Notes: generated by a model not told the origin, from the sequence alone. A stretch of DNA of 63,718 bases, filler included, from Licmophora abbreviata (GCA_900291995.1; 16 parts of 16 records of this genome joined end to end with filler, not necessarily neighbours in it), one strand, 5' to 3'; shown: positions 1-63,718, counted from the first letter of the whole stretch. Translations and numbers: made by a program.

Positions 1-577
1 TCTCGAGTACCGAGTCGAAGAATTGGACAGGTCTGTCCGCCGTACGATGTTGAGTGATAAGTGATAATGAATTCAGATTGTCGTCCAAAATCAAACATCA
101 AAAGTTGACGATGGCGGCGACCGTCGACCGTCGACAGTGCATGGCAGTATAGCTTTGCACTGTACCTACTGCGACCTCAAGGCATACATAGACTCTACGC
201 CATGATCTAATCAATGGGTCGTAAAAACAACAGACACGACCGTCGAACGATTTGCAGCCGGGTCGATGATTAACAATCATTGCAATTCATTCAGCTTTGG
301 TCCACCGACAACCGACAAATCATCTGCCTCTGTTCACTGTACTCCGCACGGGCTCGACTCCCGCACTCCGCACCTCGTCGTTCTTCGCTCTTGTTTGGCG
401 ACTCGTACCACACGCAAGAGAGGTGCAGGCGCACTTTGAGACTTCTTGTATGTGTATGGTTCAGTATTGTCCCGACCATGTGTAACGACTGGGAGACATG
501 CCGGCGGGGAGTTTCACCTGAAAATCTCACTCCGTTTGAATCGGTCCCACTAACGACAGAACATTTCGTTCGGTTCG

Positions 578-1945
578 TTGCATAGACATGTTCACACCAC
601 GACATTCGCAAACGATCATAACGCGGCAATGGTTGCTTACGTTGAATCTCGTCAAGAAGACGAGGAGGACGAACGGGTCTTCATGGGCCATCGTGATCCA
701 AAGCAGCATGCGAAAGACGCCAAGCAGCTGGCGGAGGAGCAATGGAATCGAGCCGCCGCTGTCTTGTCGGCGCGACCGTCCCTATTGACAAGCAAAGTTC
801 TTCGTCTCGTCTTGAAGAATCGTCCTCCTGCTCACGTTGTTCAGTTTCTTCTTTCCATCAATCCTCGAGTCGCCGACATCCCCAAGCACGGTCCGACAGC
901 ACTACACGTTGCCATTCGTCACCACGCGTCTCACGAAGTCATCAAGACAGTCATCGAAACTTGTCCGCTTGCGCTTGTAGCTTCGCACGATGGATGCGAA
1001 CCTCTCTTGTATGCCAAAACTTGGCGTTCCGACGAGTCGGAGCTATTGCAGCTCTTGAGTATACCCTTGTCCCACTGGATGTCCAAGGCGGTCAAAAAGA
1101 AGAAGAAGAGGAAGAGTCGTGCCTCGCTGCCCTCGCCAACGGCGCTGATAGTACCGCATGCCCAGGCTGTCCCCGCTCCGATTACCACTTCTCCAGCGGA
1201 ACTTTCTTCGTCGCACTCGTTCGTTGCGTCTCCTGTCGTCTTCACGGAAGATGGCAAAAAGGAGCTGGATAACATCAAGGCCATCGCGTCTACAATTGTC
1301 CGTGCACAGAAGAAACAAATTCAAGCCATGGCACAACACAAACAGCATGTCGAGTCGTCTCTTCAAGACTACCGCGCTTGGAATGTGCAGGAGCGTACCG
1401 GCCAGCTCCAAGAACTTGAGAAACTGCAGACGGATCACTTTCGGGCTCAGCTCATTGCACTCGACATGAAGGAGAAATCCATGGTGGCCAAGGTTCGGGC
1501 CATGGAGCGACGTGTTGTCAAGGCCATGGAGCTCAGCAAGGAAATTCGATCCCATCGTGAAGCTCGTCAGAAGGCTACTATCAATCGGCTCGAAACGACG
1601 TTGAAGACCTTCTACGCGGTCATGAACGAGCATCAGGCCAGTGCACAAGAACGCGTGGCCGCAGTCGAAATGCGATTGGAACAAGAGTGCAAGATGAATG
1701 AATACTTTCGTAGCGACACGCGCTTGCAGCTCGATCAGTTTGAACAGTATCGTGTCCTCGATACTCAGCAGGCGCGGACGGAATACGCGCCCATTGTCTA
1801 CACGACGCCAAAGAATCACGACGAGGATGACGACACTCTCGACACTGAGCCACTGTTCTCAGTGCCGGCCTATGGGAAGGCGACGCGTAGAAAGTATCCC
1901 CGCCGTCGGAACAAGCGAGGGCCTTTGGGTCTTTTGCACTTCTGA
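578..1945 (+). CDS. Hypothetical protein with N-terminal ankyrin-like repeats and a central coiled coil
   Basis: 455-aa ORF; ankyrin-like GPTALHVAIRHHASHEVIKTVIETCP and GCEPLLYA motifs; long Q/E/K/R helical region. Confidence 0.7.
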   Translation: MHRHVHTTTFANDHNAAMVAYVESRQEDEEDERVFMGHRDPKQHAKDAKQLAEEQWNRAAAVLSARPSLLTSKVLRLVLKNRPPAHVVQFLLSINPRVADIPKHGPTALHVAIRHHASHEVIKTVIETCPLALVASHDGCEPLLYAKTWRSDESELLQLLSIPLSHWMSKAVKKKKKRKSRASLPSPTALIVPHAQAVPAPITTSPAELSSSHSFVASPVVFTEDGKKELDNIKAIASTIVRAQKKQIQAMAQHKQHVESSLQDYRAWNVQERTGQLQELEKLQTDHFRAQLIALDMKEKSMVAKVRAMERRVVKAMELSKEIRSHREARQKATINRLETTLKTFYAVMNEHQASAQERVAAVEMRLEQECKMNEYFRSDTRLQLDQFEQYRVLDTQQARTEYAPIVYTTPKNHDEDDDTLDTEPLFSVPAYGKATRRKYPRRRNKRGPLGLLHF

Positions 1946-2103
1946 ATCGATTTGTAGGTAACTGCGCTGGCGAAGTCTCGAACTCAGCACGACTGGAAAC
2001 TCGATCGACAACGAAATTCATGTCGATTACATTCACTGTATACCGCAGTATGGATATTAGACGTCATCTTATTGCAAACCGATACCAATACGTATTATGT
2101 AGC

Positions 2104-3568
2104 CTATATATTGTTGTCGAATGGTGACGGCGGAGAAAGGTAGCTCGACGGATCGATTATTCCCTCGTTGCTGCTAAGAGAAATGCCACCTTTTAGACCG
2201 AACATTCCATCCACCCCATGGACGCCAGGACTCGAGTCGGTTCGTTGGTCGTCTGTTCCGTCCTCCATCGGCATACGCTGCGATCCCGGAGGGCTCGTAA
2301 ATCCACCGTGGAAAAAATGCATGTCGCTCCCGTTGCTTTCGCGGACCATGTCGGTCCGCTGACCACCTCCGTCGTCTCTCATCTGCCATTGCTGCGCTTC
2401 GGGTGACACTGGTCCGGCGGCATCACCTCCCTCTTGGCCAGCCACATGAAATTGGTCTTCACCATAGCTGTTCGAGTAACTTGCTTGGCCTCTGTCGTCG
2501 CGCTGGGTGTTCGGCTGTTGGGGAAAGAAAGCCCCGTCTTCGGCTTCCTGGCCGCCCCAAGCATCCTCCATTTGCATCGACCGGTCGTCCAGCGGCGCAG
2601 CAACACGACCTTGTTGGTCAAACATGCCACCACTCTCTTCGCCTTCTCGGCTCATATGCGCATGCTGACTGCCCCACGCGTCCTCCATACTCTGTGCGTC
2701 AGGTGCTCCGAAGCCATCACCTCGTTGGTCATATTGTTGGTCGTATCCGGCACCGCCGTCGTCCCCTCCGTTGACCATATCAACTTGCTGATGCCCCCAG
2801 GTCTCCTCAATAGGCTGTGCTTCCGGATACCCGAAACCGCCGTGCTCTTGATACTCGCGACCCACGTCAGCCTGCTGGCCGTCCCAGGCTTGCGGTTGAC
2901 TCCATGTATCCTCCATACCCTGAGCTTCCGGCTGTGCGAAGTTATCGCCTTGCTGGTCAAACATGCCATTACTGTCACCAGCTTGTTGTTGGCCCCATGC
3001 GTCGTTGATGCGATGAGCTTCCGGTGGGACAGAAGCGCCACCTTGTTGGTGAAACACGCCACCGCTGTCTTCGGTGTCGCGACCCATGTCGGACTGCTGA
3101 CTGTCCCGGGAGCCGTGTTCGCGACCAGCATTGGCCTGCGGCCGGCCCCAAGCGTCCTGCACACTCTGTGTCTCCTGCGGAGCGAAAGCAGCACCGTGGC
3201 CAACGCCGGGCTGTCGTAGACCCCATGCGTTCTGGGTTTCTGGTGGCGCGAAACCGCCACCATGTTGATCAATCATACCACCACTTTCTTCACGTTGACC
3301 GCCAGTGTCGACTTGTCGCTTAGCCCAGGCGTTCTGGACAGGCTTTGCCTCCGCCGGAGCGAAACCACCCGATCGCTGATCAGGCATAGCACCGCGGTTA
3401 TTGCCGCCAAACTTGTCCTGACGCCGTCCCCATGGGTCCTCTACACGCTGTACTTCCGGTGGAACCGGTGCGGCAAAACTACCCCCCTGCTCAAAGGTCG
3501 CGTTCGTCTCTTCACGTTCGCGACTCACATCGGTTTGGTGGTTGCCCTCGACTTCTCCCATGTTCATG
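2104..3568 (-). CDS. Low-complexity Q/G/E-rich repeat protein with (D/N)AWG motifs, 5'-truncated at the gap
   Basis: 487-aa frame open up to the gap; about 10 degenerate repeats of roughly 35-45 aa (GGxFxQQGGxFAxPEAQxxEDAWGxQ). Confidence 0.65.
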
Positions 3569-3668
3569 NNNNNNNNNNNNNNNNNNNNNNNNNNNNNNNN
3601 NNNNNNNNNNNNTTAATTAATTAANNNNNNNNNNNNNNNNNNNNNNNNNNNNNNNNNNNNNNNNNNNN
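3569..3668. other. Artificial scaffold linker N44-TTAATTAATTAA-N44 (first of 15)
   Basis: Identical 100-nt linkers with stops in all six frames start at 3569, 6884, 21346, 25564, 26975, 33544, 37039, 39464, 44362, 45812, 53127, 54367, 56232, 58518 and 62037. Confidence 0.97.
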
Positions 3669-5455
3669 GGATCGGAGGCGATGCGGTGCAGTTCTTCCAA
3701 GAGGAAGTCACTTGCCATGACCGCCGCACTCGTCTCAGGGCCTGACAATTGCTGTACTTCACCAGTTGTCTTCCCCAGTCTTCGTTCCAGTGCTTGTTTG
3801 ATGACGTTCACCATGTTTCCACCCTCAATCTGACTTCGATCAACCTTGTTGGCGGCGGGGGTTGAGTCGTATGCAAACGCCATGTCTTCTTCTTTGACGA
3901 CCCCTGTCTGTTGATAGTCCTGTGCAACACGTAACGCTTCCATGTCTTTTCGATCGACTTTCACATTGGCAATGTCACTCCAATTGCGCAACCGCAACAT
4001 GGTCTCAAGCTTGTCGGTACCGACCGCGTCGAGCGTCTTCTCGTTCTGCTTGTACACGAGCCCGGTCGGAATACCCTTTTGTGCCGCTCGCACTTGCTTC
4101 GTTCGCAAGAGGTTAATCATGGGCCACGCGCTCCGCCTGGCATAGTTGGCCGCCGCCCCAAGACCCGATCGCTCGGCTCCATCTCTAAAGGTCCACTGCG
4201 GGTGGAAAAAGACGAGCTGCAGCAAATCTTCGACTCCCAACGCAGCCAACGGTTGCGTCAACGTATTACTGAAAGTCTCAAACAACTCAATATTGTCAAT
4301 GAGAAACTCAGGCGCAATGAGCAGTGTTGTGCTGAGTTCCTTTTCGTCGCTTTGTTCCACGCGCACGACTTCCTTCCAGTATCGCGCATACATGTCTTCA
4401 ATGTGAGTGCAGCGATCCACGCAGTAAAAGACGTTCCCCATAGGCAGTCCTGCTAAATTCGGGCCGCTCGTAAAGGGACAGATTCCCATGTCACTCATCA
4501 TTTTGTCGACCCAGGTTTTCGTGACGCTTATGATTTCTTCGTCGTCGTCCGGGATGCGATTGACAATGGTAGGATACGGGTCTCGCAAGGCCCCGCCCTC
4601 CATTTCTTCATCAATGCCTTCGTGATTCCATTCATGGCCGTCGTCCCAAAAGGGATCATACTCAAATTCATAGGAATCTGGGTCCTTATCGGGATTTCGA
4701 TAGGACTTTAGAGTAAACCCCTTGACCGTTCCCTGTTGCACGTGCGGTACGAGCACACATTGTGTTCCAAAGGAGTCACAAATATCTTTGCAGGCTTCCA
4801 GATGACCCATGAGTCGATTCATGAATGCAGGAGTATTAATTTGCTTTTCCATCTCGGGAAAGACGATCGTTTGCGTTTCACCTCGCACCATGGTGTTGGA
4901 TCCTTGCGCAATCATGGTCCACAGAGCAGCGAGTAGCTGGGGTGTCGTCGTCGCGCGATCTTCTGGCTTCCACTCTTCATTGGTCTTGGAAGCAGCAGGC
5001 GCAGCAGTGACGTGGGGCTGAGGAAAGACGGGGGTTCCATTGACGGTGCTGCTTTGCTGCTTTTGGTACTGAGTGGTGGACTCCTGAGCGGCAGTGTTTG
5101 TTTTAGCAGAAGTACTGGGTTGGACCGGAGGAAAGACGGGCGACCCGTTGACGCTGGCCTGGCGTTGAGGACGCGCCGGGGGTTTCGTAGCATGTTGCGG
5201 TGGCTGCCAGCTTTGATTCAGATTGTTGCTTAGCGGCTCTGGGAAAATGGGAGATCCATTGATGCTGCCCTGTCCTTGCAGACGCGTTGTTGTTGAGCGA
5301 AGTAACGATTGACCCAAATTTGTTTTTTTCTGAATCAACGAATTTATTACAAAGGCTGTAGTGGGCGCATCTGGTGAAGGAAGGAATCCACTGACTGTTG
5401 AGGAAAACAGCAGCGGAAGAAGACTCAAAGAAGCCCGAAACATCGTGAGAGCCAT
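3669..5455 (-). CDS. DUF1415-domain protein, probably plastid-targeted, 3'-truncated at the gap
   Basis: Signal peptide ending VSG-F; DUF1415-like motifs GICPF, TTLLI, FFHP, NYARRSAWPMINLLR. Confidence 0.75.
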
Positions 5456-5802
5456 CAGTCGTCGTTGATGTCAAAACTGAACTGGAACATCATTTGTGTC
5501 TGTTCGGGTGGCCAGAATGCAGATTGAACATGCTTCGATTCGCGTTCTCCTGAAGTTCGTGCGTCAGTCTGACGACATCGATGCGACATTCATTGAGAGT
5601 GGATGCAAAGGTGGACAGATCGACTGACGGCACACTTTGCCGGAGGTGCTGACAAAAGGAAATGGTGTCGGTACCAACGCTCAAAGTTGAAAGTACCGGG
5701 TAGTCTGGTCTAGGTCTAGAGTTGTAAAGATCGGTAATCATCGGAGTACTACCAAAAGTGAAAGATTCGGTCAGTCGCTTTGTCTCTCTCTACTTCCAAC
5801 TT

Positions 5803-6768
5803 CTAAGAATGACTTTCAAACAGCCCCACGAGTCCACTCAGATCGTCCACGTGTACCCAATGCCCCGCATCCGGCAGCGTGTGAAATCGGAACGAATCAC
5901 TTACCATGCCTTCGAGCGTATTCAACGTACCCGACTCTTTCCAACCGTCATTCTTACCTCCTCGAACCAAATGAACTTCTGTCTTCGTACTATTTTGTTT
6001 TTGCAGAGTATCCAACATGCCGAGAAAGTCTTGAGTTCCAAACTCCGGTAGAATCTCTCGCACAACATCCACGTCAAAGCCCCATCGATCGCCTTGTACA
6101 GATGATGCGAGCCATTGTGCCAGAGATGCATCCAACCCGCGGTCTATCAGCTTCTTCGCCACGACTTTACGATCTGACAGTTCATCTGGGGGCAACGATA
6201 GTACCGCCTGCAGAACCAGCTGTACAGAACTGTGCGCCTGTCCTGGAACTGAATCGAGAATCCATGCCTGTCGAATATCCCGCTGCTGTGCCATGTCATG
6301 AGTATACTGTAGCGCGACTCGTCCTCCCCAGGAGTGTCCCACAATTGTCGTGGGAGCAGCCTCGTCCACACCGGCATGCTGCAACGTGGCATGGACATCG
6401 CGCACGCACGCATCAAACGTATGGGGCGAAGCGCCGGAACCGGACTTGCCATGGCCACGAAGATCCAGCAGTAATCCTCTTATGCCTGTACTCGCAGCGG
6501 TGCTTTCTCCTCGTACTTGCAGCACTTTCTTGGCAAACGTGCGGAGGTTCTTGCCGTTTCCAAGAAGTCCGTGAAGGAACACGATTGTGTGCTCCTGCTT
6601 CGATGAGGCTTCTGCTGAGGGACCAATCCATTCGTGGTGAAGCACAATGCCAGAAGACGATGCGAAAGATCGTCTGAATACGTTAGAGGCGACGGAAGAC
6701 GCCTCGAGATGCCGAAACGTGAGCCGTAACATCGTCATGGAGATGTCGAGAAAGAGTGGGGTCGGCAT
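5803..6768 (-). CDS. Alpha/beta hydrolase, ABHD11/YbfF-like esterase, probably mitochondrial
   Basis: FLHGLLGNGKN, DLRGHG, GHSWGG nucleophile elbow, AGHWVHVD. Confidence 0.85.
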   Translation of the reverse strand: MPTPLFLDISMTMLRLTFRHLEASSVASNVFRRSFASSSGIVLHHEWIGPSAEASSKQEHTIVFLHGLLGNGKNLRTFAKKVLQVRGESTAASTGIRGLLLDLRGHGKSGSGASPHTFDACVRDVHATLQHAGVDEAAPTTIVGHSWGGRVALQYTHDMAQQRDIRQAWILDSVPGQAHSSVQLVLQAVLSLPPDELSDRKVVAKKLIDRGLDASLAQWLASSVQGDRWGFDVDVVREILPEFGTQDFLGMLDTLQKQNSTKTEVHLVRGGKNDGWKESGTLNTLEGMVSDSFRFHTLPDAGHWVHVDDLSGLVGLFESHS

Positions 6769-6983
6769 CAGTCGGCAGCGAGGCTCGCGGGGGCGTTTCG
6801 AATTGGGACTAAAAATGCAGTCATGACAACTCGTGAGTGAATCTACCCGAGAATCTCGATCGATCAGATCCGCGACGAACGTANNNNNNNNNNNNNNNNN
6901 NNNNNNNNNNNNNNNNNNNNNNNNNNNTTAATTAATTAANNNNNNNNNNNNNNNNNNNNNNNNNNNNNNNNNNNNNNNNNNNN

Positions 6984-7946
6984 AATTCTGGCTTGTCCGG
7001 AGTAAGTATCATTCTTGGTTTGTAGATTTCCATAGACATCATAGTTGGTGACACCGTCGAGTATATCAAACGGCTCATACGGGCCCACCGGTGCATCACG
7101 CCAGATCTGGTCCCCGACGATGAAGACTTCGTGTCCTCTGGATGCGGCGGCTTGTCGCATGAGGGTCACTATTTGTCCCAGAAGCCCGCGGTTGTTATAA
7201 AATCTAGAAACATAGACGAACAGAACTGGTCGTCCATCAATCCGAAGAAAGTTGGGGTGACCAAAGTAGCTGTCCGCAATGTGCTCGATATCTGGGATGA
7301 CATTGCTAAAATCGAACACACCCGAGTCTGCTTCCGTTTCTTCAACGCGATTTCGAGTCTCATAGAGAATGGAGATTTCCATATCCCCCAAATTTGGATG
7401 GGGCAGTATGACATCACGTAATGTCACATCTTCACGTTTGTCCGGTCCCCACCAGGACGAAATCCAAACTTGAATATTGGCCTGGCGACTCCATGTGAGA
7501 TGCTGATCAATCACAGCTGGGTCGGTGTCGTTGTAGAGACCCAGAGATGGTAGTTGTGGCGGATCCAGAGCTCCCCTCATGTACGGTCTCCCTCGATGAA
7601 AGTCATCGCCCCACCACGGATAGTAGTATACCGCTACTTTGGCCAAACTCTGTCTCTGTGATGGTGCAGGAGAAGCTGTCGGTGTCAACGTTTGGACTGG
7701 AGCTGCAGTTTTCATGGCCGGTCGATTGTCCATATTGAACGAGGCTCCGGCACCGCCTTGACTCCCGTCACCGCGTGGCCGATCGCCTGTTCCACCCGAC
7801 TGCAAATTTCGGCGACGTTCCAGTCCCCGTACACTCCTAGTGTCCCCCCTTTGTCCTGATATGATGATTGGGAGACAGAGCAGAACAAAGGAGCGCAAGG
7901 AAAGAGCGGCGATGGGGCGGAAGCTCCAACGCCGTCTCCGCATCAT
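6984..7946 (-). CDS. Glycoside hydrolase family 99-like (endo-alpha-mannosidase-like) secretory protein, 3'-truncated at the gap
   Basis: N-terminal hydrophobic segment; YYYPWW, PSLGLYNDTDPAVIDQH, SSWWG, YFGHPNFLRIDGRPVLFVY. Confidence 0.75.
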
Positions 7947-8272
7947 GGTCGTCTGTGCATTTTGTCACAAAAGGTAACAACGAGTTTGCAGAGGTTCGCC
8001 AAAATCGGGAGAGCGCGCGACATTTTGATGTTTTCCATTTTACGAGTACTTCCAACCGACGACGGCGCCCTGACCTGTTCGACATCCTCTCGTCGTTGCT
8101 TCTCTGCGCTTGTTGTGCTTTGTACCCTCTGGTGCTGCTCGGGTGCTTCCTCTGCTCCTGTCGCTGGCTCTTGGCGCGTTGAAAAGACCTTCGGCTCCTC
8201 TTTGTTTTGGATCGTCAGCTTGCAAAATGTGAATGCCACCTTTCTACTCGTATTGCATACAACATCACGGCG

Positions 8273-8866
8273 ATGAAGAAAGCAACGCAAACGCCATCGC
8301 CAACGACGATTCGCTTGGTCCAGGCTCAAGATACCGCTCAAGTCGCGCAACTGTGGAAGGATGGATTAGTCCAGACGACGCAAGCGGCACCCTTTTGGAT
8401 GAAGCCTTTGGTCAAGTACGTACTGTATGTCGAAGCCAGCCACGCACTCTCCGACACGGGCGATTTAGGGCCGCAAGGTTCCAACTTGATGAAGTTTTGG
8501 GGTACTACCAGCGATCGTGCGTTTTATGTGTCTGTGGATGAAAATGGAAAGGTAGTTGGATGTGTGGGCATTGTGGAGGGCACGTGCATGGATCCTCCGA
8601 CAACGACGAAATCATGTCGCGGCGACACTTGCTCGATCTGGCGCATGTCCGTCGCCGAATCAGCACGACGGCAAGGTGTTGGGTCAAGTTTACTACAACA
8701 AGCAGATGTATGGGCTCGCTCAAGAGGTGGTTGCAAGCGCGTACGACTCATTACCGGCAACCGAGTGGCACAGGAGTTCTACCAGAGCGCGGGGTATATC
8801 TTTGAGGGATGGTTGACGCCGCACATGATAAAGAACATTCACAATGATAGATCAACGGAGATCTAA
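8273..8866 (+). CDS. GNAT-family N-acetyltransferase (NAT8-like)
   Basis: ATG at 8273; RMSVAESARRQGVGSSL acetyl-CoA motif; NRVAQEFYQSAGY. Confidence 0.8.
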   Translation: MKKATQTPSPTTIRLVQAQDTAQVAQLWKDGLVQTTQAAPFWMKPLVKYVLYVEASHALSDTGDLGPQGSNLMKFWGTTSDRAFYVSVDENGKVVGCVGIVEGTCMDPPTTTKSCRGDTCSIWRMSVAESARRQGVGSSLLQQADVWARSRGGCKRVRLITGNRVAQEFYQSAGYIFEGWLTPHMIKNIHNDRSTEI

Positions 8867-8920
8867 TGATACGAGAAACGTCATATATCTACTCTACTTT
8901 TGTTCAGCAGTCGGCAACGC

Positions 8921-9761
8921 CTACGCTTCTGTGCTCTTGTTGAGATCATTTCGGTCCTCCGTACGATCCACTACTGCCTGCTCTTCCCCCAAAGCCGCGT
9001 CCTCGCCGACTAGGCCCTCCTCCTGATCCACATGTTTGGCTTGCTCGCCGTCATGGTTACTACCATCACGACCAATAAGGGGTACACAGCACGCCGCTCC
9101 AACGATGGCAGTCACGAGCCACAGGCAAGTGGAAACAATCCCAAAGATACCAGATGTCCCCAGTTCACAGTCCTGGGACGTAAGCACACCATCCGGGAGT
9201 CCCACCAGGAACGGGTTTTTACTGGCACCGCAAGCGCTGCTCTGAAAGAACAAAAGGACGAGACCCTGGAACGCCGCAACCATCACGTAATAAAACAAAA
9301 AGAGGAGTGGGCTTCCGATGCAAGCTAGCACTGATCCAAACAGACCAAAGATCGGTGCAATGATGGAAAAGGCTTGCGCAGTCTTCCATTTCGAGTCATT
9401 TTCCGTGTCCTCTGGGTATCCAGTGCAAGAGCCTGTTCTGATTATATTTCCAAAACCATCGTTTACGAAGGAGTACTTGAGATACTGCCAGGGGCCATAC
9501 AAGACGTCTTCCGTCCCACTGCCTACTGGCTGCCGGAGAGTGTACTTGGCGAAGTTGCACCATGAGACACTGACCAGAGAAAAGAAAAAGGCTAGAGCCA
9601 ACGAAGTAATGACCATACATACGGAGCGGTTTTGGCCCAAGTTGCTGTGAGTACTGGCGAGAAGGGGATGCAAGGTGAGGTCAACTCTGTCGCTCCATTC
9701 TGCCTGGGTCGATCGACCACACCCTTACTAGAGAGCTCACTCACTTCTTAAGCAAGGCCAT
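8921..9761 (-). CDS. Four-TM claudin/tetraspan-like membrane protein (2 exons)
   Basis: Four hydrophobic segments with extracellular Cys; short first exon MALLK(N) from ATG 9761; GTGAGT...CACAG intron joins in frame. Confidence 0.7.
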
Positions 9762-10548
9762 GACTGAGTTTTCGACTCTGAATGCGGTGGACGGAGGATT
9801 TCTAGCTTCGGAATGATGAGTGATGCCTTGGTGCGTGACACTATGAATGAATCTTTTGGAATCAATCTGACTGCAGTCCCTTTGGGGTTCTCTTTCGCAA
9901 TTTCAAATTCACTATCTAGCGGTTCTCGTCTCTGCCATGTACGAAGTCTAACTTTTATGCTAAAATTAGAGACAAGCGAATTCGAATCGTGACGCTAGGA
10001 ATCGTACCGGTACCGAAGCGCGACCTTCTTTGGTGGCGCGAAAGAGAACCAAGGTCTGGCCGCTGGGGCGACGGGAGATACGTGCGAACAATCGTTGTCG
10101 TCGTCAATGCACCTCAACACCTTCACAACAAGTGTGATGCGCTGCTGGCTTTGCGGAGGGAGGTAGGACATCTGTGGAACGAGCTAGTTTCATCCGATAT
10201 TCGCCTTGTGGTTCTAGTTGCGCTGTCGCGGCCGATGCCTGGACCTAAGGGTTGTATGGCTACCAGTGTATGTGTAAAAATAGAACGGTGTCATTGCTAC
10301 AAGTGTATGGTCGTTCAATCTGCATTTACTATCATCACTGCTTGATCTGCTACAATCTCTAATTTACGTGTCTCGTCACGGTAGCTCTCAAAACGCAAAG
10401 AGACAGATTACTCACATGCTTGTACTGTTGGACGAAGGCCACGGCACCCAGTCGCTCGCTCACTCGCTCGTAACTCCGCTTCCATTTCTCAATTCAACAT
10501 ATAGATTACCTCCAATCCACTCACTCTTCATCGGCGCCCACTTTGTGT

Positions 10549-11089
10549 TCATCGCTGCATGGTCATGCCCTTGACGTCCGCAATCTTCTTGCAGCACCCA
10601 GCGGCTTTACAAGGAAAGATGGTCAATCCGGCAATCGTAATTGCGAGCGGGACCTCCTCGGAACAGGGAACGGCCACGCTCGCGACGCAACAGCAGCAGT
10701 GAACCTGCCCACGAAGGAAGGAGCTGGAAGTTAAGCGAGACGCAGCAGCGTGAGTCGTCAATCTTTGAATGAATCTTCCAAACAGATTCGGTTCACTACC
10801 GCGCTAGAGACACATTGTTCTTTTCTTTTCTGTAGCTACACGATACTCACCACCCCTCGCACTCCATCTTGGGTCCACAGAAGATCAAGGGGAGACAGGG
10901 TGCTCCGGGCTTGCAACACATCTCGAGGTTGCAGCAGCACAAGCCAAGCTTGCCACTGCATCCCAGGCAGTCCGCTGAGGGCATGAGGGCCACATTGGCG
11001 CAGCAGCAAGCGCAACATAGGACGAGGTCGTCTTCATCAATCGCGTCATTGCTCTTCTGAGTCTGAAGCTGGTATTCGCCGTTGGGCAT
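10549..11089 (-). CDS. Small Cys-rich protein (137 aa, 24 Cys; exons 11089-10851 and 10723-10549)
   Basis: Two Cys-rich ORF pieces join in frame via a GTGAGT...TTCCAG intron (TG|C = Cys). Confidence 0.75.
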
Positions 11090-11525
11090 GGTAGAGAAGG
11101 CTTTACAAGGGGGAAAGAAATCGACGATGCTTGCGACAAAAGGTGTCAACGACACAAGCTTCAGGTGTTCTCTTGTTGAGGTTTTGCTGGTGGCACCACG
11201 GATTGGTGTTGGATTGGCGATACCCGGCGCCATCCGACCATTCATCTATGGATACTTATGGCGTGACTGGTGAACTAAATTTTGAGAACCTCGCCAAATG
11301 TACATTTATTTTAGAAAAGGACATTTCATGTGTTCGGCACTGGTATGGAATTTTGATGTATATGAAGACCTTGAGATGGTATATAATACCTGCGAGCTCT
11401 GTGCGAGCTCTGGTGGATCTTTCGCGTCGCTCAATTTTGCAATTTTGGCGGCCGCTCCATGAGAGACCAACGGCACGGTCACAAACAAACCGCAACGGAC
11501 GGAATCCATGCACAAGACAACTACA

Positions 11526-12110
11526 ATGCGCTCCTATTCGCCCATCGCTGCCCTGCTCCTCTTCCTCTCGGCTCTTGTGTCTTCTCAAGAGATCACAGGC
11601 AAGATCGTGTCTTGCTCTGGCTGAGCCTTGAATCGACTTCCGGAGCTCAAGTCCTTCTTGAAGGACTACGAGGCGGAGTCGTATCGCGGTGTCGAGGTGG
11701 AGTACATCCATGGACGCACTGCCAAATTAAGCATCCTGCATGATGGTGAATTCGCGGAGGAAATTCTATTGTCAGATTACAAAACAAAGGAAGAAATGCA
11801 CCAGTTGATGCTGGAAAAGGGCTTTGTCAAGAAGAACGAACAGGAACTGGCAGCGCTCGAGCAGAAGAAGATCGATGATGCCACGGCCGAAATGGAACGC
11901 AAAAAGGAGCAAAAGAGGAAACAGGAAGAGCGACGTAAGCAGCGAGAAAATAGAGATGACATCAAGCATGAGAGGCTCGAGAAAATGCGAGAAATCAAGG
12001 GGCTAAATGTTGATAGCAAGCTCAAGTACTTCAAGAGCGTCAAGGAGGGAGACGAAGATGGCGAAACGAAGGAAGAGGAACAAGAAACGGTCGAAGAAAA
12101 GGAGCTTTAG
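11526..12110 (+). CDS. SELENOM: Selenoprotein M-like (Sep15/SelM family) with in-frame UGA (Sec) at codon 33
   Basis: Signal peptide MRSYSPIAALLLFLSALVSS; SCSG-TGA(11622-11624)-ALNRLPELKSFL matches the SelM CxxU-xLNRL motif; C-terminal EKEL ER-retention-like signal. Confidence 0.88.
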
Positions 12111-12147
12111 AAATGAAACTCTGCAGGAAGCCCACGCCGAACGATAC

Positions 12148-12226
12148 GCATCATGGTTAGCCAGAATGACGCTGCAGGTCTGATGATGCTTGTTCTCAGA
12201 TCTTTTGCCGACGTGTGCTATGATAC
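12148..12226 (+). promoter_or_regulatory. Candidate SECIS element in the selenoprotein 3' UTR
   Basis: AUGAC (12166) / CGAC (12209) core; helix II GCUGCAGGUCUGA/UCAGAUCUUUUGC; helix I AUCAUGGU/GCUAUGAU; apical AA is absent. Confidence 0.4.
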
Positions 12227-12626
12227 AGGTTCGATCTTTTCGGCTTGGGTTCCTTGACAGATTCTCCACCAAAAGCCCCCACGACGCTCACTTTTGATAC
12301 GAAGTGGCGGAGCGTCGGGATGAACTCGTGGAAGTGAACGGTGAATGACGCAAGGGATTGTAGGGCAAATCGTTCGTAAAGATGCGATCCTTGCCTGGAG
12401 TCTCTCGCTGACCAACCGAAGTCATGGTACGACGAAGTTCGTCTCGCGTGTCGATTCGTAATTAGTCTAAAACCTACGGGTATGACAGTCACTCATTTTG
12501 TCGATCGAGTTCTATGCTCCATTTCTACTTCTTCTTCTTCTTCTCTCTACACATTCATTCCATACACGCGGGCGAGACTAGCCGTCTCATACAAACCACA
12601 GCCACAGTTGTCACTGTACAGTACTG

Positions 12627-14885
12627 TTAGCTGGAGTACGTCCCCTGTTCGACTCGTCTCCAGACTGCAAAGTGCTCCTTGGTGTCCTCTGAGGAGTCCA
12701 CTGACCGACTTGGCCTTTTCTTGGGAGGAGATGCCCGTGTAATCAGCAGGACCGAGTCCACTGAAACAATCTGTTGAGGGGCTGCTTGACCCACGTTGCT
12801 ACCACCCATGAACAGACCCGTGAGCATACCGCCCTTGGTTTCGACACTCGTTCGCGTCACGATTCGTCTGTCTTCTGAAAACTCTAAGTCGCCTCTCTGC
12901 GACACTGTAAGAAATCCTGCGGGACCTGAACTCTGAAACGACATGCAGTCGGTATCGACAGACTGCCATGCCAAGGTCGAGTTGAAGTACTTGACTCCGT
13001 CGCCCCGCTTGTCGGCCAGCAGCTGTAATCTCCATTCGCCATTGAGATTCTCAATCATATCAGATGGACTTGATAGATGAAACTCATCCATGCCAACCGC
13101 AATTGATTCCACCGGTTCGGGTTCTGAAGCAACGATCGGTCGACCGTCCATGACTGCCACAGGTTCTTTCGTCGGCGCAGCTCGTTTCAATTCTGCTTCC
13201 AGTGCGTCGTCAAAATGCCGAGCTAGAGATCGAAGTGCCTGGACTATCTTCAGTCGCTCCACCTCTCCAGACCCAGTCGCTTTCAACAGAATCTGACGAG
13301 CCTCACGATTTCCCCGTACGACACTCTCTGTCAGCCTTCGATAGAAACCTCCCTCCAGATCGACGTAAGCTGTCTGATAAACATCGTCAAAGTTTGACGC
13401 AATATTCGCAAGTCCTGTAGTGTCAATGAATGTATTGCGAATTTTCTTACGAGAGAACTCCGAGCTCCTTGCCTCCTCCCGCATAAACTGCATCGCTTCA
13501 ATACCGTATAAGAGTCGTTTGGCGTTCTGTTTGATTTCTTCGATGCGACATTTCGTGAGAGTAGTGTAGACTGTAACGGCTTCTTGCGTTCGTCCTTCAG
13601 CTTCATACGCCATGGCCAGCTCCAGAAAAACCTTGCCGCCCACTTTGGAATTCGTGGAGCACCACTTGGTAACTTTTTCCAGTGTCGTCACAGCTTGCCC
13701 GTACATGCCGCGCTGTGTAAGGAGAGCGAGCACGTGACGAATGCATAGATGAGAAATGAGTCCCAAGCCCGCTCTCGCAATTCAAACCTCGAAACGCGCA
13801 CATGCCATACATACCTGCATGGCATACCCCGCCACGATTAGGGCCCTATCAATCTCTTCCGCGTTGTCCTTCTCACTCTGCACTTCGATTCCTACTTTCT
13901 CCCTGTACTCTCGCAGACGTTTCCGCGTATCTTCAGCACTTTTTAACAGGGCAGTCTTGTCAATCCCCGCCCCGACACGACGTCCACCGCCATATGCTTT
14001 TGAAATATCCTTGGGTCGCTCAAATGCACCCCACGAGCCAGATTTCGGTTTGTAGGTTTCGACCTTTTTCGTGTCATCCTTGGCCCACGTGCCTCCGATG
14101 CCAGTCGTCGTCTGCTTGGGAGTCACCGATGAAGATGAGAGACTCGCCTCGTTGGAAGTCTTGGCTTCCTCTCGTAGTTGTCGTTCCTCTTCAGCACGCT
14201 TCATTTCTTTCTTCTGCCGCAGCTTCTTTGCCACCAGTTCAATGAGCTCTTCTTCCGACAGCGAGGGCTCATCTTCGCCATCGTCATCATCCTCTACGCC
14301 ATTGTCAAATAAAGATGGGTCCAAGACGTTGAATTCCGTCGTTTCAAACGAAGAAACAGGCCGGTCATAGGTAGAACTGTCGTCGTTCGTCGTAGAAGTA
14401 CCCTGCTTTGGCAACGACCCAAGCTGCCCCGGCCTTCGACTACTATTACCGATAGCAGTCGTTTCGTCGTCGTCGTCATCGTCGTCAGCTCCAAACCACT
14501 TTCTCTTCTTTCCCAGCTTATCTTTGATTTGATCACTATAATCATTCGCCGCCTTGCTCTGTCGCAGCCGTTGTCGCTGTTGCTTGATTTTGTCCAATGT
14601 AACGTCGCCGCTCGTCGTAGAGGAGTCTTCCTCATCGTCGTCATCTTGTTGTTGCTTTTTGAGTTTTCCAGCCCGTTTCAATCGCATAATCTTTCGTCGA
14701 ATTTCATTTTCTCGTCCAGGATCAACCACCATGTGGAGGGAAGGAGCGAGTCGGGCAGTACGGGTAGTAGAAACGGATGGTGAGAGGGCATAGCGTATTT
14801 TTGTTGTTGCCGTGTGGGGTTTCCCAGTCAGGCCGTAGACCGCCGAGGCACCAAGAAGGAGGAGCAGGCTTGTATGAGGTAGCAT
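12627..14885 (-). CDS. Plastid-targeted TPR-like protein with a C-terminal fibrillin/PAP-like region (intron 13814-13713)
   Basis: Signal plus transit peptide; [25 protein letters not shown] motif resembling plant chloroplast TPR proteins; TPR-like helices; [10 protein letters not shown]; phase-0 GT-AG intron. Confidence 0.7.
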
Positions 14886-15503
14886 TGCTTCCTTCAAAGG
14901 GCAACAGCTGTCCCGGAAACGAGCGAGTCAGTGAAGCGTCGGAGCAAGTATTGCCAATGCCCTCTCAGAGCGGAGTGAGAAACTTTGGTACTTTCCAAAA
15001 TTCAAAATTCAGAATTGAAACAAGTCTGGCAAGGAAGTGCTCTCTTTGTATCAGTAGTTGGGTTGTCGAGCAATGACAGTAGAGCTGCGAATCCCGTTCT
15101 GCGCCTCTATTTCGTGTCAGAACATTGACTTCACCATCTCTCACACACTGTGTCAGTCACAGCGCATGCTTGGACGCGTCTCGCCGTTCGTCCAGAGAAG
15201 ACCGAACTTGATGAGAATGTGTGTGGTGACGTGTCGCTTCAACACCATCTGTGGTTTTTGCGGCGCGCGCTTTTTCGAAGGGTCTGTCTGTCCATCCGAC
15301 GAGTAGTCTGTCCGTCGCCAGACGTACGTGAGAGCCACTCAACTCTCAAAACTGAAAACTTGAGACAAAGTTCGAAAAAGGATCGGCGGGAAAACGAAAA
15401 GCCGTCATCAGAAAAAAAGCATGACTGTCGCTCGTCTTGTTGTTATTGTTGTTGTAACCTGCCCTACACTGCTATCTACTCAAGTGGAACGAACGACACC
15501 ACT

Positions 15504-18500
15504 ATGCCCCGCAGCAAACAGAGAAGGAAGCGTTCCTCGCAGTCACACAACAAAAATGATTTGCCCTGGAAGAAGCTAGACGTCGGGCTCGGTGGCCGCA
15601 GTAACGATAACGATGGCGACGACAAGCATGTCGCCTCCTCTTTCATGATGGCGAAGAATCACTACGACGACAATGACGACAAGACGTTCAATGCACAAAT
15701 GGACCTTGAGGCGTTGCCGCAGGAGGACATGGCCATGTTTGTCGGACTCGAAGTTCTCGATCCTTGTGACTATCAAGTCAGTAGCGAGGGAAAGTTGGTA
15801 GTCATGAAGGAGCGCGAGGAAGCTTCGGGCGCCAAAAACGAACAGGAAGCCTCTACAAGTGAAACAAGAAAAGGCCAAAAGAAAAGACAGGTCGACGAAC
15901 ACTCGAAGGAAGAAGAAGGAAAGATCGGCCCGCCTGCCAAGAAAGCGAAAAAGGACAAGAAGAAACAGAGTAAGAAGAACAAGGATGCTGATACAAACGA
16001 ACCAATATCCTGTCAGAGTGACACACAGCAACAAGAAGAACTTCAATCGCTGCAGTTGTCATGGATGACGGCCACTGGTGGAGTCGTCTTGCACCAAGAC
16101 ATCTGTCGCGCCCTGCTCGCGCAGTCCTTTTGGACACCGACGCCGATTCAGCTTTATTCTTTGGCACCGGCAATACTAGGACGCCGCAATATTGTCGGAG
16201 CAGCGCCGACGGGATCGGGAAAGACTCTGGCGTACCTATTGCCGATCCTAGAGTACCTTATGGAACTGCAGTCGAAAGAGGAGCAAGCACCCAGCGAGAG
16301 GACAGCAAAACTGCCGCTGCAGGCAATTATACTCACACCCACAAGGGAACTGGCCTTGCAAGTGAGTCGGGAGTGTCAGAAACTTCATTCCTCAAGTAAC
16401 ATCTGCGGTGTCATTGTCGGAGGCCTCGCACGCGTCAAGCAGACACGGGTGCTGGAGCAGCGACGACCGCCCATCTTGGTGGCGACGCCTGGGCGACTGT
16501 GGGAGTTGGTACGTAGGGATCGCAGTGCACTCTGTCGCATTTTCCGTTGTCAATGTCGAAACGATATCGCTTTCTAGACATCCGTTTGATTTCAAGATGA
16601 AACGATAACGATTGCACGTCAGTCGGAGACAACGATTGATATAATATGCTGCATCGCTTTGGAATTGTCGGTGGTACGGATTCTCAAAGAGCGTCTCTCT
16701 ATTCTCTTTTACAGATGGCGACGATGGAATATGATCACTTGACAGACTTATCACAACTTCGATATCTGGTCATTGACGAGGCTGATCGAATGCTTCAGCA
16801 AGGGAGCTTTCGCGAACTCGTACGGATATTCGATGCAATTCATCGTGCGAATCCCATGGACGACGACGACGACGACGATGAAGACGAAAAAGAAGCGAGG
16901 AGTGTTGATGAAGACGGCATGGGAGCTGGTGATCGACTACTCGGTCTCCCAGGAGTCCCCGGCGAAGCCAAGGTGCAGATGCTGGATGATGTTCTCAAGC
17001 TGATGAAGCACCAGCGCAGAGAGGCCAACGAAGAGCCAGAACCCGTGGAAATGGACGATGCCGAATACGAAGAGCTACAGCGCGAACAACAAGAAGCAAT
17101 GTTAAGCGACGACGAAGGAGACGAGCTCTCCTTGCCAGCAGCTTCCTCGGTCAAACGGCAGACATTTGTTTTCTCGGCTACTCTGACCCTCCCTCCATCA
17201 GCATCGTACGTTGCACAGTGTAAGATCACGAAGAAAACGAAAGGAGGAAAAAAAGCACTGACGGTCGAAGGAGCGATTGCAGAATTGCTTGACAAGTCGA
17301 GGGCACATGGTCCAACAAAGATCGTTGATCTGACATCCAGCAAGAAAGACTCCAATTCAACGTTAGATAGACCAGCACAGGGCGCATCTGCTGTGGCTAG
17401 AGTTTCGTCTTCGCCACGCCTGCCCGACGGACTGTCTCTGTACAAGATTGAGTGCACGAAGCATCACAAGGACTCGCATTTGTATGCCTACCTCGTTACG
17501 ACCGCGCAAGGAGCCTCAGGGCCCTGTCTTGTGTTCTGCAATTCGATTGCCGCAGTGCATCGTGTGAGTGCCACTCTCAGAACATTGCGACTACCGGTCC
17601 GTGCCCTGCATGCCAACATGCCACAGGTAAGATTTGATTAGCTACCAAAGCGGCGAGAATATCAGCTATGAGGAAGCATTTGATTACCCGAAGCTCGCGA
17701 AGACTTGCATCGGAGCTAGTCAAAACGCCTAGCTTTCGTCTCGTTCTGTGAGCGTTAAAATATGGGGGTCATGTGAACAATCTCTGAGCCATATACCAGC
17801 CTTGTTGTGTGGAGCGTACATGCGCGTAACCCGCTTTTGGTCTCAATCCTTGTTTCGTCCCATCGCTCGTTTGAGCAGAAAGCACGCTTCAAGGCCGTCG
17901 AGAGTCTCCGAGATTCGAAAAGTCGTGCCATAGTTGTGGCGACTGATGTTGCGGCACGTGGTCTGGACATACCCTCTGTCGCGACTGTGGTGCATTACGA
18001 CGTGGCACGACAAGTTGACACGTTCATTCATAGGGCAGGAAGAACAGCGGTGAGTTCTATATCTTGAAATACAAGGGCGGTATCGGACGCGACAATGACG
18101 AAAAATCACAGGTATCGGACTAGAGTCTCCAACCATTCAGGGGTAGTAGCCTGAATCTGAGGAAAATACTTTTCCCTTGGCTGTCTGAGTCGCCACGGCA
18201 GTCATTATTTTAATTCCTTGCGAGTAATGCACCAGACTAACCGCACAATATTGCTTTCTCCCCCTTTTAGCGTGGCGTTGGTGAAAATGCGGTTGGAGCG
18301 AGTCTGTCGCTAGTATCATCCGACGAGGATAAAGCTCATGACAAGGTTTGCGATGCTCTGGACTCCAGAAAACTCTTTCAAGCTGTCGCAATCGACGGAC
18401 GCCTGCTTTCCGCGGCACAGGAACGCACCAATTTGGGATCGAAGATTGTGGCCTGCGACGAAGTCGAAAGCAGGGTACGACGACTGTTGATGTGTGCTTC

Positions 18501-18861
18501 CGTTTTTCTCTCTCGCGCACAGCTTGTCCTCACACTTTGAGCTGCTCTCGACCTTCCACAGACGAAGAAGAAGAATGATTGGTTTCAACACGCCGCTGAG
18601 GAAGCAGGTCTGGACTTGGACGAAGATTTGATCGACGAGGGACTCGCAGGTGGCGATCGTCGGGAACAGCAACAGCTCCAGGAAGCTCAGCGGGCCAAGA
18701 CAAGGCTGCGTGAGCTCCTTGCACAACCGATGCAAACTCAACGGTTCGGCAAGTTCTTGTCAAGCAATACGGCCGCGTCTGCACTTGAGACGGCGCCGTA
18801 CGTCGTCCCCACCACTCACCCCAGAAAGAAGAAGAGAAAGAAGATTGGTAAGAGGAAGTGA
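15504..18861 (+). CDS. DDX24: DEAD-box RNA helicase DDX24/MAK5 (5 exons)
   Basis: [48 protein letters not shown]; introns 16509-16714, 17627-17878, 18050-18270, 18475-18561 all splice in frame; N-terminal basic/acidic extension and C-terminal tail as in MAK5. Confidence 0.9.
16545..16634 (+). ncRNA. Intronic box C/D snoRNA, snR72/snoR72Y-like
   Basis: Terminal stem CGTTGTC/GACAACG; C-like box ATGTCGA; D-like box CGGA; guide TTGCACGTCAG complementary to the conserved LSU rRNA sequence CUGACGUGCAA. Confidence 0.72.
17664..17717 (+). ncRNA. Candidate compact intronic box C/D snoRNA
   Basis: Stem AGC/GCT; C ATGAGGA; D' CCGA; C' GCGAAGA; D-like CGGA; GCATTTGATTAC pairs imperfectly with LSU GUAGCCAAAUGC. 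Confidence 0.4.
18089..18193 (+). ncRNA. Intronic double-guide box C/D snoRNA, snoR37-like (SNORD52/snR78 plus SNORD53 targets)
   Basis: Stem GCGAC/GTCGC; C ATGACGA; D' CCAA; C' TGAGGA; D CTGA; guides TCGGACTAGAGTC (vs LSU GACUCUAGUCCGA) and TTCCCTTGGCTGT (vs LSU ACAGCCAAGGGAA). Confidence 0.85.
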
Positions 18862-18908
18862 TCTCTTGGTGAGTAACTTTGAATATGTGCTCTTGTGATT
18901 CTATTTAG

Positions 18909-19006
18909 GGACGGTGAAGAAGTCCATATGTTTTCGGACTAGAGTCTCCGACCATTCAGGGGTAGTAGCTTGAATCTGTGGATAAACATCGGTTGTGGCT
19001 GAGTCC
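18909..19006 (+). ncRNA. Box C/D snoRNA, paralog of the intron-3 snoRNA, downstream of the DDX24 stop
   Basis: Stem GGAC/GTCC; C GTGAAGA; D' CCGA; D CTGA; same TCGGACTAGAGTC guide and same internal hairpin. Confidence 0.8.
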
Positions 19007-19283
19007 ATTTTCATCACTCGCTCGAAGCCCCTTCGACAGATCACTGTAACCTTACTCTTTGCCTTGTTCTCCACTTCGGCATAGGGGTACGACGACGAGC
19101 GTAAGGGGCTCACACAGCTTATGTTAGCTATTTGAGTCTCGATCACGGTGATTATTTACTCTGGCCTGGAAATGCCCGGTTTGATATAACTTGTCACCCT
19201 GCATTCCTCTTCAACAAGCGGAAGAGGCGACTTTTTTCACCGTGAGACCTGAACGACAAGCCTTGTCTGCGGTGATGCACCAC

Positions 19284-20882
19284 TTAGCCTTCAAGCTTTG
19301 TCCTGGTGTGCCTTGACGTCGGCCTGGGTGTCGGCTTCACCGTCGTCACGACGATCGGGTCGTCCGCCTCTCCAACGAATCGGTCCATGAAGTGCATTCT
19401 GTTGGTGTGCTCGTTTACCACAAGACCCTCAAATCCATCCGACTGCCAGGTGTCTCGATTGACGTCAGCTCTCCGATAGTGTGCGAGGAGTCCCTCTTCT
19501 TCATCATTCAAACGATACGTCTTTGGCTGACTTCCATCCCACGTCACAAGAGGATAGTGGACGAAAAAGCTCCAGATACGCGTCGGCCGGAAAATAAGCT
19601 TCACGTCCGCGTAGTGAATTCCTGTCCAGCATCGCCATTTCGACATGATGGTTTGATTCGCCTGGACATATGCGCCGTTGCACGGAGCCATGATTGATGG
19701 TTTGAACTCCACCGCGTCGTACTTATCGTCGACAGACCGAACAAAATCCAGCACTGTCGAGTTAAATGATATAAAGAACTCGTCCACGTCCATATGCGCA
19801 AAGTACTCAGTCAAATGACCGTATCGATGCAATACGCTCAAGCTGGAAGCATGCTGCCCCCGTGCGTCGGAGTAGCCTTCCCATCCATCGATATCGCGTA
19901 GGCAATCCTTGAGTGGGAACCAGACGAATGTGACCAAACCGCTGTCCATGTATGGCTGAAGGATCTCTCGCAGAGGCTCCGGGTCTTCGTCATTGACAGC
20001 AAAAATGAAGTGATCCGCCCCTTGCCCCTCGTGGTAGGAGATCCACTCGCCCAGCAACTGCTTGTAAGGGAGCACTGTGCTCTCAAAATTGTCCTCTCTG
20101 ATTCCGTACTTGGACTTGATTCTCGTAAAGACAGTGAGATTTTGCTGCTGAACATTCGTCGTCGTGTTGTGGATAGCATTGCAGATTGGGAGCTGCTCCA
20201 GCATGGGAGTGTCGCGAATGTCCATGCTCGGAAATGGTCTGATATTTTGCACACCCATGGGCTTTGCTTCTAAATTCTCAATGGCGTGCAAGTCCACATG
20301 GAGCGTTGTAGTGCTCTGTGATTCTGCTACTAGATGCTGGTACTGTTCGGGGATACGACAGCGTATGACATCGCCGTTGGCATGACCCGGTGCCGCGTGG
20401 ATGAACTCTGTAAAGACATGACTTGATTCATCAAACGAACAGACAAAGCGATGTGCTCTGCCATCCTCGGCATCAAACCTGTCTGCCTCTCTCCATTCTT
20501 GAAGACATGCACCACGATTCACTGCTACAAAGTAGACCCACTGGGCGTCATGCGATGCAAACACGTCGGCCAGAAAAGGCAAGCCGGAGTTGTGATCGGG
20601 CCAGGGATAGTCGCGGTAGCCGCACGGAGACGAGTCAGCAGGGATGCCCCGCTTCCAGCTACCGACTTCTGTGACATCTCGTGGGTCTTCGGGTAATCTG
20701 AACATGGTGAAGCACAACGTGAAGACTGCAATGCAAGCCAAGATAGTGACTGCAATCAATTTGGGACTCTTGGTCGCCCACGGGCCGGGTCTTTCGGCTT
20801 GCGAGCGGATTTGGTAGCCCCCGTCCGCGTTCTCTTCGTCCGAGCTGAAGCTTTCGTCCATTGGGAAGTTTCCCGCCGTCAT
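19284..20882 (-). CDS. Glycosyltransferase family 92-like type II membrane protein
   Basis: N-terminal TM; EWISYHEGQGADHFIF and HMDVDEF (DxD) motifs. Confidence 0.75.
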   Translation of the reverse strand: MTAGNFPMDESFSSDEENADGGYQIRSQAERPGPWATKSPKLIAVTILACIAVFTLCFTMFRLPEDPRDVTEVGSWKRGIPADSSPCGYRDYPWPDHNSGLPFLADVFASHDAQWVYFVAVNRGACLQEWREADRFDAEDGRAHRFVCSFDESSHVFTEFIHAAPGHANGDVIRCRIPEQYQHLVAESQSTTTLHVDLHAIENLEAKPMGVQNIRPFPSMDIRDTPMLEQLPICNAIHNTTTNVQQQNLTVFTRIKSKYGIREDNFESTVLPYKQLLGEWISYHEGQGADHFIFAVNDEDPEPLREILQPYMDSGLVTFVWFPLKDCLRDIDGWEGYSDARGQHASSLSVLHRYGHLTEYFAHMDVDEFFISFNSTVLDFVRSVDDKYDAVEFKPSIMAPCNGAYVQANQTIMSKWRCWTGIHYADVKLIFRPTRIWSFFVHYPLVTWDGSQPKTYRLNDEEEGLLAHYRRADVNRDTWQSDGFEGLVVNEHTNRMHFMDRFVGEADDPIVVTTVKPTPRPTSRHTRTKLEG

Positions 20883-21817
20883 GATACGACTGTGTTGCTG
20901 TTCTGATGGAGTGCGTTGACGATGACTCGATGTTTGATGGCGGAACAGCGCTGTGGCACCGACATAAATGTGAGTACGGGAAAGAATTTTTCAATTTTCA
21001 AGACTTTTTTGTTTGCGCGGGAGAAAAAGTATGCATCCCGGTCCACCGAGCCAACGCTTATTTAACCGTCTCATTTTACAAGTTTGTGTACTTACGAGTA
21101 TACAAACTCCATCCGCCCCCGCCACCACCTGGTGTTATCTTCAATGCATAAACAGCGAATGAGCATACAAACGGTAGGGTTTCACATGGACAGTGAATGG
21201 AATCCTCTATGCTAGATACCAGAAGGACCGGAGGGTTGATTGATACCCGCAGTCCTTAGGGTTGCGCAGCTGCAGGGGTTAGTTTGGTATCTCCCCTGTA
21301 GAATCCTAAAAAGCCGTTCATGGAGCGTTGGCTGCGTACTGTAGGNNNNNNNNNNNNNNNNNNNNNNNNNNNNNNNNNNNNNNNNNNNNTTAATTAATTA
21401 ANNNNNNNNNNNNNNNNNNNNNNNNNNNNNNNNNNNNNNNNNNNNAGGCCAGTCGAGGGAACACGGACTAGCCGAAACGGGACCCTTCGAAGGGCCGACA
21501 AGGGAGAACGGACAACCGACGAGGACAGACGGGTGTGCTCGGCGCACCATCACGGGTTCAAGGTGCAGTTCGAGGTTATCTGGTATCATACTCTTTGGAA
21601 CTTGGTACCGGTACTAGGATCAGGGACACTGATACCGGTAGACTTGACCTTTTCTTGCGAACGGGATCATGCGGCAGAGAGGTGATATGTTTATGGTGTG
21701 TTGCTACGGGACCGACTCGTATTGCGCCGTGGCGATCGGCGGCGCACAGGTGAAAGAATACAAACGGCAAGCAACAAAACTTTCCGTGTGTCCCTTGATA
21801 TATTAGTATAAATCAAT

Positions 21818-22893
21818 TTAGTTCCCATGCACCAGCTCATAGAGCAAGTCGAATACCCCAGGCGACAATAAGAAGGAATCCTGTACCAAGTACCAGAGTT
21901 CGTCCGGCAATGCAGAAGGAGCGACCGAGCTAAAAGATTGTCGCAATTGTCTTTCGAGAGAGGCCCGCACTCCAAAATCTTGAGCGGCAGCTCGGGATCT
22001 GGTGTCATGAGGGATGTTAGATCCGTGTGAATGTACCGCACCTGACGGCGCTGCTCTGGAAGAAACGAGTCCGACCCGACCAGGTACAGTCGAATCCTGT
22101 CGCGCACGCGCTCACGATCTTCCCATTGCTGTCCGCAGATTGTCTCTTGCAACAGCACAGTCAGTCGCTTTTCATTGGCCTCGCATTCTGCCACAGTGCG
22201 CAGCTTAATCAAGTACAAAGCAAGCACGCCCGTAGAAGACTTTGACCCGATTCCTTTCATCTCTTGGTAGAAATCGAATTTTGGATAGATCCAGTCGCCT
22301 GGTTTGGAAAGCGCATAGCGAGGCGGTCGTTCAAAGAAGCCGTAGTGCAGCAATGAGTATGCCGCTTCGTGACAACCAACAGCAGCGAGGACACAGATGA
22401 CTTGATAGACGCACTGAAACGAGTATGCTCGCGATAACCTCATGAGTTCGATGTAGTGTTTGAGAGATCTGGAATAGATTTCGAGACCACGCTCGATGGT
22501 ATCCGAAGACCGATAAGCCATAGAGAGCAGCGCGTGCGCCAACTCATACTTGATCGAACAGTATCTCCCCGTCACATTCTCCCTTGCACCGCTGCTTCCC
22601 CACTCTCCGGCGTAGTCATCCCCCCAGACGAATTTGAAGTCGTCGCGCTGCAGCTTTGCGTCCAGTTCCTGCAGCTTTTCAGTGAGTTTCGAGACTTTCT
22701 TGCAATCACCCTTGTGCGCCATGATTACATAGTGCTTTCGCTGACAGTCGACACTACAATACATGGTACAATGACATCGAGAACACCGTTTGAGACGTTG
22801 CTCGACTTGCGAAACGCGGCAATGAGCGCAGTAGGAGGGCAGCGGCGAAGAGAACAGATACTCGTCCACTGTAGGGAAGATTGCAGAGCTCAT
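21818..22893 (-). CDS. MYND zinc-finger protein, with an apparent 1-nt frameshift near 21932-21935
   Basis: CAHC...CSRC...YCSVDCQRKH...HKGDC; a more plausible C-terminus (PDELWYLVQDSFLLSPGVFDLL) lies in the adjacent frame and ends at 21818. Confidence 0.75.
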
Positions 22894-23070
22894 TTTTCTT
22901 CGTTTTGTGGCTCTAGACGTAAATGTCCATTTTTCATTCTCAAGCCTTTACGTCTTTCCCCTTTTCGTTCTACCTGGTACTGGTATCAGTGTGTGATAGC
23001 GACGAAGACGGCCCCGAGAGGAGTGGCATGAATGTGCCATGAGGGCTGAGGGCTGCTGGTTTGGTCCCCA

Positions 23071-23107
23071 AAAATCCAAAATCCAAAAATCCAAAAATCC
23101 AAAATCC
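23071..23107. repeat. Short tandem repeat (AAAATCC/AAAAATCC)x5
   Basis: Directly visible upstream of the MYND gene. Confidence 0.8.
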
Positions 23108-23525
23108 GCCGTAGTCAAGTACTCGTAGACTCGTACATCTGGCAGATGAGTACCACGTTTTACGTAGGAAAATATGGAGAGCCGGGCGGTCAACCTCAAT
23201 CGATACAGCCGCCACAGTCTTAAATCTAAGGACCTCGTTTCTTGTATTTCTCATATCAGAATTTATCATTAGCCGAGACTAGAGGAGAGCTTATGGTCAA
23301 CATCGTTGCCGTCGGGCCAGGTCTCAGCACAGGAGTGGTGCCTTCCCACACACCCGAGTCACCACTTTTGCTCGGAATTGCATGGCACTGTTCTTTTCCT
23401 ACATGACTTGACTCACCTGAGGCGAAAGATACTGCAGAGTGTGGACCTTATAAATACATACGAAATATGATAGATATGTCGATGGAGATTCAAAAAGTAA
23501 GTGGTGTACACTCGATACACGCGGA

Positions 23526-25514
23526 CTAATGCCTATTATTCCGCCACGCTTCAGGAAGCATTTCGTTGGGCATGTGTATTGCATGTCGAAATGCTCCCGA
23601 AAGGTGTAGATCTGATGAGTAAGGCCTGTCGCCAAAGACAATATTTTCTCGGGTCACGTGACGCTTTCGTACGAAATAGTTTGCTTCATGATAATGGGGG
23701 CCATCGACATCATAGACAATGTCGCCATTCCTGCCCACGTACCGATCCATAACCCAGCAAGGAATGCCGCGTTGATTGAGATCAAAAGACATTTCCGCAA
23801 ACTCGTCTGGCGGGTCTCCTAGCGAGTTTCCAAACACCCGCGGGTGACAGTGCGTCTCCAAGTGCGGTGGGTATGGATCGAGCTGCTGCTCCGCGTAGGT
23901 CCGCAAAGGCGCACCATGGAAGCGCGCATTCCAAATGTGGCTCGTCTCGTAGCGCCATCTGGAACCCTTGGGCGGAGGCTTCCACTCTTGAAAGTGTTTT
24001 TGCAATGCCACCTCGAACTCATCGCCATAATCAAGGAACAACTCTTCGCCCACTTGAAGATCTCGCAGTGCGACATATTCCATAATGAGACTCACTTTGC
24101 CGTTCCCAACCATTTGCTCAACTGGCAACTCGAGCCAGGAAGCATTATGCCCTAATACTGTGTCCGGCACCCACTGCACCTTGATGTTAGCCTGTGTCTG
24201 ATTGTGGTTGATGTAATTGACACCAGCTCCGTATGGACACAGCAACAGTGTCGTATCGGAATGCGTAAAGCAGTAATTGACGAGAATTTGTTCCGTTGAC
24301 ACATCCCTGGATATTCGAACGACATTTTCGGTTTCGGGATTGACAGCCAAATGGTGCACTTTGGCAATGGATCGATACGGCTGGTGCAACAAAGGCGTTG
24401 CCGACACAATTTCGCCCTTTCGGAGAGCATGTCTTACAAAAGCACCCTTGCCCGCTTGGGGGAGAGTCGAAGCATCGGCGTACATATGATCAATGCAGCG
24501 ACCAATCCGATCCAGCTCTTCCAAAGACCGTGTCGCGTTGGGCTGATAGTAAGCCCTAATGCCTTCGGTACCCACAAATTCGGCGTCCTCCAGTGATTCC
24601 GGCAGCGCATTCAGGAACCGCGATGGTCCCAACTTTGGCTTCATGACATGCATCACAAAGTCCCAAATATTCTGCTTCAGTTCTTTACTTAGCCCTTGAG
24701 TCACCTGCAAGAACCTTTCGAGTGCCTCTTCGGCTGCCACGTGGTCGTTCGTCAGCGGCAGTTCTCCAAACAAGTATTGGCGATATACAAACCAATAGTC
24801 TCCATAGGACTTGAAACACTCGCCCCCGGCCGGAATCTCCTCGATCGCTTTGGTTCCACCCAGCATATACGGAGAATAGCTCCCCGCCATGGCATGAGTA
24901 CTTCGATGTATGTTGCTGAGATCGTAGGACGCATCACTGCCACCGACATTGACGAGTGCTAGATGCGAATTAATAGCGGCATCCAGCCCTGGACAATAGG
25001 CTTCAATGTCATTAATCATGGGCGTGCTTTCTCGCAACATGCCCATGGCCCATCCCTGCCAGATGTACGATTCAAAGGGAAAAAACCAGTCTGGCTGGGA
25101 GTGGTCGTATTCGGGTGTTGTTGCGTCGCGCAGTGTCGAGTCATCGTCATTGCGCCGTTCATCGAATTGTGTGAAAAAATAGTGTGCCTTCATGTCAATC
25201 AAGGGAATCGCCACATCTTGCATGTCAATTTCATCGCCACTGCGTAAGGCTCTTCCTGTAAAGATACCGATACCGGCATTGGGAATGGTAGAAGGTGCCA
25301 GATACAAGCCGCAAGAAGACGCATCTACTGTGGTACCATCGGTACTAGTTCTGTCAAGCGTTGAGTCCGGAGTGCTGTTTTGCTTCTTTTCCTCCACAAC
25401 ACAGACTTCCTTGCCATTACTATCAATCGAACAGGAGCTCTCCTTGCTGTAGATAAGGAGAGGGAGCAGGATGAGACCTACGAGCCGTCGAAACTTCCGC
25501 CGTTTGACCGCCAT
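23526..25514 (-). CDS. Secretory-pathway protein with two SET-like methyltransferase domains (diatom-type)
   Basis: Signal peptide; CGLYLAPSTIPNAGIGIF...INSH...GGECFKSYG and STLPQAGKGAF...NYINH...GEELFLDYG. Confidence 0.8.
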   Translation of the reverse strand: MAVKRRKFRRLVGLILLPLLIYSKESSCSIDSNGKEVCVVEEKKQNSTPDSTLDRTSTDGTTVDASSCGLYLAPSTIPNAGIGIFTGRALRSGDEIDMQDVAIPLIDMKAHYFFTQFDERRNDDDSTLRDATTPEYDHSQPDWFFPFESYIWQGWAMGMLRESTPMINDIEAYCPGLDAAINSHLALVNVGGSDASYDLSNIHRSTHAMAGSYSPYMLGGTKAIEEIPAGGECFKSYGDYWFVYRQYLFGELPLTNDHVAAEEALERFLQVTQGLSKELKQNIWDFVMHVMKPKLGPSRFLNALPESLEDAEFVGTEGIRAYYQPNATRSLEELDRIGRCIDHMYADASTLPQAGKGAFVRHALRKGEIVSATPLLHQPYRSIAKVHHLAVNPETENVVRISRDVSTEQILVNYCFTHSDTTLLLCPYGAGVNYINHNQTQANIKVQWVPDTVLGHNASWLELPVEQMVGNGKVSLIMEYVALRDLQVGEELFLDYGDEFEVALQKHFQEWKPPPKGSRWRYETSHIWNARFHGAPLRTYAEQQLDPYPPHLETHCHPRVFGNSLGDPPDEFAEMSFDLNQRGIPCWVMDRYVGRNGDIVYDVDGPHYHEANYFVRKRHVTRENIVFGDRPYSSDLHLSGAFRHAIHMPNEMLPEAWRNNRH

Positions 25515-25929
25515 GGTGCGATCCCGAATTAGATGGAATCAAATCCAAAATCCCGAAAAAAGCNNNNNNNNNNNNNNNNNNNNNNNNNNNNNNNNNNNNN
25601 NNNNNNNTTAATTAATTAANNNNNNNNNNNNNNNNNNNNNNNNNNNNNNNNNNNNNNNNNNNNGAGTTTAGAGTTTAGAGTTTAGGGAATTCGTCTGTAC
25701 GGCAGACGGGTGAAGGACATGTCGCTCGAATGTCGTACCTACGTCATGGTGCCACGAGCAGTATGTTCCTGACATCTCAATTGACGTTTTCAGTTTGACT
25801 AGAAGGTGCGGAATCTTTTTTGTTTTTGCTCTTCATCAAGTCGACCGGAAGTTTCGTTTGTTCTCATGCCGGCCGCCCTGCGCTTGCCCCTCGTCTCCTT
25901 CGTCCCAATTGAGCTCTTGAATCATCCCA

Positions 25930-26712
25930 ATGTCTTCAATTTGGATCTACAAGAATGTTCCGGGAGTTCATACACTCCATCGCAAGCTGAACCAGCTGAG
26001 CTCGTACGTGCCCCCACCGCCGTCGCTTCGAGATGATGGTTCTCCGAAAGAGCGGCGCATTCTACTGGTCCATTCGCATCCTGTCCCCACCAGCTTTTCG
26101 GCCGCCCTGGCTAATGCGTTTGTCGAGGCCGCGCTGGAATCAAACCAGGCAGAAGTAAGACGCATCAATCTATACGACAACAAGAGCAAGAAGGGTCGTT
26201 CTAGCCACTTCAATCCGGTCATGTCCCAGCAAGAACGAGAGCAGTATTTCAAGAATGCCGGTGCCGTCATCGAACCAGACAATTCACATCTATCGCCCGA
26301 AACGCAACAGCATATAAGAAATCTCCAGTGGTGCGACACGCTCGTCTTGGTCTATCCCACATGGTGGTCGGGTGCTCCCGCCAGTTTAAAGGGCTGGTTC
26401 GAACGCACGTTGGTCCCCGGAAGCACCTGGGACTTTCCTTCCGACACGGAACCAGCGGCACAGCGGATCGGACTTGTGCCGCGACTGAACAATATTGAAC
26501 GAATCATTGGGATTTCCACGTACGGTGGGTCTCCCACCATTACACTACTTGCAGGCGACGGAGGTCGGAACATGATTTCCAACAACATCCGCCATGCCAT
26601 TTCGCCTAATGCCAGTGTCCTGTGGCTGGGACTGTACAATATGGATTTCACTACGGATCAAGAGCGAACCCAGTTTTTGAACAAAGTCAAACAGACTGGA
26701 AGAGAATTGTAA
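25930..26712 (+). CDS. Flavodoxin-like NAD(P)H:quinone dehydrogenase (Flavodoxin_2 family)
   Basis: ILLVHSHPVPTSFS, LVYPTWWSGAPASLKGWFER, STYGG. Confidence 0.85.
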   Translation: MSSIWIYKNVPGVHTLHRKLNQLSSYVPPPPSLRDDGSPKERRILLVHSHPVPTSFSAALANAFVEAALESNQAEVRRINLYDNKSKKGRSSHFNPVMSQQEREQYFKNAGAVIEPDNSHLSPETQQHIRNLQWCDTLVLVYPTWWSGAPASLKGWFERTLVPGSTWDFPSDTEPAAQRIGLVPRLNNIERIIGISTYGGSPTITLLAGDGGRNMISNNIRHAISPNASVLWLGLYNMDFTTDQERTQFLNKVKQTGREL

Positions 26713-27378
26713 GGGAATGCAATACTGTTCGCGCGCAATTTCGCGAGTGAAATCGTTGCTGCTGCACCCCCTAGTCTAATACTGTTTGCGGTACAGAGTG
26801 CACTGATGTTCACTCCACAGTAGGTCCTCGTCGATCGAGTCGTGTTCCTAACCTAGTTTCTAATGTAGAGCCGTGGTCGTCTCGGGCTTCTCTTCGACAC
26901 GCGAAGTCGCCACGGCCGTACCGGTACTCACAAATCAATCGTACATACAATGAGCTGCTACTGAGAACGGCTTTNNNNNNNNNNNNNNNNNNNNNNNNNN
27001 NNNNNNNNNNNNNNNNNNTTAATTAATTAANNNNNNNNNNNNNNNNNNNNNNNNNNNNNNNNNNNNNNNNNNNNACTGCTCCGGCTCACCACCGCAATCA
27101 GCTCCCAGCTCCGAGTCGAGGCTCGCCAACGTCGAGAGACTACAAAGGACTGGTTGGTCCAATGTTCCCACCCGGCCTACCGGTATCATAGGGAACTGTG
27201 ACTCAGTGTGCGACGGTTTTAGATATGGAGGCGGGACTGGGAGTTTGGCGTGATTGATGGCCGCCGCGCGGGAAAAGTGAAGCACGATAGCGCCTCACCA
27301 GTTGAGTTTTAGTGATGTTGCTCGTTGTTTGTGAAGTCACTCTTCCTGATCTGTGTTTCTGTCGTGATTGCGAGTGAA

Positions 27379-29623
27379 ATGAAAAGCGACGAAGAGCAAT
27401 CAAGCGACGATCCGGCCGAGCTAATTCGAAAATTGCAGCTTCGACTTCATGCTCTAAACTTGCCGCGCAGTCGAGTCCGTAAACTCCCTCCGAGTAGCTA
27501 TGCCCAAGTTAAATTCGTCCAAGATCCTTTTTCTAAAACCACCGTCGATTGGGATAGTACCGAAGTGTAAGGCCAGATACGAATCGGCAGATAGTGTACT
27601 CGTGAAATGGATGAAAAGCGTGAGCCTGACCTATTTTGAACAACCGACTCTCATTTCGCACAGAGTACGCCAGAGTTGCCACCCGCAATGGACTAAACCC
27701 TTAACCTTAGATTATGAGACGGGAACAGAAAGATACTTCTTGGTGCAGATAATGAAGGAACGTGGTGATGAAAAAGAGGACAGCCTGATGGGAAGTGCTC
27801 TGTTTGAGATTTCCGATATATTGGGAACTCGCATGGACACCAAAGTGAAGCGGTTGCAGGGTGGTGGATGGTAGGTGGCCTAGATTGTACTTCGTTTGAT
27901 TCATCTTGATAAGGTCACTCATCGTCGTGTCTTTTCCAATCTAGCGTATTCGCACATCTGGAGCCCATCATGCACGAGGAACACACACTGTTTCGATTTC
28001 AAGTTCGAGCCATGGAGCTCCTTCTCAGAGGGAGCGCCGGTGGGCCGTTCTGGAACGCTGGCCCTAATACTGTCTTGGAGCTGGCGAAGCAACAGGTGTC
28101 GACCATAGGAAATTCATGGTGAGTAAACAGCATGCCAGGATCAGAGGAAAGCGTTCGAGTCGCCGAATTCACGAAACAATCGCTTCTGCTGTTGGGCTCC
28201 ATCAGGATGGCGGTCTACCGATCAAGTCCAGTCAATGATAGCTTTCAACCAACATGGGATGAGTCAGTGATCGATTTGACCGTTTGCTGCAATGGAGACT
28301 TGGTAAGAAATAAAGTACATGGAAAAGTTGAGGCGTTCTAATCTGATTTGTTTTGTCTTACAAGCCGCCATCTGTTGAACGCTACCTCAGGACTGTCCAA
28401 TACGAATCTCAGTGTTGCAGCGAAAGAAAGGGAGAGCAAATATCTTGGTGGGAGTTTGCGAAACGACAGTTCAGAGGATGCTCAGCTCTTGTTTGGAGGG
28501 CGACCTAGAGGAAGAGAGTGAGATGGACCTTGTACTCTTCAAGCCATCGTCGAAACGAGTGGAAGCGGGGAGACTGAGGGTCATCAAAGCCAGGGTGTAC
28601 TCGCCAAACAGTGAGAATCGTTCGGATAGGTTGTCTGACGATGTGGCACAGTCATACGCTCTCGACACGGCGGCATCGAAGACGCACGAGGAACAAACTC
28701 GCGCTCACGATACCTCAGTTGATGGTCCGTCTCTGCTGAGTTTTCAGGACTATGTTGACAGTGGTTGCGAAATTGATCTTTGCGTGGCTATTGATTTTAC
28801 CAGCTCGAACGGTACGCCCGTTCTTTGCGCTCTTGTTTGTTCTTATTATTGCCGCGAGCGTCTAATGAACACTGAATACCACGTGCATCGTTCACAAGGC
28901 AACCCGAATCAGGCAGGTACATTGCACTACCAGGCACCGGACTCGTTGAATGACTACGAGGAAACTATTACTTCCATAGGAGAGTCGCTTGCCGTTTTCA
29001 GTCGTTCCAAAGAATTTCCAGTCTGGGGGTTCGGCGCCAAGTTTGGAGGCGTCGTGCGCCACATTTTTCAATTGGGTCAAGATCGCACCGCCAAGGACGT
29101 AGACGGTGTTCTGGATGCCTATCACAGTGTCTTTGCTCGGGAGCTCATCATGAGCGGACCGACTGTGATGGACCAGGTGATTCAGGCGGCAGCGATGCGT
29201 GCTCGAAACTACCACGTAAGTGCATTTGCTTCGAATAAAGTTGTTGTGTCTGCTTGCTCGGGACGCTCACTCGCAACCTCGCCACTGCCACGGATCATTT
29301 CTCAGCAAGAAATGATATTGCAGCTTCGCTATTGCGTTCTACTCATTCTCACAGACGGCACAGTCGACAATATCGAAGAAACGAAACGCAAACTGAACGT
29401 CTATCGCGAACTACCACTTACGGTAGTCATTGTCGGCATTGGGCGCGCTGACTTTCGCGCCATGACGCAGCTTGTTGCCAGCAACCGTTGCACGAATGTT
29501 ATATTCGTAGCCTTTCGCCAACACCAACACAACCCCACGTCCATGGCGGAGGCTGCTTTGAAAGATTTACCACGTCAAATTGTCCAGTATATGATGCGCA
29601 ATCGCATCACACCGACACAATAA
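27379..29623 (+). CDS. Copine (C2-C2-vWA), multi-exon
   Basis: C2 motifs (HPQWTK, QPTWDE); vWA motifs VAIDFTSSNG, FPVWGFGA, SGPT, LLILTDG, VIVGIG; six GT-AG introns join in frame. Confidence 0.85.
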
Positions 29624-29709
29624 TGAGCATGGTCACCGTCGTCTTCAAACACCGGTAGCGGAGGGAGCTAGCAACCAGAACGAGAGGCTAGTCTATCAGG
29701 TTATCATCA

Positions 29710-30816
29710 TCATTGCGTTTTTGTTGGCCGTCTCGAATATCGTCTTCCCGTTCCATCGTCCACTTGATCACGTCCTCCTCGAATCATCCAGAGCGCCCCT
29801 TCATAGGCACTAAACCGACTCGCACTCACAAGAAAGGCCCGCGCTATACTAGGGGACACACCTGCGTACAATCTCCGGATGCCTTGTTCCTTGACTAAGT
29901 CTCGTACCACTTGGACCAGAGTTTTCTTAGTACTGGTTGTAGATTCGACATTCCGTCCCTGTACACTTGCACGAACACAATCGAGCGGAAAGGACACGAA
30001 CCACGCTATCGCACCGGCAAATCCCCCCGCCACAGGTACTGCAACCTTGTGATGCTCCTGATGAAAGCGTTGCAAGAGGACTTCCCGCAGTCCCTCGTAC
30101 ATGTAAAAGTACGTCCCCAGAAAGACAGTCTCTCGTAGTGTATTGACGACATGTCCCGTGTAGAGTATCGACATATTGCCTTGATTCTTTCGTACCAATG
30201 TTTGTACACAGTGCAGGGAGCCCTTGTATTTGGGAGGACTGGCACGATCGAGCTGCATTTGGGTCTTGATGAAATTCTCCACGGTACTGACGCAACTCCC
30301 GACGGGTGCTCCGGTCATCCCGGCCAGGGCATTGCGAACATCCCAGCCATACGAGTCCGCAGAGCCGTATAGTTCTCGAAAGAAGGAGTAGAGGGTAAAG
30401 TTGGATGTATTGAGAATGCTGAGTGAAATGAGGGGAGGGAGCATGCCACGATAAAGGGAGAGGAAGGATTCGGTTCGAACAATGTGGGACGCGATGCGAA
30501 AAATGCCAGTGTGTTTTGGAGAGGAGGGTATCGTCTGACCAGTCTGAAGTCGTGTCTTGATGGTGTCGAGACTGATGGAAGATGGAGAGAGACATTCGCG
30601 CGACGAATGTATATGTGAACATTGAGTGTGTGAGTAAGTACAAGTATGAGATATGGCACAAGACCGTACCATGGCACTACCAAGTACATCACCACTCCTT
30701 GTATTGATTGGTGGTTTAAAGTACACTCACGGAAATCCAATAATCGTGCCGACAATGCCTGCTGCGAGACCTCCTGCCGCTTCTTCTCCGAGACGGAGTT
30801 CCTGAAACGTTTTCAT
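29710..30816 (-). CDS. Mitochondrial carrier (SLC25, carnitine/acylcarnitine or amino-acid carrier-like; intron 30730-30572)
   Basis: Exon 1 MKTFQELRLGEEAAGGLAAGIVGTIIGFP joins LDTIKTRLQ; further Px[DE]xx[KR]-type signatures (VENFIKTQMQ, PLDCVRASVQ). Confidence 0.88.
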
Positions 30817-31272
30817 TGGGGAAGCGAGAGATAAGGAAAGCAAGAGTAGAGAGTAGTGGTAAACTGCATTCAAGTCGTCACGTGATGGCAATGATGTGGT
30901 GCTGTCCGCGATGTCTGTTCCCTCCGATGGATTGATTCAATGTTTCGAGTTGCAGATTTCGCCGGCGCGCACTTTTTTCGTCGTTGCCGATCGGACGACC
31001 GACGTACTGGAAGTGTTCCTCGACATGTCACTGTGACATTCTTTGTGATGAAGTGTACTATAAACACGGTTTGTGTAGAGAGTATACCAAACTATACGTA
31101 GTCTTTCGAGAATAGCATTCTTGGAGTGCCACCGCGCAGACGACGAACACGAACCGCGAGACACCGCGACAACGAAAAACAGAAGACCAGCAGCTTGCGA
31201 CTGATACCGTCGCTGTCTCTCTCGTTGCGCTGGACTCCGTTGCCTCCCTCTCCCCTGTAGCACTACTCTAGC

Positions 31273-32969
31273 ATGTTCAAGAGAGTGATTTCGAATCCAG
31301 AGGAACTGGGAAGCCAAAGCAAAAAACTTGAGTTTTCGTCGAAAGAATTAGACGGTACGGCCGCTACCGAGGCCAGGATGAGCAGCAGGGGGACGCCCGC
31401 AGTGGTGATTCCTGCCGAGAAGACAACAGCAAAAGAGCAAGAGGCACCTCTTTCGTCTTCGATGCCTTCCGAACGTGTCATGATCCAAGCCGAGAACGAA
31501 AGTGTCCTTCGTCGCGCGGAAGCCCTGCTCTTGACACGAACCGATTCCAAAAACAGTGTCTCGTCTTCGGCCAATTCTTCGGTACGCACGGGACAGTCGG
31601 GCTCCAAAAACGGAAGTGGGAACTGGGGGTGGTTTGAGGATGTACATGCGAGCGGGCCGATGGAAACTAGTAGCAACAAGAAGAAGGACAAGTGGAGTGG
31701 CAAGGGACAGCAGGGACTCGTCCCGGTTCGACCCTTTGTCGGCGATGCGGCCGAGCTTACCGATATCGTATCCAAACAGCAACAGCAGCCTCAAGATGGT
31801 GAGTTCAAGAATGAAAGAAAGATATATCTGGAATGTGTCAGAGTCGTTTTTGCTCACTACTTCAACCGTTTTCTCTTCTTGCTGTCTCCACCACCTACCC
31901 AAAAATTGTAACCTACTTCTCATCAACAACGATAAAACTAGATGCCGCCGCCGCCGTCACGGCGCCTAACTACGTCTTGGAAGAGTCCCTCAGCAGTCAG
32001 AAACTCTGGAAGGACACTGCCGGCACTCGTCCTCCGCAGCCGGTCGAAGAACGCGCCTTTTACGAAAAAATGTGGGCTCAGAACTTTGCCCGGTCCCATG
32101 TCGACTACCAGATACCTCACGAAGTATTGGCGGCATCGTCGCCAATCTTCCTATCTCCCTTTGCCGATCATCAGTTTGATGATGACACCAATCACCATGC
32201 TGCTGGTGGTCGTGGGGATCATCATCACCCCCCTTCCAATTTGCAACATTACAATGTCGAAACACAAGCGACGGATGAGGAAATTGCGCATGCGATTCAT
32301 CGATTGCACGATGCGCCGAGTGTGAGTAGTGCTGGCAACAATGTGAATTCTACGCTGGCTGTCAATAAGACAGTCAAGGGCAGTGCGAGTGATGGAGATT
32401 TGACAGTCATGATTCGAGGAGACAACGTCTTTGGAACGACCGTCAGCAAGTCGTTTCTTAGACAGAGTGAAATCGGTAATATGGAGGGGGTCGATACGGT
32501 CAATATCTCCATTGCCAGTTACCGTGTGGTGGAGTCCAAAACACGCGGCAAGTATGCTCAATTTCTTGTCATTTACCGGGAAGGCAGTATTCGCGACACA
32601 ATGGGCGTTTGGAAGCGATACTCCGACTTTGATTCCCTCTCACGCAAAGTCACGCAAGCCCACGAGGGGTGTTCCAGTGTATTGGCAAATATGAGTCCCA
32701 TGCACATTACTCAAGAGAGTGATGTCGAACACTTGCCGAATGCCATTACTTCGTGGCGATTGTTAAAGAAGCGACAGCGTTGGTATCGATGCCTCGATGC
32801 TGGTTATTTGAGTTTGAAGGTGTTCTTGCTGGAGCGTTTCTTACATGACATTCTGTTTGAGAGTTCGAGTCCTGGCTTGTTACGAGAGTTTGTCACGGCA
32901 GGGCATGGCGGGAACAGCAGCTGTGGAAGTAGTAGTAGTGGCAGCAGCGATGGAAGCCAGAGTCCGTAA
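31273..32969 (+). CDS. PX-domain-containing protein (intron 31799-31941)
   Basis: C-terminal ISIASYRVV...YAQFLV...VWKRYSDF; in-frame splice G|AT. Confidence 0.7.
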
Positions 32970-33391
32970 GAGGGTGAGCTTTCAGTGAAGCGGGCAGCAA
33001 CTGAGTGAGCGAGCATGTCGGCGCGAGTTTTGGTCTTTTTGGTACGCATTCCACCAGGCACTTCTACATTTTACACTACATGCAGGCGAAAGTACTTTCT
33101 AGCATATGCATGTTGCATACCAAGTAGTTTGTATCACTGTGTGTGGTGGGGCTTCAATCGAACAAAGATTTCTTTCGCTCCTCATCAAGGAGTTTTTCCA
33201 AAAAAAAGTCAGTGTGCAAGATATTGCAGCACGGGCGGCGGCCGCACTGTTGCGCGGCGACAAATCTCAAATTTAAATTGCACAGAAACGCGACCGCGAA
33301 GCCTGCACAGAGCACTGAGACGCGATCGGCTTTTGTCGACACTTTCTCCTCTCGTCACAATTTCGTCTCTCGGCATCACTTTCCTACAGTC

Positions 33392-33543
33392 ATGTCCGAT
33401 CTGGTTCGCAAATTCGCCGATACGAAGCTTCGCTTCGAGTCTCCCGTCGAGGACCCTCGCATGTTCGAGGGCACTGCCGAAGCGCTCAAGGGTGTCGGTC
33501 CTGTGGAGTATCCGACGTCCACCACGCCTCGAAACGAAGTCGT
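33392..33543 (+). CDS. 5' fragment of an unidentified protein, truncated by the gap
   Basis: MSDLVRKFADTKLRFESPVEDPRMFEG... frame open to the gap. Confidence 0.35.
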
Positions 33544-33871
33544 NNNNNNNNNNNNNNNNNNNNNNNNNNNNNNNNNNNNNNNNNNNNTTAATTAATTAAN
33601 NNNNNNNNNNNNNNNNNNNNNNNNNNNNNNNNNNNNNNNNNNNCTTGACGCATCACTGACGCACTTTTTTGTATAGTATACTTTCTTGTTTCGATGCCTG
33701 GCGCAGCAACTCTCTCTCTCTCTCTCTCTGTCGAGTGGTCCTAGTCTCGCGTTCTTTGTGAAATATAGCATAAAGTGCGACAATAGAGCGACAGTGCTGG
33801 AGAAAAGAAATCCGCTGATTTTGAAGTCTGTTTTTGCACTTTGATTGGCCGCGCTTGTACACACACACAAG

Positions 33872-35422
33872 ATGAAATGGTCCATGACTGCTAGTATGGC
33901 AATCTTTTCAACACTAGTGGCGATAGGGCGGCACCGAAGCACTGTTACGGCATTCTCATCGGTCGCATCCAGACGCTTGATCCAGCGGCAGTCACTACAG
34001 AGCTCGTCGCTGTGGGGACGACCACTGTCATCCACTGCGACCGAGGCGACACCAGACACCGCATCAGCAGAGGCCTCCGCCCCCTCTGATTCTTCCCTCT
34101 ACTCTACCGACCCCGAGACGCTGCAATCACTGAAATCTGACTTTCTTAAGGTCATGCGAGATCGTGGATTCCTTTTTCAGTGCACGAATATCAAGGAGCT
34201 CGACGAAGCGCTGATGACGAGCAGTGGCGTCAAGTCGGCATACCTGGGATTTGACGCGACGGCCGATTCGCTTCATGTGGGGTCCTTGCTGCAAATTATG
34301 ATTCTGAGACACTTGCAACAATCCAAGCATCGCCCGGTGGTACTTATTGGAGGGGGTACGAGTAAAGTCGGTGATCCGACTGGGAAGGATGAGAGTCGTG
34401 TGTTGCTTACCGACGAAGTGATTCAATCCAACATGGATGGCATTTCGAAGGTGTTTCAGCGATTCTTGAAGTTCTCAGACGCGGATGGCGATAGCAGTGA
34501 TGAGCCCACCGATGCCATCATGGTAAACAATGATGACTGGTTGTCATCACTGAACTACCTTCAATTCCTGCGAGACTACGGGACTCTCTTTACCATTAAT
34601 CGCATGATGAACTTTGAGAGTGTCAAACAGAGACTATCGCGAGAGGCGCCTCTTACCTTTCTCGAATTCAACTATATGATTCTTCAAGCCTACGACTTTG
34701 TCGAACTCTACCGACGTCACGAGACGGTATTGCAGCTGGGCGGTAGCGATCAGTGGGGCAATATGGTGAGCGGCACCGAGCTCGGTCGCAAAGTATGCAA
34801 CGCGCAGCTCTTTGCCTTGACGGCACCTCTCATCACCACGAGCGATGGGAAGAAAATGGGAAAGACAGCAGGCGGTGCAGTGTGGCTCAACAAGGAAAAG
34901 TTGAGCGAGTATGACTATTGGCAATTCTGGCGCAATACGGCCGATGCCGATGTCGTGCGGTTCTTGAAGCTCTTTACAGAATTACCCCTCGATGAAATTG
35001 CCGAGTTGGCAAAACTCCAAGGGGCTGATATAAACAAGGCCAAGATTGTCTTAGCGGATGAGACGACAGCCTTGCTGCACGGACGAGAATGTCTCAAGAC
35101 AATTCATGAAACGATTCAAACCATGTTTAGTGGCGGAGGTGGAGAGTCGACCGACTCCTTGCCCCGAATTTTTGTCACAGCAGACGAAGTGGAAGGAGAA
35201 GGAAAGCGTTTTACGGACCTGTTCTTAGAATTAGGACTGGCGAGCAGTAAGAAGGATGCTAGACGACTCATTGGTGGGGGTGGAGCGAGATTGGAAGGAG
35301 AAAAGATCGAGGATGAGAATAGGTCATTGGTGATGGCGGATTTCGGTGTCAAGACGGAGGTGACATTGCGAGCCGGAAAGAAACGAGCTGGTGTGGTAGA
35401 ACTGAAACAGCAGTCAAATTAA
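33872..35422 (+). CDS. tyrS: Tyrosyl-tRNA synthetase, bacterial-type, organellar
   Basis: YLGFDATADSLHVGS (HIGH), QLGGSDQWGN, KMGKT (KMSKS), C-terminal S4 domain; N-terminal targeting peptide (VTA-F). Confidence 0.95.
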   Translation: MKWSMTASMAIFSTLVAIGRHRSTVTAFSSVASRRLIQRQSLQSSSLWGRPLSSTATEATPDTASAEASAPSDSSLYSTDPETLQSLKSDFLKVMRDRGFLFQCTNIKELDEALMTSSGVKSAYLGFDATADSLHVGSLLQIMILRHLQQSKHRPVVLIGGGTSKVGDPTGKDESRVLLTDEVIQSNMDGISKVFQRFLKFSDADGDSSDEPTDAIMVNNDDWLSSLNYLQFLRDYGTLFTINRMMNFESVKQRLSREAPLTFLEFNYMILQAYDFVELYRRHETVLQLGGSDQWGNMVSGTELGRKVCNAQLFALTAPLITTSDGKKMGKTAGGAVWLNKEKLSEYDYWQFWRNTADADVVRFLKLFTELPLDEIAELAKLQGADINKAKIVLADETTALLHGRECLKTIHETIQTMFSGGGGESTDSLPRIFVTADEVEGEGKRFTDLFLELGLASSKKDARRLIGGGGARLEGEKIEDENRSLVMADFGVKTEVTLRAGKKRAGVVELKQQSN

Positions 35423-35702
35423 TAGTGGATACGTTGTGTCGCGGTGGTCTTCGTCCATGATCGCTTCTTTCGACAGTTCCTCCTTGAGACTCGTCGGAGC
35501 GATGAGGCCCTGTGCATCGGCTGGCTCGGACGCCGAGCCGGTCGGCGTCGAGAAGGTGCGCGCACTTTTTCGTCATTGGCGTTCGCGCGCAGGCTTCGCT
35601 GCAAGTATCGCTCTTGTCCACAGCACTTTTCTGTTTCCCACTCATTGAAACTTGCTTGACGAGCCTTGCTTGTGGTGGCGTTGATTTAGTTTCCGTTTCA
35701 TC

Positions 35703-36239
35703 ATGGCTTTCGCAGTCCCAAAAGTCGTTCGCGCTGGGATGCAGAGTGGCAGCATCATGTTCGTCGCCGACATTTTCACCCAGTCCTTCGTGGAACGAAA
35801 GTCAGGTGACGACGAGGCGCGGGAATCTTTGGATCTCTTGAGAAGCACCCGTTGGGCTCTGGCGGGGTTGTTGATTCATGGGCCCTACTTTTACGCAGGC
35901 TTTCGTCGAGTTGATGCATATTTTGCAAATAAAAGTGCGTTGCTACTTTCGAACGTTCGAATTGTAGTCTACAAGACGTCCATAGCGCAGTTCATCTTAT
36001 TTCCACCCTACTTGGTGGCACTCTTTTCGTATATGGGTTACATGGAGGGTGTGCCGAGTATATCGGACAAGGTGAAAGCTTGTGTTCCTTCTGCATTCTA
36101 TGGGGGCTGTGTGTTTTGGCCCTTTGCGAATGGTCTCAATTTTGCCATAGTTCCGTCGACATTACGTGTTCCGTACCTGGCACTCTCGGCGGGAGTATGG
36201 AACTCATATTTGAGTTGGACGAATGCCAAGCGGAGATGA
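35703..36239 (+). CDS. Mpv17/PMP22 family membrane protein
   Basis: ADIFTQ, RSTRWA...HGP, FWPFANGLNFAIVP...RV...WNSYLS. Confidence 0.85.
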   Translation: MAFAVPKVVRAGMQSGSIMFVADIFTQSFVERKSGDDEARESLDLLRSTRWALAGLLIHGPYFYAGFRRVDAYFANKSALLLSNVRIVVYKTSIAQFILFPPYLVALFSYMGYMEGVPSISDKVKACVPSAFYGGCVFWPFANGLNFAIVPSTLRVPYLALSAGVWNSYLSWTNAKRR

Positions 36240-36773
36240 GAAAGATGTGGGCCTATGATGACGATATATAGTTTAGACCCCTGTGGACTGACTCGACTTG
36301 GTGTTGGATGATGTAGCCACTTGGCTTGCGCTTTGCTTCGACGACTTTGTTCTTTCACTCAAATCGCCGTCGAAATGCTTCCGGAACGATGCTTGGGGCC
36401 TGAACCTACACCTTCCTACGCACGGTGCACAGCAAGAGAAGAAACGAGTGCCATATAGACCGATCAGTGAGTCAATGATGAGCGCAATGATGATGGCTCC
36501 TTCGATAGAAAGGTATCAATGGACTTGACGGTGGTCGAGCTCTCGAGCTATCATAAAACAACAAGGACGATGCGAGACATTTTTAGATGTTTAGTCTTGG
36601 CGAAACCTGAGAGAGTTCAAAGAACACGCGATGACCGACGATGACCACATCGATGATGTCTCCTCGCTCTCGTTTCTCCCTGTGCTTGCTCATGAACTGA
36701 AAGAAGGCAAAGTAGCGACCTTGTATCGATTGGGCTTCTTCTGCACTGGAGAACACGAAAGAAATCCCTGAAA

Positions 36774-38897
36774 ATGAGGACGAAAAGACGCGGTAGCTGG
36801 ATCACCGAACTCTTGGGGTTCGTCGCTGGCATTCTAGAGACCCTGCTATCGTCTTCGGCGGCGTCCGGCAAGCAAGATCAGCGGCCTGGCGGTAGTCAGC
36901 ATGATAACGGCACTCACGATCATCAAGGCCAGAACGACGGACCTGCCGAGGGCGATTCTCCCGAGACAGTCGATGAAGCTCAGGCGGCCTTTGACTTTTT
37001 CGAAGTTGTCGACACCAAGGACGACACCTCTGCTGCTTNNNNNNNNNNNNNNNNNNNNNNNNNNNNNNNNNNNNNNNNNNNNTTAATTAATTAANNNNNN
37101 NNNNNNNNNNNNNNNNNNNNNNNNNNNNNNNNNNNNNNCGAAGTTGTCGACACCAAGGACGACACCTCTGCTGCTTCTACGGGCGCTCTTCGCGACGCGG
37201 TCAAGAAAAAGTTCCGCAAGCTCAGCCTGGTCCATCATCCCGATCGAAATAACAATTCACAGGATTCCAATGAAATCATGCAGAAAGTCAATCACTACTA
37301 CGACGTCCTCTGTGAGGAACTAGACAGGCGCGACGGAACGCTGCACGTGGATGATCCTGAAGAACCAGGAGAAGAGACCAAGAAGGAACAAGCAGAGCCT
37401 ACTCGAAGACAGAAGAAGAATAGGAGACGAAATAGAAACAGAGCCGAGAAAGCGCGGCGACGTCGCGAGTATGAGGCACAAAAGGAAATGGAGGAAGAGA
37501 TGCAAGAAATTAGACGCCAGCAGCAAAAGGTCAACGCTGAAAAGCGAAAGAGAAAGGCCAAAATCAAGAAGGTGGCTCGAAAGCATAATTTGAATACCGA
37601 GTGGGGACGGGAGAAGGCCAATCAAGCCTTTGTCGAGGCTGTGGCTCGCACGGAGCAAGTCGACTCAGCGAGAGAAGAGGATTGCAATCGTACAGCAACT
37701 GCAGAAGAGTCGATGTGTGACATTGACGAGGACAACGATGGGGGCGGTCACAATGGACCCTCTTCGACGTCGTCCTTGCCAAAGGACAAACCAAAGAAAG
37801 AAAAGCCTAAGAATCTCGTCATGGAGTTTTGCATGAACGATATTGCGGTAGCTCTTCAGATGGGACTGGGGGACGTGGCGATATCCTCGATTCAAGAGGA
37901 GCTGACAAACATGATTATTTCTACGTTGTTCCAGATCTCACAAGAGCATGAGTGCATGACTAACGAACTTGATTTCGAGTTGGCGACGGAAGCCGCTAGG
38001 ACCCGGTTATTTCAAACTTCCTTGGATGATGACGGAAACACGATTCTGCATTATGCTGTCTACTACGAATCTATCGACGTCGTGGATCTGGTAAACTTCC
38101 ACGCTGGTAGCGCGGATATACTTCCTGAGGTCTTTTTGAAGAAGAACCGTTTCGGCTGGATACCGTTGGACTTCTGCAAGTGCTGTGTCAAGGACGAATC
38201 GCTGCCGGAGAGGATGCAGAGTCTTACAGATGCCGCACGCGCCATGCAGCCAACGTCTGAAAAGGCCTTCCAGCGTCTCAAGGATGCAATTTGGCAGGTT
38301 GATTGGATATCGCTTCTCAACACGATATCGTCGGTTGGAATTGGAGTCGGCGTGTTTCACACTTACGTCCTGACCGCGCTGGCCGTTTCGACTCTCCATC
38401 AACGAAGTTCCGTCGACAAGTTGGCATCCCACGCGCGGATCGCTGGACTCTTGGCTTTACATGCCTCCTGGTGGGTTTCCAAGTTGTTGTTGCTCTTCAT
38501 GATATCTCATAAAGTGGTGTCCGTTTTGGTTCTGGCATTGGCATTGGTGTTTGCAAACTTTTACGGGAGCAATGATCTCGTGTTTCTTCTGATGTACGCT
38601 TTGCCGCACCTTTTGGAGCGCAGCATGAGCTACGTATTATCGTGTATACCTGTCCTTGGACTTGTGAAGAGTCTGCGTCTGGATGACCTACAGTTTTATC
38701 TCTTGTTTTCGGTTGCATCGCTGTTGTTGCAACCGCATGTCGAGGAGATTTGGACTTCAATTGTTGACCCTACGGAATACGTGGATGCATCGCAGTATCG
38801 TTCGAGTAGCATGAATGATGCTGTGAAAAGGTTTGCAGCCCTTGAAGCCGACGAGGGAGAGGAAATGCTTTCTAGAGTAGAGACATCTAGCTTCTAG
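36774..38897 (+). CDS. DnaJ-domain protein with an ankyrin-like repeat and C-terminal TM helices, spanning a false gap
   Basis: VKKKFRKLSLVHHPDRN (HPD motif); DDGNTILHYAV; hydrophobic C-terminus; a 38-nt overlap across the linker merges both parts in frame. Confidence 0.75.
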
Positions 38898-39783
38898 CTA
38901 GTGGAGGCCGTCGCTCGATCCAGTAGTAGGTACCATGTACATGCGACATGCGCCGGTACGAGGCAAGGAGAGGATTTTTTTCTAACCAGAGGTGTGGAAT
39001 ATCCTTGATCTATCGGGTGCCGCCTTTCTTTCAAGGTGGGATAGAAGCCCGATCTACATGTACGATAAATAATGATCTTTGGATAATATACAACAGGCGT
39101 ATTGACTATGCCTAGCTACCTACTAGAATGGAGTATTTACGCACCTAACCTATCTACTGGTATATGTACTGCTGTGTGACTCATTATAATCGTCATGATT
39201 GACTAGCTCTCCCCTTCGCTTTTAAGCTTGGAGTTGAAGCTGGTATAGTTCGGGTTGTAGTTGATGTCTCTGTGAAATGGCCATCAGCGCGGCACGATTG
39301 CGTCACAATTTCATTGAAATTCCGCGAACGCAAGCTGAAGTTTGGAATGCGATGGCGCGCCACGTATGCGAATCCTAGCGGTTTTGCTCGTAAATTTAAT
39401 GAATAATTATATGAAAAATTGTAGCTTACGACGCTGAGAAGTCCATCACCCAAACTTGAACTTNNNNNNNNNNNNNNNNNNNNNNNNNNNNNNNNNNNNN
39501 NNNNNNNTTAATTAATTAANNNNNNNNNNNNNNNNNNNNNNNNNNNNNNNNNNNNNNNNNNNNTTAACCAATAACTATATGTAAACAATTGTAGCTTACG
39601 ACGCTGAGAAGTCCATCACCCAAACTTGAACTTCAACCATTTCCCGCAATTCCCGCCATCTGCCGCGAACACAATCTTGGAATTCAGTTCAGTTCTGGCT
39701 GTTCAGTTTCATTTTACAGTTTACCTTCTTACAGTATTCGCTGAGTAGACGCCATTGCAGGAACGCTTGAGACCCCTTCTACC

Positions 39784-41214
39784 ATGTCTTTGCCGAAAAA
39801 GACGCTTCTCCTGGCCTCCTTGACTCTTTTGGAGTCCCAACACGCCTCTGGATTCGCCCCTCCGCGGCCATCGTTTGGGATGCAGCAGACTGGGCTCTTT
39901 GCCACCATTTACAACCCTTCGTTTGACGAGCATTCAGATACTACTGCTACTACTACTGCTGCTTCCGATCCTAGCAACACTGCCAATGCCTGGCTCTACG
40001 AAGATGATGACTCTTCGACTTCTGCCTTTGACTACAACAGCGTCATGCCCAAGAATGCCTTCGAACTGGCCGCAAGCATTACACAGAGCCAGCTCGCTCA
40101 GCTCGCACGTCTCGCCGTCGCCTTTTCACCTCCAGCCCAGCAATTGGCCCTGCAGAACATCAATGAAGTGCAGGTTTTGAATGTCAATGAAAACTCGATT
40201 GAAATTGAAGCCGTCGTCTGCGATGAGGAACAGTGCGTCACTCTCGCTGTGCCTGTAGCTTTCCCCATTGCCTGTGTGTCGGTGGAAGATAAGGACTGCA
40301 TCATGGGCAATATCGAAACCTTGGGTCAGCAAGCGGATTATAAGATTCAAGAGCAAGATCATGTGACGTCTTTGGAGAACGATGAAGACTATATGCTCTT
40401 GCAGCAGCGCTTGTTTGCCACGGACAATTTGCAGCAGCTTCCGTCGTGGTGGGTCGTGGCGGGTGTAGAATTGCAACAATCCTGCGATGCCATGCGGGAT
40501 ATTGTCAGTCGAGAGGACTTTTCCAATGACATTCAGCAATTGGCCATGCGACAACTTGATCCTCATCAGTCCAATCACAATTTGGTAGTGGAACAAGCGG
40601 TCGTCGTGAGCATTTGTCCCACGGGCATGTATCTTCGAGCTGTCGTGGCAGGACAACAAGAATTGGTCGATGTGGCGGTGCCTTTTCAAGCGCAAGCGAT
40701 GGACGATGCCGCACTCAAGACGGCAGTACTCGATGCCGTAACGGGTCCTCCAGCGCAACAACAACAACAACACTTGAACCTGTCCTCCTCCTCCTCCTCC
40801 TTGGAAGAGCAACTGATACCAACGCCAGATCAATTGACGTATCCCGACTGGTGGCAACCGGCCACAGATTTGGCAACCGAAGATGTTTGCAACCGGATGT
40901 TGCAAGTCATGAATCAAGGAGACTTTGACATGGAAGTTCGAGCCCTTGCCATGCAGGACTTAGCCAAGAGTCATCATCATCACCACCACCACCACGACCA
41001 AATAGACTATGTGGTCGAACTAGCAGCCGTTGTAGCCGTATGCCCAACGGGCATGTACGTACGAGCGATTGCCAAGCCGGTGGAAATTTTAGAGGAACAT
41101 CCCGCACGCATTGTGGATGTGACTCTGGAATTTGACTACAAGGCAGAGACAGCCGACTCGTTGCATGCGGCAGTGCTGGGTATGGTGGCAGCGGCCGCAT
41201 CAGCGTACTCGTAA
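39784..41214 (+). CDS. Plastid-targeted hypothetical protein with an internally repeated domain
   Basis: ASG-FAP presequence; repeated P(S/D)WW...DF...LAM...CPTGMYxRA...F unit. Confidence 0.75.
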   Translation: MSLPKKTLLLASLTLLESQHASGFAPPRPSFGMQQTGLFATIYNPSFDEHSDTTATTTAASDPSNTANAWLYEDDDSSTSAFDYNSVMPKNAFELAASITQSQLAQLARLAVAFSPPAQQLALQNINEVQVLNVNENSIEIEAVVCDEEQCVTLAVPVAFPIACVSVEDKDCIMGNIETLGQQADYKIQEQDHVTSLENDEDYMLLQQRLFATDNLQQLPSWWVVAGVELQQSCDAMRDIVSREDFSNDIQQLAMRQLDPHQSNHNLVVEQAVVVSICPTGMYLRAVVAGQQELVDVAVPFQAQAMDDAALKTAVLDAVTGPPAQQQQQHLNLSSSSSSLEEQLIPTPDQLTYPDWWQPATDLATEDVCNRMLQVMNQGDFDMEVRALAMQDLAKSHHHHHHHHDQIDYVVELAAVVAVCPTGMYVRAIAKPVEILEEHPARIVDVTLEFDYKAETADSLHAAVLGMVAAAASAYS

Positions 41215-41440
41215 GTGGATATGAGAGAGCGATGTACAGAAAGGAAATCAAAAAGAAGCTACATACACATAGAGAAAGATAAACACTTGTAAGCTATACA
41301 TAAAACACCCATTGTAACAGAAACTCACTAAATACGAACAGGGAACCAGAGTGCTACGTAGCGCATCTGATTGCATCATAGGGTAGACTTGAAGTCCAAG
41401 TGTTTTACATTCTATCTAAGAACGGGCGACTATCTTGTCG

Positions 41441-41480
41441 TCATGTCGACGTTTCGCTCTTTCTGATCTCGTCCACTGGA

Positions 41481-41526
<46 letters not shown>

Positions 41527-42223
41527 TGTCATTGTCATCGTCATTGTCATTGTCATTGTCATTGTCATCGTCATCGTCATCGTCACCGTCGTCATTCTCA
41601 TTTCTGTCATCGTCGTCAGCAGGAGCAGCATCCTCAGCATCTTCACTAGGTGGTTTCATAACAAGCACGGCTCCACGATTTCTTCGCCGCGTCGTCACCA
41701 ACCCTTTGCGAACGAGTGTGCCCACAATTGCCAGCACGATGGGAATCTCCAACTTGCCCGGAGACTCCTTCCTGGGTTTCATCCTCCACGCGAGATCACG
41801 CTGCAACTTTCGCACCCGGGCACCCAATGGATACATGGGGAGCCACGAGTTGACAACGTAGGATTCAATGTTCGGTAGGTAGGATTGCAGTGTTGGGGGG
41901 ACTGGTTTGGATAGAGTAGCGTTGGTGTCGTACGGCTCGTCGGTGGATTGACGTTTTTGGCGTTTCTTTTTGTCGACCTTATTCTTGCCGACCTTATTTT
42001 TGCTGCGTCGAAGCTTTCTTAGTTCTCGCGCCCGCTTCTTGTGCTCGGGATTACGAGGGCCACCGCCCATGCACCGAATCGAAAGTAGAGAGGATGATGG
42101 ATCAGTAGTAGTGGGGAAAGTAGAGGTAGCAGCCAGAGACGGAGGGCTGAAGTAGATCCTGTTGCCCAGAAGTTTGATCGATGCGGCAGCAGGCAGGCGC
42201 CGCAACAAGGAGGAGGATGCCAT
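41441..42223 (-). CDS. Hypothetical protein with mitochondrial-like presequence, basic region and poly-Asp tail
   Basis: 260-aa ORF; R/S-rich N-terminus, K/R-rich middle, D/N-rich C-terminus. Confidence 0.6.
41481..41590. repeat. Coding hexamer microsatellite (TCATCG/TCATTG)n
   Basis: Visible tandem repeat encoding DD/DN on the minus strand. Confidence 0.85.
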
Positions 42224-42586
42224 TCTAAGTGTTGCTTTATGCTGTCTACTTATGTTTCAGTCAGTGAGAATGACTCAAGTCGAGCAGATGCAACAGTATG
42301 AAATACACTTCTCGTCAACTGCAGCCAGCACCGCAATTGTGTAAAGATCATCGTCGTCGCGGTGAACTTCTGAATATTCAATTTTCAATTTTCAAAAAAA
42401 TGAGTGGAGTGCGGACAGTCACGAGGTCCGCGCTACGATATCTTAGGGATATTCGGAAGGTGTCACCAGCGAGTTTCAAGTTAGACTTAATTTGATGCAT
42501 TGACATTTTTCTATTTCGAAAAAGAACAACATAACACCAACAACAACAATCTTTGCTTGTTATCCTCTCTCGCCTCCCGAAACAAC

Positions 42587-43567
42587 ATGCAACGATTCAG
42601 CGGCCACAAGATTTGGTGGGGGTGGTGCCAAATCCCTCTTGTTTTGTTGTTCTTTGCGATGGCAAATTACGATTCTGCTCGCGCTTGGTCGCCTTCTGTA
42701 AATCATCCAGCATCGCCACCCACAAACAACGCCAGCAACCGCCCTCCTCAAAAAGAGACAGTGCTAGTATTGGGAGGCAATGGGATTGTTGGCAGTGGGA
42801 TTGCTCGAGCTTTTCGGGACGCAGGATACAACGTTATTGTTCCTGTAAGAACAGAGACAAAGAACTTAGAACGACTCAAAGAGGAGCTGAAAGGGGCTGA
42901 GATTCTAGTCGGTCACTCGGTGGAAAGCGTCGAGGCAGCAATAAAACTTCGAGATGCCATTCAGTGTCGTCAGCCTATTCATCATGTCGTGAGTTCTATG
43001 GGATCCTACTGGAGTGGCAAAATGCTGTCTCAAGTCAGTGCCGAGGAACTAGACAGTGTCTTCCGGTCACGTGCGGTTCCACATTTCAACGGATGGAAGG
43101 CCTTTTACTCGTGTATCCAACAACCTCCTTCAAAAAAGCCTAGCATGTACATCTTTATCCAGGCCAGCATTAGTGAGCATTGCTACAACGCCAACGCCTC
43201 TTTGATTCACATTGCCTGCGCGGGACAAGTCTCCATTTCGAAAGCGGCACGGGCCGAGGCGGAGGAAGACTTTGAAAAGGGAAGTGGAACGGTCGTGGTG
43301 GGTGAAATTCGTATCGGACACTGGGTGGTTCGAGAAGAAGACTACGATGAAACGGACTCACACTCGAAAAATATTCAAATTGGAAGATGTGCAGTCCGGA
43401 TGGTTCAGGATGGGCTAGACAGGGTCGAGACGCCCTTCATTAAGCTTCCGAACCGTCAGGCCGTGCGAGAATACTCTGCGGGCGTGGGTTCGACTCTGAT
43501 GAAAGGGCTCGATCATGATACACATGAAATGATCATGCAGCTACACGAGTGGGTGAAACAATATTGA
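42587..43567 (+). CDS. Short-chain dehydrogenase/reductase-like protein with signal peptide
   Basis: Rossmann motif VLVLGGNGIVGSGIARAF; HVVSSMG; hydrophobic N-terminus ending ARA-W. Confidence 0.75.
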   Translation: MQRFSGHKIWWGWCQIPLVLLFFAMANYDSARAWSPSVNHPASPPTNNASNRPPQKETVLVLGGNGIVGSGIARAFRDAGYNVIVPVRTETKNLERLKEELKGAEILVGHSVESVEAAIKLRDAIQCRQPIHHVVSSMGSYWSGKMLSQVSAEELDSVFRSRAVPHFNGWKAFYSCIQQPPSKKPSMYIFIQASISEHCYNANASLIHIACAGQVSISKAARAEAEEDFEKGSGTVVVGEIRIGHWVVREEDYDETDSHSKNIQIGRCAVRMVQDGLDRVETPFIKLPNRQAVREYSAGVGSTLMKGLDHDTHEMIMQLHEWVKQY

Positions 43568-43945
43568 TTCACACGGAAGCGCTTGTGTACTTGTAGACTA
43601 GCCTAGGCTAGTCAGGTTTAGAACACACTTTTATGTCAAATATCGACGCGACTTCATAGTCTGGTGTCATGACTCTTGTGTCTACTATACCTGTATCGAT
43701 TTCTTTTCGGATCTTGTGTAAAGCATAGAATGACGATGAAGGTCTAGTCTCTAGTAAACTACCGGATTGACAGATAGCAGACCAGAAATTCAAAATCCAC
43801 GAGGCCGCATCATCCGTCGTTTGTGTGACGAGGTTGGCATAACACTACCCCGCGTTTTGTAATACCGAAAAGCTTTGACTTTCAAGTGTAAAAAACGTCA
43901 CGCTAGAGTGTTGGCCTGCCGCCTGCCGGGGGTGTCTTTCACAAG

Positions 43946-44995
43946 ATGACACCGACCTTGGTCCAATCTGAAAGTATGATAGTCACCATGCTTTCTGTTT
44001 CAAGTGCCCTTGTCCTGCTACTGGTCGACCTTCGGCACGGGGCTAGCTTTGTCGTCGTCGCTCCATCTCTGTCTACAAGAATGCTATTTTCGGTGATCGC
44101 TGATCGATATAGAAATTCGATAGCAACGACTTCTTCCATGGGCCATAGTAGGCCTACTAGTATCGATGGAAAGCCCAACTCGTGGTTATACGATGACAAC
44201 GAGGAGGAGGATACACCCTCTCTCTATACTACTTTCACAGGCATTCGTGATGATGAGTTTCATCTTGTCACACGCGACCTGTCGAGACTCGCTGTGGCTT
44301 TTTCTGCCCATTCCCTACAGCTGCAGGACATTCATACCGTCCAACTACTTGGCGTGGACAANNNNNNNNNNNNNNNNNNNNNNNNNNNNNNNNNNNNNNN
44401 NNNNNTTAATTAATTAANNNNNNNNNNNNNNNNNNNNNNNNNNNNNNNNNNNNNNNNNNNNCGTGTGTGAGGACGATATGCAGTGCGTCAGCTTGGCAGT
44501 ACCCGTGGCATTTCCGACCGAGTGTGCGGAGGAGGAGGACGGAGAATGTATTCTTCACAATTTGCAACAACTCGAGTCGGAGGCGGAATTTCGAATTCAT
44601 CATCGACAGCAAGAAGAGAGTACTAGTAGGCAGAACGAGGATCGCTTAATATCGTGGAAACGACTCAAGACTTGGTTCTTCCAGACTGGTGGGTTCCGGC
44701 CGGTAGCCTTCAAGCGGCGTGCGACGACATGGTCGACATTCTGAACCGAGACGATTTTCAGGACGAGGTTCGTGCAATGACCCGGCAGCAGATAGTAGAA
44801 AAGACCACAGTCATTTCCAGCGCTGCGGTTGTGAGTATTTGCCCAACTGGAATGTGCCTACGGGCCAGCCTATCGGACGGTTCCATACGGGACGCGGTTG
44901 TCGAGTTCGGTGGGGGGCAAACTGGCACTGGGGAAGCACTCAAGTCGGCCGTGTTAGCCGCGTGTACGGAAGGACGGTCGACCCTGTATCCCTAG
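43946..44995 (+). CDS. Shorter paralog of the 39784-41214 protein, spanning a gap, with an apparent frameshift near 44630-44654
   Basis: Shared motifs WLYDD, LSRLAVAFS, QCVSLAVPVAFP, LPDWW, RDDF, VVSICPTGM. Confidence 0.65.
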
Positions 44996-46914
44996 TAGAG
45001 AGAGAGGGGAACTAACTGTGACTAATTCTGCTTCAAGAACGGCTCAGAGACAGATTAGCGAATCAAGACTTCCAGTCTACAAGCAGCTATCTGGGCTGGT
45101 ATGAATTTAGCAAGCGGCTTCGCTCTGCATTCACGTACCTACTATCAAAAAGTGGGCAACGCATCGCACCCTGCATCCATATACAAGTGACTGTTGTTAA
45201 GCATGAACCCAGGATTTTATACAACAGTCTCTCCAATGAAATGTAATGTTGGCTAACCAGTAGGCACGCATGACGGCGTTGCGCCTCGACCATCCTCTCA
45301 GCTCGTAATCGGTGCTCTAAGAAATTTTAGTCTATTTGCAGTCACAACCGAAACAATACTAAGGCCTCCGCAGAGGAAGCCGCCCTTCAGGGCCGCAAGT
45401 ACCAGAGGTTCCTACCTCGAATACAGGTAGGGTAATCTCTGTTCGATAACACACGTTATGTATCACATATTTGCCGCCGGGGGGTTATCGATACCTCCCA
45501 TCGAGCTCGTACCACTTACCTCGTTTACTGAAACATCATCGAAACTCCAAGAATTTCCGGGTCTCGGTCCTCTCAATTTCGTACGCTTTGGTATTGATTC
45601 TACGCGTGTCGCAACGGAAGCGATTCTCATGATGTCACTCGGCGATTGGCTAGTTGCTGGCCTCACAAATCTCCGCGAAGGTGGGACCTCTACACTCTCC
45701 ACGTAGAGTTAGGTAGGTTTAGTACGGAGCAGCAGACTGCAACCTTCGCCTCGTAGAATTGTACTGCGGATGTACCTGCTAGAATTTTAGCTTGAAGGTG
45801 AAAAGAAGGACNNNNNNNNNNNNNNNNNNNNNNNNNNNNNNNNNNNNNNNNNNNNTTAATTAATTAANNNNNNNNNNNNNNNNNNNNNNNNNNNNNNNNN
45901 NNNNNNNNNNNAATCTCCGCGAAGGTGGGACCTCTACACTTTCCACGTAGAGTTAGGTAGGTTTAGTACGGAGCAGCAGACTGCAACCTTCGCCTCGTAG
46001 AATTGTACTGCGGATGTACCTACTAGAATTTTAGCTTGAAGGTGAAAAGAAGGACGTCGTCGTAGAATCTGTACTGAGTTCTACGAACAGCGATTGTGCG
46101 GTCGCAATCGTGTCGACCTTTTGGGAAATTTCCCCCTTCATTGAGGAGGTGAGCGGACCATTCGACGCGCTGAGATGTTGGGAGAGGGTATGAAGTTGCC
46201 TCTCAGACGACGGAAGTTTCATAAAAGACCTCCATGGCCGTCGTTTTTTAATTTTTCGCTCATGATCGCTGAATCGCGGTGCTTCACGTAGAATCGTACT
46301 TGACCTCAGTACTGCATCACGTGAACAGCGAATTCGGAATTTCGAGATGCACGAATCGGGCGCGTCTTGCCGTAAACCCATCACGTCGTGGTCGTGTGCC
46401 GCCAAAAGCCGTCTTTGAGGCGTGATACCAGCGTTTTCCGGTTTTATCGCATGAACGAAGATTGTAAGGGACACGATGGCTGTGTATGAGCGCAAGAACT
46501 CGCCATCGAAAGTGAAAAAGAGGTGAAATGGGGCTGGCGCATTGGGTCTCATTTTTTAGTTGCCGTTTTCTGTATTGCAACCATCCGTGTTTTCGTATTA
46601 GATGCGGCATTTCCATTTCCAGACTCACTTATTCCAATTCTTACGATGTTTCCACCAAATTTTGATCCGCCAACAAACTAACCCTTTTCCTCCCTTGGTT
46701 TGACTCTTTCACCACAGGTCACTACTACAAGCTACAGGACGCCTATAAAGCTGCAAGTTTTGTTTGAATCCAAGTACTGGTGCTTTAGATTGAGGTTTTA
46801 TTACATGTTATATTGCTAAGGGAACACACGCTCAAGTTCGGTCCGTAACGATCCGTTCATTCCGGTCCTCGAACCAGTTCCATTCGGCTAGTATCTACCA
46901 TTAGTCTGAATCAA

Positions 46915-49900
46915 ATGGCGAACGCTCCGGCGTCCACCAATGCTGGTGCGGCACCGCAGGCCTTGTTGCCCGCTAGTGTCCCAATTCAAGGTGCACCAGC
47001 TCCTGCACCCGCCGCTTCCATGACGTTGCAGCAACAACAGTATCAGATACAGTATCAGCAGCAATTACAACAACAGCAACAACAGGCGGGTACTCAGCAG
47101 ACGCAACAGCTCCAGCACACAACTTATTCTCCACAGCAGCAAGCGTCGCAGAGTGGTCAAGCGCAAGCGGGACAAGTGCAGCCTCAACAACAAGTCCAAG
47201 CGCAGCCGCAGAATGTGCAGGGGCAGCAACATTTTCCTCATCAGGGACTGAACGGAGGCTGGCAGAGCGATAAGGATGTACAGGAACGTCGAAAGATGAT
47301 TGCAAAGATGTAAGTTCGTCCGGTGTTCGATGCTGTCCGCACCCTCAGTTGTCTCGCTTGTTTCGAAGATAGTTTGCTAACAGTCAGTCTCGTTGCTCCG
47401 TTCAACACAGTGTTCATCTTTTGCAAATGCGAAAGCCCAATGCACCTCAGGAATGGCTGAAGAAACTACCTCAGATGGCGAAACGGCTGGAAGAGTCGTT
47501 GTACCGGTCTGCCAAGTCCTTTGCAGAGTACAACGAGGCATCAACGCTCAAGCAGCGCCTACAGCAGCTCGCTGTGAATATTGGGATGAAAACGAGGAAA
47601 TTGCACCAGGCACATCAAGCCCAGAAACAACAGCAGCTTAAAGCTCAACAGGCTGCCTTCCAGCCTCAACAGTTTTCGCAGCAGCAGCAACAAACGATCC
47701 AGTCTTCGTCGCAACAACCACAGATCTCACAGCCGGGTTCTGTACCCACTACGGTGAGGGTCCAGCAGAGCCAGCCACAGGCATTGCCGCAAGGTCAACA
47801 AGTACAGGCGGCTCCGCAGAGACAGATGGTGAGCATGGCAGATATCAATCCGATTGCAAGCGCATCGTCGCAACAACGGAACTCGTTGGCCCGGAATGGC
47901 ACTGGGAATGCAGCTCCTCCGCCTATCGCTAGACAAGGGCAATTCCAGCAGCAGGCAGGCTCGGTGGCGGCGGTTCCACAACCGGTACAGGCTGCGTCCT
48001 CTCAGGTACCGGGCGGGGGTGGGAATGGAACGAGACAAGTATCGGATCGCCAGCAGGTGCTACGTCATCAACAGCAGCGTCTTCTTCTTCTCCGCCATGC
48101 CGCAAAGTGTCAACATGAAGACCAACGTTGTCCCGTAACGCCACACTGCGCAGGAATGAAGCGCCTCTGGAAGCACATTGCCGAATGCAAGGACCAGAAG
48201 TGTCTTGTCCCACACTGTGTTAGCTCGCGGTACGTTCTTAGCCACTATCATCGATGCAAAGACGTCCGGTGCCCCGTTTGTGGCCCAGTGCGCGAAGCTA
48301 TCCATCGGAGTCACGAGAAACAAAAGCAAATGCAAGCTCTCAAGCAGCGTCATCAGCAAGCGATGGCGACGAGCTCTTCGGGGGTTCAAGGCGTGCCTGC
48401 CCCTGCCCCTCTTGTTGATCAGTCGTCAAAGAGAAGGAAAGCTAATTCGGGCGTTGCTGTTCCTGCTCCCGGATTTGGCAGCCAGCAGAATGGATCAATG
48501 GTTCGCAGCCAGAACTATGCTCTGGCTAAGTCGGGGATTCCTCACCAGCCGGTGACCGCTCAGGCTAAGGCAGGCTACGTCTACAACCAGCCGGCTGGTG
48601 GTGCCATTCGTCCTGGTCAGCCTCGTGTCCCTTCAGTGCCAGGGATGGCATACTCGAACGGTCAAGTCATCATGCCGAAACATTCTGGGCCCAAACCGCA
48701 GGAGGATCACACACTGATCAACTGCTTCTCTATTGAGCAGATCGAAACTCACATTCAATCCCTCAACAAGGGTCTTCAGCTAAACCCGCAACAGCTAAAG
48801 ACGAGATGCTTAGACGCACTCAAAGTGCTGCAGTCGCATCAACACGGCTGGGTCTTCAACACAGCCGTCGATCCAGTGGAACTTGGCTTGCCAGATTATT
48901 TTGAAGTGATCAAACGCCCGATGGACCTAGGGACAATAAAGAAACGATTGGAAAATGGCTGCTACCACTCGCTCGATGAGTTTCATGAACATGTAAATCT
49001 GACGTTTGACAATGCTATGCTCTACAACCCTGAGGGGTCGGTCGTGTATAACATGGCAAAAGAGATGAAGGATAAGTTCAAGAACGACTACACCGTGTTG
49101 ATCCAGAAGCTTCAAGCAGAGGAAGATGCGAGAAGGAAGAACGGAGAAGCTTGCGTTCTCTGTGGATGTGAGAAGCTTCAGTTTGAGCCGCCTGTATTTT
49201 ACTGTAACGGACCGAGCTGTCCTTCCAAACGAATTCGTCGCAACAGCTATTACTACGTTGGCGGAAACAACCAGTACCATTGGTGTCACCAGTGCTTCGG
49301 AGACCTCAAAGAGCGTCAGTTGATCGAACTTGGAGACGTTACGCTGAAGAAGGAGCAGCTACTGAAAAAGAAGAACGACGAACTTCACGAAGAGAGCTGG
49401 GTGCAGTGCGACAATTGCGAACGCTGGGTCCATCAGATCTGTGCCTTGTTCAACACTCGACAAAACAAGGATCATCGCTCCGAATATATGTGCCCTCGTT
49501 GTACTGTCGACGATCGGAAGGCCAAAGGCAGTTCGGAAGGGACGTCGTCGACTCCCATGGCGGAAGATCTTCCACGGACAAAACTATCAGAGACTCTGGA
49601 GACTCATGTGCGCAAGAAGGTCGACGAATACTTTGGCAGGATGGCGAAGGACAAAGCTGCAAAGGAGGTACGTTCCATTTGCCGTTGTGTTGGAGGAACT
49701 TGCAATGTGGATTGGTAGCTTACGTAGACTGTCGCCCTTTCTTCCGTATTCAAAGAATTTATCGCTTGACGAGGCCAAGAAGGGGCTTTCGATGGGCGGA
49801 GAAATCACGATTCGGCAGGTGACTTCCATGGATCGCAAGTTGGAAGTCCGTGAACGAATGAAGAGTCGCTATGCTTTCAAGAACTACCCTGACGAGTTCA

Positions 49901-52721
49901 CGTATCGGTGCAAATGCATTGTCGTCTTTCAGAATCTGGATGGCGTCGATGTTGTCTTGTTTGGTCTATACGTTTATGAACACGACGAGAAAAATCCAGC
50001 GCCCAACACGCGTGCAGTGTACATATCCTACCTCGACAGTGTCCATTACATGAGACCAAGGCACATGCGAACTCTGATTTATCATGAGATTCTCATTTCG
50101 TACTTGGATTATGTGCGAGAGAAGGGATTCCTGACTGCACACATTTGGGCATGCCCGCCGTTGAAGGGCGATGACTACATTCTCTACTGCAAACCCGAAG
50201 ATCAGAAGACTCCGAAGGATGACCGACTTCGTCAGTGGTACGTTGACATGCTTGCCGAGTGCCAGAAGCGCGGCATCTGCGGCAAGGTGACGAACATGTA
50301 CGATCACTACTTTGCCAACGAGAAGAATGATGCCAGTGTCGTCCCCTACATGGAAGGTGACTACTTTCCCGCCGAAGTCGAAAATATCATCAAAGATATT
50401 GAGGAAGGCAAAGGAACCAAGAAGGGCGGCTCTGCTGGTAAAAAGAAGAAAAGTACCAAAGTCAAGAGCAAAAAAAAGTCTGGTAGTCGCGGTGGAACGC
50501 GGTCAACTGGCCTTGATGAGGAAGCACTGGCTGCGAGCGGCTTTTTGCCCCCTGGTATCAACCAAAAGAGTCTCGAGGAAGGCGGTCGAGACTACGTGAT
50601 GGCGAAACTTGGTGAGACCATTCATCCGATGAGGGAGAGTTTCCTCGTCGCTTTTTTGGCGTCGGAGAATCAGGATCCTAAGCACCTCGGAATCCCGAAG
50701 GAGTTCGAAAAGGAGAGGGAAAAGTACTTGGCCAAGGTTGAGGCTGAGAAGAAAGAGGAAAAGGCAGCGGCGAGCGAAACTGGGCCGCAAGAACAAGATG
50801 AATCTTCTGCTGCAATTGCTGAGTGTGCTGGTTCCGACAACGCGGCCGCCAAGACTGAAACCACTCCGGAAGCAATAGAAAGCGAGTCCAAGGATGTTGA
50901 AATGGGCGTTGCTGACGGAGAAAAACCAACTGACATGACACCAGGGGCGTCAGGCGACAATGCCGATCCCGCCACAGAACCTAAAGTGGCAGCGACGGAG
51001 TTACCCAAGGCGGACAGCGAAAGCAAGCCGGGTGGCGAGGAGACGAAAGGGGAAGACGAGGCCAAGGAGACAAAAGGCGATGGGGCCGACAACGAAGCTT
51101 CGAAGCCTGAGGAAAAGCCAGCTGAAGGGGAATCATCCGAACCTTCGACAGAGAAGGGGGCGTCACAAGACACGTCCGAGGCCGTCGCAAACTCCGAGGA
51201 AGTAGTAGAACCTTCAAAGGTCGCCTCTGAACCGTTCATGCAAGAAAAGAAACCTCCTTGCCCGATGCTGTCCAGAAGGAATCCGATGAAACGAAGGAAA
51301 CTGCTCACGAAGATAGCGTTGAGCCCGCAGATAAGCCGAGCGACGACGCGGATAAACCCGAGGTGGAGGCGACAGCTGATAACCACGACGATCAAAACGA
51401 CGAAAGTGGCCCACCCACCGAGTCCGATGGCGACGTTGCGATGGCAGATGCCGAGTCAGCGATGGATACAGAAAGTGACTCGGCGGCCAAGCCGGACGAA
51501 GTCGTGGACAAACCCGCGGAACCAGAGGGTGGTTCTTCCACAGCCACGCTGGAGGAAAGTGTCGAAAAGCCGGAGCAGCCAGCGGGCAAGCCTGAGGAAG
51601 CAGCCGTCGAGCCCGCTGACAATAGCGTCGAGAAGTCAGGCGACATGTCAGAAGCCGCGCCCGTTGGTGTGTCGGAACCGGCGTCTTCTAAGGCCAATAC
51701 CGATTCTGAAGAGAAGACCGACAATGAAATGAAGGTCGAACTTGAAGAAAAGGCAGGCGGCGAAACGAAAGATGATGCAGCGAAAGAGGCCGACGGCACG
51801 GACAAGAAGGAAGATGATGGGTCGAACTCACCCATCCCGGCTGCTGCTCACCGAGAAGGCAAGTTTGCTGCAATGGCGGCGCGGAAGCGGAACCTGGACG
51901 GTGAGCTCAAGGACGACTCGGCCAAAGGTGACCAGAAGGAAACGAACGAGGAAGAATCCTCCTCGAACGACAGAAAGGAGGAGGCGGCCCCCGTTACTGT
52001 CAAGGACAGCAAAGGTCGTCTCGTCAAGGTGATTGATGATGACCTGGAGGAAATGGATTGCGAGTTTCTCAACAATCGTCAAGCCTTTCTCAATTTGTGT
52101 CAAGGAAATCATTATCAGTTTGACTTTCTACGCCGCGCGAAGCACACATCCATGATGGTCCTTTGGCACTTGCACAATCGCGATGCACCCAAGTTTGTTC
52201 AGCAGTGTGCCATTTGCTCTCGGGAAATATTGACAGGGTACCGGTATCACTGTCCTACTTGTGCTGATTACGATCAGTGCGCGGATTGCGTGCGAAACCC
52301 CAGCACTCCGCGGCATCCCCATCAGCTCAAGCCTGTTCCGGTAGCGAGCGGACAACAGAGTGAATTAACGAGTGCACAGCGGAAGGAGCGTCAGCGGAGT
52401 ATCCAACTCCACATGACTCTGTTGCTTCATGCCGCCACGTGCAAGTCTGCTTCGTGTCCTTCCGCGAATTGCACTAAAATGAAGGGCTTACTCAAGCACG
52501 GTGGTCAGTGTCAGATTAAGGCGACTGGTGGTTGTCACGTTTGCAAGCGAATCTGGGCGCTTCTTCAACTCCATGCAAGGACGTGCAAGGCATCGACATG
52601 TCCTGTCCCGAACTGCATGGCGATTCGGGAAAAGTTTCGTCAGTTGAAGAAGCAGCAGCAGGCCATGGACGACCGTCGTCGACTGGAAATGAACCGTCAC
52701 TACAGGGGACTGGCGCGATAG
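46915..52721 (+). CDS. CBP: CBP/p300-type histone acetyltransferase (KIX-like, TAZ, bromo, PHD, KAT11 HAT, ZZ, TAZ)
   Basis: [10 protein letters not shown] (TAZ); [16 protein letters not shown] (bromo); YISYLDS and [14 protein letters not shown] (HAT); [12 protein letters not shown] and TAZ2 domains; introns 47310-47410 and 49668-49755; frame change near 51231-51260. Confidence 0.92.
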
Positions 52722-53242
52722 CGCAATTTACAATAAATAGAATCGTTTGGTCAAATGACATGTGTAGTTCTCTGTTTGTATATAATATCTGGGACCGGAT
52801 CAGCATTACAGTGTGGAGTGTATCGAGAGAGTGTCGTCGTTGTTGTGTCGATCGTCGTGTTTCAATCCATCTTTGGAAGGGTCGTTCGAAACGTGTATAC
52901 TCGTAGTATGATATAATACTTAATGGGAGCTCGGTATGACGTCAAGGTGCGACACTCACACGTTTGGCGTGGAACGAAAAAAGTTTCGGACTGCGCTGCG
53001 AAGTTTGAAAGCATGATGGAAATGATAGCCAGACGCGATGTTTGGAAAGCAAGTGTTGCACTGGCGCTTGATCCTTGCTCCTCGTTCGATTCACTGACTG
53101 CCTCGCATGCACTCTTCACTGGGCAGNNNNNNNNNNNNNNNNNNNNNNNNNNNNNNNNNNNNNNNNNNNNTTAATTAATTAANNNNNNNNNNNNNNNNNN
53201 NNNNNNNNNNNNNNNNNNNNNNNNNNATTTGCGCTGCTATGT

Positions 53243-55106
53243 TTGACGTGGATTCTTGGCGGGTGTCTGCTTGTCACGTGGAGAGGACATCGCCGTACTG
53301 CTGCAGATCAAGACGGGACATCGTCTGTCGCAGTGGACTGGCCGGCTGGGGTGTCTCATACGGCAGTACCTCTACGCAGTCGTCGCACGCCCTTGTCGCC
53401 AGATGCCTGTTTACCACGCAACTTACACCTGAGTCCAGCTAGTGACGTGATGGGTCACACGATAGACATGACTGTCAGCTTTATGCTTGACTATAAGTAC
53501 TGCGCTGATGCGAACGCGACAGTGATCGTGTCAGGATCGAAACTGCATCATTACGAGGCAGTAGGACCTCCACTTCAGTTTCAGTACACGTACTACATGA
53601 CGCCCAATGCGACCTATCAGTCGGACTACGTGTATCATGTACGCATTCCGGATCTACAAGCCAACCGACGATATGACTATCGCATTCGTGTGACGGTGCC
53701 TAACGACATGACTCAAACGACGCACGACAGAACTACTGGTGATACTATTACTTCGCGACTTTCACCCCAACGATCCCTGTTGCGCTACTTGTCACAGTCC
53801 TCCTCCGCCACCACCACCGTCACGACACCCTTCTATTCCTTTCCGACGCCTCCCTTGCCGCACACTCCCACTACGATTGCCTTGATTGGTGAGTGATCTG
53901 GCGATCTTGACCCTGCTATCTCTCTTACACGGTTGTGTGACTTGCTGATCGAGCGCATGTTTTGTCAAATCCTCCTTTCCTACAGGCGACTTGGGGCAAA
54001 CTAGCAACTCGACCAAGACGATGGCACACATTTTGCGAGCATCGCAAATCATTCCATCGTCTACTACTTCTTCTATTGGCGGTGCTAGTAGTATTCACTC
54101 GCACCCAGTGACACTGTGGACAATTGTGGGTGATCTCTCTTACTCCGATAGTGATCCGTATCGATGGGAGAGTTGGTTTGCCACAATGCAACCGCTACTT
54201 CGCACACTACCACTCGTTGCCGCAGCCGGCAATCACGAGATTGAATGCGATCACGCCACACCCCACCGTTTGTTTCAGTTCTACGAGAACTACTTTTCCA
54301 ACCCCAACCGCATCCAGGACGCCATGATACTGCCGCCCCACGACATTGCGTCCGCTCAGAATTGCTNNNNNNNNNNNNNNNNNNNNNNNNNNNNNNNNNN
54401 NNNNNNNNNNTTAATTAATTAANNNNNNNNNNNNNNNNNNNNNNNNNNNNNNNNNNNNNNNNNNNNCATGATACTGCCGCCCCACGACATTGCGTCCGCT
54501 CAGAATTGCTCCTGTCCGAGCGTATTCCGCGCCACCTACGAGTATGGCAATTCCTTTTATGCCTACACGCACGGACTGGCGCGTATGATTGTCCTCAATT
54601 CCTACACGCATTCTTCTGTTGGCAGTGTGCAGTACAATTGGTTGGTTTCGGAGTTGCAACTCTACAATCGCACTCAAACACCCTGGTTGCTTGTCTTGTT
54701 TCATGCACCCTTTTACAATACGTTTCACAATCACGTCAATGAAAGTGAGGCAACAAGAATGAAAACTGCGTTTGAACCGCTCTTTGTCAAATATGGTGTC
54801 AATCTAGTGGTCAACGGACACGTCCATGCATACATGCGCACGCATCCCATGAAGTATGACAAGCGAGATCCCCAGGCTCCCATTTACATTATTATTGGCA
54901 GTGGAGGGAATCGAGAGGGACACAATACGAATGGCTACGAGCACAATCGCTCCGAGCCGTGGGTGGCGTCGCGGGACACCTATGAGTTTGGCTATGGCCA
55001 CTTGCACCTGCCGAATTCGACCTTTGCGCACTGGAGCTGGGTGCGGGATGGCACGACAAAGAAAGGGATTCACGATGAAGCTTGGATTCGAAATCAGTAT
55101 GTGTAG
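53243..55106 (+). CDS. Purple acid phosphatase (metallophosphoesterase), 5' end uncertain, spanning a false gap
   Basis: GDLG (across intron 53889-53985), GDLSY, GNHE, FHAPFY, GHVH metal-binding motifs; 44-nt overlap across the linker. Confidence 0.88.
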
Positions 55107-55288
55107 TATGAGCGTGTTTCATAACGAAAGCTCTTTTCGACTCTAAACCTGGTACTCGTACTACTAGTAACTGGTACCTGGTGCCGACACTCTAAAGGAA
55201 AGGTTCTACTGTAGGACGACGACCAGCCCATGATAGTCCTCTCTATCGATCTACGGTATCTCGACGCCTCAGTGATAGCGATCCTAAA

Positions 55289-57012
55289 TCACTCACTGTG
55301 TTCTAGATACGCTGTAGCTTCAGCCTCGCTGCACAAGTGCCGTTTCTCGTAGTACGTGTCGGGACTGAATCGAAACGTATCGGTCCCGCCCAAGTAGTCT
55401 GGAATGAACTCCTCTTCTACAACTGTTCGCAACATGTCCAATCGCTTTTCCTCATTGTGGGGCAACACTGCAAGCTTCTCTCGTACTTCCTTGGTAATAA
55501 GGGGTTTCACGAGACTCAGAAGAAACTCAGCTGGTCGACTGAGATTGGTCAACAGAACCATACCCAGTCTATCGGGAAAATGATCTTGCAACATGACGAT
55601 CGCTTTCTGGGTATCACCCAGACTTGGCAGCTGATTCACATGCAAATGATTGGCATCCAACACGAGATTGAATTTGCCAATACGACCCTGCGTGCGCTGC
55701 AACGAGTCCATGACAGCCATGTCCAGTGTCTGCAGTACCGCTCGAAAGTAGGAAGCGGCATCCTTCGCATGGCCACGAGCGAAGCGAATCCACACCATGC
55801 CATGTCCACCGCCACCCCCCACGGCTGTACCGGTAGTACTACTTCTGTTGTGGTGATCATCCACACTCCGAGAGTAGCCCCGCAAATACACCAGCCCATC
55901 CTTATTTTCTTGAAGTGCGCTCGGCGACACACACCACGGTTTGTATAACTCACGCCAGCGCAACGTATGCATCAGTGCAAAGTCAGCATCACAGCGATTT
56001 TTTTTGCAGTGACTAAAGGGAAAATTCGTCTTGAGATCGTCCGGAAACTTCATGATTTTAAGGTAGCCTGCCAGCAGGTTGCTCCCGTCGAAAGAAGAAG
56101 GAGAAGCAAAGTGCTTGGTAGGATACCACCAGTGGGAATGGGTGCTGCTGCTGCTGCCACCTCCAGGGCCACCCCAAGAAACTGCTGACAATCGTTGGTC
56201 GACGGATGTGTGATGATGGTGGCTCTCGCGTNNNNNNNNNNNNNNNNNNNNNNNNNNNNNNNNNNNNNNNNNNNNTTAATTAATTAANNNNNNNNNNNNN
56301 NNNNNNNNNNNNNNNNNNNNNNNNNNNNNNNAGAGCCAACTTGCTTCGCCACTCGTTCCTGATGGGATGTATAGACCCACTCTTCAGAAAAGGCAGATCC
56401 AAGACTGGAGCGGGAGTACGCCAGATGCTCATGGTGGTGGTCCAGCGACTTAGCTGTTGCGGTTGACTCTGTCTGGGATGGCAGGAAAGACGACCATAGT
56501 GTCTTCAGTTTCCAACCCACTCGACATATCCGAGACTGATTTCCGCTGCGAACACCTTCTTCATCCCGAGTTGCTTGATTCTTCTTCTTCTTCTTGCGTC
56601 TTATGAATCGCTGCCACCAGGGCCTCTTGTTGGGTGAGGGAGATCTCATCCGCACGGCTTCCCCTCCGTCTCCACATAGGGTCGAAAATCGAAGCAAGGA
56701 TACACCCAGAGTGGTGAGCGTTATTGCCAATAGGATAGCGATGAAATTCAAGATCCACCACCAGCGCCGGCTTGAGGTTCCGACTGCATTAGAGGATCCA
56801 TCTCCGTCTTGTTGACTCGCCATCATGTTTTGACTCTTTCGGTGCGTCGATGGCGTCGTGACTGTAATTGTCGACGGAATACGAGTCGTCGTGCCGTTGT
56901 CATCATGAGCTGCTTTGTTTCTGTGGGCCTTACGTCTCCTCATTACAACTATACACAACGAAGAGTCTCTTGTTTTAGAAGAGGAACGACAAACGGTTTT
57001 GGTGATCATCAT
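55289..57012 (-). CDS. CRAL-TRIO/Sec14 lipid-binding protein with N-terminal TM, spanning a gap
   Basis: TLRWRE, MLQDHFPDRLG, VKPLI...VREK, IPDYLGG; the upstream TM-containing ORF 56332-57012 is on the same strand and open to the gap. Confidence 0.75.
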
Positions 57013-58617
57013 GTGGTCCTTCCAAAAACAAACAGCCGCTTCCCGCTGTTCGCTCCCATGTCGTAGGGGAGAATGTCAGCTTATGGATGTGACACGATGT
57101 TGAGACATTCGCAATTTGGAACAAACAAGAAAGCTACGATACACGATACGATATCAGATATCATACCAGGTACCGGTATTGAAGTAGAGATGAGGTAGAC
57201 TGCTTCACTTTCGCAACTAACACATCATGACGCTGTAGATACCTCTCACGCCAGGTTTCACCATTTGCAAGGTGTGGCACCTTGCATTGCTTCCTTCGTG
57301 TTGAACCAGAACTCTCTGTAGAGAGCTAGCTTAGCCAGTTGCGTCGCCGGTAGACTACTGGTTGAATACCGGTAGTTCCTCCTAATAGTTCGTACTGTAC
57401 TCTCTCGGTATGATAGACTATTCCTCACAGCTCTAGGTTTGCCAACTGTACAGTTTTACAATGAGAGGACTGTCACAAAATAGGTGCTCGAGTCACGATT
57501 CTGTTCCCTCTAAAAGCATCGCTTTTTGCACCCATGTGTCATTCTTGTATTGTCTTTTGACATCTACAAGGCAGCTTTCTAATTGGGTTCGGGACACTCC
57601 AAAACAGGCGGCCCCATGCCAGGAATGAGGGTTCCACAGCACAAGAAATCGTACGTCATGTCAGCATCAATTAAATCTCGTGGCGTTTGTACCTTGTCCA
57701 GAAAAGATAGTAGGCGAGCAGCTCCCGGGGCCGGTGCAAACGGTGGGGGGAACGCGGGCAACAGGAAAATCGCCTCCTGGGTAGTCAAATTCATTGTGCA
57801 AGAAATGTTGCAGGCGAAGTACCTGGCCGATAGCAGCACAAGGCATTGGAGGAGGATGTGGTAAGGAGGAGAAAGAAGAGATTGCGAAGGGCGGTCGTCG
57901 TCATCATGTCTTAAATCAATAGAGACAGACACTACTGATGAGCTTAGAGGCAGCAATTTCGTAGTCACGCCGTGGTGACACTGTAAACGTACCAGAGTGG
58001 AGAGTTGCTTCATGTCGATCAAGACCGGGAGATCAAGTGTAACATGACGTGTGTTCCGAAGCAATATCATGATTATCGTATGATACGAGTATCGTAAGTA
58101 GGAACCTAGACGGCATCTGATTGGGGTGGGTCGCGAGATATGATAGAACATGACGTGGATTGCGAGGTCCGGAAAGCTCTCTATTACGCTTTTCAGACCA
58201 GGGGTACTCGTACATGTACCCTGGTACCCGTACCCGTACACCCCTGTTTTCAGACCTATGTGGTAGTCTGTTATGGATGGCCTTAGCTATTACACTCCAA
58301 AAGCCGCGTACACGATGATCAGTTGAACAACATCCATACCCTGCATGGGTCCCACGATTGAGCCCTCGACTCTCTGTTTTTTTTGTTCGGCTATTAGCGA
58401 GACGGCCGGTTGACGAGGTTGTGTTCTACGTACCTGGTACAGTAGGTGGTACTGGGTAATCTACAGGACCTTATATGATAGTCGTCGCTACGTACCGGCA
58501 TTCTGTTGGAGGGTCCCNNNNNNNNNNNNNNNNNNNNNNNNNNNNNNNNNNNNNNNNNNNNTTAATTAATTAANNNNNNNNNNNNNNNNNNNNNNNNNNN
58601 NNNNNNNNNNNNNNNNN

Positions 58618-59899
58618 TCGAATAGTCGGTGCGCCGGACCGAATCAGCTTCTTAGGTTTTTACATGGAGGGCTCGACTGATGTTTCAATACAAGCGATGG
58701 CTGTGGCGTCGTCGAGGGTGGCCTTTGAATACTGCGAATGGAAGGTCGGTACAAACATTGCTTTCCTGCTGAGGTGTGGGGCTTTCAAAATATGATGTCT
58801 CACTTCCAATTGTTCGCCCCTCGTGTTCGCGACAGGGTCATACTGGTTCTGCGGTAGTTCTTGTTTACAACGAAGAAGGGGGTGAACCATACATTGCACA
58901 ACCGAACATTGGGGATCTGCAGGAACCGTCGTCGGAATCCATGACTGCAACGTTTGAATTCTGCAACTTTGTGGTAAGCAAGTGTTGTATGCTTGCGGTC
59001 GTATCATGACTGGTTCAGAACGAAATTACTGACAGATGAGCTCTTTCGTCACAGGAAAATGAAGTTTCTTTCTCTGCTATTGCAAACGTCGGAGGTACTC
59101 TGATTGTATTTCAGACACTGTTCTTGATGAACACTGGTGCTCAGGTAGGTGAAGCCGTCAGCATGGATACTTCTCTCGCAATGCAATCACCTGATCTAAA
59201 CCGATTCATACCTTCTTTGTCTGTTTCCAGGCTGGGGCGATCAGTGCTAGTGGAGGCGCTCTCGCATCTGTCAGCTCATCATGCTTTGTCGAAAATCAAT
59301 CCGATTTTCCGGGGACTATTTTCGTTTCGCAAGGCTCTGAAATAACCACCAACACAGACAACTACGGTGTGAACAATCGAGCCGGGACAGTTGGTGAATG
59401 CAAAGATTTTTTTCAAGAAACCCAGGGATCCTGCTTCGATGACCTAACCTGTGGTGGTGTTTGTTCCGATTTTGAAGAGAGGTCGTGTGTCATATCTGAC
59501 TTTGACTATGACGTTCCGACCTTTTCGCCCACGCAGTCACCTTCGTTTGGATCAGGTGGTGGTGTCGTCCCTCCGAGTGCACTCGATGGTCTCGAGTTTG
59601 CTGAGAAGCAGAAATTCGCAGGGACCTCCCAGTTTCTCGTCACACTCCTATTAGCCCTTCTTATTGTCTTGGGGGGTATCGGTGTCTTTGTTTACATTCG
59701 AAAAAGAGGGAATACCAGAAGTTCCGACGTCTACGCATTCGGGCCACCGCAAGCAGCTGAACCTCTGGTTGGTGATCAGGATCACGACAACGCATCGGCA
59801 ATCTTTTCACAGCAAGAGTCATCTCACGGCAATGAATCATTATTCCAGGATGAACACGCGGACGATGAGGAGGATGATCCATTTGCCGACGAGGACTAG
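58618..59899 (+). CDS. Multi-exon type I membrane protein, 5'-truncated
   Basis: Last exon has a Cys cluster, PTFSPTQSP linker, TM helix, RKR stop-transfer and acidic tail; upstream short GT-AG introns. Confidence 0.55.
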
Positions 59900-60376
59900 T
59901 CGAATCCAACATGGTAGTTTTGGTGTAGGGAGGACTTATAGCGTGTTCATTCTGGAATACAATGTCAAAGGCACAATAGTCTGTTTGTATAATCTTTGAT
60001 GGAAATATCGTGTTAACGTGGTAGCAATGAGCTGCGGTAGCTTTGATAGAGAGCAGAATACAATCTAGCGAAACTGTAACCCTTGCGTCTACCGGTGTCG
60101 ACAGTCGTGTCTTGCGGACAGAATCATCGTCGCGTCGCGCTCGGCGTTTTCCATCCGTCGAACGACGAGCAGGACGGCTTTGCATGGTGCGTGTGCAACC
60201 AATTTGGATGAATCAGGCTACCACTGCGGATTATTTTATCTACTAACGCTCCCCAAGACAGAAACCGATCAAACTGTCACATCGCCTGCAAGACCGGAGA
60301 TGGAAGTACCTGGTACTACAGAAAAAGCACCCAAATACTGCTCACAGGAAGTGGTACCGGAACTGTCCTCGTTGCA

Positions 60377-61390
60377 TCAATGAAGAAGACCTTCCAGCTC
60401 TGTTCCTGATAGCACATCCTGCACTTCGTCGTAGTTGCTGAGTGTCATGTTGTGCGCTGGGAAGAAAACAGTGGACTTCAGCGATTGTGCGCCCTGCAGT
60501 TTTGCAAACGTAAGATCATTCGTAGGTCCTCGTCCCAGAAACTCAAACACACGTTTCCACTCGGCCACTGCCGCACTCTCATTTCCGAATATGTTCCCAT
60601 ACAGCTTTTCGTAGCTCACCGACACATGAAGAATTCCATTTTTCTCTAGAAGCTCATCGATCATATATTCTTCCTGAAGTATGTGCCTCATCTTACTAAC
60701 AAGGAGACCTGTTGGGAGATATATTCCAGAGGACGATGCCCGATAATTCTCCAAGCACTCTTCCTCCCCTTCCTTGCAATGAGCAGGAAGATCGTCATAA
60801 GTCACATGCTTCACTGTCGAGATGATAGCATCAAGAATATTGCGACGTGAACGAACAATCTTGACGAGCGGATCGCTGCTCGTCGCGATGAATCGGAGGG
60901 CTGCCTGGGCACCAGGCCAACGCAACATTTTCGGCCTGAGCTTCCATTTCATTCCAACGACTCCCGCGGTCGGCAGTTGCTTTCTCTTTTGGCATAGTAA
61001 ATCGACCAGCCACGTTTCATCCTGGTGCGTCTTGAAGAATTCTTCATTTTTCTCAAGGGTGCTTCCGGTGGGCTCTAGCTCATGTGCTTGTCGCGGCGTC
61101 TCTTGACCAGTCAGATTGCTCATGATACCCCACGTCGAAGTCGATCCTGAACGCCCCCGACTGATCAGAATGACAGGAATGGGAAGGTTTGCTGCATTGG
61201 TTTCCGTACAACGCGAGGAGAATCTGGTCACCTCCACGGTCGGGTCCAAAATCAAGACTGTACGTTCCTCGAAGATCGTCTTGTAGAGCCGCAGAACCGC
61301 CAGAGTCGCCACGAGGCACCCCAGTGCTTTCCTATGATGAACCTGATTGAAAAAGACTGCCCAAGGACGGCTTTCTTGTCGCTCTCTCAT
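60377..61390 (-). CDS. Sulfotransferase (Stf0-like), type II membrane protein
   Basis: 5'-PSB-like ISRGRSGST; 3'-PB-like RRNILDAIIS; VSYEKL. Confidence 0.75.
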   Translation of the reverse strand: MRERQESRPWAVFFNQVHHRKALGCLVATLAVLRLYKTIFEERTVLILDPTVEVTRFSSRCTETNAANLPIPVILISRGRSGSTSTWGIMSNLTGQETPRQAHELEPTGSTLEKNEEFFKTHQDETWLVDLLCQKRKQLPTAGVVGMKWKLRPKMLRWPGAQAALRFIATSSDPLVKIVRSRRNILDAIISTVKHVTYDDLPAHCKEGEEECLENYRASSSGIYLPTGLLVSKMRHILQEEYMIDELLEKNGILHVSVSYEKLYGNIFGNESAAVAEWKRVFEFLGRGPTNDLTFAKLQGAQSLKSTVFFPAHNMTLSNYDEVQDVLSGTELEGLLH

Positions 61391-62383
61391 ACTAAGATAC
61401 CCGGTACGCACTCAAACATATTCGGTACCGTGCCTGGTACCGTGATCTGTGAGATGTCTTGCGCGACAACGCGACGTCGGCCTCGCAATCTGTCAGTCCA
61501 CTCCGAAGTGTCTGGAAACTGGCTCGGTCCGTTCGCCACAGCGGACAATGACAATGGAGTCAATCAATCTCAAATCGCCCCCTTGATCCTCGACACAAGC
61601 GGTATGCTGCATGCATATTGAATGAAACAAGTTTCGAACGTTGTGCTCGCGATGCTCGTGCGGCCTGACAGACTTCTTCTGACTCACTCGACTGGATACC
61701 ATCGAATAAGTATCATATTTCTAGTGAACGTATGGTGAGGGTATAAACAGTTTCAGGCCAGTTGTTCTTTATGGAAGAACATAAATGATAGAATGACCAT
61801 TGATGGCGACGGTCACAAAATCGTCGTCCTTACTAATACATGTCGTCGATGCAAACACACAAAACCAGAGTGTCCGTGCAAACGTTCTGGTGAAACATGA
61901 CAATGGGACGAGAAATGAAGGTCTGAAAGCCTCTCTGAGAGCGAGAGTCTTAAGCATCTGACGATGAGGGGCATCGGGCCTGTCATGTTTGTTCGCTTCT
62001 CGCTCCTCGCATGGCTAAATGCGGCCATGCAAGCAANNNNNNNNNNNNNNNNNNNNNNNNNNNNNNNNNNNNNNNNNNNNTTAATTAATTAANNNNNNNN
62101 NNNNNNNNNNNNNNNNNNNNNNNNNNNNNNNNNNNNTTTGTAAGTATATATTCATTACATTACTATTCTACGAAAAATGCCTCATGGTTACAAAGTTTTA
62201 AAGGTACTGAAGAGTATGATATTATCATACCACGCCCGCGCCTCCAAAAAGTTTGCCCCAGTTTCACAGTCACTCTTTTCGTGCAAACCCCCTCCCCTCC
62301 CTCCTCCTCGTGTGCTCCTTGTGTGTCTAACGCCAAAATCCGGCAACGCAAAACACAACACAAACTGCCACAGAAGAACGACT

Positions 62384-63718
62384 ATGTTTAGCAGGTTTCG
62401 AAACCGCAAAACATCGGGTGAGCGGCGTCGTCGCCAATCGAGCAAAAATAGTACGGGGAACACTAGCAGTGCTGAAGCATCCCAGAGGCAGTCGTCGCCG
62501 CAGGGGAAAAGTCAGCGTCGACAGGGGAATGTTGGTAGTACGAGCAAGAGGACATTTCACAAGCAGCAACAACGCCAGCAACAAAACGATGCGGTGCCCA
62601 GCAGCAGGACTACAATAACAACGTGGCCCTCTACGACTTCGAAACGGCGCCAGCAGCAAGGCCGAACCAGAACTGCAGCTTATGCTGTAAAGGTTGTCAA
62701 CAATAAGGCTCCTCCTCCGTCTCGTGACAAGGACCCTGTTACAGAGAACGGCAAAACGAATCACACTGTCTCAACCTACATTGATGGGACGACAGAAGAC
62801 TCTTTCAAATCGGGCTCTTCCGGTACCAGAAATGGGGTCGCGACTACTCGTAGTGCCACCACGAATGATTCGTCCGCACTGGACATTCCATCTCTCCAAC
62901 GGTCAGATGCTTCTCCGGCTCTGATTGCGGAAGAGATTGCCATTGACGGCTCCTTTCGCTACTTTGTCAAGGGTCGATTCTTGGGACAGGGCGGTTTTTC
63001 CAATGTGTACGAGTGTGTACAGCAAGGTACGGAAGACCACTATGCGATCAAGATTGTTCCCAAAGAAAAACGTTCGCTCGAAATGGTACGTGTGACTATG
63101 TGATGTATGTTGTGTACCACTCCAATCCATCCTATTGACACGTTGCTCCTTCTCCAGTTGGAAATGGAAGTCAGCATTCAGCGCTCCCTCAAACACCCCA
63201 ATATTTGTGCATGCATGCGCTTGTTTTGGGATTCCAACAACACCTACGTCGTTCTGGAAGTCTGTCAGCATCGAAGCATGGATCGTCTCTTGCAACACCA
63301 GAAGAGATTGGAAGAATCCGAAGCGAAACGATATTTTTACCAATTGACGAGTGCTGTTGCCTTTATGCAAGCTTCGCGTGTCTTGCATCGTGATCTAAAG
63401 GCGGCGAATCTGTTCTTGGATGCCAACTTTCAGTTAAAAGTGGGGGACTATGGGCTGGCGAGGCAACTGGAGTCGCCAAAGGAATTTCGGACGACGCGGT
63501 GTGGGACGCCCAATTACATGGCGCCTGAGATTATTCGAGGGACGCGTGAAACGAGACACTATGGATTGGAAATTGATGTTTGGAGTCTTGGTATTATTCT
63601 GTATCTACTGCTGGCTGGCAAGCTGCCCTTTGAAGCGCAAGGGGATACGAGGGATAATGAGGAAACCTATCGAAAAATTCTGTCGAATGACTACAGATTT
63701 CCGATGCGGTTGTTTCAT
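62384..63718 (+). CDS. Polo-like Ser/Thr protein kinase, 3'-truncated by the window (intron 63086-63157)
   Basis: FLGQGGF, YAIKIVPK, LKHPNI, HRDLKAANLFL, DYG, CGTPNYMAPE, DVWSLG. Confidence 0.85.

Follow-up and report, generated by a model that had tools for sequence, protein, structure and literature searches.

The question raised by this locus of the diatom Licmophora abbreviata is what the second of two closely related guide RNAs is for, when one of its two guides is out of register with that of its sister by two nucleotides. The initial annotation had described a duplicated double-guide snoRNA, the second copy of which had slid to a new target in ribosomal RNA. The window, i.e. the whole stretch of 63,718 nucleotides that was analysed, is a chain of short contigs with N-linkers between them, and both copies lie on the piece spanning positions 6984-21345 (table 1).

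Table 1. Coordinates of the host gene, its introns and the two snoRNA copies, counted from the first nucleotide of the window.
Feature	Position	Strand	Description
Host gene, DDX24/MAK5-type DEAD-box RNA helicase	15504-18861	+	five exons, 863 aa, GT-AG introns, open frame
Host gene exons	15504-16508, 16715-17626, 17879-18049, 18271-18474, 18562-18861	+	
Intron 3, host of copy 1	18050-18270	+	221 nt; GT-AG; needed for reading frame
Predicted 3′UTR intron, host of copy 2	18869-19084	+	216 nt; GTGAGT donor, pyrimidine tract, TAG
snoRNA copy 1	18089-18193	+	5-bp terminal stem; Rfam RF00333 32.6 bits, E 0.00067
Copy 1 boxes	C 18095-18101; D′ 18129-18132; C′ 18157-18163; D 18185-18188	+	
Copy 1 D′ guide	18115-18127	+	13 bp to eukaryote LSU; predicted Um
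Copy 1 internal hairpin	18135-18156	+	arms 18135-18141/18150-18156, loop 18142-18149
Copy 1 D guide	18172-18184	+	13 bp Watson-Crick to eukaryote LSU; predicted Cm
snoRNA copy 2	18909-19006	+	4-bp terminal stem; Rfam RF00333 30.2 bits, E 0.0031
Copy 2 boxes	C 18914-18920; D′ 18948-18951; C′ 18976-18982; D 18999-19002	+	
Copy 2 D′ guide	18934-18946	+	same sequence as in copy 1; Um predicted at same U
Copy 2 internal hairpin	18954-18975	+	arms 18954-18960/18969-18975; loop 18961-18968, same sequence as in copy 1
Copy 2 D guide, +2 register, eroded	18986-18998	+	paired part 18991-18998; predicted weak Am

The protein encoded by the host gene carries the Pfam domains DEAD and Helicase_C and has its best named homologues among diatom proteins, several of them annotated as DDX24/MAK5; the named homologues above E 1e-40 are all from diatoms, except for one Parmales protein, and a quick protein tree assigns it to a group of 15 rows together with pennate diatoms (SH-aLRT 100). 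Intron 3, which follows codon 696, holds copies of the snoRNA family in related loci too. The putative intron around copy 2 starts 7 nt past the stop codon, and in both introns box C lies 45 nt from the donor and the AG 82 nt from box D. Furthermore, in three other pennate loci (L041, L061 and L049) a copy or a relic follows a donor-like site located at the coding end or a little beyond it. On the basis of the splice signals, the equal spacing and the three pennate relatives, copy 2 is placed, very probably, in an intron of the 3′UTR, which would be spliced in its turn. Intron-encoded snoRNAs are processed from spliced introns; splicing of the DDX24/MAK5 pre-mRNA would thus release both introns, and trimming would leave two box C/D RNAs. 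The 3′UTR intron had been overlooked in the initial annotation. The short contigs assembled from four sequencing runs contain no splice joint; one of them, from a run that is possibly the window's own source, covers positions 18954-19237 without difference.

In both copies boxes C and D are closed by a short stem and enclose an internal D′/C′ pair. The boxes read ATGACGA (C), CCAA (D′, degenerate), CTGAGGA (C′) and CTGA (D) in copy 1, and GTGAAGA, CCGA (the family-typical D′), CTGTGGA and CTGA in copy 2, each of the two box C variants being also seen among relatives. The two RNAs have in common the D′ guide TCGGACTAGAGTC and a D guide placed directly 5′ of CTGA, and their internal hairpins both fold into a 7-bp stem with an 8-nt loop, one G-C pair of one copy being a G-U pair in the other. 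The two copies have a common core of 52 nt with 92% identity, on either side of which the terminal stems differ in sequence (GCGAC/GTCGC and GGAC/GTCC), each being intact. On all of these points, i.e. the duplication, the shared D′ guide, the hairpin preserved despite a sequence change and the different but paired terminal stems, the initial annotation proved accurate. A pattern made of both guides and box D has 2 matches in the window against 0 in 100 shuffles, and antisense elements of at least about 9 consecutive pairs are provided by both D′ guides and by the D guide of copy 1 (13 bp). As judged from these features, both copies are box C/D guide RNAs of the snoR37/Z157 type, for which stable expression and methylation are predicted.

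The rRNA on which pairing was assessed consisted of 21 eukaryote LSU loci that contaminate prokaryote assemblies, of unassigned taxa other than Licmophora abbreviata, and these fragments were chosen for carrying both guide targets; alternative targets were tested on LSU, 5.8S and 357 nt of 18S. On the contaminant eukaryote LSU, copy 1 pairs over 13 bp with each target, and the selected nucleotides, the C expected for its D guide and a U for its D′ guide, are 56 nt apart. The D′ target corresponds to the site of Arabidopsis U2422, yeast U2421 and human U3925 (3904), and the D target to that of Arabidopsis C2366 and human C3869 (3848). In Arabidopsis, C2366 and U2422 have the same spacing as the targets of copy 1 and are guided by one RNA, snoR37 (PMC8053127, Table 1), in agreement with the plant layout named in the initial annotation, and they are equated with human Cm3869 and Um3925 in PMC8583080. 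Thus, copy 1 would be a standard double guide of the snoR37 type, directing Um at the site of Arabidopsis U2422 and Cm at that of C2366. The two-part LSU target pattern had no match in viral contigs, where 16 matches to a 14-mer were taken as chance and left unused, and a search of a phage collection with the LSU gave no match.

Copy 1 has one unusual feature, namely a box D′ without GA, found in 2 of the 27 family copies (the other being that of L049), against the common CCGA of copy 2. The two RNAs may on this account be dividing the labour between them, copy 1 as mainly the Cm guide and copy 2 as mainly the Um guide, so as to approach the vertebrate split. The D′ guide of copy 1 is, however, still perfect, divergent C′/D′ motifs are active in yeast (PMC3116282) and the L049 copy has merely a relic for a neighbour, so that such a division appears improbable.

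According to the D+5 rule for the methylated nucleotide (PMC3116282), the D guide of copy 2 selects, on the same contaminant eukaryote LSU, the A two nt 5′ of the C of copy 1, which is the site of human A3867 (3846). Positions 1-8 of the guide pair, with a G-U at position 6, and positions 9, 11 and 13 mismatch; the 8 bp with one G-U and the shifted A are thus found as initially proposed. The two C's required by positions 1-2 are present in 18 of the 21 LSU fragments. The energy of the duplex over guide positions 2-12 is −10.5 kcal/mol, to be compared with −21.1 for intact guides in the +2 register and −21.7 for copy 1, and 60 of 150 shuffled spacers reach at least 8 bp beside box D somewhere in the LSU. 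The 8-bp match alone is at chance level and, therefore, the assignment of copy 2 to the +2 register rests on its homology to intact +2 copies, from which its guide differs at 5 of 13 positions.

A guide so altered might have moved to a different LSU site. The best candidate is position 1843 (L037 numbering), where a 9-nt run with one or two G-U adjoins box D and which the changes of copy 2 at positions 1, 6 and 9 all suit. Yet at least 9 bp beside box D are reached somewhere in the LSU by 26 of the 150 shuffled spacers, the energy at this site (−10.0) is no improvement on the ancestral one, the change toward it is shared by no related copy and the Arabidopsis sites listed in PMC8053127 and PMC11542601 leave the interval from A1871 to U1892 empty, all of which makes a move of this kind very improbable.

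The relatives on which the +2 assignment depends were found by a metagenome scan giving 26 loci with 30 matches, in which intact guides are over-counted because the scan pattern demanded an intact guide core, and further neighbouring copies were found with a profile of the family copies. Three of the 26 loci (L046, L048 and L057), with neither a box C nor a match to the family-wide profile, were dropped as chance. The host context is DDX24/MAK5 in 11 of the 26, and 3 others lie beside a RanBP1 domain. Scoring covered 34 copies, of which 21 have the original register, all of them pairing over 10-13 bp with no G-U, and 13 the +2 register. After two near-duplicates are dropped, 11 distinct +2 copies remain among 27 family copies, with both pennate and Thalassiosirales hosts. 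In seven of these (L039, L041, L050, L056, L058, L060 and L063) the +2 guide is intact over 12-13 bp, and four are eroded: L044, broken inside the guide core at position 5, L061, broken at positions 6-7, L043 and copy 2 of the window. The D′ guide is kept in 11 of 11, most of which were, to be sure, found through it. The +2 copies of hosts grouping with Thalassiosira and Cyclotella lie within the intron that follows codon 696, those of pennate hosts at the end of the gene. Seven host loci combine an original-register copy with a neighbour of the second type, which is intact in three (L041, L058 and L063), broken in two (L044 and L061), a relic in one (L049) and weak in one, that of the window.

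The +2 shift is thus real, widespread in diatoms and labile, and it is not new to Licmophora abbreviata. The parallel with human SNORD53/SNORD92 (C3848/A3846), suggested at the outset for this pair, is borne out by the seven distinct diatom copies with an intact guide; a slide of copy 2 itself to a new target finds no support, as copy 2 is an eroded member of a widespread type. Measured against SNORD92, copy 2 retains the register, with a duplex of 8 bp including one G-U as opposed to the 12-13 bp of the seven relatives. In mechanistic terms, copy 2 would represent a diatom-wide +2 type, where the D+5 site is moved from C to A by two nucleotides added before box D.

How the +2 type came about was approached with a scaffold tree computed without the D guide (27 rows, 81 columns), from which 8 of 35 profile hits were left out, namely the near-duplicates L053, L054, L059 (two) and L062, the divergent L045 and L047, and the L049 relic. 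On this tree the +2 copies fail to form a single clade (AU p 0.0045; 0.0076 without the four hairpin-less copies), there are 9 register changes against a shuffled mean of 8.8, and copy 1 and copy 2 are each other's nearest sequence; the tree is poorly resolved, with 2 of 24 branches starred. In L041 and L061 the hairpin is absent from both copies. Either a single old +2 paralogue has been homogenized by gene conversion or GT slips have occurred repeatedly. For pennates, the common location of the +2 copies at the gene end speaks for gene conversion; repeated slips are favoured by the fact that the two added nucleotides, GT in 8 of 11 +2 copies, repeat the last two letters of the guide and pair at once with a CA repeat in the target. 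To judge from the double-guide scaffold of the diatom RNAs, the +2 type would have originated independently of vertebrate SNORD92.

The internal hairpin may bear on how a short guide could act. In both copies, 9 nt at the identical loop pair (two G-U) with LSU 2301-2309 (L037 numbering), a stretch that ends 10 nt before the target of the D guide (10-18 nt 5′ of it). The loop motif TAGTAG occurs in 20 of 27 copies, or 20 of 23 if those lacking the hairpin are set aside, and its partner ranks first of 144 LSU windows, with a mean Watson-Crick run of 5.59 (next 5.11, mean 4.23), a statistic that uses related sequences and is in effect that of one 6-mer. When stems are fitted around the loop sequence by sequence in 22 copies, as many as five kinds of pair are seen at a single position; with the plain alignment as input, RNAalifold failed to find the internal hairpin and gave 0 compensatory pairs. 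A third copy in L063 fits a loop that serves the D guide, since both outlive its broken D′ guide. The loop is thus probably an accessory pairing element beside the D target, as far as one conserved 6-mer can tell. Loop pairing of such kind raised methylation in yeast up to five-fold (PMC3116282), and extra pairing has been proposed for SNORD53 and SNORD92 (PMC8522698). This complementarity of the loop to LSU had gone unnoticed when the hairpin was initially treated as structure only. An 11-nt match of the 5′ arm of the hairpin to LSU 1712-1722 was rejected, the arm being paired and variable among relatives.

With these elements in hand the role of copy 2 can be weighed. Its D′ guide, box D′, stem and hairpin are intact and its D guide is changed at 5 of 13 positions, for which reason copy 2 is read as having been kept mainly as a second Um guide that gives partial or no Am, a reading held with somewhat better than even confidence. 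Here the +2 guide would have eroded in Licmophora abbreviata and would direct at most fractional Am, possibly aided by loop pairing; we infer, in this as in the rest of the scheme, that the UTR intron is spliced and the RNAs expressed, and likewise each methylation and the part played by the loop. Provided that this reading is correct, measurable Am from copy 2 has a little less than an even chance. The three pair-breaking changes in the guide all fall within positions 9-13 (for random placement p would be about 0.045, a value inflated by the choice of copy 2 for its still matching core), and this, with a wobble kept in the core and a pair gained at position 1, hints at continued selection for Am. 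A simply decaying guide, the case that the initial annotation had named as its own refutation, and a partial function are about equally likely. Runs of 9 or more consecutive pairs characterize 100 of the 104 assigned sites of Arabidopsis (PMC8053127, section 13), and the few with duplexes of 7-8 bp listed there include A2362 in the same LSU stretch. Methylation of human A3846 is fractional (PMC5027482).

At one extreme, copy 2 would be a fully working Um and Am double guide, the 8-bp core together with loop pairing being enough for efficient Am. Its positions 1-8 are indeed unbroken, the breaks being confined to positions 9-13, the loop is unchanged from copy 1, an Arabidopsis site has been assigned to a 7-bp main duplex with an extra one of 8 bp (PMC8053127) and extra pairing of this sort is what has been put forward for SNORD53/SNORD92. 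The duplex has, however, half the energy of intact guides and does not stand out from other LSU windows (−11.1, −10.5 and −10.5), two of which equal or surpass it, a G-U lies next to the target pair, and other eroded +2 copies (L044 and L061) are broken inside the core, so that full activity is unlikely. At the other extreme, copy 2 would be a dying duplicate whose core is intact only through recent gene conversion from copy 1. The restriction of the identity to the 52-nt central tract, the mutual proximity of the two copies and the relic found at the same place in L049 would all suit such an end. Boxes C and D and a different, still paired terminal stem are nevertheless intact in copy 2 outside that tract, the single change in the hairpin stem keeps pairing and the spacing to the splice sites is kept; we consider this quite improbable, more so than the division of labour discussed above. 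A more far-reaching scenario, in which the +2 register arose by GT slip on several occasions among diatoms and independently in vertebrates, the Am site was repeatedly born and lost and the 8-bp guide of the window is active through loop pairing, is offered tentatively, and as a whole it is rather doubtful.

No description of a diatom member of the family or of a double guide for Um and Am was found in the literature searched, most subscription papers lying outside it. The prediction that follows is that a ribose methylation known in humans, and not known at that position in Arabidopsis, is present in many diatoms, the diatom Am being guided by a Um and Am double-guide RNA. Copies in states from intact through eroded to relic, all within one host gene, amount to a natural test of minimal guide length, and the same series of copies also tests rescue by loop pairing and the convergence of rRNA marks. 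No new mechanism is indicated, as snoRNA duplication, target change and extra pairing are already documented (PMC3116282, PMC5824354).

Among known systems, plant snoR37/Rfam snoZ157 (RF00333, Z157/R69/R10, clan CL00063) has the same two guides in the same order on one RNA, and both copies match it, over the whole length of the model, better than any other Rfam family. At the gathering score Rfam gives no match in the window, the scores of table 1 lying below the value of 55 set for RF00333, which the relative L052 passes with 56.7 bits; the copies are probably homologous to this family, though below its formal membership score. The snoR37 arrangement of a Um guide at D′ and a Cm guide at D is found in copy 1, and copy 2, with its D guide in the other register, is a derived variant of the snoR37 type. 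The consensus loop of RF00333 differs from the TAGTAG loop of diatoms. The table columns of PMC11542601 that we take to be tomato and maize list no site at Arabidopsis A2362. For Arabidopsis itself no +2 variant is listed in PMC8053127, where the neighbouring site A2362, four nt from C2366, is assigned to SnoR43.12; PMC8583080 equates A2362 with human Am3867, a site that by count is two nt from the C.

The loop finds its closest likeness in yeast snR70, snR75 and snR76, the conserved D′-C′ loop of which is also complementary to rRNA beside the target (PMC3116282), with the difference that the extra pairing lies beside the D′ target in yeast and, as predicted, beside the D-guide target in diatoms. 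SNORD52 (RF00276) and yeast snR78 share the Um site of the diatom copies, one +2 copy with a broken D guide reaching 27.1 bits on RF00276. Yeast 25S 2421 is the D′ target of snR78, to which PMC5824354, as far as consulted, ascribes no guide toward either the C or the A.

Also close to the pair is vertebrate SNORD53/SNORD92 (RF00325, clan CL00063), two paralogues that share a host gene and have C3848 and A3846 as their targets. The diatom RNAs differ from these in carrying the Um guide too, which in humans resides on a separate RNA, presumably SNORD52. Aligned to the RF00325 consensus, the 3′-terminal part of a diatom +2 copy with an intact guide shows a 2-nt insertion immediately before box D, at a score that is not significant (10.6 bits, E 9.9; gathering score 46), and the 3′ half of copy 2 gives no match to this model. 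Human Am3867 (3846) is guided by SNORD92 (PMC9941101), and the sites of SNORD53/SNORD92 are called hypomethylated in PMC8522698. Overall, the locus holds an ordinary pair of guide RNAs, in which copy 2 is an eroded example of a diatom-wide +2 variant that parallels SNORD92.

The DDX24/MAK5-type helicase gene that hosts the two copies of the snoR37/Z157-type family carries further box C/D candidates in introns 1 and 2, which are listed below together with the adjoining gene and a relic of the family in a related metagenome locus (L049).

Features of the host gene, its neighbourhood and a related locus
Feature	Location	Strand	Remarks
Further C/D snoRNA candidate	window 16545-16634	+	host-gene intron 1
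Third C/D candidate	window ~17664-17790	+	host-gene intron 2
Convergent neighbour gene, glycosyltransferase family 92 domain	window 19284-20990	-	adjoins host gene
Decayed relic of family copy	L049 3711-3776	+	profile match, E 0.023

Neighbourhood is to be read with the make-up of the window in mind: short contigs are joined by artificial linkers at 15 places (e.g. 6884-6983 and 21346-21445), each consisting of 44 N, a 12-nt stop sequence and 44 N, so that genes on either side of a linker are not true neighbours.

The relic lies 3' of the host stop codon, the position equivalent to that of copy 2 in the window. Stretches complementary to the D guide shifted by two nucleotides, as in copy 2, occur on the minus strand of two Thalassiosira-like loci, L039 (10 nt, 2493-2502) and L060 (8 nt, 496-503), in both cases in the preceding snoRNA-bearing intron, and may be due to chance.

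Elsewhere in the family, copies with the original guide register, that of copy 1, are found directly upstream of a RanBP1-domain reading frame in three metagenome loci (L040, L051 and L055), which is a second host locus. In another (L044), a single host intron contains both family copies and, between them, a U14-like snoRNA (2855-2949, minus strand; 38.8 bits). The 1547-nt locus L052 contains the three guides of the DDX24/MAK5 host gene in unchanged order, but tblastn found no match to that gene in it.

Target positions are numbered on L037, one of the eukaryote LSU fragments (L017-L037) that reveal rRNA contamination in the genome collection, where no fewer than 21 assemblies of prokaryotes are affected. 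The intron 1 candidate, with CGGA as box D and snoZ122 as a weak Rfam match (E 4.1), has a 12-nt guide, found again in seven related loci, which is complementary to LSU and selects A883, probably the Arabidopsis A885 site. The intron 2 candidate gave no match in the Rfam search; its guide, present again in eight related loci, has U2876 as predicted target, which apparently corresponds to U2922 in the A-loop. PMC8053127 gives no identified guide for this site in Arabidopsis; in yeast the guide is snR52.
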